A stretch of DNA of 48,749 nt. Origin: an uncultured Candidatus Saccharibacteria bacterium (GTDB lineage Bacteria; Patescibacteriota; Saccharimonadia; Saccharimonadales; CAZLKQ01). Position numbers and translations under genes: made by a program. A model generated the notes under the pieces. The model did not search any database. It was given only the letters and a program-made list of their open reading frames with translations, and was not told the origin of the DNA. Shown here piece after piece: positions 1-48,749 of this stretch. The number at the start of each line of letters is the position of its first letter. The stretch's first letter is position 1. The stretch is taken from positions 1 to 48,749 of the forward strand of contig CAZLKQ010000001.1 in the NCBI GenBank assembly GCA_964560175.1. The letters run 5' to 3'.

Positions 1-72
1 AAGACACTGGCGATGAGTGTGATAATTTCGATCATATAATTACCTACCCAGTCTACACCAAACTAGCTGTGA

Positions 73-1407
73 TTACTTCTTCAAAAAGTGATTGAGGGTG
101 TCGCGGAGCGAACGGACGGCGTGGTGAGAGGCCGGTGATTTGCTAAAAGCTGGCCCGATAGTAGATTTGAAATTCAATTTTTTAGCTTCGCTGAGCCGTC
201 TTTCTATCTGGGGTACATGGCGGATTTCGCCAGACAGACCGACTTCGCCGAAAACCACCGCATCCTGTTTCAAACTCAGACCTTTGGCAGCCGAGGCTAT
301 GGCCATGCAGACTGCCAGATCGGCGGCCGGCTCGCTGATCTTCAGCCCGCCGACGATATTTACGAAAACGTCAGACGACGACAAGTCCAGAGCCGTTCGT
401 TGGTTCAGAACCGCGACCAATAAATTCAAGCGATTGAGGTCAATGCCCGAAGCAGTCCGCTTCGGATAGCCAAAAGGACTTTTGGACACCAAAGCCTGGA
501 CTTCGACCAACAGCGCCCGGCTACCTTCGACGGTAGCCAGGACGATCGAGCCGTCTGAGACTTGGCGTTCAGCTAGCAGCAGCGCCGACGGGTTGCTGAC
601 TTCCTCCAGACCGGCCTCGGACATGTCGAAAATGCCGATTTCGTTGGTGGACCCGAATCGGTTTTTGGCTGAGCGCAGGACTTTCAGCCCGCCATAGCGG
701 TCGCCCTCCAGGCTCAAGACGACGTCGACCATGTGTTCCAACAGCTTTGGTCCGGCGATCTGGCCTTCTTTGGTGACATGTCCGACGATTACAACTGAGG
801 TTTTGGCGCCTTTGGCGGCCGACATTATCATCTGAGTTGAGTTGGTAACTTGCGATGGAGAGCCGATAGTTGTGCCGATCTCATCGACAGACATGGTCTG
901 GATCGAGTCGACAACCACTAGGTCATATTGGTTGGAGCTGATGGTGGCGGCAATATCGTTGGTCCGGTTGCTGGCGGCCAGGCCGAAATCAGTTTTGATC
1001 TTTAGCCGGTCAGCTCGCAACATGATCTGGTGGGCCGATTCCTCGCCGCTGACATATAGCACTTTCTTGTCCTTCGCCAGGCTGCCGACAATTTGCAGCA
1101 GCAGAGTTGATTTACCAATCCCCGGCTCTCCAGTCAATAAGGTTAGACTACCCGGCACCAAACCTCCGCCCAGCACTGTATCGAGTCCTGATATGCCAGT
1201 TTGCAGTCGGCCTTTCTGCTCTTTGTTGGACAAAGTTTTTAGATCTATTGGTTCGAGTTTATGGCCTGATGAGGACTTTGGTCCGGATTTCGACTCGTGA
1301 AAGACAACAAGCGTGTTCCACTCGCCGCAACTGGCGCATTTGCCGGCCCATTTTGGAAACGACTCACCACAGCTATTGCAAACATAAGTTGTTGTCGATT
1401 TCGCCAT
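73..1407 (-). CDS. radA: DNA repair protein RadA/Sms
   Basis: N-terminal C4 zinc finger (CNSCGESFPKWAGKCASCGEWNT), Walker A GEPGIGKST, KNRFG motif, Lon-like C-terminal domain; 444 aa. Confidence 0.93.
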   Translation of the reverse strand: MAKSTTTYVCNSCGESFPKWAGKCASCGEWNTLVVFHESKSGPKSSSGHKLEPIDLKTLSNKEQKGRLQTGISGLDTVLGGGLVPGSLTLLTGEPGIGKSTLLLQIVGSLAKDKKVLYVSGEESAHQIMLRADRLKIKTDFGLAASNRTNDIAATISSNQYDLVVVDSIQTMSVDEIGTTIGSPSQVTNSTQMIMSAAKGAKTSVVIVGHVTKEGQIAGPKLLEHMVDVVLSLEGDRYGGLKVLRSAKNRFGSTNEIGIFDMSEAGLEEVSNPSALLLAERQVSDGSIVLATVEGSRALLVEVQALVSKSPFGYPKRTASGIDLNRLNLLVAVLNQRTALDLSSSDVFVNIVGGLKISEPAADLAVCMAIASAAKGLSLKQDAVVFGEVGLSGEIRHVPQIERRLSEAKKLNFKSTIGPAFSKSPASHHAVRSLRDTLNHFLKK

Positions 1408-1460
1408 TAAGTTGAATTATAACTCACGCCAGATTGTATCGACTAACTCTACAGTTCTGG

Positions 1461-1573
1461 CCATTTTCCATTAGCCATTCACCATTTTCCATACGTTTTC
1501 TGTTTTCCGTTTCCCATGGAGGATGGCTTACGGTCAATGTACGGTGAATGGTAAACGGTAAATGGTGAACGGG
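1461..1573. repeat. Palindromic element with heptamer-repeat arms: (CCATTNN)n left, (NNAATGG)n right, CCATGG centre
   Basis: ccatttt ccattag ccattca ccatttt ccatacg ... cccatgg ... gtgaatg gtaaacg gtaaatg gtgaacg; lies between two co-oriented minus-strand genes. Confidence 0.8.
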
Positions 1574-1574
1574 A

Positions 1575-2552
1575 CTATAGCTCAGATCTGGAATTCAGGG
1601 CATTTGTCAGGTCGATCTGGTAGGTGGCCAGTTCGTTGTATCGGGCGACAGCTGCCCGGTAACTGGCGACGTGGCTGTTGTAGCGGGCAATGTCAGCATT
1701 GTAAGACCGGACCAGAGCATTGTGTTGTGGCACCAGACTGTTGTACTGGCTAGTCTCGCCTTGGTCAGATAAAGCTTGCAGCCGTCTTTCGCTGGCTTCG
1801 ATGGCAGCTTTTTTGCTATCCAGGGCTGATGCTTCGGCTTGTAGTCGAGTGTAGTCGTCGTCGATTTGTTGTTTCAGGGAGGTTAGTTCATTTTCATTGG
1901 CTTCAAAAACCGCCTCATATGAATCATAAAGACTGACGATTTGCTGACGGTCGGAGAAGTAGCGTGAGTAATATTTCTCCAGCGCCGGTGGGATGTCGTG
2001 GACTTCAGTCGGTACAATCGAGTGCAGCTCATTTGTTATATCAGTTTCGTTAGTTCCGGCATCGCGGTAGCGCTGGATGATCTCAGCCAAATGAGTGTCT
2101 GTTGTGGTAGCCAAAACTTGGCGTAATTGCTCGCCCAAGTCGCGTTGCTCGTCGGGCGACAATCTGACCCAGGCGCCGTGAAGCATTTCATGAGCGGCTG
2201 TTACCGGCTCAGCCGCCTCGATTTCTGGCAGAGTGATATCTAGTAAATATATTCTGTCGCCGTCGTAGCAGCCGATGACAAAAGCTTGTTCCTTGAAATT
2301 GCAGTTTTGATTAAATACTTGCTTGTCGTTGAGCCCGGGCAAGGAAGCGTAGAAAATGTCTCGGCCACGGCTCGTTAGGGTCGTTTCAGTTGCTAAACTG
2401 GCAAAGAATTCGGTCGGTTGGTAACTTTGCAGTCGCCACCAATCCTTTATTCCGTATCTGATTTGGGTGCTATGACCGAGTACAAACCAAACTGAGAGCA
2501 GAAATATTGGCCAAAAAATCAGCCGCCCGAAGAATTTAGCTCGACTAGTCAT
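1575..2552 (-). CDS. Membrane-anchored protein with HExxH motif (putative zinc metalloprotease) and C-terminal coiled coil
   Basis: N-terminal TM helix (LIFWPIFLLSVWFVLG), AAHEMLHGAW, C-terminal (R/S)YNxxxA heptad repeats (RSYNADIA RYNSHVA SYRAAVA RYNELAT); family not recognised. Confidence 0.5.
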   Translation of the reverse strand: MTSRAKFFGRLIFWPIFLLSVWFVLGHSTQIRYGIKDWWRLQSYQPTEFFASLATETTLTSRGRDIFYASLPGLNDKQVFNQNCNFKEQAFVIGCYDGDRIYLLDITLPEIEAAEPVTAAHEMLHGAWVRLSPDEQRDLGEQLRQVLATTTDTHLAEIIQRYRDAGTNETDITNELHSIVPTEVHDIPPALEKYYSRYFSDRQQIVSLYDSYEAVFEANENELTSLKQQIDDDYTRLQAEASALDSKKAAIEASERRLQALSDQGETSQYNSLVPQHNALVRSYNADIARYNSHVASYRAAVARYNELATYQIDLTNALNSRSEL

Positions 2553-2578
2553 GCTCTGATTATAAAACGTTTTAACTT

Positions 2579-2605
2579 TTTACAACTATAAACGAGTGCT
2601 ACAAT
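2579..2605 (+). promoter_or_regulatory. Candidate extended -10 promoter for tyrS, implying a leaderless mRNA
   Basis: TTTACA, 15-nt spacer, TGcTACAAT; the -10 ends 7 nt before the tyrS ATG at 2613 and no SD is present. Confidence 0.4.
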
Positions 2606-2612
2606 CTGTTGT

Positions 2613-3764
2613 ATGAGTAAAGACATCTTGAGTCGAAGAGTTGCAAAGGTGCTGCCTGACCCCAAAGGTCTAGAGAAACTAATGTCAAAACGTAAAATCA
2701 AGCTTTATCAAGGCTTTGACCCGACTGGCACTAGGCTGCATCTGGGACATTCCGTCGGCCTGCGCAAATTGATGGAGTTTGCTAGAGCCGGCCACGAAGT
2801 AATTTTCCTGTTTGGTACTGGTACGGTATTGGTCGGCGATCCCAGTTTGCGCGAACATGCCAGGGAACTGATCACCGAAGAGACAATTGAGAAAAATATC
2901 ACCGACTGGAAGAAACAGGCTGCTAAAATCGTCGACTTTGACAAGGTAAAAATTCTCAAAAATGGCGACTGGCTGACCAAACTGACGATAAAGGACATTA
3001 TCAAGATTGGTAGCCAGATCAGCGCTATCCAGCTTTTTAAACGCGAGAGTTTCAATCGCCGCTTAGAGGCCGGTGATACAGTTTGGTTCCACGAGACGAT
3101 GTACCCATTGCTTCAGGGCTACGACTCGGTGGTGATGGATGTCGATCTGGAGATCGGCGGCACCGACCAGGAATTCAACATGTTGATGGGCCGCGAATTG
3201 CAAAAGAAGATGAACAATCGTGAGAAATGGGTGCTTGAGACGCCGATGATCGTCGGCACTGATGGCAAGCCGATGAGTAAAACCAGTGGCAACTGCGTTT
3301 GGTTAGATGACGAACCAAGTGAAATGTATGGCAAACTGATGCGACTACCCGATGAGCACATTTGGCAATATCTCGAGCTGGTAACCGATCTGGACGGTGC
3401 TCAGATCAAAAAACTTGAATCGGCCAACGATCCCCGGGCCGCCAAAGCCCGGCTGGCCCGTGAAGTTGTCAGTATTTATCACTCCAAAAAAGCCGCTGAT
3501 GAAGCCGCTTCGGGTTTTGACAGTCAATTCAAAAAAGGCGAATTGCCAGACAAAATCCAAGAAGTGCAACTGGCAACTAGCAACTGGCAACTGGATGAGC
3601 TCCTAGTAAAAGCCGGCTTAACTAGTAGTAAATCAGAAGCTCGCCGGCTGGTCGCTCAGGGTGGCGTTCGTTTGAACCAGAAAAAGTTGGAAACTGAAGA
3701 AGTGAAAATAACCAGAGGCGATGTCCTGCAGGTGGGCAAACGCAAATTCGTCCGCATCAAGTAA
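2613..3764 (+). CDS. tyrS: Tyrosyl-tRNA synthetase
   Basis: Class I motifs HLGH and KMSKT; C-terminal S4-like domain (SKSEARRLVAQGGVRLN); 383 aa. Confidence 0.88.
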   Translation: MSKDILSRRVAKVLPDPKGLEKLMSKRKIKLYQGFDPTGTRLHLGHSVGLRKLMEFARAGHEVIFLFGTGTVLVGDPSLREHARELITEETIEKNITDWKKQAAKIVDFDKVKILKNGDWLTKLTIKDIIKIGSQISAIQLFKRESFNRRLEAGDTVWFHETMYPLLQGYDSVVMDVDLEIGGTDQEFNMLMGRELQKKMNNREKWVLETPMIVGTDGKPMSKTSGNCVWLDDEPSEMYGKLMRLPDEHIWQYLELVTDLDGAQIKKLESANDPRAAKARLAREVVSIYHSKKAADEAASGFDSQFKKGELPDKIQEVQLATSNWQLDELLVKAGLTSSKSEARRLVAQGGVRLNQKKLETEEVKITRGDVLQVGKRKFVRIK

Positions 3765-3794
3765 CCTTTATGTCATCCGTGGCATAATCAAGCC

Positions 3795-5822
3795 ATGGAG
3801 TTAAGCAATCAGGTTATTTTGATCAAGGGTGTTGGCGAGTCATTGGCCAGCGATCTGGATTCAGTCGGTATCAAAACTGTTGCTGATCTGCTGCTATATG
3901 TTCCGCGTCGCTACGACGATTACTCAAAGGTTGTCGCTACCAACGTCGCCAAACCCGGTCCGGTAACCATCAAAGGCCAGATCGAGAAAGTCTCCCAGCG
4001 CTATGTCCGCCGCGGTTTGCATGTGACCGAAGCGGTGATCAAAGATGGCACCGGCCGGCTCAAGATGGTCTGGTTCAATCAGCCTTACCGGGCGGCTAGC
4101 CTACCCAGAGACACAGAAGTTTATGTGTCCGGGCAGCTGGAGAGAATTAGTCAAGGTTTCGCGATTTCCCATCCTGGAGTCGAGAAGGTCAGCTCTTTCA
4201 CCAAAAATACCGCCCGCATAGTGCCAGTCTATCCCGAGACCAGACGCATCGGATCAGCCAGAATCCGCCAATTGATAGCCGTCGTTTTGCAATCAAAAAT
4301 CAGCCTGCCCGAGATTTTGCCAAAAAGTTTGGTAAATGATTTCGGTTTGCTGCCATGGCGAGAGGCCATCCAGACTATTCATTTTCCGAAAACTTTGGAG
4401 ATGGCCGAGCAGGCCCGCTGGCGACTGGGTTTTGATGAACTGCTAAGTCTTATGCTGGCGCACGCCTTGCTGAAGCGCCAACTCGGCGAGCTCAAGAGTC
4501 CAAAGATTCCATTTGATGAAAAGTTAGCCAAAAGCTTTGTGGCCAGTTTGCCATTCAAGCTAACTGATGCCCAGAGGCGGGCAGCTTGGGAAATATTAGG
4601 CGACGTACAGAAGGTTCATCCCATGAACCGACTACTGGAAGGCGACGTCGGCAGCGGCAAGACCGTTGTCGCTGCATTCGTAGCTCTGATGGCCCAACGG
4701 GCTAGTTTCCAGACCGCCGTCATGGCACCGACTGAAGTGCTGGCCAACCAGCACTATCAGACTTTTAAGGATTTGCGCAAAACCTTAAAAGTTAAAATTG
4801 AAATTTTGACGGGCTCAACTAAGACAGCCGAGCGCAAAAAAATCTTAGACGGCGTGGCAGATGGTTCGGTAGATATGCTCATCGGCACCCACGCTTTGAT
4901 CCAAAAAGGTGTCGACTTCAAAAATCTCGGACTGGTCGTAGTCGATGAACAACACCGTTTTGGTGTCCGCCAGCGCCAGGCCTTGGTCGGCAAAAGCCAC
5001 TTGGTGCCCCACGTGCTGAGCATGACGGCCACGCCAATTCCGCGCAGCCTGATGTTGACGGTCTACGGTGAGCTTGACGTGTCGATCCTCGATGAACTGC
5101 CTCCAGGCAGGCAAGCCATTGACACCAAAGTTATCTCCAACCGCGCCCGCGATTCGATCTACGCCAAGATAGATCAGCAGATTGAGGATGGCCGGCAGGT
5201 GTATGTGATTTGCCCGCTGGTTGAAGATTCGGACTTTTTAGGTGTCAAATCAGCGACCTCAGAATTTGAAAAGCTGCAAAAGACCGTTTTTGCCCACCGC
5301 AAAATTGGACTGTTGCATGGCCGGTTGAAGGCGGATGATAAAACTAAAATCCTGGATAGTTTCAAAAAAGGCCAAATCGAATTGCTGGTTAGCACGACAG
5401 TCGTCGAAGTTGGCGTCGATGTGCCAAATGCCACCATCATGATGGTCGAGGGCAGCGAACGGTTCGGCCTGGCTCAGTTGCACCAACTGCGCGGTCGGGT
5501 CGGTCGGGGCAAACATAAAAGTTATTGTTACCTTTTTACCAGCGCTGACATGAAATCCCGCGAACGACTGCGTTATCTCGAGCGCACAAGCAATGGTTTT
5601 GAGCTAGCCGAGGCTGACCTGCAACTGCGCGGACCAGGTGAGATATATGGCACTGTCCAACACGGCGAGCTGGACCTTCGGATCGCCAAACTGACTGACA
5701 TGAAACTGGTGTCAACTACTCAAAAAGCCGTCAAAGAATTTATTGCTGAGTATGATCTGAAGGATTATCCAGAACTTGCCGGGAGAGTCCATATGCAGCA
5801 AACGGTTGCCCACCTGCTTTAG
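3795..5822 (+). CDS. recG: ATP-dependent DNA helicase RecG
   Basis: Helicase motifs GDVGSGKT, DEQHRFG, TATPIPR, QLRGRVGRG; N-terminal wedge/OB region; 675 aa. Confidence 0.92.
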   Translation: MELSNQVILIKGVGESLASDLDSVGIKTVADLLLYVPRRYDDYSKVVATNVAKPGPVTIKGQIEKVSQRYVRRGLHVTEAVIKDGTGRLKMVWFNQPYRAASLPRDTEVYVSGQLERISQGFAISHPGVEKVSSFTKNTARIVPVYPETRRIGSARIRQLIAVVLQSKISLPEILPKSLVNDFGLLPWREAIQTIHFPKTLEMAEQARWRLGFDELLSLMLAHALLKRQLGELKSPKIPFDEKLAKSFVASLPFKLTDAQRRAAWEILGDVQKVHPMNRLLEGDVGSGKTVVAAFVALMAQRASFQTAVMAPTEVLANQHYQTFKDLRKTLKVKIEILTGSTKTAERKKILDGVADGSVDMLIGTHALIQKGVDFKNLGLVVVDEQHRFGVRQRQALVGKSHLVPHVLSMTATPIPRSLMLTVYGELDVSILDELPPGRQAIDTKVISNRARDSIYAKIDQQIEDGRQVYVICPLVEDSDFLGVKSATSEFEKLQKTVFAHRKIGLLHGRLKADDKTKILDSFKKGQIELLVSTTVVEVGVDVPNATIMMVEGSERFGLAQLHQLRGRVGRGKHKSYCYLFTSADMKSRERLRYLERTSNGFELAEADLQLRGPGEIYGTVQHGELDLRIAKLTDMKLVSTTQKAVKEFIAEYDLKDYPELAGRVHMQQTVAHLL

Positions 5823-5935
5823 ACCGTTCTCCGTTTGCCATTTACCGTTCACCATGCATCAACCCTTATCAGTTACCCATGGAAAATGGAGAACGGAAAA
5901 CGCATGGAAAGCGGCTAATTGAAAATGGAAAATGG
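5823..5935. repeat. Palindromic heptamer-repeat element of the CCRTT/AAYGG family
   Basis: accgttc tccgttt gccattt accgttc accatgc ... cccatgg ... aatggag aacggaa aacgcat; lies between recG and the next plus-strand ORF. Confidence 0.8.
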
Positions 5936-6785
5936 ATTGGTATACCTTATACTAATCACGATGTACTCAATAATTGGCACCAATAAAATGAATAACTGGC
6001 TCGGTGCCCACCAGAAAATCAATCGGCTGGCTTACCGCGGCCTAAAACAAGTTGTCCTGTGGCAAAACGAACCAGTCCGGGCGCGGTCCAAGTTGTCGAG
6101 TTTTCCAACTCTCAAAGCCATCCAACATTTTGAGGGCAGAAATGGCCCGGATGGACTGAAGATCAAATCACCCGGCTTGCATGAGCCAGAGCATTACTAC
6201 GATCCGCAAGCTGGCGCAGCCTCGCCACTGATTAAACTTTTGTCTGCACATGAGAAAGATTTGGCAGCAGCCTTAAAAGCTAAAAATATTGAAAAAGCGG
6301 CCTTCGAAGCCAGTTGGCTTGCTCATACCCTGGTTGACGGCTTAACGCCAGCTCACCATTACCCGTTTATCGATGAGCTGAGCATAATCCGCGGCGAAGG
6401 CAAAGAGACCCAAGACTCGGTAGCCAAAAAACTGGTCGTCAAAGGCAGTTCTACCAAAGATACCTTGAAAAAGACCTGGAAATTGGTTGGTGCCAAAGGT
6501 TTACTCTCAACCCATATCAATTTTGAGGCCGGTGTCGGTAGCGCCGTGACACCGCTACGGTTGCCACAGGCTGTACCTTCAGGCGTGGAGCTGGCTTTTG
6601 CCCGCAACCACGGCTTGGCGGCTGTTTTCATGGCTTCGGCCGATGCCATCGACCAACTCGAGCTGTACGAGCGCTTTTACCGGAATGGCTGGACTACCAA
6701 GCTTGGCCGCGATGTTCGAAATTTTTTGGTTCCCCAGATGATAAAGACTGTTACATTGGCTTGGCTGCTAGCGCTTGAGAAGTAG
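5919..6785 (+). CDS. Hypothetical protein, start uncertain
   Basis: Long ORF with no family recognised. The first codons lie inside the repeat arm, so ATG 5961 or 5988 is a more likely start. Confidence 0.5.
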   Translation: MKMENGLVYLILITMYSIIGTNKMNNWLGAHQKINRLAYRGLKQVVLWQNEPVRARSKLSSFPTLKAIQHFEGRNGPDGLKIKSPGLHEPEHYYDPQAGAASPLIKLLSAHEKDLAAALKAKNIEKAAFEASWLAHTLVDGLTPAHHYPFIDELSIIRGEGKETQDSVAKKLVVKGSSTKDTLKKTWKLVGAKGLLSTHINFEAGVGSAVTPLRLPQAVPSGVELAFARNHGLAAVFMASADAIDQLELYERFYRNGWTTKLGRDVRNFLVPQMIKTVTLAWLLALEK

Positions 6786-6938
6786 AACCCATTTCAAGAT
6801 AATTTTGTAGGCAGAAAGTGAGACAATTTTGAGCGAAAACCATGAAACACAAGGAAGCATACCCGTAGGTACGGTGACGAGTGGTGAGTGGTTTGCAGCC
6901 AAAATTGACCAGTTTATGGGGCAAAACTTTATTTTGAG

Positions 6939-7493
6939 ATGGGTTCTCTAATGATTAGAATAATTTCTGGTGATTTAAAAGGGCGGAAATTGATCACTCC
7001 AAAAGGTCAGCGGACTCATCCGATGGGTGATCGGGTACGCAGTGGTTTATTCAATGCCTTAGGGGATATCAAGGACTTGATGGTTCTAGATGCTTTCGGA
7101 GGTAGCGGTGCGCTGAGTGTTGAGGCACTGAGTCGCGGAGCTAGCTCAGCCCTAATCATTGAAATAGATGCCCAAGCTCAAGCCGTTATCGAAAAGAATA
7201 TTTTGGTGCTGGGTCTAAGGGGCATTGCTAAATTAGTCAAAGCTAACTGCTCCACTTGGAGCGACCGGAATCCGGAGCAGACTTTTGATCTGGTGTTTGC
7301 TGCCCCGCCTTACGACGATTTGCAGGAAGGCACCCTGCAAAAATTGGTGCGACACGTCAAACCCGGCGGCTTATATATTCTGGATTGGCCTGGTGGCAAG
7401 AAACTGCCAGAACTAGACGGACTTAATTTCATCAAAGAACTGCAATTTGGCGACGCCTGTATCGGCTTCTATCGCAAGGCGGCTATTCAGTAG
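6939..7493 (+). CDS. rsmD: 16S rRNA (guanine966-N2)-methyltransferase RsmD
   Basis: MIRIISGDLKGRKL N-terminus, SAM-binding DAFGGSGALSVEALSRGA, catalytic FAAPPY; alternative start ATG 6951. Confidence 0.85.
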   Translation: MGSLMIRIISGDLKGRKLITPKGQRTHPMGDRVRSGLFNALGDIKDLMVLDAFGGSGALSVEALSRGASSALIIEIDAQAQAVIEKNILVLGLRGIAKLVKANCSTWSDRNPEQTFDLVFAAPPYDDLQEGTLQKLVRHVKPGGLYILDWPGGKKLPELDGLNFIKELQFGDACIGFYRKAAIQ

Positions 7494-7529
7494 TCAGTAG
7501 TGTGTAGTCGGTATGGCTGCAAATATATT

Positions 7530-7558
7530 TTCAAAAGTTCAAAAAAAATAAGTATAAT
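7530..7558 (+). promoter_or_regulatory. Candidate sigma70-type promoter with a leaderless start
   Basis: TTCAAA, 17-nt spacer, TATAAT; the -10 ends 6 nt before ATG 7565 and no SD is present. Confidence 0.45.
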
Positions 7559-7564
7559 ATCACC

Positions 7565-7885
7565 ATGAATCTGACGAATGACGATCTCAAATCAATTAAG
7601 AAAGTTGTAAGCGACTCTATTGACGAGCGAGTCCCTAAGATTATCGATGAACGTGTGCCAAAGATCATTAATGAACAAGTGCCAAAGATTATCAATGAAC
7701 TCGTCCCAGGAATAGTAGCTGATGAGAATGGTGAGGTTACTCAGGACATAATTGGGCATATGTCCACAATGCATCGTGATCTCAAAGCTGATATTGGTCG
7801 AATTGAGTCAAAACTTGATCCGACGATCCACAGACTAGACGATTTAGAGTTCGAATTCAAAAAGTTCAAAGCAAAAACTGCTTAA
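7565..7885 (+). CDS. Small coiled-coil protein with four tandem 9-aa (27-nt) repeats
   Basis: IDERVPKII DERVPKIIN EQVPKIIN ELVPGIV; the N-terminus MNLTNDDLKSIKKVV resembles ORF 38756 (MSLTTTDFQEIRTIV). Confidence 0.6.
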   Translation: MNLTNDDLKSIKKVVSDSIDERVPKIIDERVPKIINEQVPKIINELVPGIVADENGEVTQDIIGHMSTMHRDLKADIGRIESKLDPTIHRLDDLEFEFKKFKAKTA

Positions 7886-7920
7886 TCCCATAATAAATAA
7901 AAGTTCAAGAAACGACTGGT

Positions 7921-8007
7921 TGGTGGGGATGAAAGGACTTGAACCTTCACGAACCGAAGTTCACTAACTCCTGAAGCTAGCGCGTCTACCAATTCCGCCA
8001 CATCCCC
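7921..8007 (-). tRNA. tRNA-Leu(CAG) with encoded CCA
   Basis: Reverse complement GGGGATGTGGCGGAATTGGTAGACGCGCTAGCTTCAGGAGTTAG...GGTTCAAGTCCTTTCATCCCCACCA; cloverleaf with long variable arm; anticodon loop TTCAGGA. Confidence 0.9.
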
Positions 8008-8038
8008 ATATATTTATAGATTCTATATCAGATGAGCG

Positions 8039-8068
8039 TTGTCATAAAGCCTTGAGGGTTGGTATGAT
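8039..8068 (+). promoter_or_regulatory. Candidate promoter for the FAD oxidase gene
   Basis: TTGTCA, 18-nt spacer, TATGAT; GAGGT SD lies before the TTG start at 8088. Confidence 0.4.
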
Positions 8069-8087
8069 GTGTTAATGCTAGAGGTAA

Positions 8088-9728
8088 TTGAAATGGAGTT
8101 CGGTGGATAACGTCGCCAATTATTTGCGCAAACATCTGGAAGGCGAGATCCTGACCTCGGCTAAAGTTCGGGAATTCTTCTCGACCGACGGTAGTGTTTT
8201 CCGGGTACCGCCGAAACTAGTTGTCTATCCCCGGCATGTGACTGATGTGCGCAAGGTTGTTCGTTTTTCATGGCAGTTAGCTGAGAAGGGTAAGGTCCTG
8301 CCGATAACAGCCAGAGGCAAGGGTACCGACCAGGCTGGCGGAGCCATAGGCGAAGGTATCTGTCTGGCCCTACCGGCTCACATGAACAACATCCTGGAGA
8401 TCAGCAAAGACAGTGTCACCGTCCAGCCGGGCGAACTCTACGCCACCTTGCAAAAAGTTTTGATCACCCACGGCCGCTATCTGCCGCCATACCCATCGAG
8501 CATCGATTTTTCATCGATCGGCGGAGCTGTGGCCAATAACGCTGCCGGCGAAAAAACCATCAAATACGGCGCGACTGTCGACTTCGTCAAATCTTTGGAG
8601 GTCGTACTGGCCAATGGCGAGCTGATCACGACAAAACGCTTGTCAAAGCGTGAGCTGAACAAAAAGAAAGGCTTATCGGGTTTTGAGGGCGAAGTCTACC
8701 GCCAGCTCGACGGCCTGATCATGGACAATTGGGAAACCGTTCATTCCTCGCCACTGTCCGTCAGCAAAAATTCAGCCGGTTACAAACTCTGGGACGTCAA
8801 GAAAAAAGACGGTTCCTTTGATCTCACACCGCTGATTGTCGGATCTCAAGGCACACTGGGCATCGTATCTGAGATAAAGCTCAAGACCGCAGCTTACAAC
8901 CCGCAAACATCACTGATCGCTGCCTACTTTGACGATATAGCCAAAGCTGGCAGTGCTGTCTTGTCTCTGATGAAATTGCAGCCTTCGGCTCTCGAAGTCG
9001 TGGACAGTAACTTACTGGAATTTCTGGATAAAAATGACCCGGCCAAGCTTGCCAATCTCGTCGAAAAACCATTTCCAAAAATTATCTTGTTGGTCGAATT
9101 CGACGATTCGACGACGGGTGCTCGCAAGAAAAAGAGCAAGAAGGCTAAAAAAATCCTGACTAGTCTAGCCTATGAACTCAGTAGCACCGACAATCCACAG
9201 GAACAGGCGTTACTCTGGAAGATTCGCCATAGCGCGGCGGCTGTCATTTGGCAAGATCAAGGCAGCGCCAAAGCTTTGCCGATCATAGAGGACGGTGTAG
9301 TGCCGGTCGAAAAGTTACCGGAATTTCTGGAGGCTGCCTACGCACTTTTCAAGAAAAATAATCTCGAGATTGCCGTTTGGGGACACGCTGGCAATGCCAA
9401 TCTGCATATGCAGCCATTCCTGGATCTGAGCAACACCAGTGATCGCCAGAAGGTATTTCGCTTGATGGATGAGTTTTACCAGATGGTCATCGACATGGGT
9501 GGCAGCAGCAGCGGCGAGCACAATGATGGCCGGCTGAGGGCACCGTACCTACCCAAACTTTACGGCCAGCCGCTTTACGACCTATTTGTTGAGGTCAAAA
9601 AAATCTTTGATCCCTACGATATTCTCAATCCAGGCGTCAAAATCGGCGTCACTCGCCAGGACCAGCTCAAATATCTGCGCCAAGACTACGACATGGCTCA
9701 TCTCTACGACCACTTGCCAAAAATGTAA
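8088..9728 (+). CDS. FAD-binding oxidoreductase of the GlcD/D-lactate dehydrogenase family
   Basis: FAD_binding_4-like ARGKGTDQAGGAIGEG; C-terminal GGSSSGEHNDGRLRAP signature; apparent TTG start; 546 aa. Confidence 0.82.
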   Translation: MKWSSVDNVANYLRKHLEGEILTSAKVREFFSTDGSVFRVPPKLVVYPRHVTDVRKVVRFSWQLAEKGKVLPITARGKGTDQAGGAIGEGICLALPAHMNNILEISKDSVTVQPGELYATLQKVLITHGRYLPPYPSSIDFSSIGGAVANNAAGEKTIKYGATVDFVKSLEVVLANGELITTKRLSKRELNKKKGLSGFEGEVYRQLDGLIMDNWETVHSSPLSVSKNSAGYKLWDVKKKDGSFDLTPLIVGSQGTLGIVSEIKLKTAAYNPQTSLIAAYFDDIAKAGSAVLSLMKLQPSALEVVDSNLLEFLDKNDPAKLANLVEKPFPKIILLVEFDDSTTGARKKKSKKAKKILTSLAYELSSTDNPQEQALLWKIRHSAAAVIWQDQGSAKALPIIEDGVVPVEKLPEFLEAAYALFKKNNLEIAVWGHAGNANLHMQPFLDLSNTSDRQKVFRLMDEFYQMVIDMGGSSSGEHNDGRLRAPYLPKLYGQPLYDLFVEVKKIFDPYDILNPGVKIGVTRQDQLKYLRQDYDMAHLYDHLPKM

Positions 9729-9801
9729 GGATTGGTAATTAGTAGCTAGGAATTAGGAAATAGTAGTCGGAATGACGTAATTTATCTATACTTATTTGAT
9801 C

Positions 9802-9886
9802 GGGGATGTGGCGGAATTGGTAGACGCGCTTGGTTTAGGACCATGTGTCTTAGGGCGTGGAGGTTCGAGTCCTCTCATCCCCACCA
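9802..9886 (+). tRNA. tRNA-Leu(UAG) with encoded CCA
   Basis: GGGGATGTGGCGGAATTGGTAGACGCGCTTGGTTTAGGACCATG...GGAGGTTCGAGTCCTCTCATCCCCACCA; anticodon loop TTTAGGA; its 5' 29 nt are identical to the other tRNA-Leu. Confidence 0.9.
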
Positions 9887-10040
9887 TCGATTCGACAAGC
9901 TCACCATAGGTGGGCTTTTTGAATTCATTTGGAGAGGACTCGAACCGATAGGCCGAATCTGCCAGCGGCAGATGAGGTTTTCCTCGCTTGGCTGAGCGAC
10001 GTGAGCCATAGGCTCAGATCGGAGCGAACATAATATTTGG

Positions 10041-10067
10041 CGAGTCCTCTCATCCCCACCATTCGAC
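10041..10067 (+). repeat. Direct repeat of the tRNA-Leu(UAG) 3' end (att-like scar)
   Basis: cgagtcctctcatccccaccat (22 nt) is identical to 9866-9887, followed by tcgac as after the tRNA. An inverted 15-nt copy of the T-arm lies within 9931-9946. Confidence 0.7.
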
Positions 10068-10142
10068 GCGCTGCGCTTGCTCATGGCAAGCCAGTGGAAA
10101 GAATGACCCTGAGCGCAGTCGATGGGCCATTACCTCCAGATT

Positions 10143-10748
10143 TTAGATGAGAGTTTTGAAATAGGGCCAGAAGTGCCAGACGATAACGCCCAAAATTGCT
10201 AAATACCATAGAGCCAATACTCCGAAGTGATTTTCTTCGACAAATCTTAAGATTCTGCTTCCAGGGCCGGTACCTGGAAACAAAAGATTGTGTCGTAGTA
10301 AGTATAATGTGGTGTGTAGGAAAATCGGAATGGTCACAATCCAGACGACTATGCAGTACGGACATAGCGCGTTGAGCCGGAAAATGCTCTGAAACATCAG
10401 CCAGTGCACAAAACCGACACCAAACAACGTGCCAGCCCAGAACATTTGCCAGTACCAGCGAGCAAATTTTGCTCCGGCGATCAGGCTCATGCCGACGACG
10501 ATGACGGCCGCAAAACCGACCAGACCGAGGATTGGATTTGGAAAGCCAAAGGCTGAGGCTTGGTCGGAAGAAATAATTGGTCCGCAAGACAGTAGGGGAT
10601 TGAGATTGCAAGACGGCACATATGCTGGATCCTTGAGTACCGCCATTTTTTCTAGCATCAGCACAAAGGCCGCCGCTAAACCAATCGCTCCGCCAAATAC
10701 CAAAACCTTTGGATAAATTTTGTCTAGGAACGCTGTAGCCTTGGTCAT
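10143..10748 (-). CDS. Vitamin K epoxide reductase (VKOR) family membrane protein
   Basis: Multi-TM protein; loop cysteines CNLNPLLSC and redox motif CPYC. Confidence 0.78.
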   Translation of the reverse strand: MTKATAFLDKIYPKVLVFGGAIGLAAAFVLMLEKMAVLKDPAYVPSCNLNPLLSCGPIISSDQASAFGFPNPILGLVGFAAVIVVGMSLIAGAKFARWYWQMFWAGTLFGVGFVHWLMFQSIFRLNALCPYCIVVWIVTIPIFLHTTLYLLRHNLLFPGTGPGSRILRFVEENHFGVLALWYLAILGVIVWHFWPYFKTLI

Positions 10749-10766
10749 TGTCTTTATTGTAACAAT

Positions 10767-11708
10767 CTAACGGAAGAGACTGCTAATTGATTCTTCGTGG
10801 TGGATGCGCTTGATGGCCTCTGCGAGAAGCGGAGCTATGGTAACTATTTCGATTTTTTTGTGTTTGCGTTTTTCAGTCATCGGGATTGAATCTGTGATCC
10901 ACAATTTTTCTATCGCCGAATCTTCCAGGCGCTCCAGCGCTGGGCCCGACAAAACTCCATGGGTTGCCGCAGCAAAGACTCGCTTTGCTCCGGCTTTTTT
11001 CAGTGCCGCAGCGGCTTCAGTGATCGAGCCGGCCGTGGCGATAATGTCATCTACCAGTACCACATCACGGCCGACTACTTCGCCCAAAATGTTCATTACT
11101 TCAGTCTTTTTGTCATCGATGCGCCGTTTGTCGACGACTGCTAGATCAGCTCCCATGCGTTCTGCGAAGCCACGAGCCATCTTTATTCCGCCGACGTCCG
11201 GCGTAGCGATGACGGGATCCTTTATGCGTTGTTTTTTAATGTGGTCGATGAAAACATTGACTCCATAAATATGGTCGAGCGGTATATCAAAAAAGCCTTG
11301 GATCTGATGGGCGTGTAGATCGAGCGTTAAGACACGGTCAGCACCAGCGGCCGTGATGAGATTAGCCACGAGTTTGGCAGTAATCGGCACTCTAGGGCGA
11401 TCCTTGCGGTCTTGACGGGCATAGCCAAAATATGGAAGTACAGCGGTTATCCGTACGGCTGAGGCCCGTTTGAGCGCGTCGAGCATGACGAGGAGCTCCA
11501 TCATATTTTGATTTGGTGGATAACAGGTCGGCTGTATCAAGAAAACATCGCCGCCCCTTACATCATCTTGAATTTGGGTAAATATCTCACCGTCACTGAA
11601 TCGAATAATGTCTGCCTTGGCCAGCGGCAGCTTCAATTGTTTAGCAATAGCCTTGGCCAGAGCAGGGTTGGCATTGCCAGTAATGACCAGAATCTTCTCA
11701 GCCTTCAT
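10767..11708 (-). CDS. prs: Ribose-phosphate pyrophosphokinase
   Basis: DLHAHQIQGFF and the PRPP loop VLVDDIIATAGS; 313 aa. Confidence 0.93.
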   Translation of the reverse strand: MKAEKILVITGNANPALAKAIAKQLKLPLAKADIIRFSDGEIFTQIQDDVRGGDVFLIQPTCYPPNQNMMELLVMLDALKRASAVRITAVLPYFGYARQDRKDRPRVPITAKLVANLITAAGADRVLTLDLHAHQIQGFFDIPLDHIYGVNVFIDHIKKQRIKDPVIATPDVGGIKMARGFAERMGADLAVVDKRRIDDKKTEVMNILGEVVGRDVVLVDDIIATAGSITEAAAALKKAGAKRVFAAATHGVLSGPALERLEDSAIEKLWITDSIPMTEKRKHKKIEIVTIAPLLAEAIKRIHHEESISSLFR

Positions 11709-11714
11709 ACGAGC

Positions 11715-12152
11715 CTATTGAGCTCTCGCGAAGGAAATAAGGGCTATCCCGCTGACAACAAGTGCTATTCCTAAAAGATGATAGACGGTAAGTGTTTCTT
11801 TGAGAAAAAGTACGCTCAGTAAAGTCGACAAAGCGATAGATGCTCCGAAAACCAGAGGTGACACATAGGACAGGTTGCCGCCATACTGAAATATTTTGTG
11901 AAAGGCTATGGCAAACATTGCAATCCCAAGCCCAGCCAATGAAGCGTAGACAATGCCACTTCGAGTTGTCGTCAAAAGGTTTCCTTTATTTGCCACTTTG
12001 ATCATGAGAAGTGACAACGGGATAACTACTGCGACAAGGTTTACAATTACGGGGACTAATCCACCATCAATTTTTCCTCCGGCTTTAGCAGAGAAAAATT
12101 GGAAAAACGCATATCCGATGGTTGCTACAATAATTAAAATCCACATTGCCAT
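11715..12152 (-). CDS. Small EamA/DMT-like membrane transporter
   Basis: 145 aa, 4-5 hydrophobic helices, single EamA-like half-domain architecture. Confidence 0.55.
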   Translation of the reverse strand: MAMWILIIVATIGYAFFQFFSAKAGGKIDGGLVPVIVNLVAVVIPLSLLMIKVANKGNLLTTTRSGIVYASLAGLGIAMFAIAFHKIFQYGGNLSYVSPLVFGASIALSTLLSVLFLKETLTVYHLLGIALVVSGIALISFARAQ

Positions 12153-12153
12153 T

Positions 12154-12768
12154 TTATCCGGCTCTCATAAATTCGATCATGTTGTCGCGTTGAGTAGAGT
12201 CAATTTTTTGTTCTTCAGCAAGAATTGAGAATACTTCTGTCATAGTCATAGCAATATCTATCGTGTAGCCTGCTTTTTCCACAATATCCTTACCGCCCAT
12301 TTCTCTATCTAAAAGCAAATAAAATCCAACGACTTCAAGCTTACAAGCTTTAAATTGTTCAAGCGATTCCAATTTAGAATCACCTTTTGTGACGAGGTCA
12401 TCAATAATAGCGACCCTGTCGCCTTCTTTCCAATCGCCTTCAACCGACTTGCCCTTACCATGGTCTTTAATTTTGGCTCTTGGCTGGATCAATGGACGAT
12501 TTGTTTCATATCCAACTCCGGTAGCAATAGGTGTGCCTGCTTCAGGAATACCTGCAAGAAAAACGTTTTGAGGTAACCCCTCAAGCATTTCTGCATAAAT
12601 TGCGGTAATTTTATGGAAGGCTTCTGGATGTGATTGGACAATACGCAAGTCAATATAAAAAGGCGATACTACTCCGCTTTTGAGAGTAAATTCACCAAAA
12701 GTGAGTATTCCAAACTGGTGCAAGCTAACAGCCACATCACGTTTTGCCCTATCAGAAACTTTACTCAT
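12154..12768 (-). CDS. pyrE: Orotate phosphoribosyltransferase
   Basis: PRTase motif [14 protein letters not shown]. Start trimmed to ATG 12768 (GGAGGA SD), overlapping the pyrF stop as ATGAGTAA. Confidence 0.87.
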
Positions 12769-13561
12769 TCTGTCCTCCTCTAAATTTGTTAATTTCAGCG
12801 TGTAATTTTTTTGCTTCTTCGCGTGGGTTATCTGCAAAGATTATACCCCTTGCTGAATTTACAATTAGTCCATCACCCGAACTATTTTGCCCAGCTTCGA
12901 TAACTGCCTTTGCGTCGCCACCCTGTGCACCGACACCCGGGACAAGAAAAGTCATGTCGTCGCCGACTAATTCACGGATTTCACGCATTTCCTTCGGATA
13001 GGTTGCGCCGACCACAAGTAGACAATTTTTGTTGACGTTCCATTCGCTTGCTATTTTGCCTGCCAAATATTGGTAGTAGGGCTTTCCCTCGACCACAACG
13101 TCCTGAGTATCTTCCACCCCAGAGTTTGATGTGCGGCACAAAATAATCATCCCTTTGTCCTCTAAATTCAAAAAAGGCTCTAAGGCTTCTCGCCCCAAAT
13201 ATGGGTGGAGAGTGGTGGCGTCGGCGTTTAAATAATTGAAAATATAGTCTACGTACCCGTCATTGGTGTTGCCAATGTCAGCGCGTTTTGCATCAACAAT
13301 TACTGGTATTGCAGAGTGTTTATTGTGGATGTAGGCAATAGTTTGCTGCAACTGGGCGATGCCTTCGGCGCCATTGCCTTCGTAGAAAGCCGAGTTTGCC
13401 TTGAAAGCGCAGACTAAATCCGCAGTTGCGTCAACAATCTCCTTATTGAAATCAAATTGGCTTTTGCCAGCTGGCAATTTGTGGGTATCACTGTCCAAAC
13501 CGACACACAAAAGCGAATTATTCTTATCGACGCTTACACTCAGCTTCTTTAAAAAATTCAA
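12761..13561 (-). CDS. pyrF: Orotidine-5'-phosphate decarboxylase
   Basis: [18 protein letters not shown] motif; 266 aa. Confidence 0.85.
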
Positions 13562-14136
13562 ACGGCCGCCTTTTCTAACTCAGCTAAAACTTCAGTAACT
13601 AGTGCTTCTGAGTCATCGTTGAATATGATTTTCCCTTGACCTTCTTTATTTATCTTTCGAGCCAGTCCTTCAAGTTCGTCAGCTATGCCGCCAGTACCTG
13701 TTAAAACTCCAACGATTTTCTGCATATCAACAAGGTTAGTGAATTCGTTTAGACTTCCCCATCGACCCGATATTATTATGCCGGCATCACATGTAGCGGT
13801 GGATATTACATTTCGATACTTCATACAAGCCCTTTTATCCTTCGCAAAAGGGTAATCTTTTGGTATGTATATCAATTTATCATAGATAGTGAAGTCATCG
13901 TCGGGCCAATTCTGTTTTTGTCCATCTAGATCAAACATTGGTGAAAATCCCCACACTTCGACACCGTGCTTGCGAGCTTCTGAAGCGACTTCGTATGGCA
14001 GGCCCGAGCATGCACCGGTCACAATAATGAGTTTTGCCGCATACTTGCCAAGAACTTCCCCCAATTGTTTAGCTTTAGGCATAATTTCAGCCATTTCACC
14101 AGCTCCAGAACCAAAGACTCCAACCTTATATTTCAT
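13558..14136 (-). CDS. LOG/TIGR00725-like Rossmann-fold protein
   Basis: VGVFGSGAG N-terminus; TGTGGIADE resembles the PGGxGTxxE motif of the LOG family; 4-nt overlap with pyrF. Confidence 0.5.
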   Translation of the reverse strand: MKYKVGVFGSGAGEMAEIMPKAKQLGEVLGKYAAKLIIVTGACSGLPYEVASEARKHGVEVWGFSPMFDLDGQKQNWPDDDFTIYDKLIYIPKDYPFAKDKRACMKYRNVISTATCDAGIIISGRWGSLNEFTNLVDMQKIVGVLTGTGGIADELEGLARKINKEGQGKIIFNDDSEALVTEVLAELEKAAV

Positions 14137-14214
14137 GTATTGATCCTATTCAGCCTCTCAATATAGTCATAGTATTTAAGTAAGTATAACCAAATATGGT
14201 ATCTTAAGTCCAAG

Positions 14215-15303
14215 ATGGCTGATGGAGTAACTCAACCGGTATTTAATCCCTATAAGACGTTGAGTGAAAACCTGAACACTGATCGTCCCACCTATGAATT
14301 CCTTGGCTTTCAGGTGGATTCATTATTTGGTATCGCAGCCTGCCCTGGTACAGCTAACAGCGCTTACGTAAATGCAGCCTTTAGTAATGGTTTTGATATT
14401 GTTACTTATAAAACTCAGCGTAGCGTTCGTTTCCCATCCAACCCCTTTCCTAATGTGTTGCAGGTTGAGGTAGAGGGTCATCTGACGCCGGAGCGTGCAC
14501 AGGAGCCAATTGTCGGCTATTTACCACAATCGATAGACCGCAATAATTTCACGATAGCTAATTCCTGTGGCAATAACTGTGAAGGGCCAGAGTACTGGGT
14601 CGATGATGTGCGTAAGGCACTCGCACAAATCAGATCCGGTCAATTGCTGATAGTCAGCGTGGTTGGCACGATCAAAGAGGGTTTTGGTCCGGACGAATAT
14701 CACGATGATTTTGCCAAGGCCGCTGAGTTTGCCGCCCAGGCCGGCGCAAAAGTCATTGAGCTCAATTTGTCATGTCCAAATGTCGCCAGTGAAGGTGTCA
14801 TCTGTTACAGCCCAAAAGTTGTCGAGGATATAGCCCGGCGAGTCAAACAGCGAGTAGGCAACGATGTAAAACTACTCGCAAAAATCGGCTACTTTCGACC
14901 CACTCAGGAGGAACTGTTGCGTGAAGTAGTCCAGAGTATGGCACCATATATCTCGGGAATTACTGCGACCAACACCCTGCCCGCGCCGATAGTCGACCGA
15001 GATGGCAACCAGGCTTTCCCGGGTCCGGGGCGTGAAAAAGCCGGCATTTCCGGCTCAGCCATAAAATGGGCTGGGATTGAGATGACAAGTCGTCTGAAAA
15101 ACCTGCGAGAAACTTTAGGCGCAAGTTATGGGATTATTGGCGTAGGTGGTGTTATGGCTTTTCAAGATTATCAGGACTACATAAAGGCAGGTGCCGACGC
15201 AGTGCAGTCAGCGACCGGTGCCATGTGGAATCCCGAGCTAGCTCACAGCATAAAAAAGGCTTTAGCAGCTCCATTTCTAGCCCAAGCAACAAGTGCTCTC
15301 TAA
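14215..15303 (+). CDS. pyrD: Dihydroorotate dehydrogenase, class 1-like (catalytic Cys)
   Basis: ELNLSCPNV motif, C-terminal GVGGV FMN-binding region; 362 aa with an N-terminal extension; no adjacent pyrK. Confidence 0.78.
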   Translation: MADGVTQPVFNPYKTLSENLNTDRPTYEFLGFQVDSLFGIAACPGTANSAYVNAAFSNGFDIVTYKTQRSVRFPSNPFPNVLQVEVEGHLTPERAQEPIVGYLPQSIDRNNFTIANSCGNNCEGPEYWVDDVRKALAQIRSGQLLIVSVVGTIKEGFGPDEYHDDFAKAAEFAAQAGAKVIELNLSCPNVASEGVICYSPKVVEDIARRVKQRVGNDVKLLAKIGYFRPTQEELLREVVQSMAPYISGITATNTLPAPIVDRDGNQAFPGPGREKAGISGSAIKWAGIEMTSRLKNLRETLGASYGIIGVGGVMAFQDYQDYIKAGADAVQSATGAMWNPELAHSIKKALAAPFLAQATSAL

Positions 15304-15313
15304 AATCAGATCT

Positions 15314-16381
15314 TTAGCAGATTGGGATAGGCATTAGTACGCGGCCGCTGCCGGGTTCTGCTAGGACTTTACCGTGTTCGTAAACTAATTCACCTCGCAG
15401 AGCGACTTTCTCTATTTTGCCGACCACTTTCTGGCCGACAAAAGGCGACCAACCGCACTTAGTCTTAAGATCTTTATTGTCAATCTCATATTCTTCCATA
15501 GACACTTCGACGTAAGTATTTTTCTCCACGGGTAAACAAAGTAGTTTTGCGGGCTGGGTGACGCACTTGTCAATTATCTGCTTCCTAGTGATTTTGCCAT
15601 CGCGTTCGGCCGTAAGCAGTAGCGGCAATGTCGTCTCTAGGCCAGGCACACCAAACGCACCTTCTTCTTTTTCAGCTTTAGTATGCGGTGCGTGGTCTGA
15701 TTCGATCAGGTCAATATCATCGAGGTGCTCCCAGAGAAAATCAACATCGGCTTGGGACTTCAGGCTGGGCTTCATTTGTCCGTAAACTCCTAGGTGCTTC
15801 GCGTCCTTGTCTGTCAAAAATAGGTGGTGAGGAGTCACCCCACAAGTCACTCGCATACCTCCACGTTTAGCTTTGATTATTTTCTCTAAAACTTTGCGAC
15901 TCGGCATGTGGCAAATATGTACCGAACGATCCATACCTTTTAGGGATTCGATAGCAACATCGATCACATCTTCTTCTGCATGCAATAACACAGGTAGGTG
16001 CTTCGGCCACGCTTTGTAAATTTTTTGCAAATGCATTGGGTCCATCAGGAAATTGCCAGTTGTTTGGTTGAGATAAAGTTTTAGCCCTAGGGCATAAACC
16101 GCAGCCTCATCAAATTGGTCAAGGTTGTCCCCTTGTGACCCGAAGTAAAAGCCTATGTCGCTGACAGCTTTTTGCTTGGCGATATTTATTTTTTCTTGCA
16201 GTTTTTCGATCGAAAAGATCGGCTCAGCGTTGTTGGGCATGTCGACCACAGTTGTGAAGCCACCGGCTAGAGCGGCACTAGTACCAGTTAAAAAATCTTC
16301 TTTTTGTGTTTGTCCCGGGTCACGCAGGTGGACGTGGATGTCGATCAAACCAGGTAGAGTTATGTTTTCAATCATTAACAT
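15314..16381 (-). CDS. pyrC: Dihydroorotase
   Basis: Amidohydrolase metal site GLIDIHVHLRDPG; ESDHAPH; 355 aa. Confidence 0.83.
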   Translation of the reverse strand: MLMIENITLPGLIDIHVHLRDPGQTQKEDFLTGTSAALAGGFTTVVDMPNNAEPIFSIEKLQEKINIAKQKAVSDIGFYFGSQGDNLDQFDEAAVYALGLKLYLNQTTGNFLMDPMHLQKIYKAWPKHLPVLLHAEEDVIDVAIESLKGMDRSVHICHMPSRKVLEKIIKAKRGGMRVTCGVTPHHLFLTDKDAKHLGVYGQMKPSLKSQADVDFLWEHLDDIDLIESDHAPHTKAEKEEGAFGVPGLETTLPLLLTAERDGKITRKQIIDKCVTQPAKLLCLPVEKNTYVEVSMEEYEIDNKDLKTKCGWSPFVGQKVVGKIEKVALRGELVYEHGKVLAEPGSGRVLMPIPIC

Positions 16382-16409
16382 TAGAATAGCATTCTAGGAC
16401 TGTGGCATA

Positions 16410-17348
16410 ATGGCGCGAGTGAAACACGTCATTGAGGCCCAACAGTTCGACCCTGATTTCCTGAAGAGGCTTTTCTCCCGGGCCAGTGAAATGCAAGGTT
16501 TATTCAACGGCAATGGCAGTCGGGAACAGTTAAACAAGCTTTTGCCCGGTAAGATGATGTTCAATGTCTTTTATGAACCATCGACTCGTACACGAATGTC
16601 CTTTTCTGCCGCCGCCCAACACATGGGCATGGAAGTCGTAACAACTGAAAACGCCAAGGAATTTTCTTCGGCGGCTAAAGGTGAGACCTTGGAAGATACC
16701 ATCCGGACTCTGTGTGAGTATCATCCCGATGCCATAGTATTGCGCCACCATGAGAGCGGAGCGGCTGAGCGGGCGGCTGAAATCAGTACAGTTCCCATCA
16801 TCAACGCCGGAGATGGCAGCGGCCAGCACCCAACCCAGGCCTTGCTCGATCTCTACACTATCGAAAAAGAACTGGGACGATTGAAGGATCTGAAAATTAT
16901 CATCGGCGGTGACTTGTCCCATGGCCGGACAGCCCGCAGTCTGACTTATTTGCTGACAAAGTTCTCAGGTAATGAAATCACCTTTGTCTCACCTCAATCA
17001 CTGCGGATTGGGGAAGATATAAAGAAGCACCTAGCCAATACCAAAACACCATTTCAGGAAACCGAAGACCTTGAAACAGTCTTACCCAAAGCAGATGTAG
17101 TTTACTGGACTCGCGTCCAAAAAGAACGGCTTGCCGAAGGTGAAAAAGTAGAGAAGCATTTCATTATCGATATACCCCAGCTTCGTCTGATGAAAAAGGA
17201 CTCAATCCTGATGCATCCGCTACCCCGCGTCGACGAGATCACACCAGCAGTTGATAGCACTCCCCAAGCTGCATACTTTCGCCAAGCTGGCAATGGTATG
17301 TTTGTTCGCATGGCAATTCTCGAGTGGGTACTGGGATCAGAGGATTGA
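16410..17348 (+). CDS. pyrB: Aspartate carbamoyltransferase catalytic subunit
   Basis: STRTR, HPTQ and HPLPR motifs; 312 aa. Confidence 0.93.
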   Translation: MARVKHVIEAQQFDPDFLKRLFSRASEMQGLFNGNGSREQLNKLLPGKMMFNVFYEPSTRTRMSFSAAAQHMGMEVVTTENAKEFSSAAKGETLEDTIRTLCEYHPDAIVLRHHESGAAERAAEISTVPIINAGDGSGQHPTQALLDLYTIEKELGRLKDLKIIIGGDLSHGRTARSLTYLLTKFSGNEITFVSPQSLRIGEDIKKHLANTKTPFQETEDLETVLPKADVVYWTRVQKERLAEGEKVEKHFIIDIPQLRLMKKDSILMHPLPRVDEITPAVDSTPQAAYFRQAGNGMFVRMAILEWVLGSED

Positions 17349-18107
17349 TTATTTTTTGAGGGCGATGTAGCGCAGGGCCGGCATGGCGGCGAGTGCCGTC
17401 AAAACTATCGTTTGCAACAGTTGTAAAACCAGATCAGAGACTACTGACTGGCCCAAAATTGCTCCGAGGATCATAGCTGCGATGCCAGCGGCAATACCAA
17501 AGAGAGCTGTCACCCCGATAATTCCCCAGAGGCCACCTTGCTTAGCCAGCTGTCCGGATCGCTTTAAGGTAGCCATCGGTCCGGTTTTTTCCTCCAAGAT
17601 TACAAAAGGAGCAATCATCAATCGCGGTAACATGACGATCAATGCGATCACTCCGGGAATGACAAACAGCAGGAAAAGCGGTGCCAAAATAATAGCAACC
17701 AGTAAGAAGAACTTTATAAACGGTAGGGAAAACTTCCAGCCTTTCGACAAAGCATCTTCGATAGCTGTTTTTTTGTTTTTAGCGCCCTTGAGCAGCACGA
17801 AACTCTCAGCTGGTGTCAAAATCGCCATTACTACTAACATCAAGAGTCCAAAAACAATTAGTAGGGCAATGTTGCCGCCCGTAAAGAAACTTGTAGGGTC
17901 AATGACCGAAGTCTGATTGTAGAAATTTGGAGCTTGGTCTGGTGGAAAGAGCTTATTTCCTAGAAGGGCTTCAAAGATCGTCGAAATCAAAATAGGTGCA
18001 AAAGCGATAATCAAAAGTGTGGCCATGTTTTTGCGAAAAACCCGAATACTAGGCTTTACCAAGCTAAAAGCGGACGGTGTTGTGGTTTCGCTCATTGTTG
18101 AAACCAT
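17349..18107 (-). CDS. Polytopic membrane protein, unknown function
   Basis: At least 5 hydrophobic helices; start trimmed to ATG 18107 (alternative ATG 18095). Confidence 0.55.
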   Translation of the reverse strand: MVSTMSETTTPSAFSLVKPSIRVFRKNMATLLIIAFAPILISTIFEALLGNKLFPPDQAPNFYNQTSVIDPTSFFTGGNIALLIVFGLLMLVVMAILTPAESFVLLKGAKNKKTAIEDALSKGWKFSLPFIKFFLLVAIILAPLFLLFVIPGVIALIVMLPRLMIAPFVILEEKTGPMATLKRSGQLAKQGGLWGIIGVTALFGIAAGIAAMILGAILGQSVVSDLVLQLLQTIVLTALAAMPALRYIALKK

Positions 18108-18255
18108 TCTGCACCTTCCCCGCAAACAACTCAACACCAATTTTCATTTTTTTTGCGGATAGGAACGTTCCTACCCACATTTGGACAAAACGTTATTCAG
18201 CAATTTTTTGTAACTTAAATTTGTATTATAACCACTAACGTGATATAAGATAGAT

Positions 18256-18312
18256 ATGGTTATTTTAAGACTAAACCACCATCTGCATATTTCGCCGGAG
18301 CAACTCGGGTAA
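18256..18312 (+). CDS. 18-codon micro-ORF (MVILRLNHHLHISPEQLG), a candidate leader peptide or part of a small RNA
   Basis: Starts about 7 nt after a TTGTAT-17-TGaTATAAG promoter (18221-18249). It ends inside the first of two tandem hairpin plus T-run terminators. Confidence 0.25.
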   Translation: MVILRLNHHLHISPEQLG

Positions 18313-18333
18313 TTTTTTTATTGTCAAAAATAC

Positions 18334-18357
18334 AAGCCGGGTTTGCCCGGCTTTTTT
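18334..18357 (+). terminator. Rho-independent terminator
   Basis: aagccggg tttg cccggctt followed by a T run; preceded by a weaker hairpin plus T run at 18293-18320. Confidence 0.7.
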
Positions 18358-18413
18358 AATTCCCAAACTTCTTAAGTTTGGATCTCAATATTTATTTGAA
18401 AGGAAATTTAGAA

Positions 18414-19115
18414 ATGAGTGAATTAATGATCGAATTCAAAACGGGCCCAGTTAATCTGACCGATGAAGCGCTAGTCGCGATTGGCGGATTGTATCAGGTT
18501 TCATTTGCTGGAGAGCCCTGGCGTGAGTCATCTCGATGTGCCGCCCCAAAGCGTAAACTCGGTGTATGTCCTGGGGGTTTCTCACCACTAGAAGTGGGAG
18601 AGATGTGCATTGACTGTGGTTTAAGTCCACTCGTCGAGGCTTATCCCATGGATGAGCTGACCAAAAGTCTGAACAGCCGTTTTGCTGATACCTCGTCCCA
18701 GCTCTATTTAGAAAGCGAAGATTCCGAGCTGCTGTTGGCAGCTATATTTTGGGAGGCCAGACCCAAAAAGATTGCTGGCAGGAAATATGCGGATATGTCA
18801 GAGATGGAAAAATGGCTAATTGATAATCTGCCAGACCAGCCAATTGTCTGGCTGGATGAGATTTTTGCCGATAAACAAAAACGTCCAACTGGGAACCTTT
18901 GGAACTACCAACAAATGATCGAAAAAGTTTTGGAAAAGGCTGGTTCCAAAGTAATTGCTTTTAGGACTATCAACGAAGGCCTGTTGGCTAAAACTAAATC
19001 GGTTTTTCCAAGCAACTCGACGGTGATACCTGGTAAAGACATACCTGATGACAGAGATCGTACGTTTGTCATCATCGATGGTCGGTGGCAGCCTCCAAAA
19101 AAGGAGAATAAATAA
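18414..19115 (+). CDS. Hypothetical protein, possibly GNAT-like, with an inserted 4-Cys cluster
   Basis: Start trimmed to ATG 18414 (AAAGGAAA SD); C-x9-C-x13-C-x2-C (CAAPKRKLGVC...CIDC); WLDEIFADKQKRPTGN is weakly GNAT motif A-like. Confidence 0.45.
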   Translation: MSELMIEFKTGPVNLTDEALVAIGGLYQVSFAGEPWRESSRCAAPKRKLGVCPGGFSPLEVGEMCIDCGLSPLVEAYPMDELTKSLNSRFADTSSQLYLESEDSELLLAAIFWEARPKKIAGRKYADMSEMEKWLIDNLPDQPIVWLDEIFADKQKRPTGNLWNYQQMIEKVLEKAGSKVIAFRTINEGLLAKTKSVFPSNSTVIPGKDIPDDRDRTFVIIDGRWQPPKKENK

Positions 19116-19828
19116 TGACAAAAGTATTAATAATTGGCGGGATGCACGGAAATGAGCCTCTTGGGCCAGCCGTCGTAGGGCTATTTAAAGACATGCCAAT
19201 AAAAAATATTGAAGTAGTACTTGCTAACGAGCAAGCCATTGCCCAAAACTCTCGTTTTATAAAACAGGACCTAAACCGTTCTTTTCCAGGCGAAAAGGAC
19301 AGTGGCGACTATGAGAAACGTAGGGCAGCTGAGTTACTTCGGTTGTGTATAGACTACGATTTGGTAATCGATTTCCATAACACGCATTGTCCCGACAATG
19401 ACTGCGCATTCGTTGGCGAGTCAGCGCCGACAAGTCTGTATGATATCTCGGCCTCATTGGGACTTCATCGCATTATCGTGGCTGATTATGACTGTCTAAA
19501 CAAATTTGCTCCGAATTGCTTATCGATCGAGATCAGTTTGAGTAGCCCACTCAATAATGCACAGTTATGGTACAAAAAAATTTCTCGGCTGGTGACGTCA
19601 GATTCGTTGCCAAAATCAAAGTCGTATGAGAAATATCGTTTTGTTTATCGAATGACGCTCGAAGACAGAGACCGGTTGAATTTAGCTGACAAAAACCTGC
19701 GAGCTTTTCGGCCGCTAGACAAAGAGCTGGTCGAAGCGATGAAAGTCAGCAGCCCAGCCTATCCGATCTTTATAAACGATGCTTACACGCCGTACAACTA
19801 CGGTGGAATACTTTATAAAATCACGTAG
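19115..19828 (+). CDS. Succinylglutamate desuccinylase/aspartoacylase (AstE/AspA, M14-like) family protein
   Basis: IIGGMHGNEPLG and DFHNT zinc-ligand motifs; TAATG overlap with the upstream ORF. Confidence 0.72.
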   Translation: MTKVLIIGGMHGNEPLGPAVVGLFKDMPIKNIEVVLANEQAIAQNSRFIKQDLNRSFPGEKDSGDYEKRRAAELLRLCIDYDLVIDFHNTHCPDNDCAFVGESAPTSLYDISASLGLHRIIVADYDCLNKFAPNCLSIEISLSSPLNNAQLWYKKISRLVTSDSLPKSKSYEKYRFVYRMTLEDRDRLNLADKNLRAFRPLDKELVEAMKVSSPAYPIFINDAYTPYNYGGILYKIT

Positions 19829-19843
19829 AATAGGAGCATAACC

Positions 19844-21112
19844 ATGAAAATTTCAACACAACCCTACAAAGGCACGCGGGATTTTTATCCGGAGGATTAC
19901 GCCCGCCGACAATATATTTTTGATACCTGGTCCAGGGCGATGGAGCGGTTTGGTTACCAGCCCTACGATGGGCCGATTATTGAACCGATCGATCTGTACC
20001 GCAGCAAAACCAGTCAGGAAATTGTCGACCAACAACTCTACAGTTTTGTCGACCGCGGTGATAGGGAAGTCGCCATCCGGCCAGAAATGACACCGACAGT
20101 AGCCCGAATGGTGGCTGCCCGCCGGCAAGAGCTGGCCTATCCGCTGCGCCTGTACTCGATTCCAAATCTCTGGCGTTATGAGCGGCCGCAAAAAGGCCGC
20201 CTTCGCGAACACTGGCAGCTCAACGGGGACATATTCGGTGTCGAATCGATCCAAGCCGAACAAGAACTGATCCTGCTGGCTCATGGCTTGATGTCCGACT
20301 TCGGCGCCCGCGAGGATATGTATAAAATCCGGATCAATTCCCGTAAGTTAATAAACGTTTTGCTCGAAGAGTATTTCACGGTAAATCCGGAGCAAATCAC
20401 CGAGGTTATCCGTTTGATTGACAAAATAGATAAATTGGACAAACGGGCCTTTAAAGACGCTATGAGCGATCTAGTCGGCGAGCGGGCGGATGAGATCATC
20501 GAGATGATCGGCCTGGACAGCCTGGAGGGGTTACCGGACAGCGTGGCTCAATTCGCTGGGCCGCTAAACGAACTAGTCTCATCGCTAACCAAGCAGCAAG
20601 TCGGCAATCTAGAGATAGATCTATCGCTGATGCGCGGTTTTGATTACTACACGGATATAGTCTTCGAAGTTTTCGACACTCATCCCGACAACAGCCGTTC
20701 GATGTTCGGCGGCGGACGCTATGACGGCCTGGTCGGCAAATACGGCGTACACGACTTACCAGCAGCTGGTTTCGCTGCCGGTGATGTGACCATGGCTGAG
20801 TTCTTGACCGGCCACGAGCTGTGGCCAAAAGGTGCGGCTCGTCCCGGAGTCTACCTGGCTGTGGTCGGTGCTGAACACGACAGGGCGCAACTCGTCGCCC
20901 AGCAACTCAGAACGGATGGGTTAATTGCCGAGCTGGATCTTAGTGGACGCAAACTAGACCAGCAAATCAAAGCCGCCGTGGCCAAGGGTTACCGCTACGT
21001 TTTGTTTGTAGGTGAGCAAGAACTACGCCAGAAAAAGTTTGTCCTCAAAGACCTGCAAACCACCAAGAGCCAAACCCTGGAGCTAGATAAAGTTATAAAA
21101 GCCGTGCTATAG
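19844..21112 (+). CDS. hisS: Histidyl-tRNA synthetase
   Basis: Class II motifs (RPEMT, FGGGRYDGL), C-terminal anticodon-binding domain; 422 aa. Confidence 0.93.
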   Translation: MKISTQPYKGTRDFYPEDYARRQYIFDTWSRAMERFGYQPYDGPIIEPIDLYRSKTSQEIVDQQLYSFVDRGDREVAIRPEMTPTVARMVAARRQELAYPLRLYSIPNLWRYERPQKGRLREHWQLNGDIFGVESIQAEQELILLAHGLMSDFGAREDMYKIRINSRKLINVLLEEYFTVNPEQITEVIRLIDKIDKLDKRAFKDAMSDLVGERADEIIEMIGLDSLEGLPDSVAQFAGPLNELVSSLTKQQVGNLEIDLSLMRGFDYYTDIVFEVFDTHPDNSRSMFGGGRYDGLVGKYGVHDLPAAGFAAGDVTMAEFLTGHELWPKGAARPGVYLAVVGAEHDRAQLVAQQLRTDGLIAELDLSGRKLDQQIKAAVAKGYRYVLFVGEQELRQKKFVLKDLQTTKSQTLELDKVIKAVL

Positions 21113-21121
21113 TCCTGCCTG

Positions 21122-22408
21122 ATGAAATTTAGCGAAGGCAAGAACACCCCAACATCCCAACAATTCACGGTTTCGGCTGAGGAATCTGATCTGCTGTCAG
21201 CCAAGCGGGCGGTTTTTAATGAACTGCGTGGGCAGGTCAAAGCTGATGGCTTTCGTCCGGGCAAAGCGCCGGACAACGTCGTCGAGCAAAAACTCGGTAG
21301 CCAAATGGTCCAATCTGAGGTGCTGGGACGTGCCGTTAATCAGTTGTTTGGCCGGGCTGTGGCCGAGCAAAAACTCAATGTTATCGGCCAGCCTGATATC
21401 AAAATCACAAAATACGTGCCGTATTCAGCTTTAGAGTTCACTGCTGAATGCGAAATAGCGCCAACCTTCAAATTGCCAGATTATGAAAAATTCAAAATTG
21501 AGGTGAAACCGCAGGAACCGACTGACAAAGAAGTAGATGATGTTTTGCAAAACATGCGCAGCCGGATGGCTAAAAAAACTGAGGTCACTCGGCCGGCCAA
21601 AGACGGCGATGGATTGTTACTGGATTTTGCTGGACGTGACAACAAAAACCAGCCGCTGGCCGGTGCCAAAGGCGAGGATTTCCCCCTGCAACTGGGCTCC
21701 AAGACCTTTATCCCCGGTTTTGAAGACAAACTAATCGGCCTGAAAAGTGGCGAAGACAAGACCTTTGATCTGACTTTTCCCAAGGATTATCATTCCAAAA
21801 ATCTCCAGTCAGCCAAAGTGACTTTCGATGTCACGGTCAAGAAAGTTTATGAGCTGAAGCAGCCAGAGCTGAATGATGCTTTTGCTGCCAGCGCCAGTCC
21901 TTTTCCTAAACTCAGCGAGCTGAAAGCCGACGTCAAAAAACAACTGGCTAGCGAGCACCAGCAGCAGGCTGAGCGCGAACGCCGCGAGAAATTGATCAAA
22001 ACATTGGTCGAAAAGACCAAGATCGATTTGCCGCCCAAACTTGTGGACCGAGTCAAAGAGGAAATCCACAAAGAATTTTTGCGCAACCTAGAACTGCGAA
22101 GTTTGAGGGAAGAAGACTTTTATAAGAATGAAGGCACAACCAAGGAAAAATATGAAAAGACTGAGTTGCTACCAGCTGCGCAGCGGCGGGTAAAGGCTTC
22201 ATTGATTTTGAGCGAAGTAGCAAGAGTAGAAAATCTCAGCGTTAACCGCGAGGAACTGGAAGAATATTTGAAACTTCTCCAAGGCCGCTACCAAAGCGAT
22301 CCAAAAGCCTTATCAGAGCTCGACAAACCCGAAGTCCGCGAGGATGTCGCCGCCCAGCTGCTGACCGAAAAAACTATCGCCAAACTCCTCAGCTTCATCG
22401 TAAAATAG
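21122..22408 (+). CDS. tig: Trigger factor
   Basis: GFRPGKAP ribosome-binding signature, central FKBP-like PPIase, helical C-terminal domain; 428 aa. Confidence 0.9.
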   Translation: MKFSEGKNTPTSQQFTVSAEESDLLSAKRAVFNELRGQVKADGFRPGKAPDNVVEQKLGSQMVQSEVLGRAVNQLFGRAVAEQKLNVIGQPDIKITKYVPYSALEFTAECEIAPTFKLPDYEKFKIEVKPQEPTDKEVDDVLQNMRSRMAKKTEVTRPAKDGDGLLLDFAGRDNKNQPLAGAKGEDFPLQLGSKTFIPGFEDKLIGLKSGEDKTFDLTFPKDYHSKNLQSAKVTFDVTVKKVYELKQPELNDAFAASASPFPKLSELKADVKKQLASEHQQQAERERREKLIKTLVEKTKIDLPPKLVDRVKEEIHKEFLRNLELRSLREEDFYKNEGTTKEKYEKTELLPAAQRRVKASLILSEVARVENLSVNREELEEYLKLLQGRYQSDPKALSELDKPEVREDVAAQLLTEKTIAKLLSFIVK

Positions 22409-22412
22409 GGCA

Positions 22413-22808
22413 ATGGCCAATTTAATAAAAGGTTTGAGGAGCGAAGTTCTCGAACAAATCGAGGCGAATACCTCACGAGAATGGGGCCATCAATCGGTGC
22501 CAAAGGGAGAACTTGCATACAAAAGCTACATGCATCTTACTAGGAGTGGTCATTTAACTCTTTGTGTCATGGATCTGTTTGATGCAGAAAGTCATACACA
22601 CCATGCAGTCGAGGTTATAGATAACCGCCGCAAAAGTGGCATCCACCGCAGTCTTGCTGCATACGACCCGATATTTTCGACCGAGGGTTCTGAGCTGATT
22701 TTTGAGGTTGCTGACAAAATGACAGTGCCATACGATGGCCGGCCAATGGAGCCGGGCGAACTCGAAGAAATGCTCAAATATATTCAAACTCTCGATCATA
22801 CGGCATAA
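22413..22808 (+). CDS. Hypothetical protein (131 aa)
   Basis: Starts 5 nt after the tig stop; no family recognised. Confidence 0.5.
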   Translation: MANLIKGLRSEVLEQIEANTSREWGHQSVPKGELAYKSYMHLTRSGHLTLCVMDLFDAESHTHHAVEVIDNRRKSGIHRSLAAYDPIFSTEGSELIFEVADKMTVPYDGRPMEPGELEEMLKYIQTLDHTA

Positions 22809-22816
22809 TACTAAGC

Positions 22817-22951
22817 ATGAGAAAGTTACCCGATCCCAAACAAAAAAGACCTAGCGGCCGGCCGATGGCCAATAGCGGCGGCCTAAAGCGCCAAAACAAA
22901 CGCATCCGCAAACAAATCAAAAGTCGCCTTAAAAATAGATCAATAGATTGA
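22817..22951 (+). CDS. 44-aa highly basic micro-ORF
   Basis: MRKLPDPKQKRPSGRPMANSGGLKRQNKRIRKQIKSRLKNRSID has 16 K/R in 44 aa; below the ORF-track cutoff; no clear SD. Confidence 0.25.
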   Translation: MRKLPDPKQKRPSGRPMANSGGLKRQNKRIRKQIKSRLKNRSID

Positions 22952-22976
22952 CAATACAACTAGTACATGGTAATAT
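22948..22976 (+). promoter_or_regulatory. Near-consensus sigma70 promoter
   Basis: TTGACA, 17-nt spacer, TAATAT; the -10 ends 9 nt before ATG 22986. Confidence 0.6.
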
Positions 22977-22985
22977 ATTCATTAT

Positions 22986-23507
22986 ATGACAGATATAGAG
23001 CAAGACTCTTCAAATTGGTTTGAGTTCAATGTTTCCGGCCTAGGCTTCGAAGTAGGTGGCAGAGCTAGCCCAGAGCTGTATAAAACTATTTCCGAATATT
23101 TAGTAGCAATAGCGGATCGAGAACCAGCGAAGGGAGATGAAAGCTCCCGTGTATTTCATCCAAGTTATTCAACGATTGTGGAACTCTCATCCGATGAGCA
23201 AATTACTTTAGTAACCTATAGCAACCTAGAACAATTTCAGCAAAGCTCAGAAAAGTGGCATAAAAGTCCACGCACCTTTGAACGCCTACATAACTCAATG
23301 GCGAGAGCTAAGTCACAACCAACCATGCCGTCCGAATTTCCAAGAATCCTAAGGGTTATTGATCGAAATGGAAAAGAATATAAGGGCTTTCATGTTGAAG
23401 GATTTATCTCAGCAGTCAAGAATGGTTGGCTTTGGGATGTTAGTAATCTAGGGGAAAAGTCAGTACATTTTGCACAGGATTTTACCAAAGAACTTGAAAT
23501 GAACTAG
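22986..23507 (+). CDS. Hypothetical protein (173 aa)
   Basis: Has its own promoter; no family recognised; AT-rich. Confidence 0.55.
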   Translation: MTDIEQDSSNWFEFNVSGLGFEVGGRASPELYKTISEYLVAIADREPAKGDESSRVFHPSYSTIVELSSDEQITLVTYSNLEQFQQSSEKWHKSPRTFERLHNSMARAKSQPTMPSEFPRILRVIDRNGKEYKGFHVEGFISAVKNGWLWDVSNLGEKSVHFAQDFTKELEMN

Positions 23508-23547
23508 CACTCTTGATTGTCGAGTGCCAATACATTAGACTAGTTTC

Positions 23548-24138
23548 ATGACACAGAACAGTTCCATTCTCGTCCCAACAGTTATCGAACAAACCGCCAT
23601 CGGCGAACGCGTCTATGATATTTATTCCCGCTTGCTCAAAGAGCGAATAATTTTCCTCGGTACGGCTATCGACGACACTGTTGCCAATCTAGTCATCGCA
23701 CAGCTACTACATCTGGCTCACGAGGACTCCGCCAAAGACATCAAACTCTATATAAACAGCCCAGGCGGCAGCGTCTACTCTGGACTGGCAGTTCTGGACA
23801 CCATCCAACACATTAAACCCGACGTCTCGACGATCGCTGTCGGCTTTGCGGCCAGCATGGGCGCAGTCCTGCTGGCAGCTGGTGCCAACGGCAAACGCTA
23901 CGCCCTACCGCATGCCAAAATCATGATCCACCAACCCTGGTCTTCTCATCAAGGTACGGCCAGCGACATCGAGATCGATGCCCGGGAAACCATCGAGATC
24001 AAGAGATTGCTCGAAGAGCTTATGGCCAAGTTCACCTCAAAATCTGTCAAACAGGTCAACCGAGACATGGACCGTGACAAGTACATGACCGCCAATCAAG
24101 CGGCTGAGTACAAAATAATCGATAAAGTCATAAAGTAG
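23548..24138 (+). CDS. clpP: ATP-dependent Clp protease proteolytic subunit
   Basis: Catalytic Ser context GFAASMG, HQP His, RDxxM; 196 aa. Confidence 0.95.
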
Positions 24139-24148
24139 CTACGCTACG

Positions 24149-24258
24149 CTCCGTTAACTATTCTCCATTTACCATTCTCCGTACATTAACCATTTACCAT
24201 TAACTGTGAATGGACAGTGGAAAACGTATAGAAAACGGTGAACAGTGAATGGATAATG
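24149..24258. repeat. Palindromic heptamer-repeat element of the CCATT/AATGG family
   Basis: ctccatt taccatt ctccgta ... catttac cattaac tgtgaat ggacagt ggaaaac ... gaatgga taatg. Confidence 0.8.
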
Positions 24259-24451
24259 ATTTCTGAGTTGACAGTGAGCGTATAATCCCATAAACTTACA
24301 TTTAAGAAGCAGAAATGAGGGCCCTGTATTCTTTTGGCCAAAAGAATATGGAGCCTTTCATGCGCCTTCCACTAAAAAACAACCAAAGGCATGTAATGGA
24401 CGCACTGCTACCGGCCAGAGTGCGTTTAATCTAGCGAGGACTTTTTACATT

Positions 24452-27400
24452 GTGAGCAAAGGTGTCACACTGCGTAAGCTTTACTCAAAACAAAAACATG
24501 CGGTTCAACTCCCTAATCTCATCGAGCACCAGCTCAGAAGCTGGCAGTGGTTTGTTGATGAAGCGCTGGGCGAAATTTTCGCTGAGATCAACCCGGTTGA
24601 AGACTATACTGGCTCTAAACTCGAGCTGCGTTTTATTGATTACCGTTTTGAAGATCCCAAACTAGCCGAGAACGAAGCCAAAGACAACAACGTTTCTTTT
24701 GAAGTCCCATTAAAAGCTAATATCGAGCTGACCAACAAAGTCACCGGCGAAGTCAAAGTCCAAGAAATTTACCTCGGCGACTATCCGTGGATGACCGACC
24801 GGGGTACTTTTGTTATCAACGGGGCAGAGCGGGTAGTCGTCAGCCAACTGATCCGCAGCCCGGGTGTCACATTCAGCATGGAAACGTCCGGTTCACGCCG
24901 ACTCTACGGCGCCAAAGTCATCCCCAACCGAGGTGCTTGGCTGGAATTTGAAACTGCCAGCAGCGGCGCCATCTTCGTCAAGATCGACCGCCGGCGCAAA
25001 ATCCCAGTCACGACCTTGCTGCGCAGCCTCGGCTATACCAGCAATGAAGATATAAAGAATTTGTTTACCACAGTTGACACTGGCGAGTTCTCTTTTGTAG
25101 ATGCCACCCTGGAAAAGGATCCGTCCAAAGGCCAAAACGACGCGCTGATCGAAGTTTACCGACGCCTCCGACCAGGTGACTTAGCAACTGTCGAAAATGC
25201 CAAGAGCCTGATCGAAAATATGTTCTTTAACTTCAAACGTCTGGACTTCAGCCGGGTTGGCCGCTACAAACTGAATAAACGGCTCGGCCTCGATGTGCCA
25301 AACACTATCGAGAACCGGGTTTTGCGCCTAGAGGATCTGACCGCAATTATTGCTGAAATTGTCCGAATGAATGTCTCACAGGAAGCCGCCGACGATATCG
25401 ATTCCCTGGCCAACCGCCGCGTCAAGCTGGTCGGCGAATTGGTCCAGCGCCAATTCCGCATCGGCTTGCTGCGCATGGAGAGAAATGCCAAAGACCGGAT
25501 GAGTATGTGCGATATCGAAACTGTCACACCGGCCCAGCTGATCAACGCCCGACCAATCGTCGCGGCAGTTCGTGAATTTTTCGCCAGCTCCCAGCTGAGC
25601 CAATTTATGGACCAAGTCAATCCGCTGGCTGAGCTGGCCCACAAACGCCGCCTCAGCTCAATGGGCCCCGGTGGTCTGAGCCGAGAGCGGGCCGGCTTTG
25701 AGGTCCGAGATGTCCACCCGACACACTATGGCCGTATCTGCACAGTCGAAACTCCGGAAGGCGCCAACATCGGCTTGGTGCTCAACCTAGCCCAGCATGC
25801 CCGTATTAATGACTACGGTTTTATCGAGACACCTTACCGCAAGGTCGAAAATTTTCTGCCGCCAGGCAAAGCAGTCGGACGACTAACCAGTGAAGTGGTC
25901 AAGGACGCCAAGGGCAATGTCATTATCAAAAAAGGTGTCAAACTCACCAAAGCCGACACCACGAAACTGGCCAAACTGGGCGTCACACAAGTGCCAGTCA
26001 AAGCCCGGGTTACCGACGAACTAGTCTATCTCGACGCGGCTGATGACCTAAAGGCCGTTATAGCCAATGCCAATTCCCAGGTCGGCGAAGATGGCTACTT
26101 CAAAACCGAACGCGTGGCTGCTCGCAAGAGCCTGACTGACGCTGAAGTCGACGCCGACGAAGTCACTCATATGGATTACTCACACGCCCAAATCATCGGT
26201 GCTGCCGCCGGTCTGATTCCGTTTATCGAAAAAGACTCGCCGGGCCGAACCTTGATCGGTTCCAACCAACAGAAACAAGCCGTGCCACTGATCCGGACCG
26301 AGCGCCCCTATGTCGGTACCGGCATCGAACATCACATTGCCCTCAACAGCGGCCAGTTGCTAGTAGCTGAAGACAACGGCGTGGTCGAAGCGGCTGATGC
26401 CAATTCCGTCACCGTCAAATACAAAAAAGCCGTCCGTACCTATCCGGTTCAGCACTTTATCCGCAGCAATGACGGCACTAGCATCAATCAAAAAGTCGTA
26501 GTCGATCCCGGCGACAAAGTCAGCAAAGGCGACACCCTGGTCGAAGGTATGTCGATCGATGAAGGTGAAATCGCCCTGGGCAAAAATGTCTTGACAGCCT
26601 TTATGCCGTGGGGCGGCTACAACTTCGAAGATGCCATCATCATCTCTGACCGTCTGGTCAAAGACGATACCCTGTCCTCTATTCACATTGTCGACTATTT
26701 ACTCGAAGTCCGCGAAACCAAGCTGGGTCCCGAGATCGTAACGCCAGATATTCCTAATGTTTCCGAGGAGTCACTCCGCCACCTTGATGAGGAAGGCATT
26801 GTCCGGATCGGCGCCGAAGTCCACCCCGGCGACATCTTGGTCGGTAAAATTACGCCCAAAGGCGAGCAAGAGCTGTCCAGCGAGGAACGTTTGCTGAGGG
26901 CAATTTTCGGAGAAAAAGCCAAAGACGTGCGTGACTCGAGTTTGCGCATGCCAAACGGCAAACACGGCAAGGTCGTCGGTATCAAGATCTTTTCCAAAGA
27001 AACCGGCCACGAACTCAAAGCCGGCACACTGCAGCAAATCCAAGTCTTCGTCGCCCAAATGCGCAAGATCGCCGTCGGCGACAAGCTAGCCGGCCGGCAT
27101 GGTAACAAAGGCGTTATAGCCCGCATCTTGCCGATCGAGGACATGCCCTTTATGGAAGACGGCAGCCCGATCGATATCATTTTGAATCCGCTCGGCGTAC
27201 CGTCACGAATGAACATCGGCCAGCTGTTTGAAACATACCTCGGTATGGCAGCCCATGCCCTGGGCGTCCATATAGCCACGCCATCCTTTAACGGATTGTC
27301 AGTTGATACCGTCCGCGGACTGCTCAAAGAAGCTAATCTGCCCGAGGATGGCAAAGTCCAGCTGATCGATGGCCGCAATGGCCAGCCATTTGCCGAGCGC

Positions 27401-27979
27401 ACAACTGTCGGCTACATGTACATCCTCAAACTCAATCACATGATCGCCGACAAGATCCATGCCCGCTCAACCGGTCCATACACCATGGTTACCCAGCAAC
27501 CTCTAGGCGGCAAAGCCCAGAACGGTGGCCAGCGCTTTGGCGAAATGGAAGTCTGGGCGTTAGAGGCCTACGGCGCGTCCAATACATTGCAGGAAATGTT
27601 GACCATAAAATCAGATGATGTTTACGGCCGGTCAAAAGCCTACGAAGCGATCGTCAAACAAGAAAAGATCCAAGGTCCAAAAGTTCCCGAATCTTTCAAT
27701 GTCTTGGTCAAGGAATTGCAAGGCCTGAGCCTGGAAGTCGATCTCATCCAACGCGATCGGATGGTCGATGCTGAGGAAGTTTTGGAAGAAGTCATCGAAC
27801 AAGAAGGAAAAAATCCAGCCACTATCACTCCAGACGAGGACACTTCGCAAATAGACATCACCGATGACGCGGTCGTCGATCAATTTCGGATAGTTACCGA
27901 TGGCGATGATGACGACGCGGTAACGACAGATGACAAAGACGACAAAAAGATAGGTGACAAAGAGGAGTCCAAATTATGA
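24452..27979 (+). CDS. rpoB: DNA-directed RNA polymerase subunit beta
   Basis: Full-length RpoB signatures (GDKLAGRHGNKGV, NPLGVPSRMNIGQ, QRFGEMEVWALEAYGA); GTG start; acidic C-terminal tail. Confidence 0.97.
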   Translation: MSKGVTLRKLYSKQKHAVQLPNLIEHQLRSWQWFVDEALGEIFAEINPVEDYTGSKLELRFIDYRFEDPKLAENEAKDNNVSFEVPLKANIELTNKVTGEVKVQEIYLGDYPWMTDRGTFVINGAERVVVSQLIRSPGVTFSMETSGSRRLYGAKVIPNRGAWLEFETASSGAIFVKIDRRRKIPVTTLLRSLGYTSNEDIKNLFTTVDTGEFSFVDATLEKDPSKGQNDALIEVYRRLRPGDLATVENAKSLIENMFFNFKRLDFSRVGRYKLNKRLGLDVPNTIENRVLRLEDLTAIIAEIVRMNVSQEAADDIDSLANRRVKLVGELVQRQFRIGLLRMERNAKDRMSMCDIETVTPAQLINARPIVAAVREFFASSQLSQFMDQVNPLAELAHKRRLSSMGPGGLSRERAGFEVRDVHPTHYGRICTVETPEGANIGLVLNLAQHARINDYGFIETPYRKVENFLPPGKAVGRLTSEVVKDAKGNVIIKKGVKLTKADTTKLAKLGVTQVPVKARVTDELVYLDAADDLKAVIANANSQVGEDGYFKTERVAARKSLTDAEVDADEVTHMDYSHAQIIGAAAGLIPFIEKDSPGRTLIGSNQQKQAVPLIRTERPYVGTGIEHHIALNSGQLLVAEDNGVVEAADANSVTVKYKKAVRTYPVQHFIRSNDGTSINQKVVVDPGDKVSKGDTLVEGMSIDEGEIALGKNVLTAFMPWGGYNFEDAIIISDRLVKDDTLSSIHIVDYLLEVRETKLGPEIVTPDIPNVSEESLRHLDEEGIVRIGAEVHPGDILVGKITPKGEQELSSEERLLRAIFGEKAKDVRDSSLRMPNGKHGKVVGIKIFSKETGHELKAGTLQQIQVFVAQMRKIAVGDKLAGRHGNKGVIARILPIEDMPFMEDGSPIDIILNPLGVPSRMNIGQLFETYLGMAAHALGVHIATPSFNGLSVDTVRGLLKEANLPEDGKVQLIDGRNGQPFAERTTVGYMYILKLNHMIADKIHARSTGPYTMVTQQPLGGKAQNGGQRFGEMEVWALEAYGASNTLQEMLTIKSDDVYGRSKAYEAIVKQEKIQGPKVPESFNVLVKELQGLSLEVDLIQRDRMVDAEEVLEEVIEQEGKNPATITPDEDTSQIDITDDAVVDQFRIVTDGDDDDAVTTDDKDDKKIGDKEESKL

Positions 27980-30900
27980 TAACCGACAACAGCAAGGGCC
28001 TGACTGATTTTGACGCTGTCCGGCTGACAGTCGCCTCACCGGAGCGCATCCTCGAGTGGTCACATGGTGAAGTCACCAAACCGGAAACCATCAATTACCG
28101 CACTCAGAAGCCGGAACGTGACGGTCTGTTTTGTGAACGCATTTTTGGCCCGGTCAAAGATATCAATCCCAATGATCCGAAATATCGAGGCATTCGTACC
28201 CGCGACATGGCCCGTGATGAACGCGGTGAAATCGTTACCAAATCTATCGTCCGCCGTGAGCGTATGGGCCACATCGCTCTGGCTGCGCCGGCTGCCCACA
28301 TTTGGTTTTTGCGCGGCACGCCATCAGCCATCGGCTTGCTGCTCAATACTACCGTCAAGAATCTGGAGAAAGTTGTTTATTTTGCCAGTTACATCATCAC
28401 CAGTGTCAGTGAGGCTGATAAGAAAAAGGCAGTTGAAGATCTGGAAGCCGTCACTGAAGCTGCCAAAAAAGCCATCACTGCTCGATTTGAAACCGCGGCC
28501 AAGGCCAAGGACGCCGATGTCAAAGTCCTGGCGGCTGCCCGCACCAAGGAACTTGAAGAGCTAGAGGCTGCCACGTTTGCCAAGCAGCAGATTCTGGACG
28601 GCCTGCTAAAAATGCGTTTGATCAGCGAGACCGAGTACCGCGAAATGCCAAAGGAATACCAAAAGCTAATCACAGTCAACATGGGCGGATTGGCCTTGCA
28701 CCAATTACTCAAAGAGATCGACATCAAGCAATTGATCAAAGAACTCAAGCTTGAGGCCGAAGGTGCCAAAGGCGCCCGGCACAAGAAAATTATCAAGAGG
28801 CTGAAAGTACTCGAAGGCATGCAAAATGCTGAAATCGAGCCGACTTCGTTGATTTTGACGATGTTGCCGGTCATTCCGCCAGATCTCCGTCCGATGGTTC
28901 AGCTGACTGGCGGCCGTTTCGCTACCTCCGATCTGAATGACCTGTACCGGCGAGTTATCAACCGAAATAATCGGCTGAAGAAATTGATCGACCTCAAAGC
29001 TCCGGAAGTCATTCGCCGCAACGAAATGCGTATGCTCCAAGAAGCCGTCGATGCCTTAGTCGACAACGGCAACGCCCGATCAGGTCGAGCCGTCGCTGCT
29101 ACCGGTGGCCGCCGCCGACTGAAATCACTGTCTGACATGCTCAAGGGCAAACAAGGTCGCTTCCGCCAGAACCTACTCGGCAAGCGCGTCGACTATTCTG
29201 GCCGTTCAGTAATCGTGGCTGGACCGGATCTCAATCTCGACCAATGCGGCTTACCGAAGATGATGGCACTGGAACTTTTCAAACCGTTTGTTATCGGCCG
29301 CCTGATCGAACTCGATCTGGCTCACAACATCAAGTCTGCCTCTCGGATGATCGAACTCGGCCTGACTGAGGTCTGGGATGCCCTGGACGAAGTCATCAAG
29401 GGTAAATATGTGATCCTAAACCGCGCGCCGACTCTTCACCGGCTAGGAATCCAGGCCTTTAAGCCGCGACTGGTCGAAGGCCGGGCCATCCAGCTCCACC
29501 CATTGGTTTGCAAAGGTTTCAATGCTGACTTTGACGGTGACCAAATGGCTGTCCACTTGCCACTGTCCGAAGACAGCCAGCGCGAAGCCCGCGAGATCAT
29601 GTCAGCCGAGCAAAACTTGCTCAAGCCGGCTGACGGTATGCCGGTGCTGCATATCGAGCAGGATATTGTCCTGGGTTGTTACTATATGACATACGACAAA
29701 CCATCAGTTGGCACCACAGTCAAGAATTTTTCTAGCGTTGACGAGGCTCTGTTCTCACTCGACGCTGGAAAAGTCAAGCTGCAATCACCGGTAAAAATAA
29801 ATGTCAAAGGCAGCGTACGCGAGACGACTGTTGGACGAGTTCTATTTAATGAAATATTCCCCGAAGATTTTGAGTATATAAACGAACCGATGAGCAAAAA
29901 AGCCCTACAGGCCGCCATGAGCCGGGTGTTCGCCCAATATGGCAAACGGGAAACTGCCCGGATCGCAGATGAGTTGAAAAATTTGGCCTTCCATTATGCC
30001 ACCTACGCCGGCCTGTCAATTGGCATCGATGACTTTGAAGACGTCAAGGGTCTCGACGAGATTCTGGGCAAAGCTGAAGATCGGGTCACCAAGATCTCCG
30101 AGCAATTTGCCGGTGGACTGTTGACAGACGAAGAGCGCTACCGATTGACAGTGCGAGAGTGGCTAAACGCCGACGCCGAAGTGCTGACCAGACTCCAAGA
30201 GCAATTCAAAGACCAGGACAATACTATATCGATCGCCGCCATTTCCGGGGCCCGGGGTAGCATCGGCCAAGTCAAGCAAGCGACCGGCACCGTCGGCGTG
30301 GTCGTCGACGCTTTGGGACGGGAGATCGAGTTGCCGATTCGTTCCAATTACAAGATAGGTTTCTCCTCACAGGAGTACTACATCGCTACCAAGGGAGCTC
30401 GCAAAGGTCTGATCGACACCGCTCTCAAGACTGCCGACTCTGGTTATTTGACCCGTCGTCTGGTGGATGTCAGCCAGGATGTTTTCACTATTGATACTGA
30501 GTCCAAGGATGCCGGCTTAACCCTGACGAAGGCTGAGAGCGATGAACGGGGAATCAATTTTGCCGACAGGATTGCCGGCCGAGTTTTGGCGCGTGACGTC
30601 AAAGTCGGTGGTAAGACATTAGCCAAAAAAGAAAGCCTAGTCACCAAAGAAACAGCCCAAGCCATTGTCGACGCCGGTGTCGAAGAGGTTGTGATCTATA
30701 GCATCCTGACAGCTGAGAGTACCCGCGGTATTTCGCGCCGGAGCTATGGCGTCGATCTAGCGACCGGCCAATTAGTCAAATCCGACCAACCGATCGGTGT
30801 TATTGCCGCCCAGAGTATCGGCGAGCCTGGTACCCAGCTGACACTGGATACAAAGCACGCCCATGGTGCCGCCGCCGAAGAAGACGTAACCCGTGGTTTG

Positions 30901-31782
30901 CCGCGAATCGAAGAACTCCTCGAAGCCCGAACGCCAAAAGGTCAAGCCTTCCTGTCAGAAATTGAAGGCACCGTCACAGTCCGCGATGATGGCAATGACT
31001 ATTTGGTAGAAGTCAAATCTGACAATGCCGAGATCGTCTCGGTGCCTACAAAGAGTGCCACTGTTGTCGTCAAAAATGGCGCCAATGTCAACAAAGGCGA
31101 TATTTTGGCCAGCGATAACAAATCGAGCAAGCCGCTAGTTTCTCCGATCAAGGGCACCGTGGAGTTGATAAAGGGCGAGATTTTGGTGACTGGTGAGAAG
31201 GGCGAAGTCGTCCGCTACCGGATCCCGGGTTTCAAAGCCTTGGTTGTCAAAACCGGCGATCGGGTTGGTATGGGTGAGCGCTTGACCTATGGTTCATTGA
31301 ACCTTCAGGATCTGATGCGCCTGCGCGGCATCGAAATGACCCAGCGCTACATCATGGGCGAAATCCAAACCATGTACGCCGCCCAGGGCCAAGTCATTGC
31401 CGATAAGCACCTCGAGCTGGTTGTCAGGCAGATGTTCTCGCGGGTACAAGTCGATGATCCAGGTGATAGCCTGTTTGTCATCGGTGACATTGTCTCGCTG
31501 ACTAGTGTGGTTGAGCAAAATCATAAACTGGCCGCTGCCAAGAAACACCCGGCCATTTACAGCCAGATGCTACTGGGAATTGCCAAAGTCGCCACTTGGT
31601 CTGACAGCTTCCTGTCAGCCGCGTCTTTCCAGGACACTACCCGGGTACTGATCAATGCCGCCACCAGCGGTCGGATCGACACTCTATACGGCCTGAAGGA
31701 AAATGTCATCATCGGCCGCAAGATCCCAGTCGGTACTGGCGCTGCCAGCTATGAGCACCCAACAGAGGTTGATGATGTCTAA
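27976..31782 (+). CDS. rpoC: DNA-directed RNA polymerase subunit beta'
   Basis: [12 protein letters not shown] catalytic motif; ATGA overlap with rpoB; 1268 aa. Confidence 0.97.
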
Positions 31783-31796
31783 CATATCTGTTAGAT

Positions 31797-31878
31797 TAAG
31801 TTCTAAAGTTCATAAAGTTTTTAAAGTTCGTAAAGGCGAACTGACTTTTAACTTTCAACCTTATAAACTTTTAACTAG
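31797..31878. repeat. Palindromic element with 9-nt TAAAGTTCN repeats and complementary AACTTT arm
   Basis: taaagttca taaagtttt taaagttcg taaagg ... ttttaac tttcaac cttataaac ttttaac; followed by ctagcAAATCGGAGATTT and the rpsL GTG. Confidence 0.75.
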
Positions 31879-31895
31879 CAAATCGGAGATTTGTA

Positions 31896-32309
31896 GTGCC
31901 TACAATTAACCAATTAGTCCGAAATCCGCGCAAGAGCGCCAAGGCTAAATCGAAATCTCGGGCTCTACATAGCACCTATAATGCTCTGAAGATTCGCACC
32001 TATGAGAAAAATTCACCGCTGAAGCGTGGTGTTTGTATCAAAGTCACCACCAAGACACCAAAGAAACCAAACTCAGCGCTACGCAAAGTCGCCCGTGTCC
32101 GTTTGACCAATGGCCAAGAAGTCTGGGCCTATATCGGCGGCGAAGGCCACAATCTCCAAGAGCACGCAGTGGTTTTGATCCGAGGCGGTCGAGTACCAGA
32201 TCTGCCTGGAGTTCGTTACCATATTGTTCGAGGATCATTGGATCTCCAAGGCGTTCAAAATCGCAAAAACGGCCGCTCTAAATACGGCGCAAAAAAGGCC
32301 AGCAAATAA
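31896..32309 (+). CDS. rpsL: 30S ribosomal protein S12
   Basis: PTINQLVR...; [15 protein letters not shown]; GTG start. Confidence 0.96.
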
Positions 32310-32542
32310 TGGGCGAGGCAATGTGTCCAATGTTTGCAGACTGTAAGGCACAAAGTATCTCGAGAGAATACAGAGTGGGTTTAAACTCAGAAATGCCGCT
32401 TGGCATCAAGTATGTGATTACAGATATATGTAGGCTGGCAATTGAAAAACGGACGCAAAGCTGTCCAATTGTAAATATGAGTACAGAAGAGGAAATCCTT
32501 CTCCTACAAAAACGCGCAAATGGAGATTATAATGCCGCGTAA
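32309..32542 (+). CDS. 77-aa Cys-containing orphan ORF filling the rpsL-rpsG spacer
   Basis: TAATG overlap with the rpsL stop; 11-nt overlap with the rpsG start; 4 Cys (CPMFADC ... C ... SCP). Confidence 0.5.
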   Translation: MGEAMCPMFADCKAQSISREYRVGLNSEMPLGIKYVITDICRLAIEKRTQSCPIVNMSTEEEILLLQKRANGDYNAA

Positions 32543-33017
32543 AGTTACCAAATCGCTAAGACGAAATATTGCTCCAGATCGGATTTACGACTCTATCCTA
32601 GTACAGAAATTGATCAATAAAGTCATGCTGGCCGGAAAGAAAACTTTGGCAGAAAAATTAGTCTATTCTGCCATGGTAAAAGCTGCAGCTAATCTCAAAT
32701 CTGACAAACCGCTAGAAGTACTAGAAACCGCTATCAAAAATATCCGACCGCAACTGGAAGTGAAATCTCGCCGGATCGGTGGAGCAAACTACCAGATTCC
32801 TTTTGAAATCAAAGGCGAACGCCAAACCCATAAAGCTTTAATGTGGTTTATTGCTGCTGCCCGAGACCGCCGTAAATCAATGGGCAAGGACTTTGATGAA
32901 GCTCTAGCCGCTGAAATTGTCGATGCTTTCAATGAAACCGGCTCAGCTGTCAAGAAAAAAGAAGACACACATAAGATGGCTGAAGCGAATCGCGCCTTCG
33001 CCCACTTCGCTAGGTAA
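32532..33017 (+). CDS. rpsG: 30S ribosomal protein S7
   Basis: MPRKVTKS...; GGANYQIP; GGAG SD; start trimmed from ORF-track 32520. Confidence 0.95.
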   Translation: MPRKVTKSLRRNIAPDRIYDSILVQKLINKVMLAGKKTLAEKLVYSAMVKAAANLKSDKPLEVLETAIKNIRPQLEVKSRRIGGANYQIPFEIKGERQTHKALMWFIAAARDRRKSMGKDFDEALAAEIVDAFNETGSAVKKKEDTHKMAEANRAFAHFAR

Positions 33018-33022
33018 TTAAG

Positions 33023-33394
33023 ATGTCGGAAATGACTAGTGCTCTTCCCTGCAGTGATTGCCCTCGAAAGGCCAACCGTTTTGTAATCCGCACTTCAGGA
33101 ATAATATTAGAGGAACAAGGTGGAGTTATGTACGGCTATGTAAAACCTGACCGAAGGTCTCTTGTAATGGGTAGAATAAGCACCGCAGACTTAGAAGCGA
33201 ATTACCAAGATTTGGCTGCTTCTATCTATTTATGTGAAAGCCCAGTTACAATAACGCAACCAAAAGCCGGCCTACTGGGGCGGGTGGGCTTTAAGCGGGA
33301 GGTATTGGCATGCCCCGCGTTAAGGGAAGCAGTGGTAGAGAGAACTATTGCACGTATTGAAGAAATTAATAATCCTGAGGCGGGACATGACTGA
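33023..33394 (+). CDS. Orphan ORF A (123 aa) with PCxxCP motif
   Basis: LPCSDCPRKANRFVIR...; same strand, 5 nt after the rpsG stop. Confidence 0.55.
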   Translation: MSEMTSALPCSDCPRKANRFVIRTSGIILEEQGGVMYGYVKPDRRSLVMGRISTADLEANYQDLAASIYLCESPVTITQPKAGLLGRVGFKREVLACPALREAVVERTIARIEEINNPEAGHD

Positions 33395-33638
33395 GCTACT
33401 TAAAACTTTTGAATTTCCAGAAGCATGCGTTGGAAGTTGCCCCCAGATCGGCAGGTGGTTAAGCACCGTGGAACACTCAGATCCAGAAAGCTGGCGATAT
33501 ATAGAAGCAGTGAGTAAACTTAAAGGCTTGTCAGACATAGCCTGCGCTACTCAGTGTGGAGGACCGTGGGATGACCAAACAGAAATGGCCCCAGTCCTCT
33601 ATTGTTCAGGTAATCCAGGAAGTGATTACGGAGTTTAA
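33387..33638 (+). CDS. Orphan ORF B (83 aa), Cys-rich
   Basis: ATGACTGA overlap with ORF A; CVGSCP and CATQCGGP motifs. Confidence 0.5.
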   Translation: MTELLKTFEFPEACVGSCPQIGRWLSTVEHSDPESWRYIEAVSKLKGLSDIACATQCGGPWDDQTEMAPVLYCSGNPGSDYGV

Positions 33639-33639
33639 A

Positions 33640-34161
33640 ATGGCTGAGACACAAGAAATCGCCGTTGCCAGACCGCATATACCTTATACGGATGTTCCAG
33701 AATTAATAAAATGGCCATGCGAAAATTGCCCCAATAGGGTTAGTGTGACGGCTCGTATCAAGAGTGATTCTTTGCAAATTATGGACGGAGAATTGCAGAT
33801 TGAGGGAGTATGGGTGCCAGAAAATATTGATCCTCTGTCGCAACGAAAAGTAATTCTGGTCCAGTTAGGAAAGAAAGTAGCGGACTTATATGCTGAGGGA
33901 TGCACAGGTTCTCGTATCGAGGAAGATTGGTCACCGAATCATCGAGTCAGGCTGGATTACAACAGATGCAAATCCGAGTCGAGTGACGTACTCGAAAGAC
34001 TTGGTCGAGCCATGACCCCTGGCTGGGCTGGTTATTACGCTTTTGGGATGGGACTTATTAGGGAACAGATTTATACCGAGCCAGAACTTGCTATGTTAGC
34101 AGCGGAAAAAGCCAAATCCAAAGAAGAAGAGCGCCGAAGGCGAATGCGGGGACCTTACTAA
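33640..34161 (+). CDS. Orphan ORF C (173 aa) with PCxxCP motif and basic C-terminus
   Basis: GGAG SD, start AAATGGCTGAG; WPCENCPNRVSV resembles ORF A; its stop directly abuts the fusA ATG. Confidence 0.55.
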   Translation: MAETQEIAVARPHIPYTDVPELIKWPCENCPNRVSVTARIKSDSLQIMDGELQIEGVWVPENIDPLSQRKVILVQLGKKVADLYAEGCTGSRIEEDWSPNHRVRLDYNRCKSESSDVLERLGRAMTPGWAGYYAFGMGLIREQIYTEPELAMLAAEKAKSKEEERRRRMRGPY

Positions 34162-36231
34162 ATGGCTAAGACTCCGCTGGATAAAATCAGAAACATTGGG
34201 ATTATCGCGCATATCGATGCTGGTAAAACCACTACGACCGAAGCTGTTTTATACCGAACCGGACTAAAGCACAAGATCGGTGCTGTACACGAAGGTGAAA
34301 CTACTACTGACTGGATGGAGCAGGAACGCGAGCGTGGCATCACCATTACCTCGGCTGCTGTCACTTGTTTTTGGAAAGATCACCAGATCAATATCATCGA
34401 CACACCTGGCCATATCGACTTTACCGTCGAAGTCGAGAGATCTTTGCGCGTACTCGATGGCGCCATGACGGTTTTCGACGGGAAAATGGGAGTCGAGAGC
34501 CAGTCTGAAACAGTTTGGCGACAAGCCGACAAATACGGCGTGCCGCGAATCTGTTTTATCAACAAGATCAACCAAACCGGCGGTGATTTCTATAAATCCC
34601 TTGAGTCCATCCATACGCGTCTGACCAAACACGCTTACCCGATCCACCTGCCGATCGGCTTTGAGCAGTCAATCAATGGTGTCATCGACCTGATCGACAT
34701 GAAAGCCTACACCTACAAGGACTTCACTGACAAAGAATTGGTCGTCGGCGAAATACCCGAAGACATGAAAGAAAAGGCCGCCAAATACCGCTCTCATCTG
34801 GTCGAGGCTGCTCTGGGTGCCGATGACGACCTACTGATGAAATACTTGGACGGCACCGAAATCACCAATGAAGAGCTCAAATCTTGCATCCGCAAATCGA
34901 CGATCAAAGGTGACTTTTTCATCGTCTCGGGCGGCGATGGCCGGGGTGTGATCGTCGAGAAACTGCTCGATCTAATTGTTGACTATCTGCCAAATCCGCT
35001 GGAAGCCGGCTCAGTCTTTGGCACTCATCCCAAAACAGGTGATGAACTGGAGCGCAAACCCGATGTCAATGAACCGTTTTCCGCTCTGGCATTCAAGATC
35101 GCCACTGACCCCTTTGTCGGCAAACTGGCCTTTTTCAGAGTTTATTCCGGCTCGATGAAAGCCGGCAGTTACATCATGAATGCGGCAACCGGTGACAAAG
35201 AACGGGTCGGCCGGATCTTGCGCATGCACGCCAACGACCGGACCGATGTCGAGACGATCGAAGCCGGCGATATCGCCGCCGCGGTTGGCCTCAAAGGCAC
35301 AACTACCGGCAATACATTGTGCGACCCTGCTAACCCAATAATTTTAGAGTCGATCGACTTCCCAGACCCACCAGTTTCGATTGCGATAGAGCCCAAAACC
35401 AAGGCTGACCAAGAAAAAATGTCGATTGCCCTGCAGCGCCTAGCCGAGGAAGATCCGACTTTCCGAGTCCACAGCGACCACGAAACCGGCCAGACTATCA
35501 TTTCTGGCATGGGCGAGCTGCACCTGGAGATCATTGTCGATCGAATGAAAAGAGAATTCAAAGTCGAAGGTAGTGTAGGCCAACCACAAGTCGCTTACCG
35601 GGAGACCATTAAAGTTCAGACTGAGATAGAGGGTAAATATATCAAGCAAACTGGCGGTCGCGGCCAATATGGCCATGTCGTACTCCGGCTCGAGCCGCAA
35701 GAAGCCGGAGTAGGCTTCGAATTTGTCGATGCCATCAAGGGTGGTGTCGTGCCACAAGAGTACCGAAGCGCTGTCAAAAAAGGTATCGAAGATGCCATGG
35801 CAAATGGCGTCATTGCCGGCTACCCAGTAGTTGATGTCAAAGTAACTTTGACTGACGGCTCGTACCACGAAGTCGACTCCTCCGAGCTAGCCTTCACAAT
35901 GGCCGCTAGCCAAGCTTTACAAGCCGGAGTCAAAAAGGCTAACCCAGTACTACTGGAGCCGGTAATGAAAGTCGAAGTAGTGACTCCTGAGGAATTTATG
36001 GGTGACGTCATCGGCGACCTGAACGGCCGTCGCGGCCGGATCGAAGAAATGGAAGACCGGGCCGGCGTCAAAGTCGTCCACGCTTTCGTGCCACTTGGTG
36101 AAATGTTTGGCTACACCAATGATATCCGTTCGATGAGTCAAGGCCGAGCCAGCTCAACAATGGAGCTTGACCATTACGGCGAAGTACCGAATAATGTGGC
36201 CGAAGAAATCATTGCAAAACAAACTAAGTAG
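34162..36231 (+). CDS. fusA: Elongation factor G
   Basis: [14 protein letters not shown], NKxD; 689 aa. Confidence 0.97.
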
Positions 36232-36248
36232 TCATATTTTAGGTATAG

Positions 36249-36578
36249 ATGTCAAAAGATGTAGAAATTGAAGATAGGGCACAAGGCTACATCGATGCCT
36301 GTGCTTTCCTTGATCTAGAATATGCTAACTGTGACATAGTCGCTCAGGAATTTCGGGAAGTTTATGAGCGACGTAGTGTAGAACTGCTCGGCGCTTTTCA
36401 TGTGGACACGCTGAGAGTTACCACAAAAATGGGTGCCCAAATCCTACATACTACAGGGGTATTAGTGTCGATGGGTCCATCAATAGTGCATAGGCGTAAT
36501 AAATTTAGGCAAGTTATCGATGATGAGTCAGCCGGCCTGGCTGAAGCAGAAGAAATAATTGCCAAAAAAGGCAAATAA
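36249..36578 (+). CDS. Orphan ORF D (109 aa), apparently derived from the fusA 3' end
   Basis: C-terminus AEEIIAKKGK* versus [13 protein letters not shown]; N-terminus VEIEDRAQG..CAFLDLE versus [20 protein letters not shown]. Confidence 0.5.
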   Translation: MSKDVEIEDRAQGYIDACAFLDLEYANCDIVAQEFREVYERRSVELLGAFHVDTLRVTTKMGAQILHTTGVLVSMGPSIVHRRNKFRQVIDDESAGLAEAEEIIAKKGK

Positions 36579-36579
36579 A

Positions 36580-37125
36580 ATGATAAGAGGATCTCTTTAC
36601 GAATCAACTTCCTATCCTGTATTGGATTTGTTGGTCGGAGTTGAGAGTAATCCTGCCGCCGATACACTTTTGGCCCAGATCGAGACCGCGGCTGCAGTAG
36701 ATGTAAAGCTAAGACTAGACTACAACGCTACGCTGCCAAAACTCAACTTGGCGGGCGTTATTGACTTAATCGCTATGGGCGACGAAAGCCGGCTGAAAAA
36801 ATACGCACAACTAAAATTACTCCACGATGCCGTATCAACTCCTGAAGATTTAGCTTCAAAGAATGATTCTGTTGTCACCGAGTTGGAGTTGGCGGTGTCT
36901 GGCTTGCAGCAACGCAAAGGGGAGAGTCGAAGAGTGCGCCTTTTGCATAAACGAGCAGCAAAAACTCTCGACTATTACCAGAAGCACATGAGACGGCGCC
37001 CGTTTTCTACGCCCAATCTACTTACACTGCTTGATAGAGATTCAGAGATGTTTCTAGGGGCAGTTAATTTTATTGGCGAGTTGTCGTTGGTTGAAAGGAA
37101 AATAACAAAATCATTTTCGCCTTAA
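36580..37125 (+). CDS. Orphan ORF E (181 aa)
   Basis: ATG 1 nt after the ORF D stop; no family recognised. Confidence 0.5.
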   Translation: MIRGSLYESTSYPVLDLLVGVESNPAADTLLAQIETAAAVDVKLRLDYNATLPKLNLAGVIDLIAMGDESRLKKYAQLKLLHDAVSTPEDLASKNDSVVTELELAVSGLQQRKGESRRVRLLHKRAAKTLDYYQKHMRRRPFSTPNLLTLLDRDSEMFLGAVNFIGELSLVERKITKSFSP

Positions 37126-37130
37126 CAGGG

Positions 37131-37159
37131 TTTACAACTGGGCTCAACCCCTGTACAAT
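37131..37159 (+). promoter_or_regulatory. Candidate promoter for tuf
   Basis: TTTACA, 17-nt spacer, TACAAT; AGGAGA SD lies before ATG 37237. Confidence 0.55.
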
Positions 37160-37236
37160 GCGTAACATAAATGAGGCATGTATTTGATTGCCTCGAAAAA
37201 GTTAAATAATAGTAGTAACAATCAGGAGAACAGTTA

Positions 37237-38421
37237 ATGGCAAATTTTGATCGCAGCAAACCACATGTAAACGTCGGTACCATGGGACACGTCGACCACG
37301 GCAAAACCACCCTGACTGCCGCTATTACGCACACCCTGAGCAAGCGATTGCCATCAGATATCAACAAACCGATCAATTTTGACCAGATCGACAACGCGCC
37401 CGAGGAAAAAGAACGCGGCATCACGATTGCTGTTTCACATCTGGAATATGAGTCTGAGAAGCGCCACTACGCCCACGTCGACATGCCCGGTCATGCCGAC
37501 TATATAAAGAATATGATCACAGGTGCCGCCCAGATTGATGGCGCCATTCTGGTTGTCTCAGCTGCTGACGGCCCAATGCCACAGACCCGTGAACATGTCC
37601 TACTGGCCCGCCAAGTCGGTGTGCCCTCGATCGTTGTCTTTCTAAACAAAATGGACATGGCTGATCCAGAACTAGTGGAGCTCGTCGAAGCCGATGTCCA
37701 GGAACTATTGACCAAGTACGAGTATGACGGTGACAAAACTCCGATTATCAAAGGTTCCGCCAAGAAAGCTCTCGAAGGCGATGAGAAGGAAATGGACAAC
37801 ATCATGGAGCTGGTCAAGGCTATCGATGAGCACATTCCTGAGCCAAAGCGTGATCTAGACAAACCATTCCTGATGGCCATCGAAGACGTTTTCTCGATCA
37901 AAGGCCGGGGCACCGTCGCTACAGGACGTGTCGAGCAAGGTATCGTCAAAGTCAATGAAACGGTCGAAATCGTCGGGATTCGTGATACTAAGAAATCAGT
38001 AGTTACCGGTGTTGAGATGTTTCGAAAAAACCTCGATCAAGGCCAGGCTGGCGACAATGTCGGTATTTTGCTACGGGGAATTGAAAAAGAAGATATCGAG
38101 CGCGGCCAAGTTTTGGCAAAACCCGGCACTATCACTCCACACACCGAATTTGACGCTGAAGTCTACATCCTGACAAAGGAAGAGGGCGGTCGTCACACGC
38201 CGTTTTTCAAAGGCTACAAGCCACAATTTTACTTCCGCACCACTGATGTGACTGGTGAAGTTGAGCTACCGGCTGATACAGAAATGGTCATGCCAGGTGA
38301 CACCATTACCTTCAAGGTCAAATTGATCCAAGCTATCGCTATGGACCAAGGCCAACGTTTTGCTATCCGCGAAGGCGGCAAGACCGTCGGCGCTGGCGTC
38401 GTAACGAAAATTAACAAATAA
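37237..38421 (+). CDS. tuf: Elongation factor Tu
   Basis: [18 protein letters not shown]; 394 aa. Confidence 0.97.
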
Positions 38422-38428
38422 TTTTCGA

Positions 38429-38458
38429 GTAATTAGTAACTAGGAATTAGCAATTAGT
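38429..38458. repeat. One-armed heptamer array GNAAYTA x4
   Basis: gtaatta gtaacta ggaatta gcaatta; near-identical to the array at 9735-9770 (gtaatta gtagcta ggaatta ggaaata). Confidence 0.7.
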
Positions 38459-38743
38459 ATGACAGAAACTTCACGACAACAGACCCCAGAAGAAATGACT
38501 CGATCAAGAATTGCTCTTTACCGTCATGCTGCTGCTGGTGGATACGATGTTCATCAATGGGGTACCAAGGAAGGCGAGATATATCATGAAGTTTTTGCGC
38601 AATCCGGTGATGAAATCCCAGATGCAAATTTTACTTATCTAGAGCCAATTTTGGAGCATGAAATAGTATATCTTGGCTCGTTGACTCCCAAAGGAGCAAA
38701 AGAGATTGCTGATCAATTGGAGGAGATTTTACTAAATGGCTGA
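38459..38743 (+). CDS. Orphan ORF F (94 aa)
   Basis: No family recognised; its stop lies inside a copy of the rpsJ start sequence. Confidence 0.5.
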   Translation: MTETSRQQTPEEMTRSRIALYRHAAAGGYDVHQWGTKEGEIYHEVFAQSGDEIPDANFTYLEPILEHEIVYLGSLTPKGAKEIADQLEEILLNG

Positions 38744-38755
38744 GGAAGTAAAATC

Positions 38756-39037
38756 ATGAGTTTGACGACAACTGATTTTCAAGAAATTCGAACTATTGTT
38801 CGTGAGGAAGTTGAAAGCATTGTAGAAGCGAAATTGAATCCACTCAGAAATGAGCTACAGGCTCTTCGTAATGATATAAAAGAAATTTACAACAGGCTGG
38901 TTAAACTCGAATCGCCTGTATTTACAAATAAGGAATTTAATAAATTACCACTAGAGAAAAGACTTCTGACATTAAATTCTGATTTGTTGGCGATGGCTAA
39001 AGAAATTGGTTTATCACTTCCAAGGAACACAAATTAA
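38756..39037 (+). CDS. Orphan ORF G (93 aa), coiled coil, paralog of ORF 7565
   Basis: MSLTTTDFQEIRTIVREEVES versus MNLTNDDLKSIKKVVSDSIDE. Preceded by the 7-codon remnant MAEEVKS*, coupled through an ATGA overlap. Confidence 0.55.
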   Translation: MSLTTTDFQEIRTIVREEVESIVEAKLNPLRNELQALRNDIKEIYNRLVKLESPVFTNKEFNKLPLEKRLLTLNSDLLAMAKEIGLSLPRNTN

Positions 39038-39391
39038 ATGGCTGAGGAAATTCGCGTACAACAGATGGATGAGCCACAGGATTGGGTGAAGAAACTGCGT
39101 GGAGCTGACAAGTTAGCATACGATGAGGTTCGCGAGGAGAGTATCGGAGAAATAGCAGAGGTTTACAAACAGCGGCTAAAAGAATTTGTTGATGAAATTA
39201 CTGAGATTGGAGCGGAGGAAGCCATCGCTCATAGAGCAACAAGGCTAGCAACTAATACCAGAGACTCTTTTGAAGCCGGCATCCAAGTTGGCATGGACAG
39301 CGAACGTGAGTATCGGCAACAACTGGCTCGTAGAGAAAGAGAAGAGCATGCCTCCTTTCAGAGAAATGTCATCGGAAATTGGGCTGGCTGA
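39038..39391 (+). CDS. Orphan ORF H (117 aa), acidic, helical
   Basis: Starts with ATGGCTGAGGAA, identical to the rpsJ start; TGATG overlap with rpsJ. Confidence 0.55.
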
Positions 39392-39729
39392 TGGCTGAGG
39401 AAACTGCAAAAGTAGTTCCAGCTGGCGTACCAAGGATCAGGATTCGACTGAAGGCTTATGATCACAAAGTGATCGACCTGTCGGCCAAGCAAATTATCGA
39501 TACTGCGGAGCGCACTGGTGCTACAGTGGCCGGACCGATTCCGTTGCCAACCAAGCGGAGTGTATACACGGTTATCAAGAGTCCTCATGTCTATAAAAAG
39601 GCTCGTGAGCAATTCGAAATGCGCGTACACAAACGACTGATTGATATCAGTAATCCGACTCCAAAAACCATCGATTCTCTCCAGAATCTGTCTCTACCTG
39701 CCGGCTGCGACGCCGAAATCAAAATGTAG
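39391..39729 (+). CDS. rpsJ: 30S ribosomal protein S10
   Basis: [21 protein letters not shown]...GPIPLPT; start trimmed to MAEE. Confidence 0.93.
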
Positions 39730-39878
39730 TGGCAATAACTCCCTTTTGTGACAGGTGCGGCGAGGAACTAAAGAAATTTGGGGCAATCCTGTTTAGCCCG
39801 CCAAATGCTAAAAGTGTTGTCAAAAAACTACATGTATGCGTTGATTGCTATAAAGAAATAGTTAAAACTTTCAAATAG
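39729..39878 (+). CDS. 49-aa zinc-ribbon micro-protein
   Basis: GTG start overlapping the rpsJ TAG (TAGTG); [13 protein letters not shown]...VCVDCYKE has two CxxC pairs; below the ORF-track cutoff. Confidence 0.45.
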
Positions 39879-39958
39879 GTATTGCTCATGCTTGCAAATC
39901 GGGTAAGTATATACCAAGCTAATCGAATGAATGAAAAAAAAGGTTAAAGTAGTAATTT

Positions 39959-40336
39959 ATGACCGCTGAACATAATATTAACCAAGCGCAGCTATATTAT
40001 GAAATACGTGAGCAATTTACAGAAATGCGCGAATCATTTTCAGCTGAGCGGACAGCATACTTAGAACTATTACTCTCCTTGGAAGGTGTTCCCGTAAGTG
40101 CTTCGTATAGGTTTCGGTATGTCAAAGAACCCGGGGAGTTTGGTCGCGGTGGACATCTAACAGACTTATTACAACCTGTTGATAGGCAAGCTGTGAAAGT
40201 AGTCATCTCGGAAGTAGGTGAATCAAATTTAGGTGTGCGTATAGTAAGAGAAAACGGATCACCAAATAATTTTGTTGAGATTGTTGCTTTTGACGACTTT
40301 GAATTGTTAGAGATAAGTAGCAACAACGCAAACTAA
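39959..40336 (+). CDS. Orphan ORF J (125 aa)
   Basis: No family recognised; AT-rich; flanked by the 16-nt repeat GTATTGCTCATGCTTG. Confidence 0.5.
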   Translation: MTAEHNINQAQLYYEIREQFTEMRESFSAERTAYLELLLSLEGVPVSASYRFRYVKEPGEFGRGGHLTDLLQPVDRQAVKVVISEVGESNLGVRIVRENGSPNNFVEIVAFDDFELLEISSNNAN

Positions 40337-40472
40337 TCGCAAAAGTATTGCTCATGCTTGTCACATATTGACAGTGATATAATTTTGGTATGAATCCCGT
40401 TAGAACTAAGTATTTTATCGAAGACAAAACCTGCCGCTTTTTAATTAGCGTAAAAAACGGAGTTCTAACGGG

Positions 40473-40739
40473 ATGAATAACGTATCTTTGTCCTTACCAT
40501 TTCTCATTCAAGGCGATAGCCCACAGCACAAGGCCATGAGGCGTCATCAGTTGTATGATTTACTCGAAAAAGACAATGAACTGCTAGCGGATATTCTCGA
40601 CCTTCAACGCAAGCTGGCTAAGAAAAAAGATAAGGAGTCTCGCGAATTAGTTGACGAGCTCGGTGAAATCGTTCAGGAATTTCTCGGTCTGAATCGTCAA
40701 AAATTAGAACTTACCAAGGCCATCAATAAAGATACCTAA
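40473..40739 (+). CDS. Orphan ORF K (88 aa), coiled coil
   Basis: Its start is sequestered in a perfect 14-bp inverted repeat and coupled (ATGA) to a 28-codon uORF at 40390-40476. Confidence 0.5.
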   Translation: MNNVSLSLPFLIQGDSPQHKAMRRHQLYDLLEKDNELLADILDLQRKLAKKKDKESRELVDELGEIVQEFLGLNRQKLELTKAINKDT

Positions 40740-40741
40740 TT

Positions 40742-41053
40742 ATGCCCACGATACCTAAACGTCAATTTGACGAGGTGGGCAACGAATTAGCTGGTTTACA
40801 ATCGGAAACCATAGAGAGTAAATCAGCAGATACGCCGATAGTCGAACAGACCAGAGATGTTATAGCGCGTACGGTGGTGCAAACTTTCTTTTTGCTGCTA
40901 GGTGTAATTCTGATCGGCGTGCCGGTCTACAATGCCAATGTAGCCAGCGATCTCCGACTTGATCTACCTGATCTGCTGCAACAATATTCAGCGATTTTGG
41001 GCCCTGTGCTAGGCTTTGTCATCGGCTACTATTTCAAGAGCAAAAATGACTAA
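40742..41053 (+). CDS. Orphan ORF L (103 aa), two TM helices
   Basis: VVQTFFLLLGVILIGVPVY and ILGPVLGFVIGYYF. Confidence 0.5.
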   Translation: MPTIPKRQFDEVGNELAGLQSETIESKSADTPIVEQTRDVIARTVVQTFFLLLGVILIGVPVYNANVASDLRLDLPDLLQQYSAILGPVLGFVIGYYFKSKND

Positions 41054-41486
41054 TCTCGAAGGCTGCAAATTTTGTGATCCTAAAAGTGAAGATCTAAGAC
41101 CACGCTTAATTAATCTCGGCAGCTGGTGTTATTCAGCTTTATCCAATCCTCGCATAACTCGCGGACATGCTCTGGTGATTCCGAACCGACACGTTGAGGA
41201 CCCAACTGAAGTTGATGAAAGAGATTTTATATACATACAAAGAGAGATCATAAAATTACAGAGGAAAATTCTGCTCGAAATTGCTCCGGGTGTTGATGTT
41301 TGGCAAAAATATCAGCCGTTTGTCGAGGAAGGGCACGCAGGAACAAAAATGAACCATGTTCATTATCACGTGATTCCCAGAAATCCTGCCGACGGTTTAC
41401 TGATGTCACCCGAACCAGGAACCGATACATTCTCGCCGCTTTGCGAAGAAGAGCGTATCGACATGCTCGAAATTTTGGGACCATAA
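41046..41486 (+). CDS. HIT (histidine triad) family protein
   Basis: HVHYHVIPR triad; ATGACTAA overlap with ORF L; start trimmed from 41016. Confidence 0.78.
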   Translation: MTNLEGCKFCDPKSEDLRPRLINLGSWCYSALSNPRITRGHALVIPNRHVEDPTEVDERDFIYIQREIIKLQRKILLEIAPGVDVWQKYQPFVEEGHAGTKMNHVHYHVIPRNPADGLLMSPEPGTDTFSPLCEEERIDMLEILGP

Positions 41487-41511
41487 AATCTGTATCTGCT
41501 AAAATACGCTT

Positions 41512-41766
41512 ATGACTAACCGTAAGCGTGAATCAAACAGTGTCTATTTTCTGAAAATTGTCTTTTTCTTCGTGATTGGCACCATTTGGATTCGCTTTGG
41601 GGCCGATTCCAGAACTGGAGGAGGTATTCCAATTGGTTTGCTGTTGGGGATTATTTTTGCCAATCACGACCACTTCCAAATCGACCAAAAAATTGAATTT
41701 GCGATCCTGCTGATTGCTGCCATCCTAAGCTTTGTTTTCCCTATCGGCGCAGTCATAGTCGTCTAA
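41512..41766 (+). CDS. Orphan ORF N (84 aa), membrane protein
   Basis: Three hydrophobic segments; start ATGACTAAC echoes the HIT gene start ATGACTAAT. Confidence 0.5.
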   Translation: MTNRKRESNSVYFLKIVFFFVIGTIWIRFGADSRTGGGIPIGLLLGIIFANHDHFQIDQKIEFAILLIAAILSFVFPIGAVIVV

Positions 41767-41841
41767 TCTGCCTGTCCCGCAACTTTTCCTGAGTGTAGTA
41801 ATAAGCAATCTGATTATGAAATCTCAAGAAACGGTGCGGGA

Positions 41842-41871
41842 TTGACACATCTGTTGTACATCTGGTAGTAT
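41842..41871 (+). promoter_or_regulatory. Candidate extended -10 promoter for rplC and the downstream S10-operon genes
   Basis: TTGACA, 18-nt spacer, TGgTAGTAT; about 150-nt structured leader follows. Confidence 0.5.
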
Positions 41872-42024
41872 TTAATCAATTGCACTCGGCTGCGTTTATT
41901 TGGATTGCGGCAAGAGACTGGTCTGTAAGTTCTACGATAAATCAGGACCAAAGATCCTGAGCGAAGTCGAAGGATACTGCAAATCAGCCTCCAGTGCAGT
42001 TTGACTTAAAATTAGGAGATAGAC

Positions 42025-42648
42025 ATCAAAGCTATCATTGGCACCAAGATCGGTATGACCCAGATCCTGACAGAGGATGGTACGGCTGTGCCTGTAACCT
42101 TGGTCCATGCCGAGCCAAACGTCGTTACCCAGAACAAAACAGATGAAGCCAATGGCTACAACGCCGTCCAGCTAGGCGCCGGCCGAGCCAAAAGACCCGC
42201 CAAACCCCAAGAGGGACATGCCAAGAAAGCCGGTCTAGACTTTACCCCGCGGATTATGCGCGAGGTACGCGACCTCGAGTTTGACCCCGAAACTATAAAA
42301 CCCGGAGCCAAAGTCGAAGTCACGAACTTTGAAGTCGGCGACGAAGTCGATGTCACGGGAACTAGCAAAGGTAAAGGCTTCGCCGGAACCGTCAAACGTC
42401 ATAATTTTCTAACCAGCCCAAAATCTCACGGCGGTAAAGGCTATATCCGAAAACCTGGCTCGATCGGCTCTATGTATCCGCAAAAAGTCATGAAGGGCAA
42501 ACGAATGGCCGGCCGCATGGGCTTTGATAAAACTACCATCGTCGATCTCAAAGTCGTGCTAGTAGACGCCGAAAATAATTTACTCGGTATTAGAGGCGCC
42601 TTGCCTGGGCCGCGCAAAGGCACAGTCATAGTGCGAGGTTCTAAATAA
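42025..42648 (+). CDS. rplC: 50S ribosomal protein L3, probable non-AUG (ATC) start
   Basis: The conserved N-terminus (I)[13 protein letters not shown] is in frame upstream of the first ATG (42055); AGGAG SD lies 6 nt before ATC 42025; in-frame TAG at 42013. Confidence 0.88.
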
Positions 42649-43301
42649 TGTCCGTTATAACTTTCTCAGCAACTGGTACAAAATCAACAACTGTGGCTAA
42701 ACTGCCAAAAGATATTTTTGACCAAAAAATCGAATCACATGATCTGCTGCACCAAGTTTTTGTAGCTCAACACGCTGCCCTACGCTCCAATTCTGCCAAA
42801 ACCTTGGATCGCGGTGAAGTCCGCGGCGGTGGCAAGAAGCCCTGGAAGCAAAAGGGCACCGGCCGGGCACGACACGGCTCGATCCGCAGCCCAATCTGGC
42901 GCGGCGGCGGTGTGACTTTCGGCCCTTCAACTGACCGAAATTACACCAAAAAAGTTACTACGGCAGCCAAGCAAAAAGCTTTGCGCCAAGTCCTGACGCT
43001 CTGCGCCAAGGACGGCAGCCTGTCGATCATCAAGTCCTTCGTCTCCAAAGACGGCAAAACGGCACCAATGGAGTCGTTGCTAAAAAAACTAAACTTGGCT
43101 CGACCGCTAGTGGTTGTTATTGAAAAGCGCGACGACGTAACTGTCCAGGCAACTCGCAACCTTAAGGACCTGGATCTGGTGACGGCTAGCTACCTGAATG
43201 TCTATCGACTAGCCAATGCCCGACACATTTTGCTGACTGAAGGGGCAATCGCTGTGATTGAGGCCGGCCCAAAACAGACTAAACCGGAGACCAAAGAATG
43301 A
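42648..43301 (+). CDS. rplD: 50S ribosomal protein L4
   Basis: [29 protein letters not shown]. Confidence 0.95.
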
Positions 43302-43603
43302 ATACGCCGCTAGTTATCCAGCCACTCATCAGCGAAAAGAGCTTTATTCAGGCTGAAAAAGGCGTCTATACCTTCAAAGTTCCTCTCACAGCTAACAAAC
43401 AAACGATCGCCAAGACGATTGCTGCTGATTACAAGGTGACAGTTGAAGCTGTTAGAACGGTATTGTCTAAGGGCAAAGCCAAGCGGATCGTCCGCAAACG
43501 CCAACAGCCTAGCGTTGGCCATCGCTCAGATTTTAAAAAAGCTTACGCTACGCTCAAAAAAGGCGATAAAATTGCGGTCTTTGCCGAAGGAGCTGAGTCA
43601 TGA
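43298..43603 (+). CDS. rplW: 50S ribosomal protein L23
   Basis: ISEKS...YTFKV; ATGA overlaps on both sides. Confidence 0.92.
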
Positions 43604-44436
43604 GTATAAAAGTCTTCAAACCAACCACTCCCGGACAGCGCGGCATGACAACCCGTGATTTTAGCGAGATCACCAGCAAAAAACCTGGCGCCCGCTCTTT
43701 ACTCAAGATCAAAAAAATTACATCGGGCCGCAATAATCAAGGCCGGATAACCACTAGGCATCGCGGCGGCGGGGCCAAACGTTTTTATCGATTGGTCAAT
43801 CACAAGTTAGCCTCTGGCATCTCGGCTACTATTGAGCAGATCGAATACGATCCAAACCGTTCGGCCAATATCGCTTTGCTGCGCGAAAAAGGCGGCAAAC
43901 CGCACTACATTTTGGCAGCCGATGGTATGAAGCCCGGCCAAGTCGTGAGTTCCGGTGCTGACGCAGCTATCGAAAATGGCAATCGATTGCCTATACACGC
44001 GATTCCACTGGGCAGTTCAATATATGGCATCGAGCTGCAACCGGGCCGCGGGGCTCAGATGGTTCGAAGTGCTGGCGCCCGAGCCCAGCTAATGGCCCGT
44101 GAAGGCGAACTTGCCCAGATCAAATTACCTAGCGGCGAAGTTCGCAAGGTCAGCATCAATTGTATGGCCAGTATTGGATCGGTCGGCAACGCCCAGCACC
44201 AAAACGTCAAGATCGGCAAAGCTGGCCGCAAACGTCATATGGGCATCCGGCCATCAGTTCGTGGTAAGGCCATGAACCCTGTTGACCACCCGATGGGCGG
44301 CGGCGAAGGCCAAACCGGCCCGGGCCGCAACCCAAAGACGCCTTGGGGCAAAATAGCTATTGGACTCAAGACTCGCAGACGGAAATATACTCAGAAAATG
44401 ATCGTCAAGACTCGGGCAGAAAGCAAGAGGCGCTAA
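43600..44436 (+). CDS. rplB: 50S ribosomal protein L2
   Basis: KPTTPGQRG...; HRGGG; VRGKAMNPVDHPMGGGEG. Confidence 0.97.
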   Translation: MSIKVFKPTTPGQRGMTTRDFSEITSKKPGARSLLKIKKITSGRNNQGRITTRHRGGGAKRFYRLVNHKLASGISATIEQIEYDPNRSANIALLREKGGKPHYILAADGMKPGQVVSSGADAAIENGNRLPIHAIPLGSSIYGIELQPGRGAQMVRSAGARAQLMAREGELAQIKLPSGEVRKVSINCMASIGSVGNAQHQNVKIGKAGRKRHMGIRPSVRGKAMNPVDHPMGGGEGQTGPGRNPKTPWGKIAIGLKTRRRKYTQKMIVKTRAESKRR

Positions 44437-44442
44437 GATGCA

Positions 44443-44524
44443 GCAACTAGCAACTAGCAACTGGCAACTAGGAAAAAAATTCGATCAAAGAGTCCTAATT
44501 GCTAATTGCCAAATCCAAATTGCC
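44443..44524. repeat. Palindromic heptamer element: (GCAACTR)x4 left arm, (GCYAATT-like)x4 right arm
   Basis: gcaacta gcaacta gcaactg gcaacta gg ... cctaatt gctaatt gccaaat ccaaatt gcc; lies between rplB and rpsS. Confidence 0.8.
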
Positions 44525-44541
44525 ACAAACGGAGGCTTGTT

Positions 44542-44829
44542 ATGAGCCGCAGCCTCAAAAAAGGACCATTTCTGGATCCAAAACTAATGAAGAAAATCGA
44601 AAACAGCGGTGACTCTAGAGCGCCTATCAAGACTTGGGCGCGAGCTAGCTCGATCTCCCCGGAGATGGTCGGCAAAACTATCGCTGTTCACAACGGCCGG
44701 GTACACGTGCCGGTATTGATTTCCGAAAATATGGTCGGGCACAAGCTCGGCGAATTCGCGCCAACCCGCAAGTTCCGTGTCCACGGCGGCAAATTAGCTA
44801 AAGGCCAGGGTAGTGGGGAATCATCATGA
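44542..44829 (+). CDS. rpsS: 30S ribosomal protein S19
   Basis: [10 protein letters not shown]...; GGAGG SD; start trimmed from 44506, which lies in the repeat arm. Confidence 0.95.
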
Positions 44830-45230
44830 AAGTCCAAGCTTTGTCTAAAAATCTGCGAATTTCGCCGCGAAAAATTGGTTTGGTTGCAGGTCTAGTCAGA
44901 GGCCGCAGTGTCGACGACGCTTTGGTTATCCTCCAACATACTCCTAAAAAAGCCGCGCCAATGCTGGCTAAAATAATCTCCAGTGCTTCAGCTAATGCCC
45001 GGTACAAGCATTCATCGGCTAGTAGTGATTTAACTATCGAAGTTTTAGATGTTGGCTATGGTGTGCGAATGCGCCGCTATTTCGCGGCAGCCCACGGCAG
45101 AGCCAGGAAATTTCAAAAACTCAGCAGCAATGTCCGAGTCGTACTAGACGTAGCCGACAAGAAAGCTACTAAAAGTAGTGAGAAGTCTGTAGTCGGTAGT
45201 GAGAAAAAGAATAAAGAGACAAAGTCATGA
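44826..45230 (+). CDS. rplV: 50S ribosomal protein L22 with Lys/Ser-rich C-terminal tail
   Basis: [16 protein letters not shown] core; the tail [21 protein letters not shown] is partly encoded by GTAGT heptamer repeats. Confidence 0.93.
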
Positions 45231-45237
45231 TTCAGTT

Positions 45238-45321
45238 TGTAAAGTTCATAAAGTTAAAAGTTCATAAAGTTATGTTCACTCAGAGGTCACCTTCTACTTT
45301 ATACCTTCTACTTTCTACTAG
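45238..45321. repeat. Palindromic element of the TAAAGTTCA family
   Basis: gtaaagttca taaagtt aaaagttca taaagtt ... ccttctacttt ataccttctacttt ctactag; followed by ctagaAAATCGGAGATTT and the rpsC ATG. Confidence 0.75.
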
Positions 45322-45339
45322 AAAATCGGAGATTTTCTG

Positions 45340-45975
45340 ATGGGACAGAAGGTCAATCCAATTAGTTTCCGCTTAATCGACAGCAAAGATTGGCGTTCTA
45401 AATGGTTTGCCGGTGGCAAGCAGTATGTGGATTTTCTGCTCGAAGATCTCAAGATCCGCAAGTTGATCGATGACACACTGACCCGCCGAGCCAGTATCCA
45501 AAAAGTCGACATTGAACGAACCGCGAATCAAATAACCATAACTATCCATTCCGCAAAAGCCGGTGTGGTCATCGGTCGTGGCGGCGCTGGAGTAACTCAA
45601 CTGAAGAATCAAATTCAAAATATTGTCGGACGAGCAGTCCGGCTAAACATCGAAGAGGTCAAAAAGCCTGAGCTGTTCGCCAGAATTGTGGCTGAAAATA
45701 TCGCCCACCAATTGGAAAAACGCATTTCGTTCCGCCGTGCCATGAAAGCCTCGGCTGCCGCCACCATGCGCGTCGGGGCCAAGGGCGTCAGAATCCAATT
45801 GGCCGGCAGGCTAAATAACGCCGATATGGCTAGACGCGAAAAAGAAATTCAGGGATCAGTGCCACTCCACACCATCCGGGCCGACATCGACTACGCTTTG
45901 GCCGTCGCCAAAACCAGTGCCGGCACCATCGGCGTCAAGGTCTGGATATATAAAGGCGAGAAGTTCGAGGAATAA
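45340..45975 (+). CDS. rpsC: 30S ribosomal protein S3
   Basis: MGQKVNPISFRL; KH domain GRGGAGV. Confidence 0.95.
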   Translation: MGQKVNPISFRLIDSKDWRSKWFAGGKQYVDFLLEDLKIRKLIDDTLTRRASIQKVDIERTANQITITIHSAKAGVVIGRGGAGVTQLKNQIQNIVGRAVRLNIEEVKKPELFARIVAENIAHQLEKRISFRRAMKASAAATMRVGAKGVRIQLAGRLNNADMARREKEIQGSVPLHTIRADIDYALAVAKTSAGTIGVKVWIYKGEKFEE

Positions 45976-45980
45976 TATGA

Positions 45981-46073
45981 GTTATAAAGTCCATAAAGTT
46001 ATAAAGTCCATAAAGTCTAGCTTAAGATTAGGGTTTCAAGCTTGCAACTTTCAACTTGCAACTTTCAACTTGA
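45981..46073. repeat. Palindromic element: (ATAAAGTYC)x4 left arm, (GCAACTT TCAACTT)x2 right arm
   Basis: ataaagtcc ataaagtt ataaagtcc ataaagtc ... gcaactt tcaactt gcaactt tcaactt. Confidence 0.8.
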
Positions 46074-46092
46074 GCCACCACTGGGGGCGAGC

Positions 46093-46518
46093 ATGTTGAT
46101 GCCTAAAAAAACCAAATTTAGAAAAGTCCGCAAAGGCAAAATAAGAGGCCCAGCGCGCAGCGGCTATTCAGTCAGCTTCGGCCGTTTTGGCTTGCAGAGT
46201 TTGGAAGCTGAGCGTATCAACTCCCGCCAAATCGAAGCCGCCCGTCGAGCTATGACTCGCTACGTCAAGCGCGGTGGCAAGATCTGGATTCGTATCTTTC
46301 CGCACACTCCAGTTACCCGCAAGCCCCAGGACGTAAAAATGGGCAGCGGCAAAGGCAATCCGGAATTCTTCGTGGCTAAAGTCCATGTCGGAACAGTGAT
46401 TTTTGAGATGGACGGAGTGGCTGAGGATGTGGCCAAAGAGGCTATGCGCCTGGCCGGACACAAATTGCCCGTTAGGACCCGCTTTATCGCCAAACACGTC
46501 CAAGGAGAACAGGTATGA
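46093..46518 (+). CDS. rplP: 50S ribosomal protein L16
   Basis: [11 protein letters not shown]...; start trimmed from 46042, which lies in the repeat arm. Confidence 0.95.
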
Positions 46519-46712
46519 AAGCTTTAGAATTTAGAAAAAAGACCGAAGTCGAAGTGTCCAAACAGTTGAGCACTTTGAAAGCGAAAATCGCTGACCTGGT
46601 ACGTGATGCTTCGACAGCAGAGAAAAGAAATGTCCGGGAAATTAGAGCTATCCGAAAAGACATCGCTCGTGCCTTGACTGTTTTACACGAAAAGCAAAAG
46701 GAGGCCAAATAA
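46515..46712 (+). CDS. rpmC: 50S ribosomal protein L29
   Basis: 65 aa, helical, in the conserved position; ATGA overlap with rplP. Confidence 0.9.
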
Positions 46713-46822
46713 TGTTTGGCCAATTCTCAAGGGAAAAGAGCAGCCAGAGTTTGGATTCATTCCAAACCCTGCGCGTTGAGAAAAACCGCAAGTTTGTCTC
46801 AAAAGCCGGAGGCGTAAAATAA
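46712..46822 (+). CDS. 36-codon micro-ORF exactly filling the rpmC-rpsQ spacer
   Basis: [36 protein letters not shown]; TAATG overlap at both ends. Confidence 0.3.
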   Translation: MFGQFSREKSSQSLDSFQTLRVEKNRKFVSKAGGVK

Positions 46823-47094
46823 TGTCTCTGCGTGTAATCACCGGCATTGTGGTCTCGGACAGAACGCCAAAGACGATCATCGTTAAGGTCGATCGTACCA
46901 AGCGCCACCCGATTTATTCGAAAAACTATCTGTTGAGCAAAAAATTTACCGCCCACGATGAAGCTCGTGAAGCAAAAATTGGCGACAAAGTACAGATCAT
47001 CGAGTCGACGCCAATCAGTAAGACCAAACGCTGGCGGCTACAGGCAGTCGTTGAAAAAGCTAAAACTTTGGACAGCACTGAGGCGGTGTCATGA
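46822..47094 (+). CDS. rpsQ: 30S ribosomal protein S17
   Basis: GIVVSDRTPKTIIVKVDRTKRHPIYSK. Confidence 0.93.
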   Translation: MSLRVITGIVVSDRTPKTIIVKVDRTKRHPIYSKNYLLSKKFTAHDEAREAKIGDKVQIIESTPISKTKRWRLQAVVEKAKTLDSTEAVS

Positions 47095-47104
47095 CTTCAT
47101 CACT

Positions 47105-47214
47105 CCCATTCACCATTCACCATTATCCATTATCCATACATTATCCATTTACCATTAACCGTGAACGGACAACGGTAAACGCTTGGAAAGCGGAAAACGG
47201 TAAACGGATAATGG
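47105..47214. repeat. Palindromic heptamer-repeat element of the CCATT/AAYGG family
   Basis: cccattc accattc accatta tccatta tccatac ... ccattaaccgtgaacgg ... acaacgg taaacgc ... aaaacgg taaacgg ataatgg. Confidence 0.8.
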
Positions 47215-47233
47215 CGACCAGAGGGAGCTACCA

Positions 47234-47602
47234 ATGATACAGCAAGAATCCCGACTAAAAGTAACCGATAACAGCGGAGCCAAAGAGATCCTTTGTATCC
47301 GCGTGCTCGGCGGATCAGGCCGCCGCTACGCCCGTGTTGGTGATGTGATTACCGCCAGCGTAAAGGTCGCAACACCAAATGCGGCAATCAAGAAAAAAGC
47401 CGTAGTCCAAGCCGTGATAGTCCGAACCCGTGGCATTACCAAGCGCAAAGATGGTTCAACCATCCGTTTTGATGACAACGCGGCGGTTATCATCGGCGAA
47501 GACAAGCTGCCTAAAGCTACGCGGGTATTCGGGCCGGTACCCAGGGAGCTGCGCGATCGCGGCTATATGAAGATAATCTCACTTGCGCCGGAGGTCTTAT
47601 AA
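47234..47602 (+). CDS. rplN: 50S ribosomal protein L14
   Basis: [18 protein letters not shown]. Confidence 0.96.
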
Positions 47603-47943
47603 TGGCGACCACCAAGATCTTCAGAATAAAACTGCGTGTTGGTGATGAAGTAATGGTGCGATCCGGTGCCCTCAGGGGTAAAACCGGCAAAGTTACCGCT
47701 ATCCATCCGCGTGCCAACAAAGTCACAGTCGAGGGAATCAATATATTTAAAAAACACCAGAAGCCCAACCAGCAGTATCCCAAAGGCGCCATTCTAGAAA
47801 AAACCCGGCCGATTGGTGTTTCCAAGGTCGGCATCGTCCGTCCAGGTGCAAAGAATTTGGCCAGCCGCATCGGTTACATGGTTAAAAAAGACGGCACTAA
47901 AACCCGCGTTTACCGCCAAGCATCCAACAAGGAGATCAAGTAA
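47602..47943 (+). CDS. rplX: 50S ribosomal protein L24
   Basis: KOW motif GDEVMVRSGALRGKTGKV; TAATG overlaps. Confidence 0.93.
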   Translation: MATTKIFRIKLRVGDEVMVRSGALRGKTGKVTAIHPRANKVTVEGINIFKKHQKPNQQYPKGAILEKTRPIGVSKVGIVRPGAKNLASRIGYMVKKDGTKTRVYRQASNKEIK

Positions 47944-48581
47944 TGGTTGCCTTGACTGAAAAGACTACCAACAAGCTGCCTAGATTAAAAGCTCTTTTTC
48001 TCGGCGAGATTCGCACGCGGTTGCAAAAGGACTTGGATCTCAAGAATCTTCACCAAGTTCCGAGACTGGATAAAGTTGTTATAAACGTCGGCATCGGCCG
48101 CAACAAAGAGGACAAGAAGTTCCAAGAAATGGTCTTAACTGCCCTAGCCCGTCTGACTGGACAACATCCAGTGGAGACTGTGGCAAAGAATTCGATTGCC
48201 GGCTTTAAGCTACGCGAAGGTCAAAAAATCGGCGCCAAAGTAACTCTGCGGGGTGATCGCATGTATGAATTTGTCGACCGGTTGATCAATATAGTTCTGC
48301 CAAGGGTTCGTGATTTTCGCGGTGTGGCCAACAAATCCTTTGACTCAACTGGCAATTACCATCTAGGGATACGTGAACAGTCAGTTTTTCCGGAGCTCGA
48401 CCAGGAAGACGTCAGTGTGCTGTTTGGCCTAGAGATTAGTTTTGTTATTAAAGGCGGCGATGCCGATAAATCCAAGGCTCTGTTGGTGGCTTTTGGATTG
48501 CCGTTCGAACGACCTCTCGGCCAAATTACTACCATTAACGAATCAAAAGAGATTAAACCAGTTAAAGGAACCGAGTTGTGA
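47943..48581 (+). CDS. rplE: 50S ribosomal protein L5
   Basis: VPRLDKVVINVGIG...; 212 aa with a C-terminal extension. Confidence 0.95.
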   Translation: MVALTEKTTNKLPRLKALFLGEIRTRLQKDLDLKNLHQVPRLDKVVINVGIGRNKEDKKFQEMVLTALARLTGQHPVETVAKNSIAGFKLREGQKIGAKVTLRGDRMYEFVDRLINIVLPRVRDFRGVANKSFDSTGNYHLGIREQSVFPELDQEDVSVLFGLEISFVIKGGDADKSKALLVAFGLPFERPLGQITTINESKEIKPVKGTEL

Positions 48582-48700
48582 AATTTTCAATTTTTAATTT
48601 TCAGTTTTCAATCAATTCACAGTTACTCAATTTTCAAACATTGGCTCATTCACTCATTGATAATTTAATGAAAATTGATAATTGTAAATTGGTAATTGAA
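48582..48700. repeat. Palindromic heptamer element: (AATTTTC)n left arm, (GNNAATT)n right arm
   Basis: aattttc aattttt aattttc agttttc ... gaaaatt gataatt gtaaatt ggtaatt. Confidence 0.8.
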
Positions 48701-48720
48701 GCGACTGAAGGGAGCGTCTG

Positions 48721-48749
48721 ATGGCCAAGAAATCAGCAATAGCAAGAGA
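48721..48749 (+). CDS. rpsN: 30S ribosomal protein S14, 5' fragment truncated by the window end
   Basis: MAKKSAIAR... after a GGGAG SD; expected position after rplE. Confidence 0.7.

Follow-up and report, generated by a model that had tools for sequence, protein, structure and literature searches.

The genes for ribosomal proteins S10 and L3, rpsJ and rplC, lie 2,295 bp apart (rpsJ stop at 39729, rplC start at 42025) in the window, the 48,749-nucleotide stretch of DNA analysed here, which belongs to a Saccharibacterium and comes from a permafrost metagenome. We regard it as likely that this region is not an inserted island: it would be the Saccharibacterial form of the junction where two ribosomal transcription units meet, a permissive site with inherited residents and two turnover slots. 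In Saccharibacteria, rpsJ would be linked with tuf, and rplC would lead a separate operon with a promoter of its own and a long, structured leader region. The interval between the two units would then serve as the permissive site, housing residents (tm84 phylum-wide, cc88-tm103 in this clade) and the two slots. For annotation, the message is that a broken S10 operon is the normal state in Saccharibacteria, not to be taken for an island or an assembly error.

A probable boundary between two ribosomal units

The original prediction assumed that L3 normally comes immediately after S10. This premise does not apply to Saccharibacteria, where rpsJ and rplC are adjacent at 0 of 80 species-level loci. 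A gap of 185–8,178 bp (median 1,879) separates the two genes at 46 of the 80 loci; rpsJ is missing within ~10 kb of rplC at 17, and inverted at 1. In other species, the residents of the rpsJ-rplC gap include VanY, PGA_cap, and DUF3152 genes.

All the ORFs listed in the original prediction, together with its promoter-like site, are present where it placed them, and every gene, promoter, and element described below from tuf to rplC lies on the + strand. The upstream transcription unit opens with tuf (EF-Tu; 37237–38421), which is preceded by a promoter-like site at 37131–37159, and continues to rpsJ (39391–39729; S10 at 125 bits in Pfam and 154 bits in NCBIfam). The interval between tuf and rpsJ contains three small acidic ORFs of 94 aa (38459–38743), 93 aa (38756–39037), and 117 aa (39038–39391), to which Pfam and NCBIfam assign no family; the 94-aa and 93-aa ORFs have a GC3 of 0.27. 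In relatives, this gap measures 195–4,817 bp: it is a second variable gap within the same ribosomal cluster.

At the downstream edge lies rplC (42025–42648), with rplD and the remaining cluster genes after it. The start of rplC is a non-canonical ATC at 42025, located 6 nt after AGGAG and 30 nt upstream of the first ATG (42055), and an independent Logan contig carries the identical sequence. The putative rplC promoter (41842–41871; TTGACA-18-TAGTAT with an upstream TG) is the site named in the original prediction: it is the best + strand match within the gap, and a near-identical site occupies the same position in L082 and L083. The core clade carries a conserved TTGAC...TGTGCTATAnT ahead of rplC. 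Between promoter and gene lies a structured 5' leader (41878–42024), with a predicted fold of -46 kcal/mol (z -2.3). Most Saccharibacteria have an rplC leader RNA with a covariation-supported structure; the covariance model that we built, R1, scores 59–115 bits at 42 other loci. The leader of the window scores 3.1 bits against this core-clade model, with no detectable membership, and Rfam has no match in the island or in Saccharibacterial rplC leaders. As a by-product, the analysis provides a candidate ribosomal leader RNA, supported by covariation and not represented in Rfam.

The + strand from tuf to rplC contains no predicted intrinsic terminator, so the gap genes could ride on tuf/rpsJ read-through. 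The genes cc88, tm103, HIT, and tm84 would additionally have their own conserved, apparently leaderless promoter, and would be translationally coupled; these transcription units are drawn from consensus motifs, as no RNA run matched the window sequence. The cc88 promoter region (40345–40383) is conserved in L086, the nearest relative, as a block of 83% identity. It comprises TGaTATAAT, with the -10 box at 40378–40383, and the second copy of a 16-nt motif (40345–40360). The -10 box sits 6 nt ahead of the ATG at 40390, which implies a leaderless transcript. The first copy of the motif, GTATTGCTCATGCTTG, lies upstream of the ORF o125 (39879–39894). The two window copies are not significant alone, and support for the motif comes from its recurrence in relatives. 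The distance from the motif to the -10 box is not constant (13, 17, and 21 nt in measured copies), and we therefore rejected the motif as a -35 box.

Inherited residents and exchangeable slots

DNA synteny between the window and L086, a 4.6-kb contig, is limited to four blocks: rpsJ, the cc88 promoter, cc88-tm103, and tm84. The intervening segments are replaced. Identity is 93% for rpsJ, 74% for cc88, 82% for tm103, and 72% for tm84. The slot boundaries, which rest on this one close comparison, delimit slot A at 39731–40348 and slot B at 41054–41491. Slot A holds zn49 and o125 in the window and two other long orphan ORFs in L086; slot B holds a HIT gene in the window and IspH-IDI-UppS in L086. 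In addition to being absent from L086, zn49, o125, and HIT differ in composition: GC3 of the slot genes is 0.32–0.37, or ~1.5–2.3 sd under the mean of the reference genes (0.50 +/- 0.08), while cc88, tm103, and tm84 are host-like at 0.45–0.48. Judged from sequence, HIT and the two orphan ORFs are recent, swappable cargo, and cc88, tm103, and tm84 are inherited residents. The low GC3 of the slot genes could also reflect weak expression instead of recent acquisition. Cassette turnover would proceed by homologous recombination across the conserved flanks; such recombinational replacement is plausible because natural competence has been reported for Saccharibacteria (PMC10633639).

The first gene of slot A, zn49 (39729–39878), encodes 49 aa with a CxxC...CxxC arrangement. 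As predicted, it overlaps the rpsJ stop: its GTG start shares one base with the rpsJ TAG. Pfam yields only weak zinc-ribbon matches. Its neighbor, o125 (39959–40336; GC3 0.32), is a 125-aa ORFan. An exhaustive search of 1.84 billion representatives found nothing beyond o125 itself and a spurious repeat-protein match, and the IMG/VR scan gave no match. A single-sequence AF2 model (pLDDT 42) was too poor for a fold search. One could propose that zn49, o125, and the 28-codon ORF ahead of cc88 are chance ORFs in decaying intergenic DNA, such that only cc88, tm103, HIT, and tm84 are real genes. In keeping with this proposal, codon scores are near 0 for zn49 and the 28-codon ORF, the gene caller did not call zn49 on the Logan contig, o125 lacks both relatives and a confident model, and the 28-codon ORF can be shown to result from an insertion. 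The proposal is nonetheless unlikely: o125 has a codon score of +0.16 in frame versus a maximum of -0.19 in all other frames, and it shares the 16-nt upstream motif with cc88. Moreover, a chance ORF of 49 aa is unlikely to contain two CxxC pairs (an estimate of order 1e-4 per ORF), and two long ORFs also fill slot A in L086. Zn49 is probably a real gene, though unique to the window genome.

The cargo of slot B is a HIT-family protein of the Hint/Hit type (41046–41486), whose ATG lies in an 8-nt overlap with the end of tm103. The family assignment made in the original prediction is upheld: PF01230 scores 38.7 bits against a Pfam gathering cut-off of 21.5, and the histidine triad HxHxHxx is intact, with NHVHYHVIP aligned to the triads of 1Y23 and 3L7X. 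We predict a divergent Hint-type nucleotide hydrolase. A word-index search returned only the protein itself, and scans of JGI metagenomes and IMG/VR found no close relatives. The protein also matches the PADLOC model for ThsC (28 bits, E 3e-7) and two PHROGs. There is no evidence that it belongs to a Thoeris system: a 28-bit ThsC score is typical for any HIT protein, and there are no ThsA or ThsB neighbors.

Among the residents, tm84 (41512–41766) is the most widespread. This 84-aa membrane protein has about three hydrophobic helices and the motif HDHFQIDxKIE. All 33 loci that show both flanks of the rpsJ-rplC gap carry tm84 inside it, and 1.5 Mb of sequence contains no copy elsewhere. Closer relatives keep tm84 adjacent to rplC and differ in the remaining gap contents. 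An AF2 model with 15 homologues reaches a pLDDT of 63.

The other residents form a pair. The upstream gene, cc88 (40473–40739), encodes a helical, charged, soluble protein of 88 aa, and is the conserved partner of tm103 (40742–41053). When PDB was searched with a profile of the cc88 positional family (A3), designed coiled coils were the only matches. The 103-aa membrane protein tm103 combines one strong TM segment with a weaker C-terminal hydrophobic segment, and its C-terminal motif LGFV-GYYF is invariant (LGFVIGYYFK in the window); the tm103 alignment has 25 invariant columns at 40–82% identity. PF08040 (MNLL) was discarded as a family for tm103, where the similarity is sub-threshold and limited to a single helix. 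Every tm103 homologue found has a small helical ORF directly upstream. Homologue and partner occur in the rpsJ-rplC gap in L084–086, L089, L090, and L092. The spacing between the two genes is 2 nt in the window, and the ORFs overlap in L084, L087, L089, L091, and L093–097. The spacings from cc88 to tm84 (2, -8, and 25 nt) agree with the earlier description of this block as tightly coupled. Profile comparison does not support homology of cc88 to the distant tm103 partners (hhalign probability 8%). This value, and the lack of any Pfam or PDB RHH match, led us to reject an RHH identity for cc88 and the partners.

The pair raises the question of whether cc88-tm103 is a self-moving two-gene cassette that sits in the gap by chance in some lineages, for example, one in which a small, autoregulated membrane toxin is paired with a soluble antidote or regulator. 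The arrangement is suggestive: the two small, co-oriented ORFs always overlap or abut, as in the type II TA criterion; the pair lies outside the ribosomal context in L087/88, L093, and L096; a 12-nt motif, TGCTCATGCTTG, that could be an operator precedes it in four lineages; and the distant partners display, by eye, a strand-helix-helix sequence pattern. Yet neither protein resembles known toxin or antitoxin families (PADLOC, Pfam, and PDB), nor is there a match to RHH or defence models, and the partner proteins are not united by profile comparison. In addition, tm103 is strongly conserved, unlike fast-evolving TA toxins, and the pair is single copy per locus with host-like composition. We therefore consider a self-moving cassette quite improbable, and treat cc88-tm103 as inherited residents of the boundary.

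The broadest alternative is that of the original prediction itself: a horizontally acquired accessory island, with cc88, tm103, HIT, and tm84 as a compact effector/immunity or defence-type module. Part of the description stands. Zn49, o125, and HIT are accessory in that they are lineage-restricted, low in GC3, and without close relatives in the collections searched; the genes are small and tightly packed; HIT weakly matches ThsC and two PHROGs; and a mobile palindromic element lies within the region. The description fails for cc88, tm103, and tm84, so that the compositional comparison, which had been proposed as a check, is divided: only the slot genes deviate. Measured against the refuting condition that the original prediction set for itself, three genes of the block of four speak against it, being vertically inherited at this position with host-like composition. 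The products of the block do not match known housekeeping families, and relatives of tm84, tm103, and cc88 are absent from Pfam, NCBIfam, and PDB. Isoprenoid genes fill the HIT position in L086, so the block of four does not behave as one unit. Nor does their content point to conflict: Pfam, NCBIfam, PADLOC, and PHROGs reveal no toxin, immunity, or defence match apart from the generic HIT-ThsC similarity.

Signs of mobility for the island as a whole are likewise missing. Pfam, NCBIfam, and PHROGs identify no integrase, transposase, or recombinase domain in any ORF of 38459–41766. There are no border tRNAs or att-type repeats: tRNAs occur only at 7921 and 9802, and among direct repeats only the 16-nt promoter-associated motif on either side of o125 stands out. 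Searches of IMG/VR, INPHARED, and PLSDB, including phage and plasmid DNA, gave no match to the gap genes, and the block does not recur as a unit in these phage, plasmid, and IMG/VR collections; phage HIT matches are only 27–30% identical. These observations make an acquired effector or defence island highly improbable, and favor a ribosomal boundary with residents and slots.

A palindromic element at the start of cc88

The 28-codon uORF of the original prediction exists (40390–40476), and its TGA overlaps the cc88 ATG. It is best seen as a by-product: the reading frame arises from a palindromic, MITE-like insertion of 89 nt (40390–40478) at the cc88 start, with the structure ATGAAT-CCCGTTAGAACT-(53 nt)-AGTTCTAACGGG-ATGAAT. 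The element folds at -30.1 kcal/mol (z -4.4), and its terminal inverted repeats have 12-nt perfect arms, extendable to 29 nt at 83%. ATGAAT occurs twice in the window and once in L086, as expected of a target-site duplication and an empty site. Similarly, ATGAGT is duplicated in L037, with a single-copy site in L014 and L005. At least 5 other contigs of the same metagenome match only 40389/90–40477, and further copies are found in L037 (one full) and L093 (two full).

The element would have inserted directly after the first two cc88 codons, duplicating ATGAAT; the old cc88 start would now open the short ORF, which ends in a TGA that overlaps the newly formed ATG of cc88. On this evidence from sequence, the 28-codon uORF is an insertion scar. 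In the three full copies examined in detail, the leading ATG is a gene start codon, and the duplication regenerates the start in the window and L037.

Two further readings, weighed jointly, are possible but doubtful: that tm84 (with cc88-tm103 in this clade) is a Saccharibacteria/CPR-specific membrane component tied functionally to the ribosomal-protein cluster, or that the 89-nt element is an undescribed mobile element that targets the first codons of genes and duplicates their start codon. The former, if true, might involve co-translational membrane or envelope biogenesis, for example, and would explain the retention of tm84 between rpsJ and rplC across the phylum. The latter, if true, would mean that the host gene survives behind a short coupled uORF. 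Regardless of function, tm84 and cc88-tm103 are conserved small proteins whose location is fixed and probably highly expressed, in a phylum whose genomes are very small, and they are good study targets because genetics is now feasible in cultivated Saccharibacteria.

Comparison with known systems

The order downstream of rplC in Saccharibacteria, rplC-rplD-rplW-rplB-rpsS..., is the same as in the E. coli-type S10 operon. The difference lies in the first gene and in the position of the leader: the E. coli-type operon has an L4-controlled S10 leader, whereas in Saccharibacteria rpsJ is outside the operon and joined to tuf, and the leader precedes rplC. Like the E. coli-type operon, the Saccharibacterial one has a long structured leader ahead of it, with covariation support for the structure in most Saccharibacteria. 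Similar in position is the candidate L4 r-leader of Archaeoglobi, upstream of rplC-rplD (Eckert & Weinberg 2020, PMC7247131). Both leaders lie directly before rplC, but the Archaeoglobi candidate belongs to another domain of life and shows no sequence or model match; the text of PMC7247131 does not mention Saccharibacteria or TM7.

The HIT protein shares with the Hint/Hit branch, represented by B. subtilis Hit (PDB 1Y23), the HxHxHxx triad, an N-terminal CxxC, a GHxLVIP motif, and a length of ~145 aa. It differs in that the similarity to B. subtilis Hit is remote (E 1e-5, 29 bits) and that an insertion precedes the triad. With Thoeris ThsC it has the HIT fold signature in common, but not the ThsA or ThsB (TIR or SIR2) neighborhood.

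The palindromic element resembles MITEs and Correia/REP-type repeats in its size (~89 nt), 12-nt perfect TIRs, 6–7-nt duplication, multiple copies, and lack of an encoded transposase, and two pairs of filled and empty sites exist. It departs from them in that all four full copies seen (window, L037, and two in L093) begin with ATG and one codon. A second by-product of the analysis is a small mobile element with an apparent, unusual start-codon preference.

Chromosomal integration hotspots are variable slots between conserved core genes. The slots described here are similar in their conserved flanks, in the non-homologous, sharply bounded replacements between close relatives, and in the lower GC3 of their cargo. 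They differ in being very small (0.4–2.3 kb, 1–3 genes), in lying within a ribosomal-protein cluster, and in carrying no mobility genes. In this naturally competent epibiont, the region provides a concrete case of cassettes of gene size turning over while their flanks remain conserved.

Gene content of the rpsJ–rplC interval

In this 48.7-kb piece of Saccharibacteria (TM7) chromosome, the same DNA as is contained in a permafrost metagenome run, the genes of interest lie on the forward strand. The tuf gene (37237-38421) is followed by a spacer with three small acidic ORFs of 94, 93, and 117 aa (38459-39391), by rpsJ (39391-39729), and, after a gap of 2,295 bp, by rplC (from ATC 42025). The gap holds zn49 (39729-39878), o125 (39959-40336), a 28-codon ORF (40390-40476), cc88 (40473-40739), tm103 (40742-41053), HIT (41046-41486), tm84 (41512-41766), and a promoter-like site (41842-41871). 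Every ORF and the site named for the gap in the original prediction are thus present, as is the tight packing from cc88 to tm84, and the observation of a split between rpsJ and rplC is confirmed.

The premise that S10 is normally followed directly by L3 is wrong for Saccharibacteria. For comparison, we took the top 80 L3 matches from a set with a single genome for each GTDB species (56-64% identity to the window's protein). These are Saccharibacteria-type MAGs, labeled mostly Saccharibacteria, Saccharimonas, or Nanosyncoccus, with some “uncultured bacterium” and two Nomurabacteria. In none of the 80 loci does rpsJ abut rplC. It lies upstream on the same strand in 46, across gaps of 185-8,178 bp (median 1,879); it is inverted just upstream of rplC in 1 (L031:9361-9654); neither rpsJ nor tuf occurs in at least 9.7 kb upstream of rplC in 17; and 16 loci are too short to judge. 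The 17 species without rpsJ or tuf within about 10 kb (e.g., loci L010, L024, L030, and L036) include the Nanosyncoccus-type genomes. Gap contents vary by lineage and lie on both strands: VanY-type carboxypeptidases account for 21 ORFs and PGA_cap/CapA proteins for 7, alongside DUF3152, a lysine-rich membrane protein, and orphans. The window's rpsJ–rplC region is a phylum-typical operon boundary with inherited small membrane-protein genes and 2 fast-turnover slots.

The tuf–rpsJ spacer spans 195-4,817 bp in relatives, and so constitutes a second variable gap. The first acidic ORF after tuf weakly matches the first post-tuf ORF of a relative (L084, E 0.02), which is also among those with additional ORFs between rpsL, rpsG, and fusA. 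In the window, ORFs of 109 and 188 aa without family assignment occupy the fusA–tuf interval (36249-37125), and further such ORFs lie at 33023-34161, apparently the rpsG–fusA interval. Lineage-specific genes seem to be interspersed through the entire str/S10 region.

Resident genes and replaceable slots

The nearest relative, L086 (a 4.6-kb contig whose rpsJ is 93% identical), carries the order rpsJ, 133 aa, 147 aa, cc88, tm103, IspH, an IDI-like NUDIX protein, UppS, and tm84. Its DNA aligns with the window in four blocks only: rpsJ, a 46-nt promoter piece, cc88–tm103, and tm84 together with the preceding 20 nt. Two segments between these blocks have been replaced: slot A (39731-40348; zn49 and o125) and slot B (41054-41491; HIT). 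The division is mirrored in third-codon-position GC: 0.45, 0.47, and 0.48 for the residents cc88, tm103, and tm84, relative to 0.50 +/- 0.08 for 45 reference genes, and 0.36, 0.32, and 0.37 for zn49, o125, and HIT. The label “accessory” therefore suits zn49, o125, and HIT, which are replaced in L086 and low in GC3 (0.32-0.37), but not the conserved cc88, tm103, and tm84 (0.45-0.48). In another close relative, L083, the gap before tm84 holds NUDIX, HD, methyltransferase, UppS, polyprenyl synthase, and NUDIX genes. The isoprenoid/undecaprenyl genes of these relatives (IspH, IDI-like NUDIX, UppS, and polyprenyl synthase; L083:3559-7982, L086:1892-4110) have no homologues in the 48.7-kb window.

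The most constant resident is tm84, a conserved family of 84-135 aa with about three hydrophobic helices and an invariant core, HxxxxIDxKxE (consensus HDHFQIDQKIE). Iterative search of all ORFs in 1.5 Mb of loci yielded 36 members, all on the forward strand. Both flanks are visible for 33 of them, and each of these sits between rpsJ and rplC; no member occurs elsewhere in these loci. The family has no relatives in Pfam, NCBIfam, or PDB, and AF2 gives a low-confidence model (pLDDT 63).

Homologues of tm103 (40-82% identity; 25 invariant columns, including LGFVIGYYFK) occur inside the rpsJ–rplC gap (L084/85, L086, L089/90/92) and in unrelated contexts (L087/88, L093, L096), in every case with a helical 76-106-aa ORF directly upstream, overlapping or abutting. 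The partner in L086 is 74% identical to cc88; for more distant partners, homology could not be demonstrated (hhalign probability 8%), and cc88 and its partners match no family, RHH or other. The motif TGCTCATGCTTG precedes cc88-type genes in four lineages, as well as o125 and a slot-A ORF of L086 (window 39879-39894 and 40345-40360; L086 about 708 and about 1222; L084:7342; L087:6987). Its distance to the -10 box varies, and it may be an operator.

Among the slot genes, HIT is, judged by sequence, a bona fide member of the HIT superfamily: its score exceeds the Pfam cut-off, the triad is intact, the N-terminus carries a CxxC, and the top PDB hit is B. subtilis Hit (1Y23, E 1e-5). No close relatives emerged from a word-index search or from metagenome and viral scans. 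No relatives of o125 were found among 1.84 billion cluster representatives, despite which its in-frame coding score is positive. zn49 is unique to the window's genome and is probably not a chance ORF, because of its double CxxC.

The proposal of an effector- or immunity-style module is unsupported. The sole PADLOC match is a generic 28-bit hit of HIT to ThsC, and no recombinase, tRNA, or border repeats lie in or around the gap. Nor was the block found on phages or plasmids: IMG/VR scans with HIT, o125, and the tm103 and tm84 families returned nothing, the gap DNA matched no phage or plasmid collection, PHROGs gave only weak matches to families without assigned function, and the HIT proteins of phages share only 27-30% identity with the window's.

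Flanks and residents are conserved and the two slots replaceable. Slot contents would be swapped via homologous recombination across the conserved blocks, which is plausible since Saccharibacteria are naturally competent (PMC10633639).

A palindromic element and expression of the gap genes

Relative to L086, the window carries an insertion right after the first two cc88 codons, ATGAAT-CCCGTTAGAACT-[53 nt]-AGTTCTAACGGG-ATGAAT. It is a multi-copy, MITE-like palindromic element of 89 nt (40390-40478) that folds at -30.1 kcal/mol (z -4.4), and one stem position covaries (C:G, T:A, G:C). At least 5 other contigs of the same metagenome match only 40389/90-40477, with unrelated flanks. Further copies lie in L037 (2417-2510), at the rpsS start with ATGAGT duplicated and an empty site in relatives L014 and L005, and on the reverse strand of L093 (about 4516-4600), in frame at another gene's start. 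Where the element inserts immediately after ATG plus one codon, as in cc88 and rpsS, 6-7 nt are duplicated and the start codon is thereby restored. Together, these observations identify the 28-codon uORF as the product of the original cc88 start codon and the mobile palindromic element behind it, with a TGA that overlaps the restored cc88 ATG.

No forward-strand terminator-like site was found between tuf and rplC. The gap genes would be expressed by read-through from tuf/rpsJ and, additionally, from a predicted cc88 promoter giving a leaderless transcript. In this promoter (40378-40392), the -10 box lies 6 nt upstream of the ATG and a Shine-Dalgarno sequence is absent, which suggests that cc88 mRNA is leaderless in the window's lineage; the same arrangement is kept in L086 (1250-1270).

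Start, promoter, and leader of rplC

The apparent rplC start is ATC (42025-42027), 6 nt after AGGAG and 30 nt upstream of the first ATG. The sequence is identical in an independent Logan contig from the same metagenome run; relatives have ATG or GTG at this position in 77 of 77 compared. The promoter-like site assigned to rplC is conserved in relatives. Most Saccharibacteria share a predicted TTGAC-17-TGTGCTATAnT promoter, followed by an approximately 110-135-nt leader. In the window, the equivalent leader (147 nt, 41878-42024) is stably folded despite failing to match our covariance model of the Saccharibacteria leader, R1 (3.1 bits). The leaders of its nearer relatives (L082-L084 and L089) likewise give no match at E 0.01; the window's clade carries a divergent leader beyond R1 detection.

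For the conserved leader, RNAalifold predicts 17 pairs, 11 with compensatory changes. R1 matches it in 42 loci (L003-L080, e.g., L018:9898-10006), directly upstream of rplC and always ending at the rplC start ATG; Rfam 15 contains no match. On these comparative grounds, we consider it a candidate ribosomal leader RNA. A survey of such r-leaders mentions neither Saccharibacteria nor TM7, and the Archaeoglobi L4 leader is its sole rplC-led candidate (PMC7247131).
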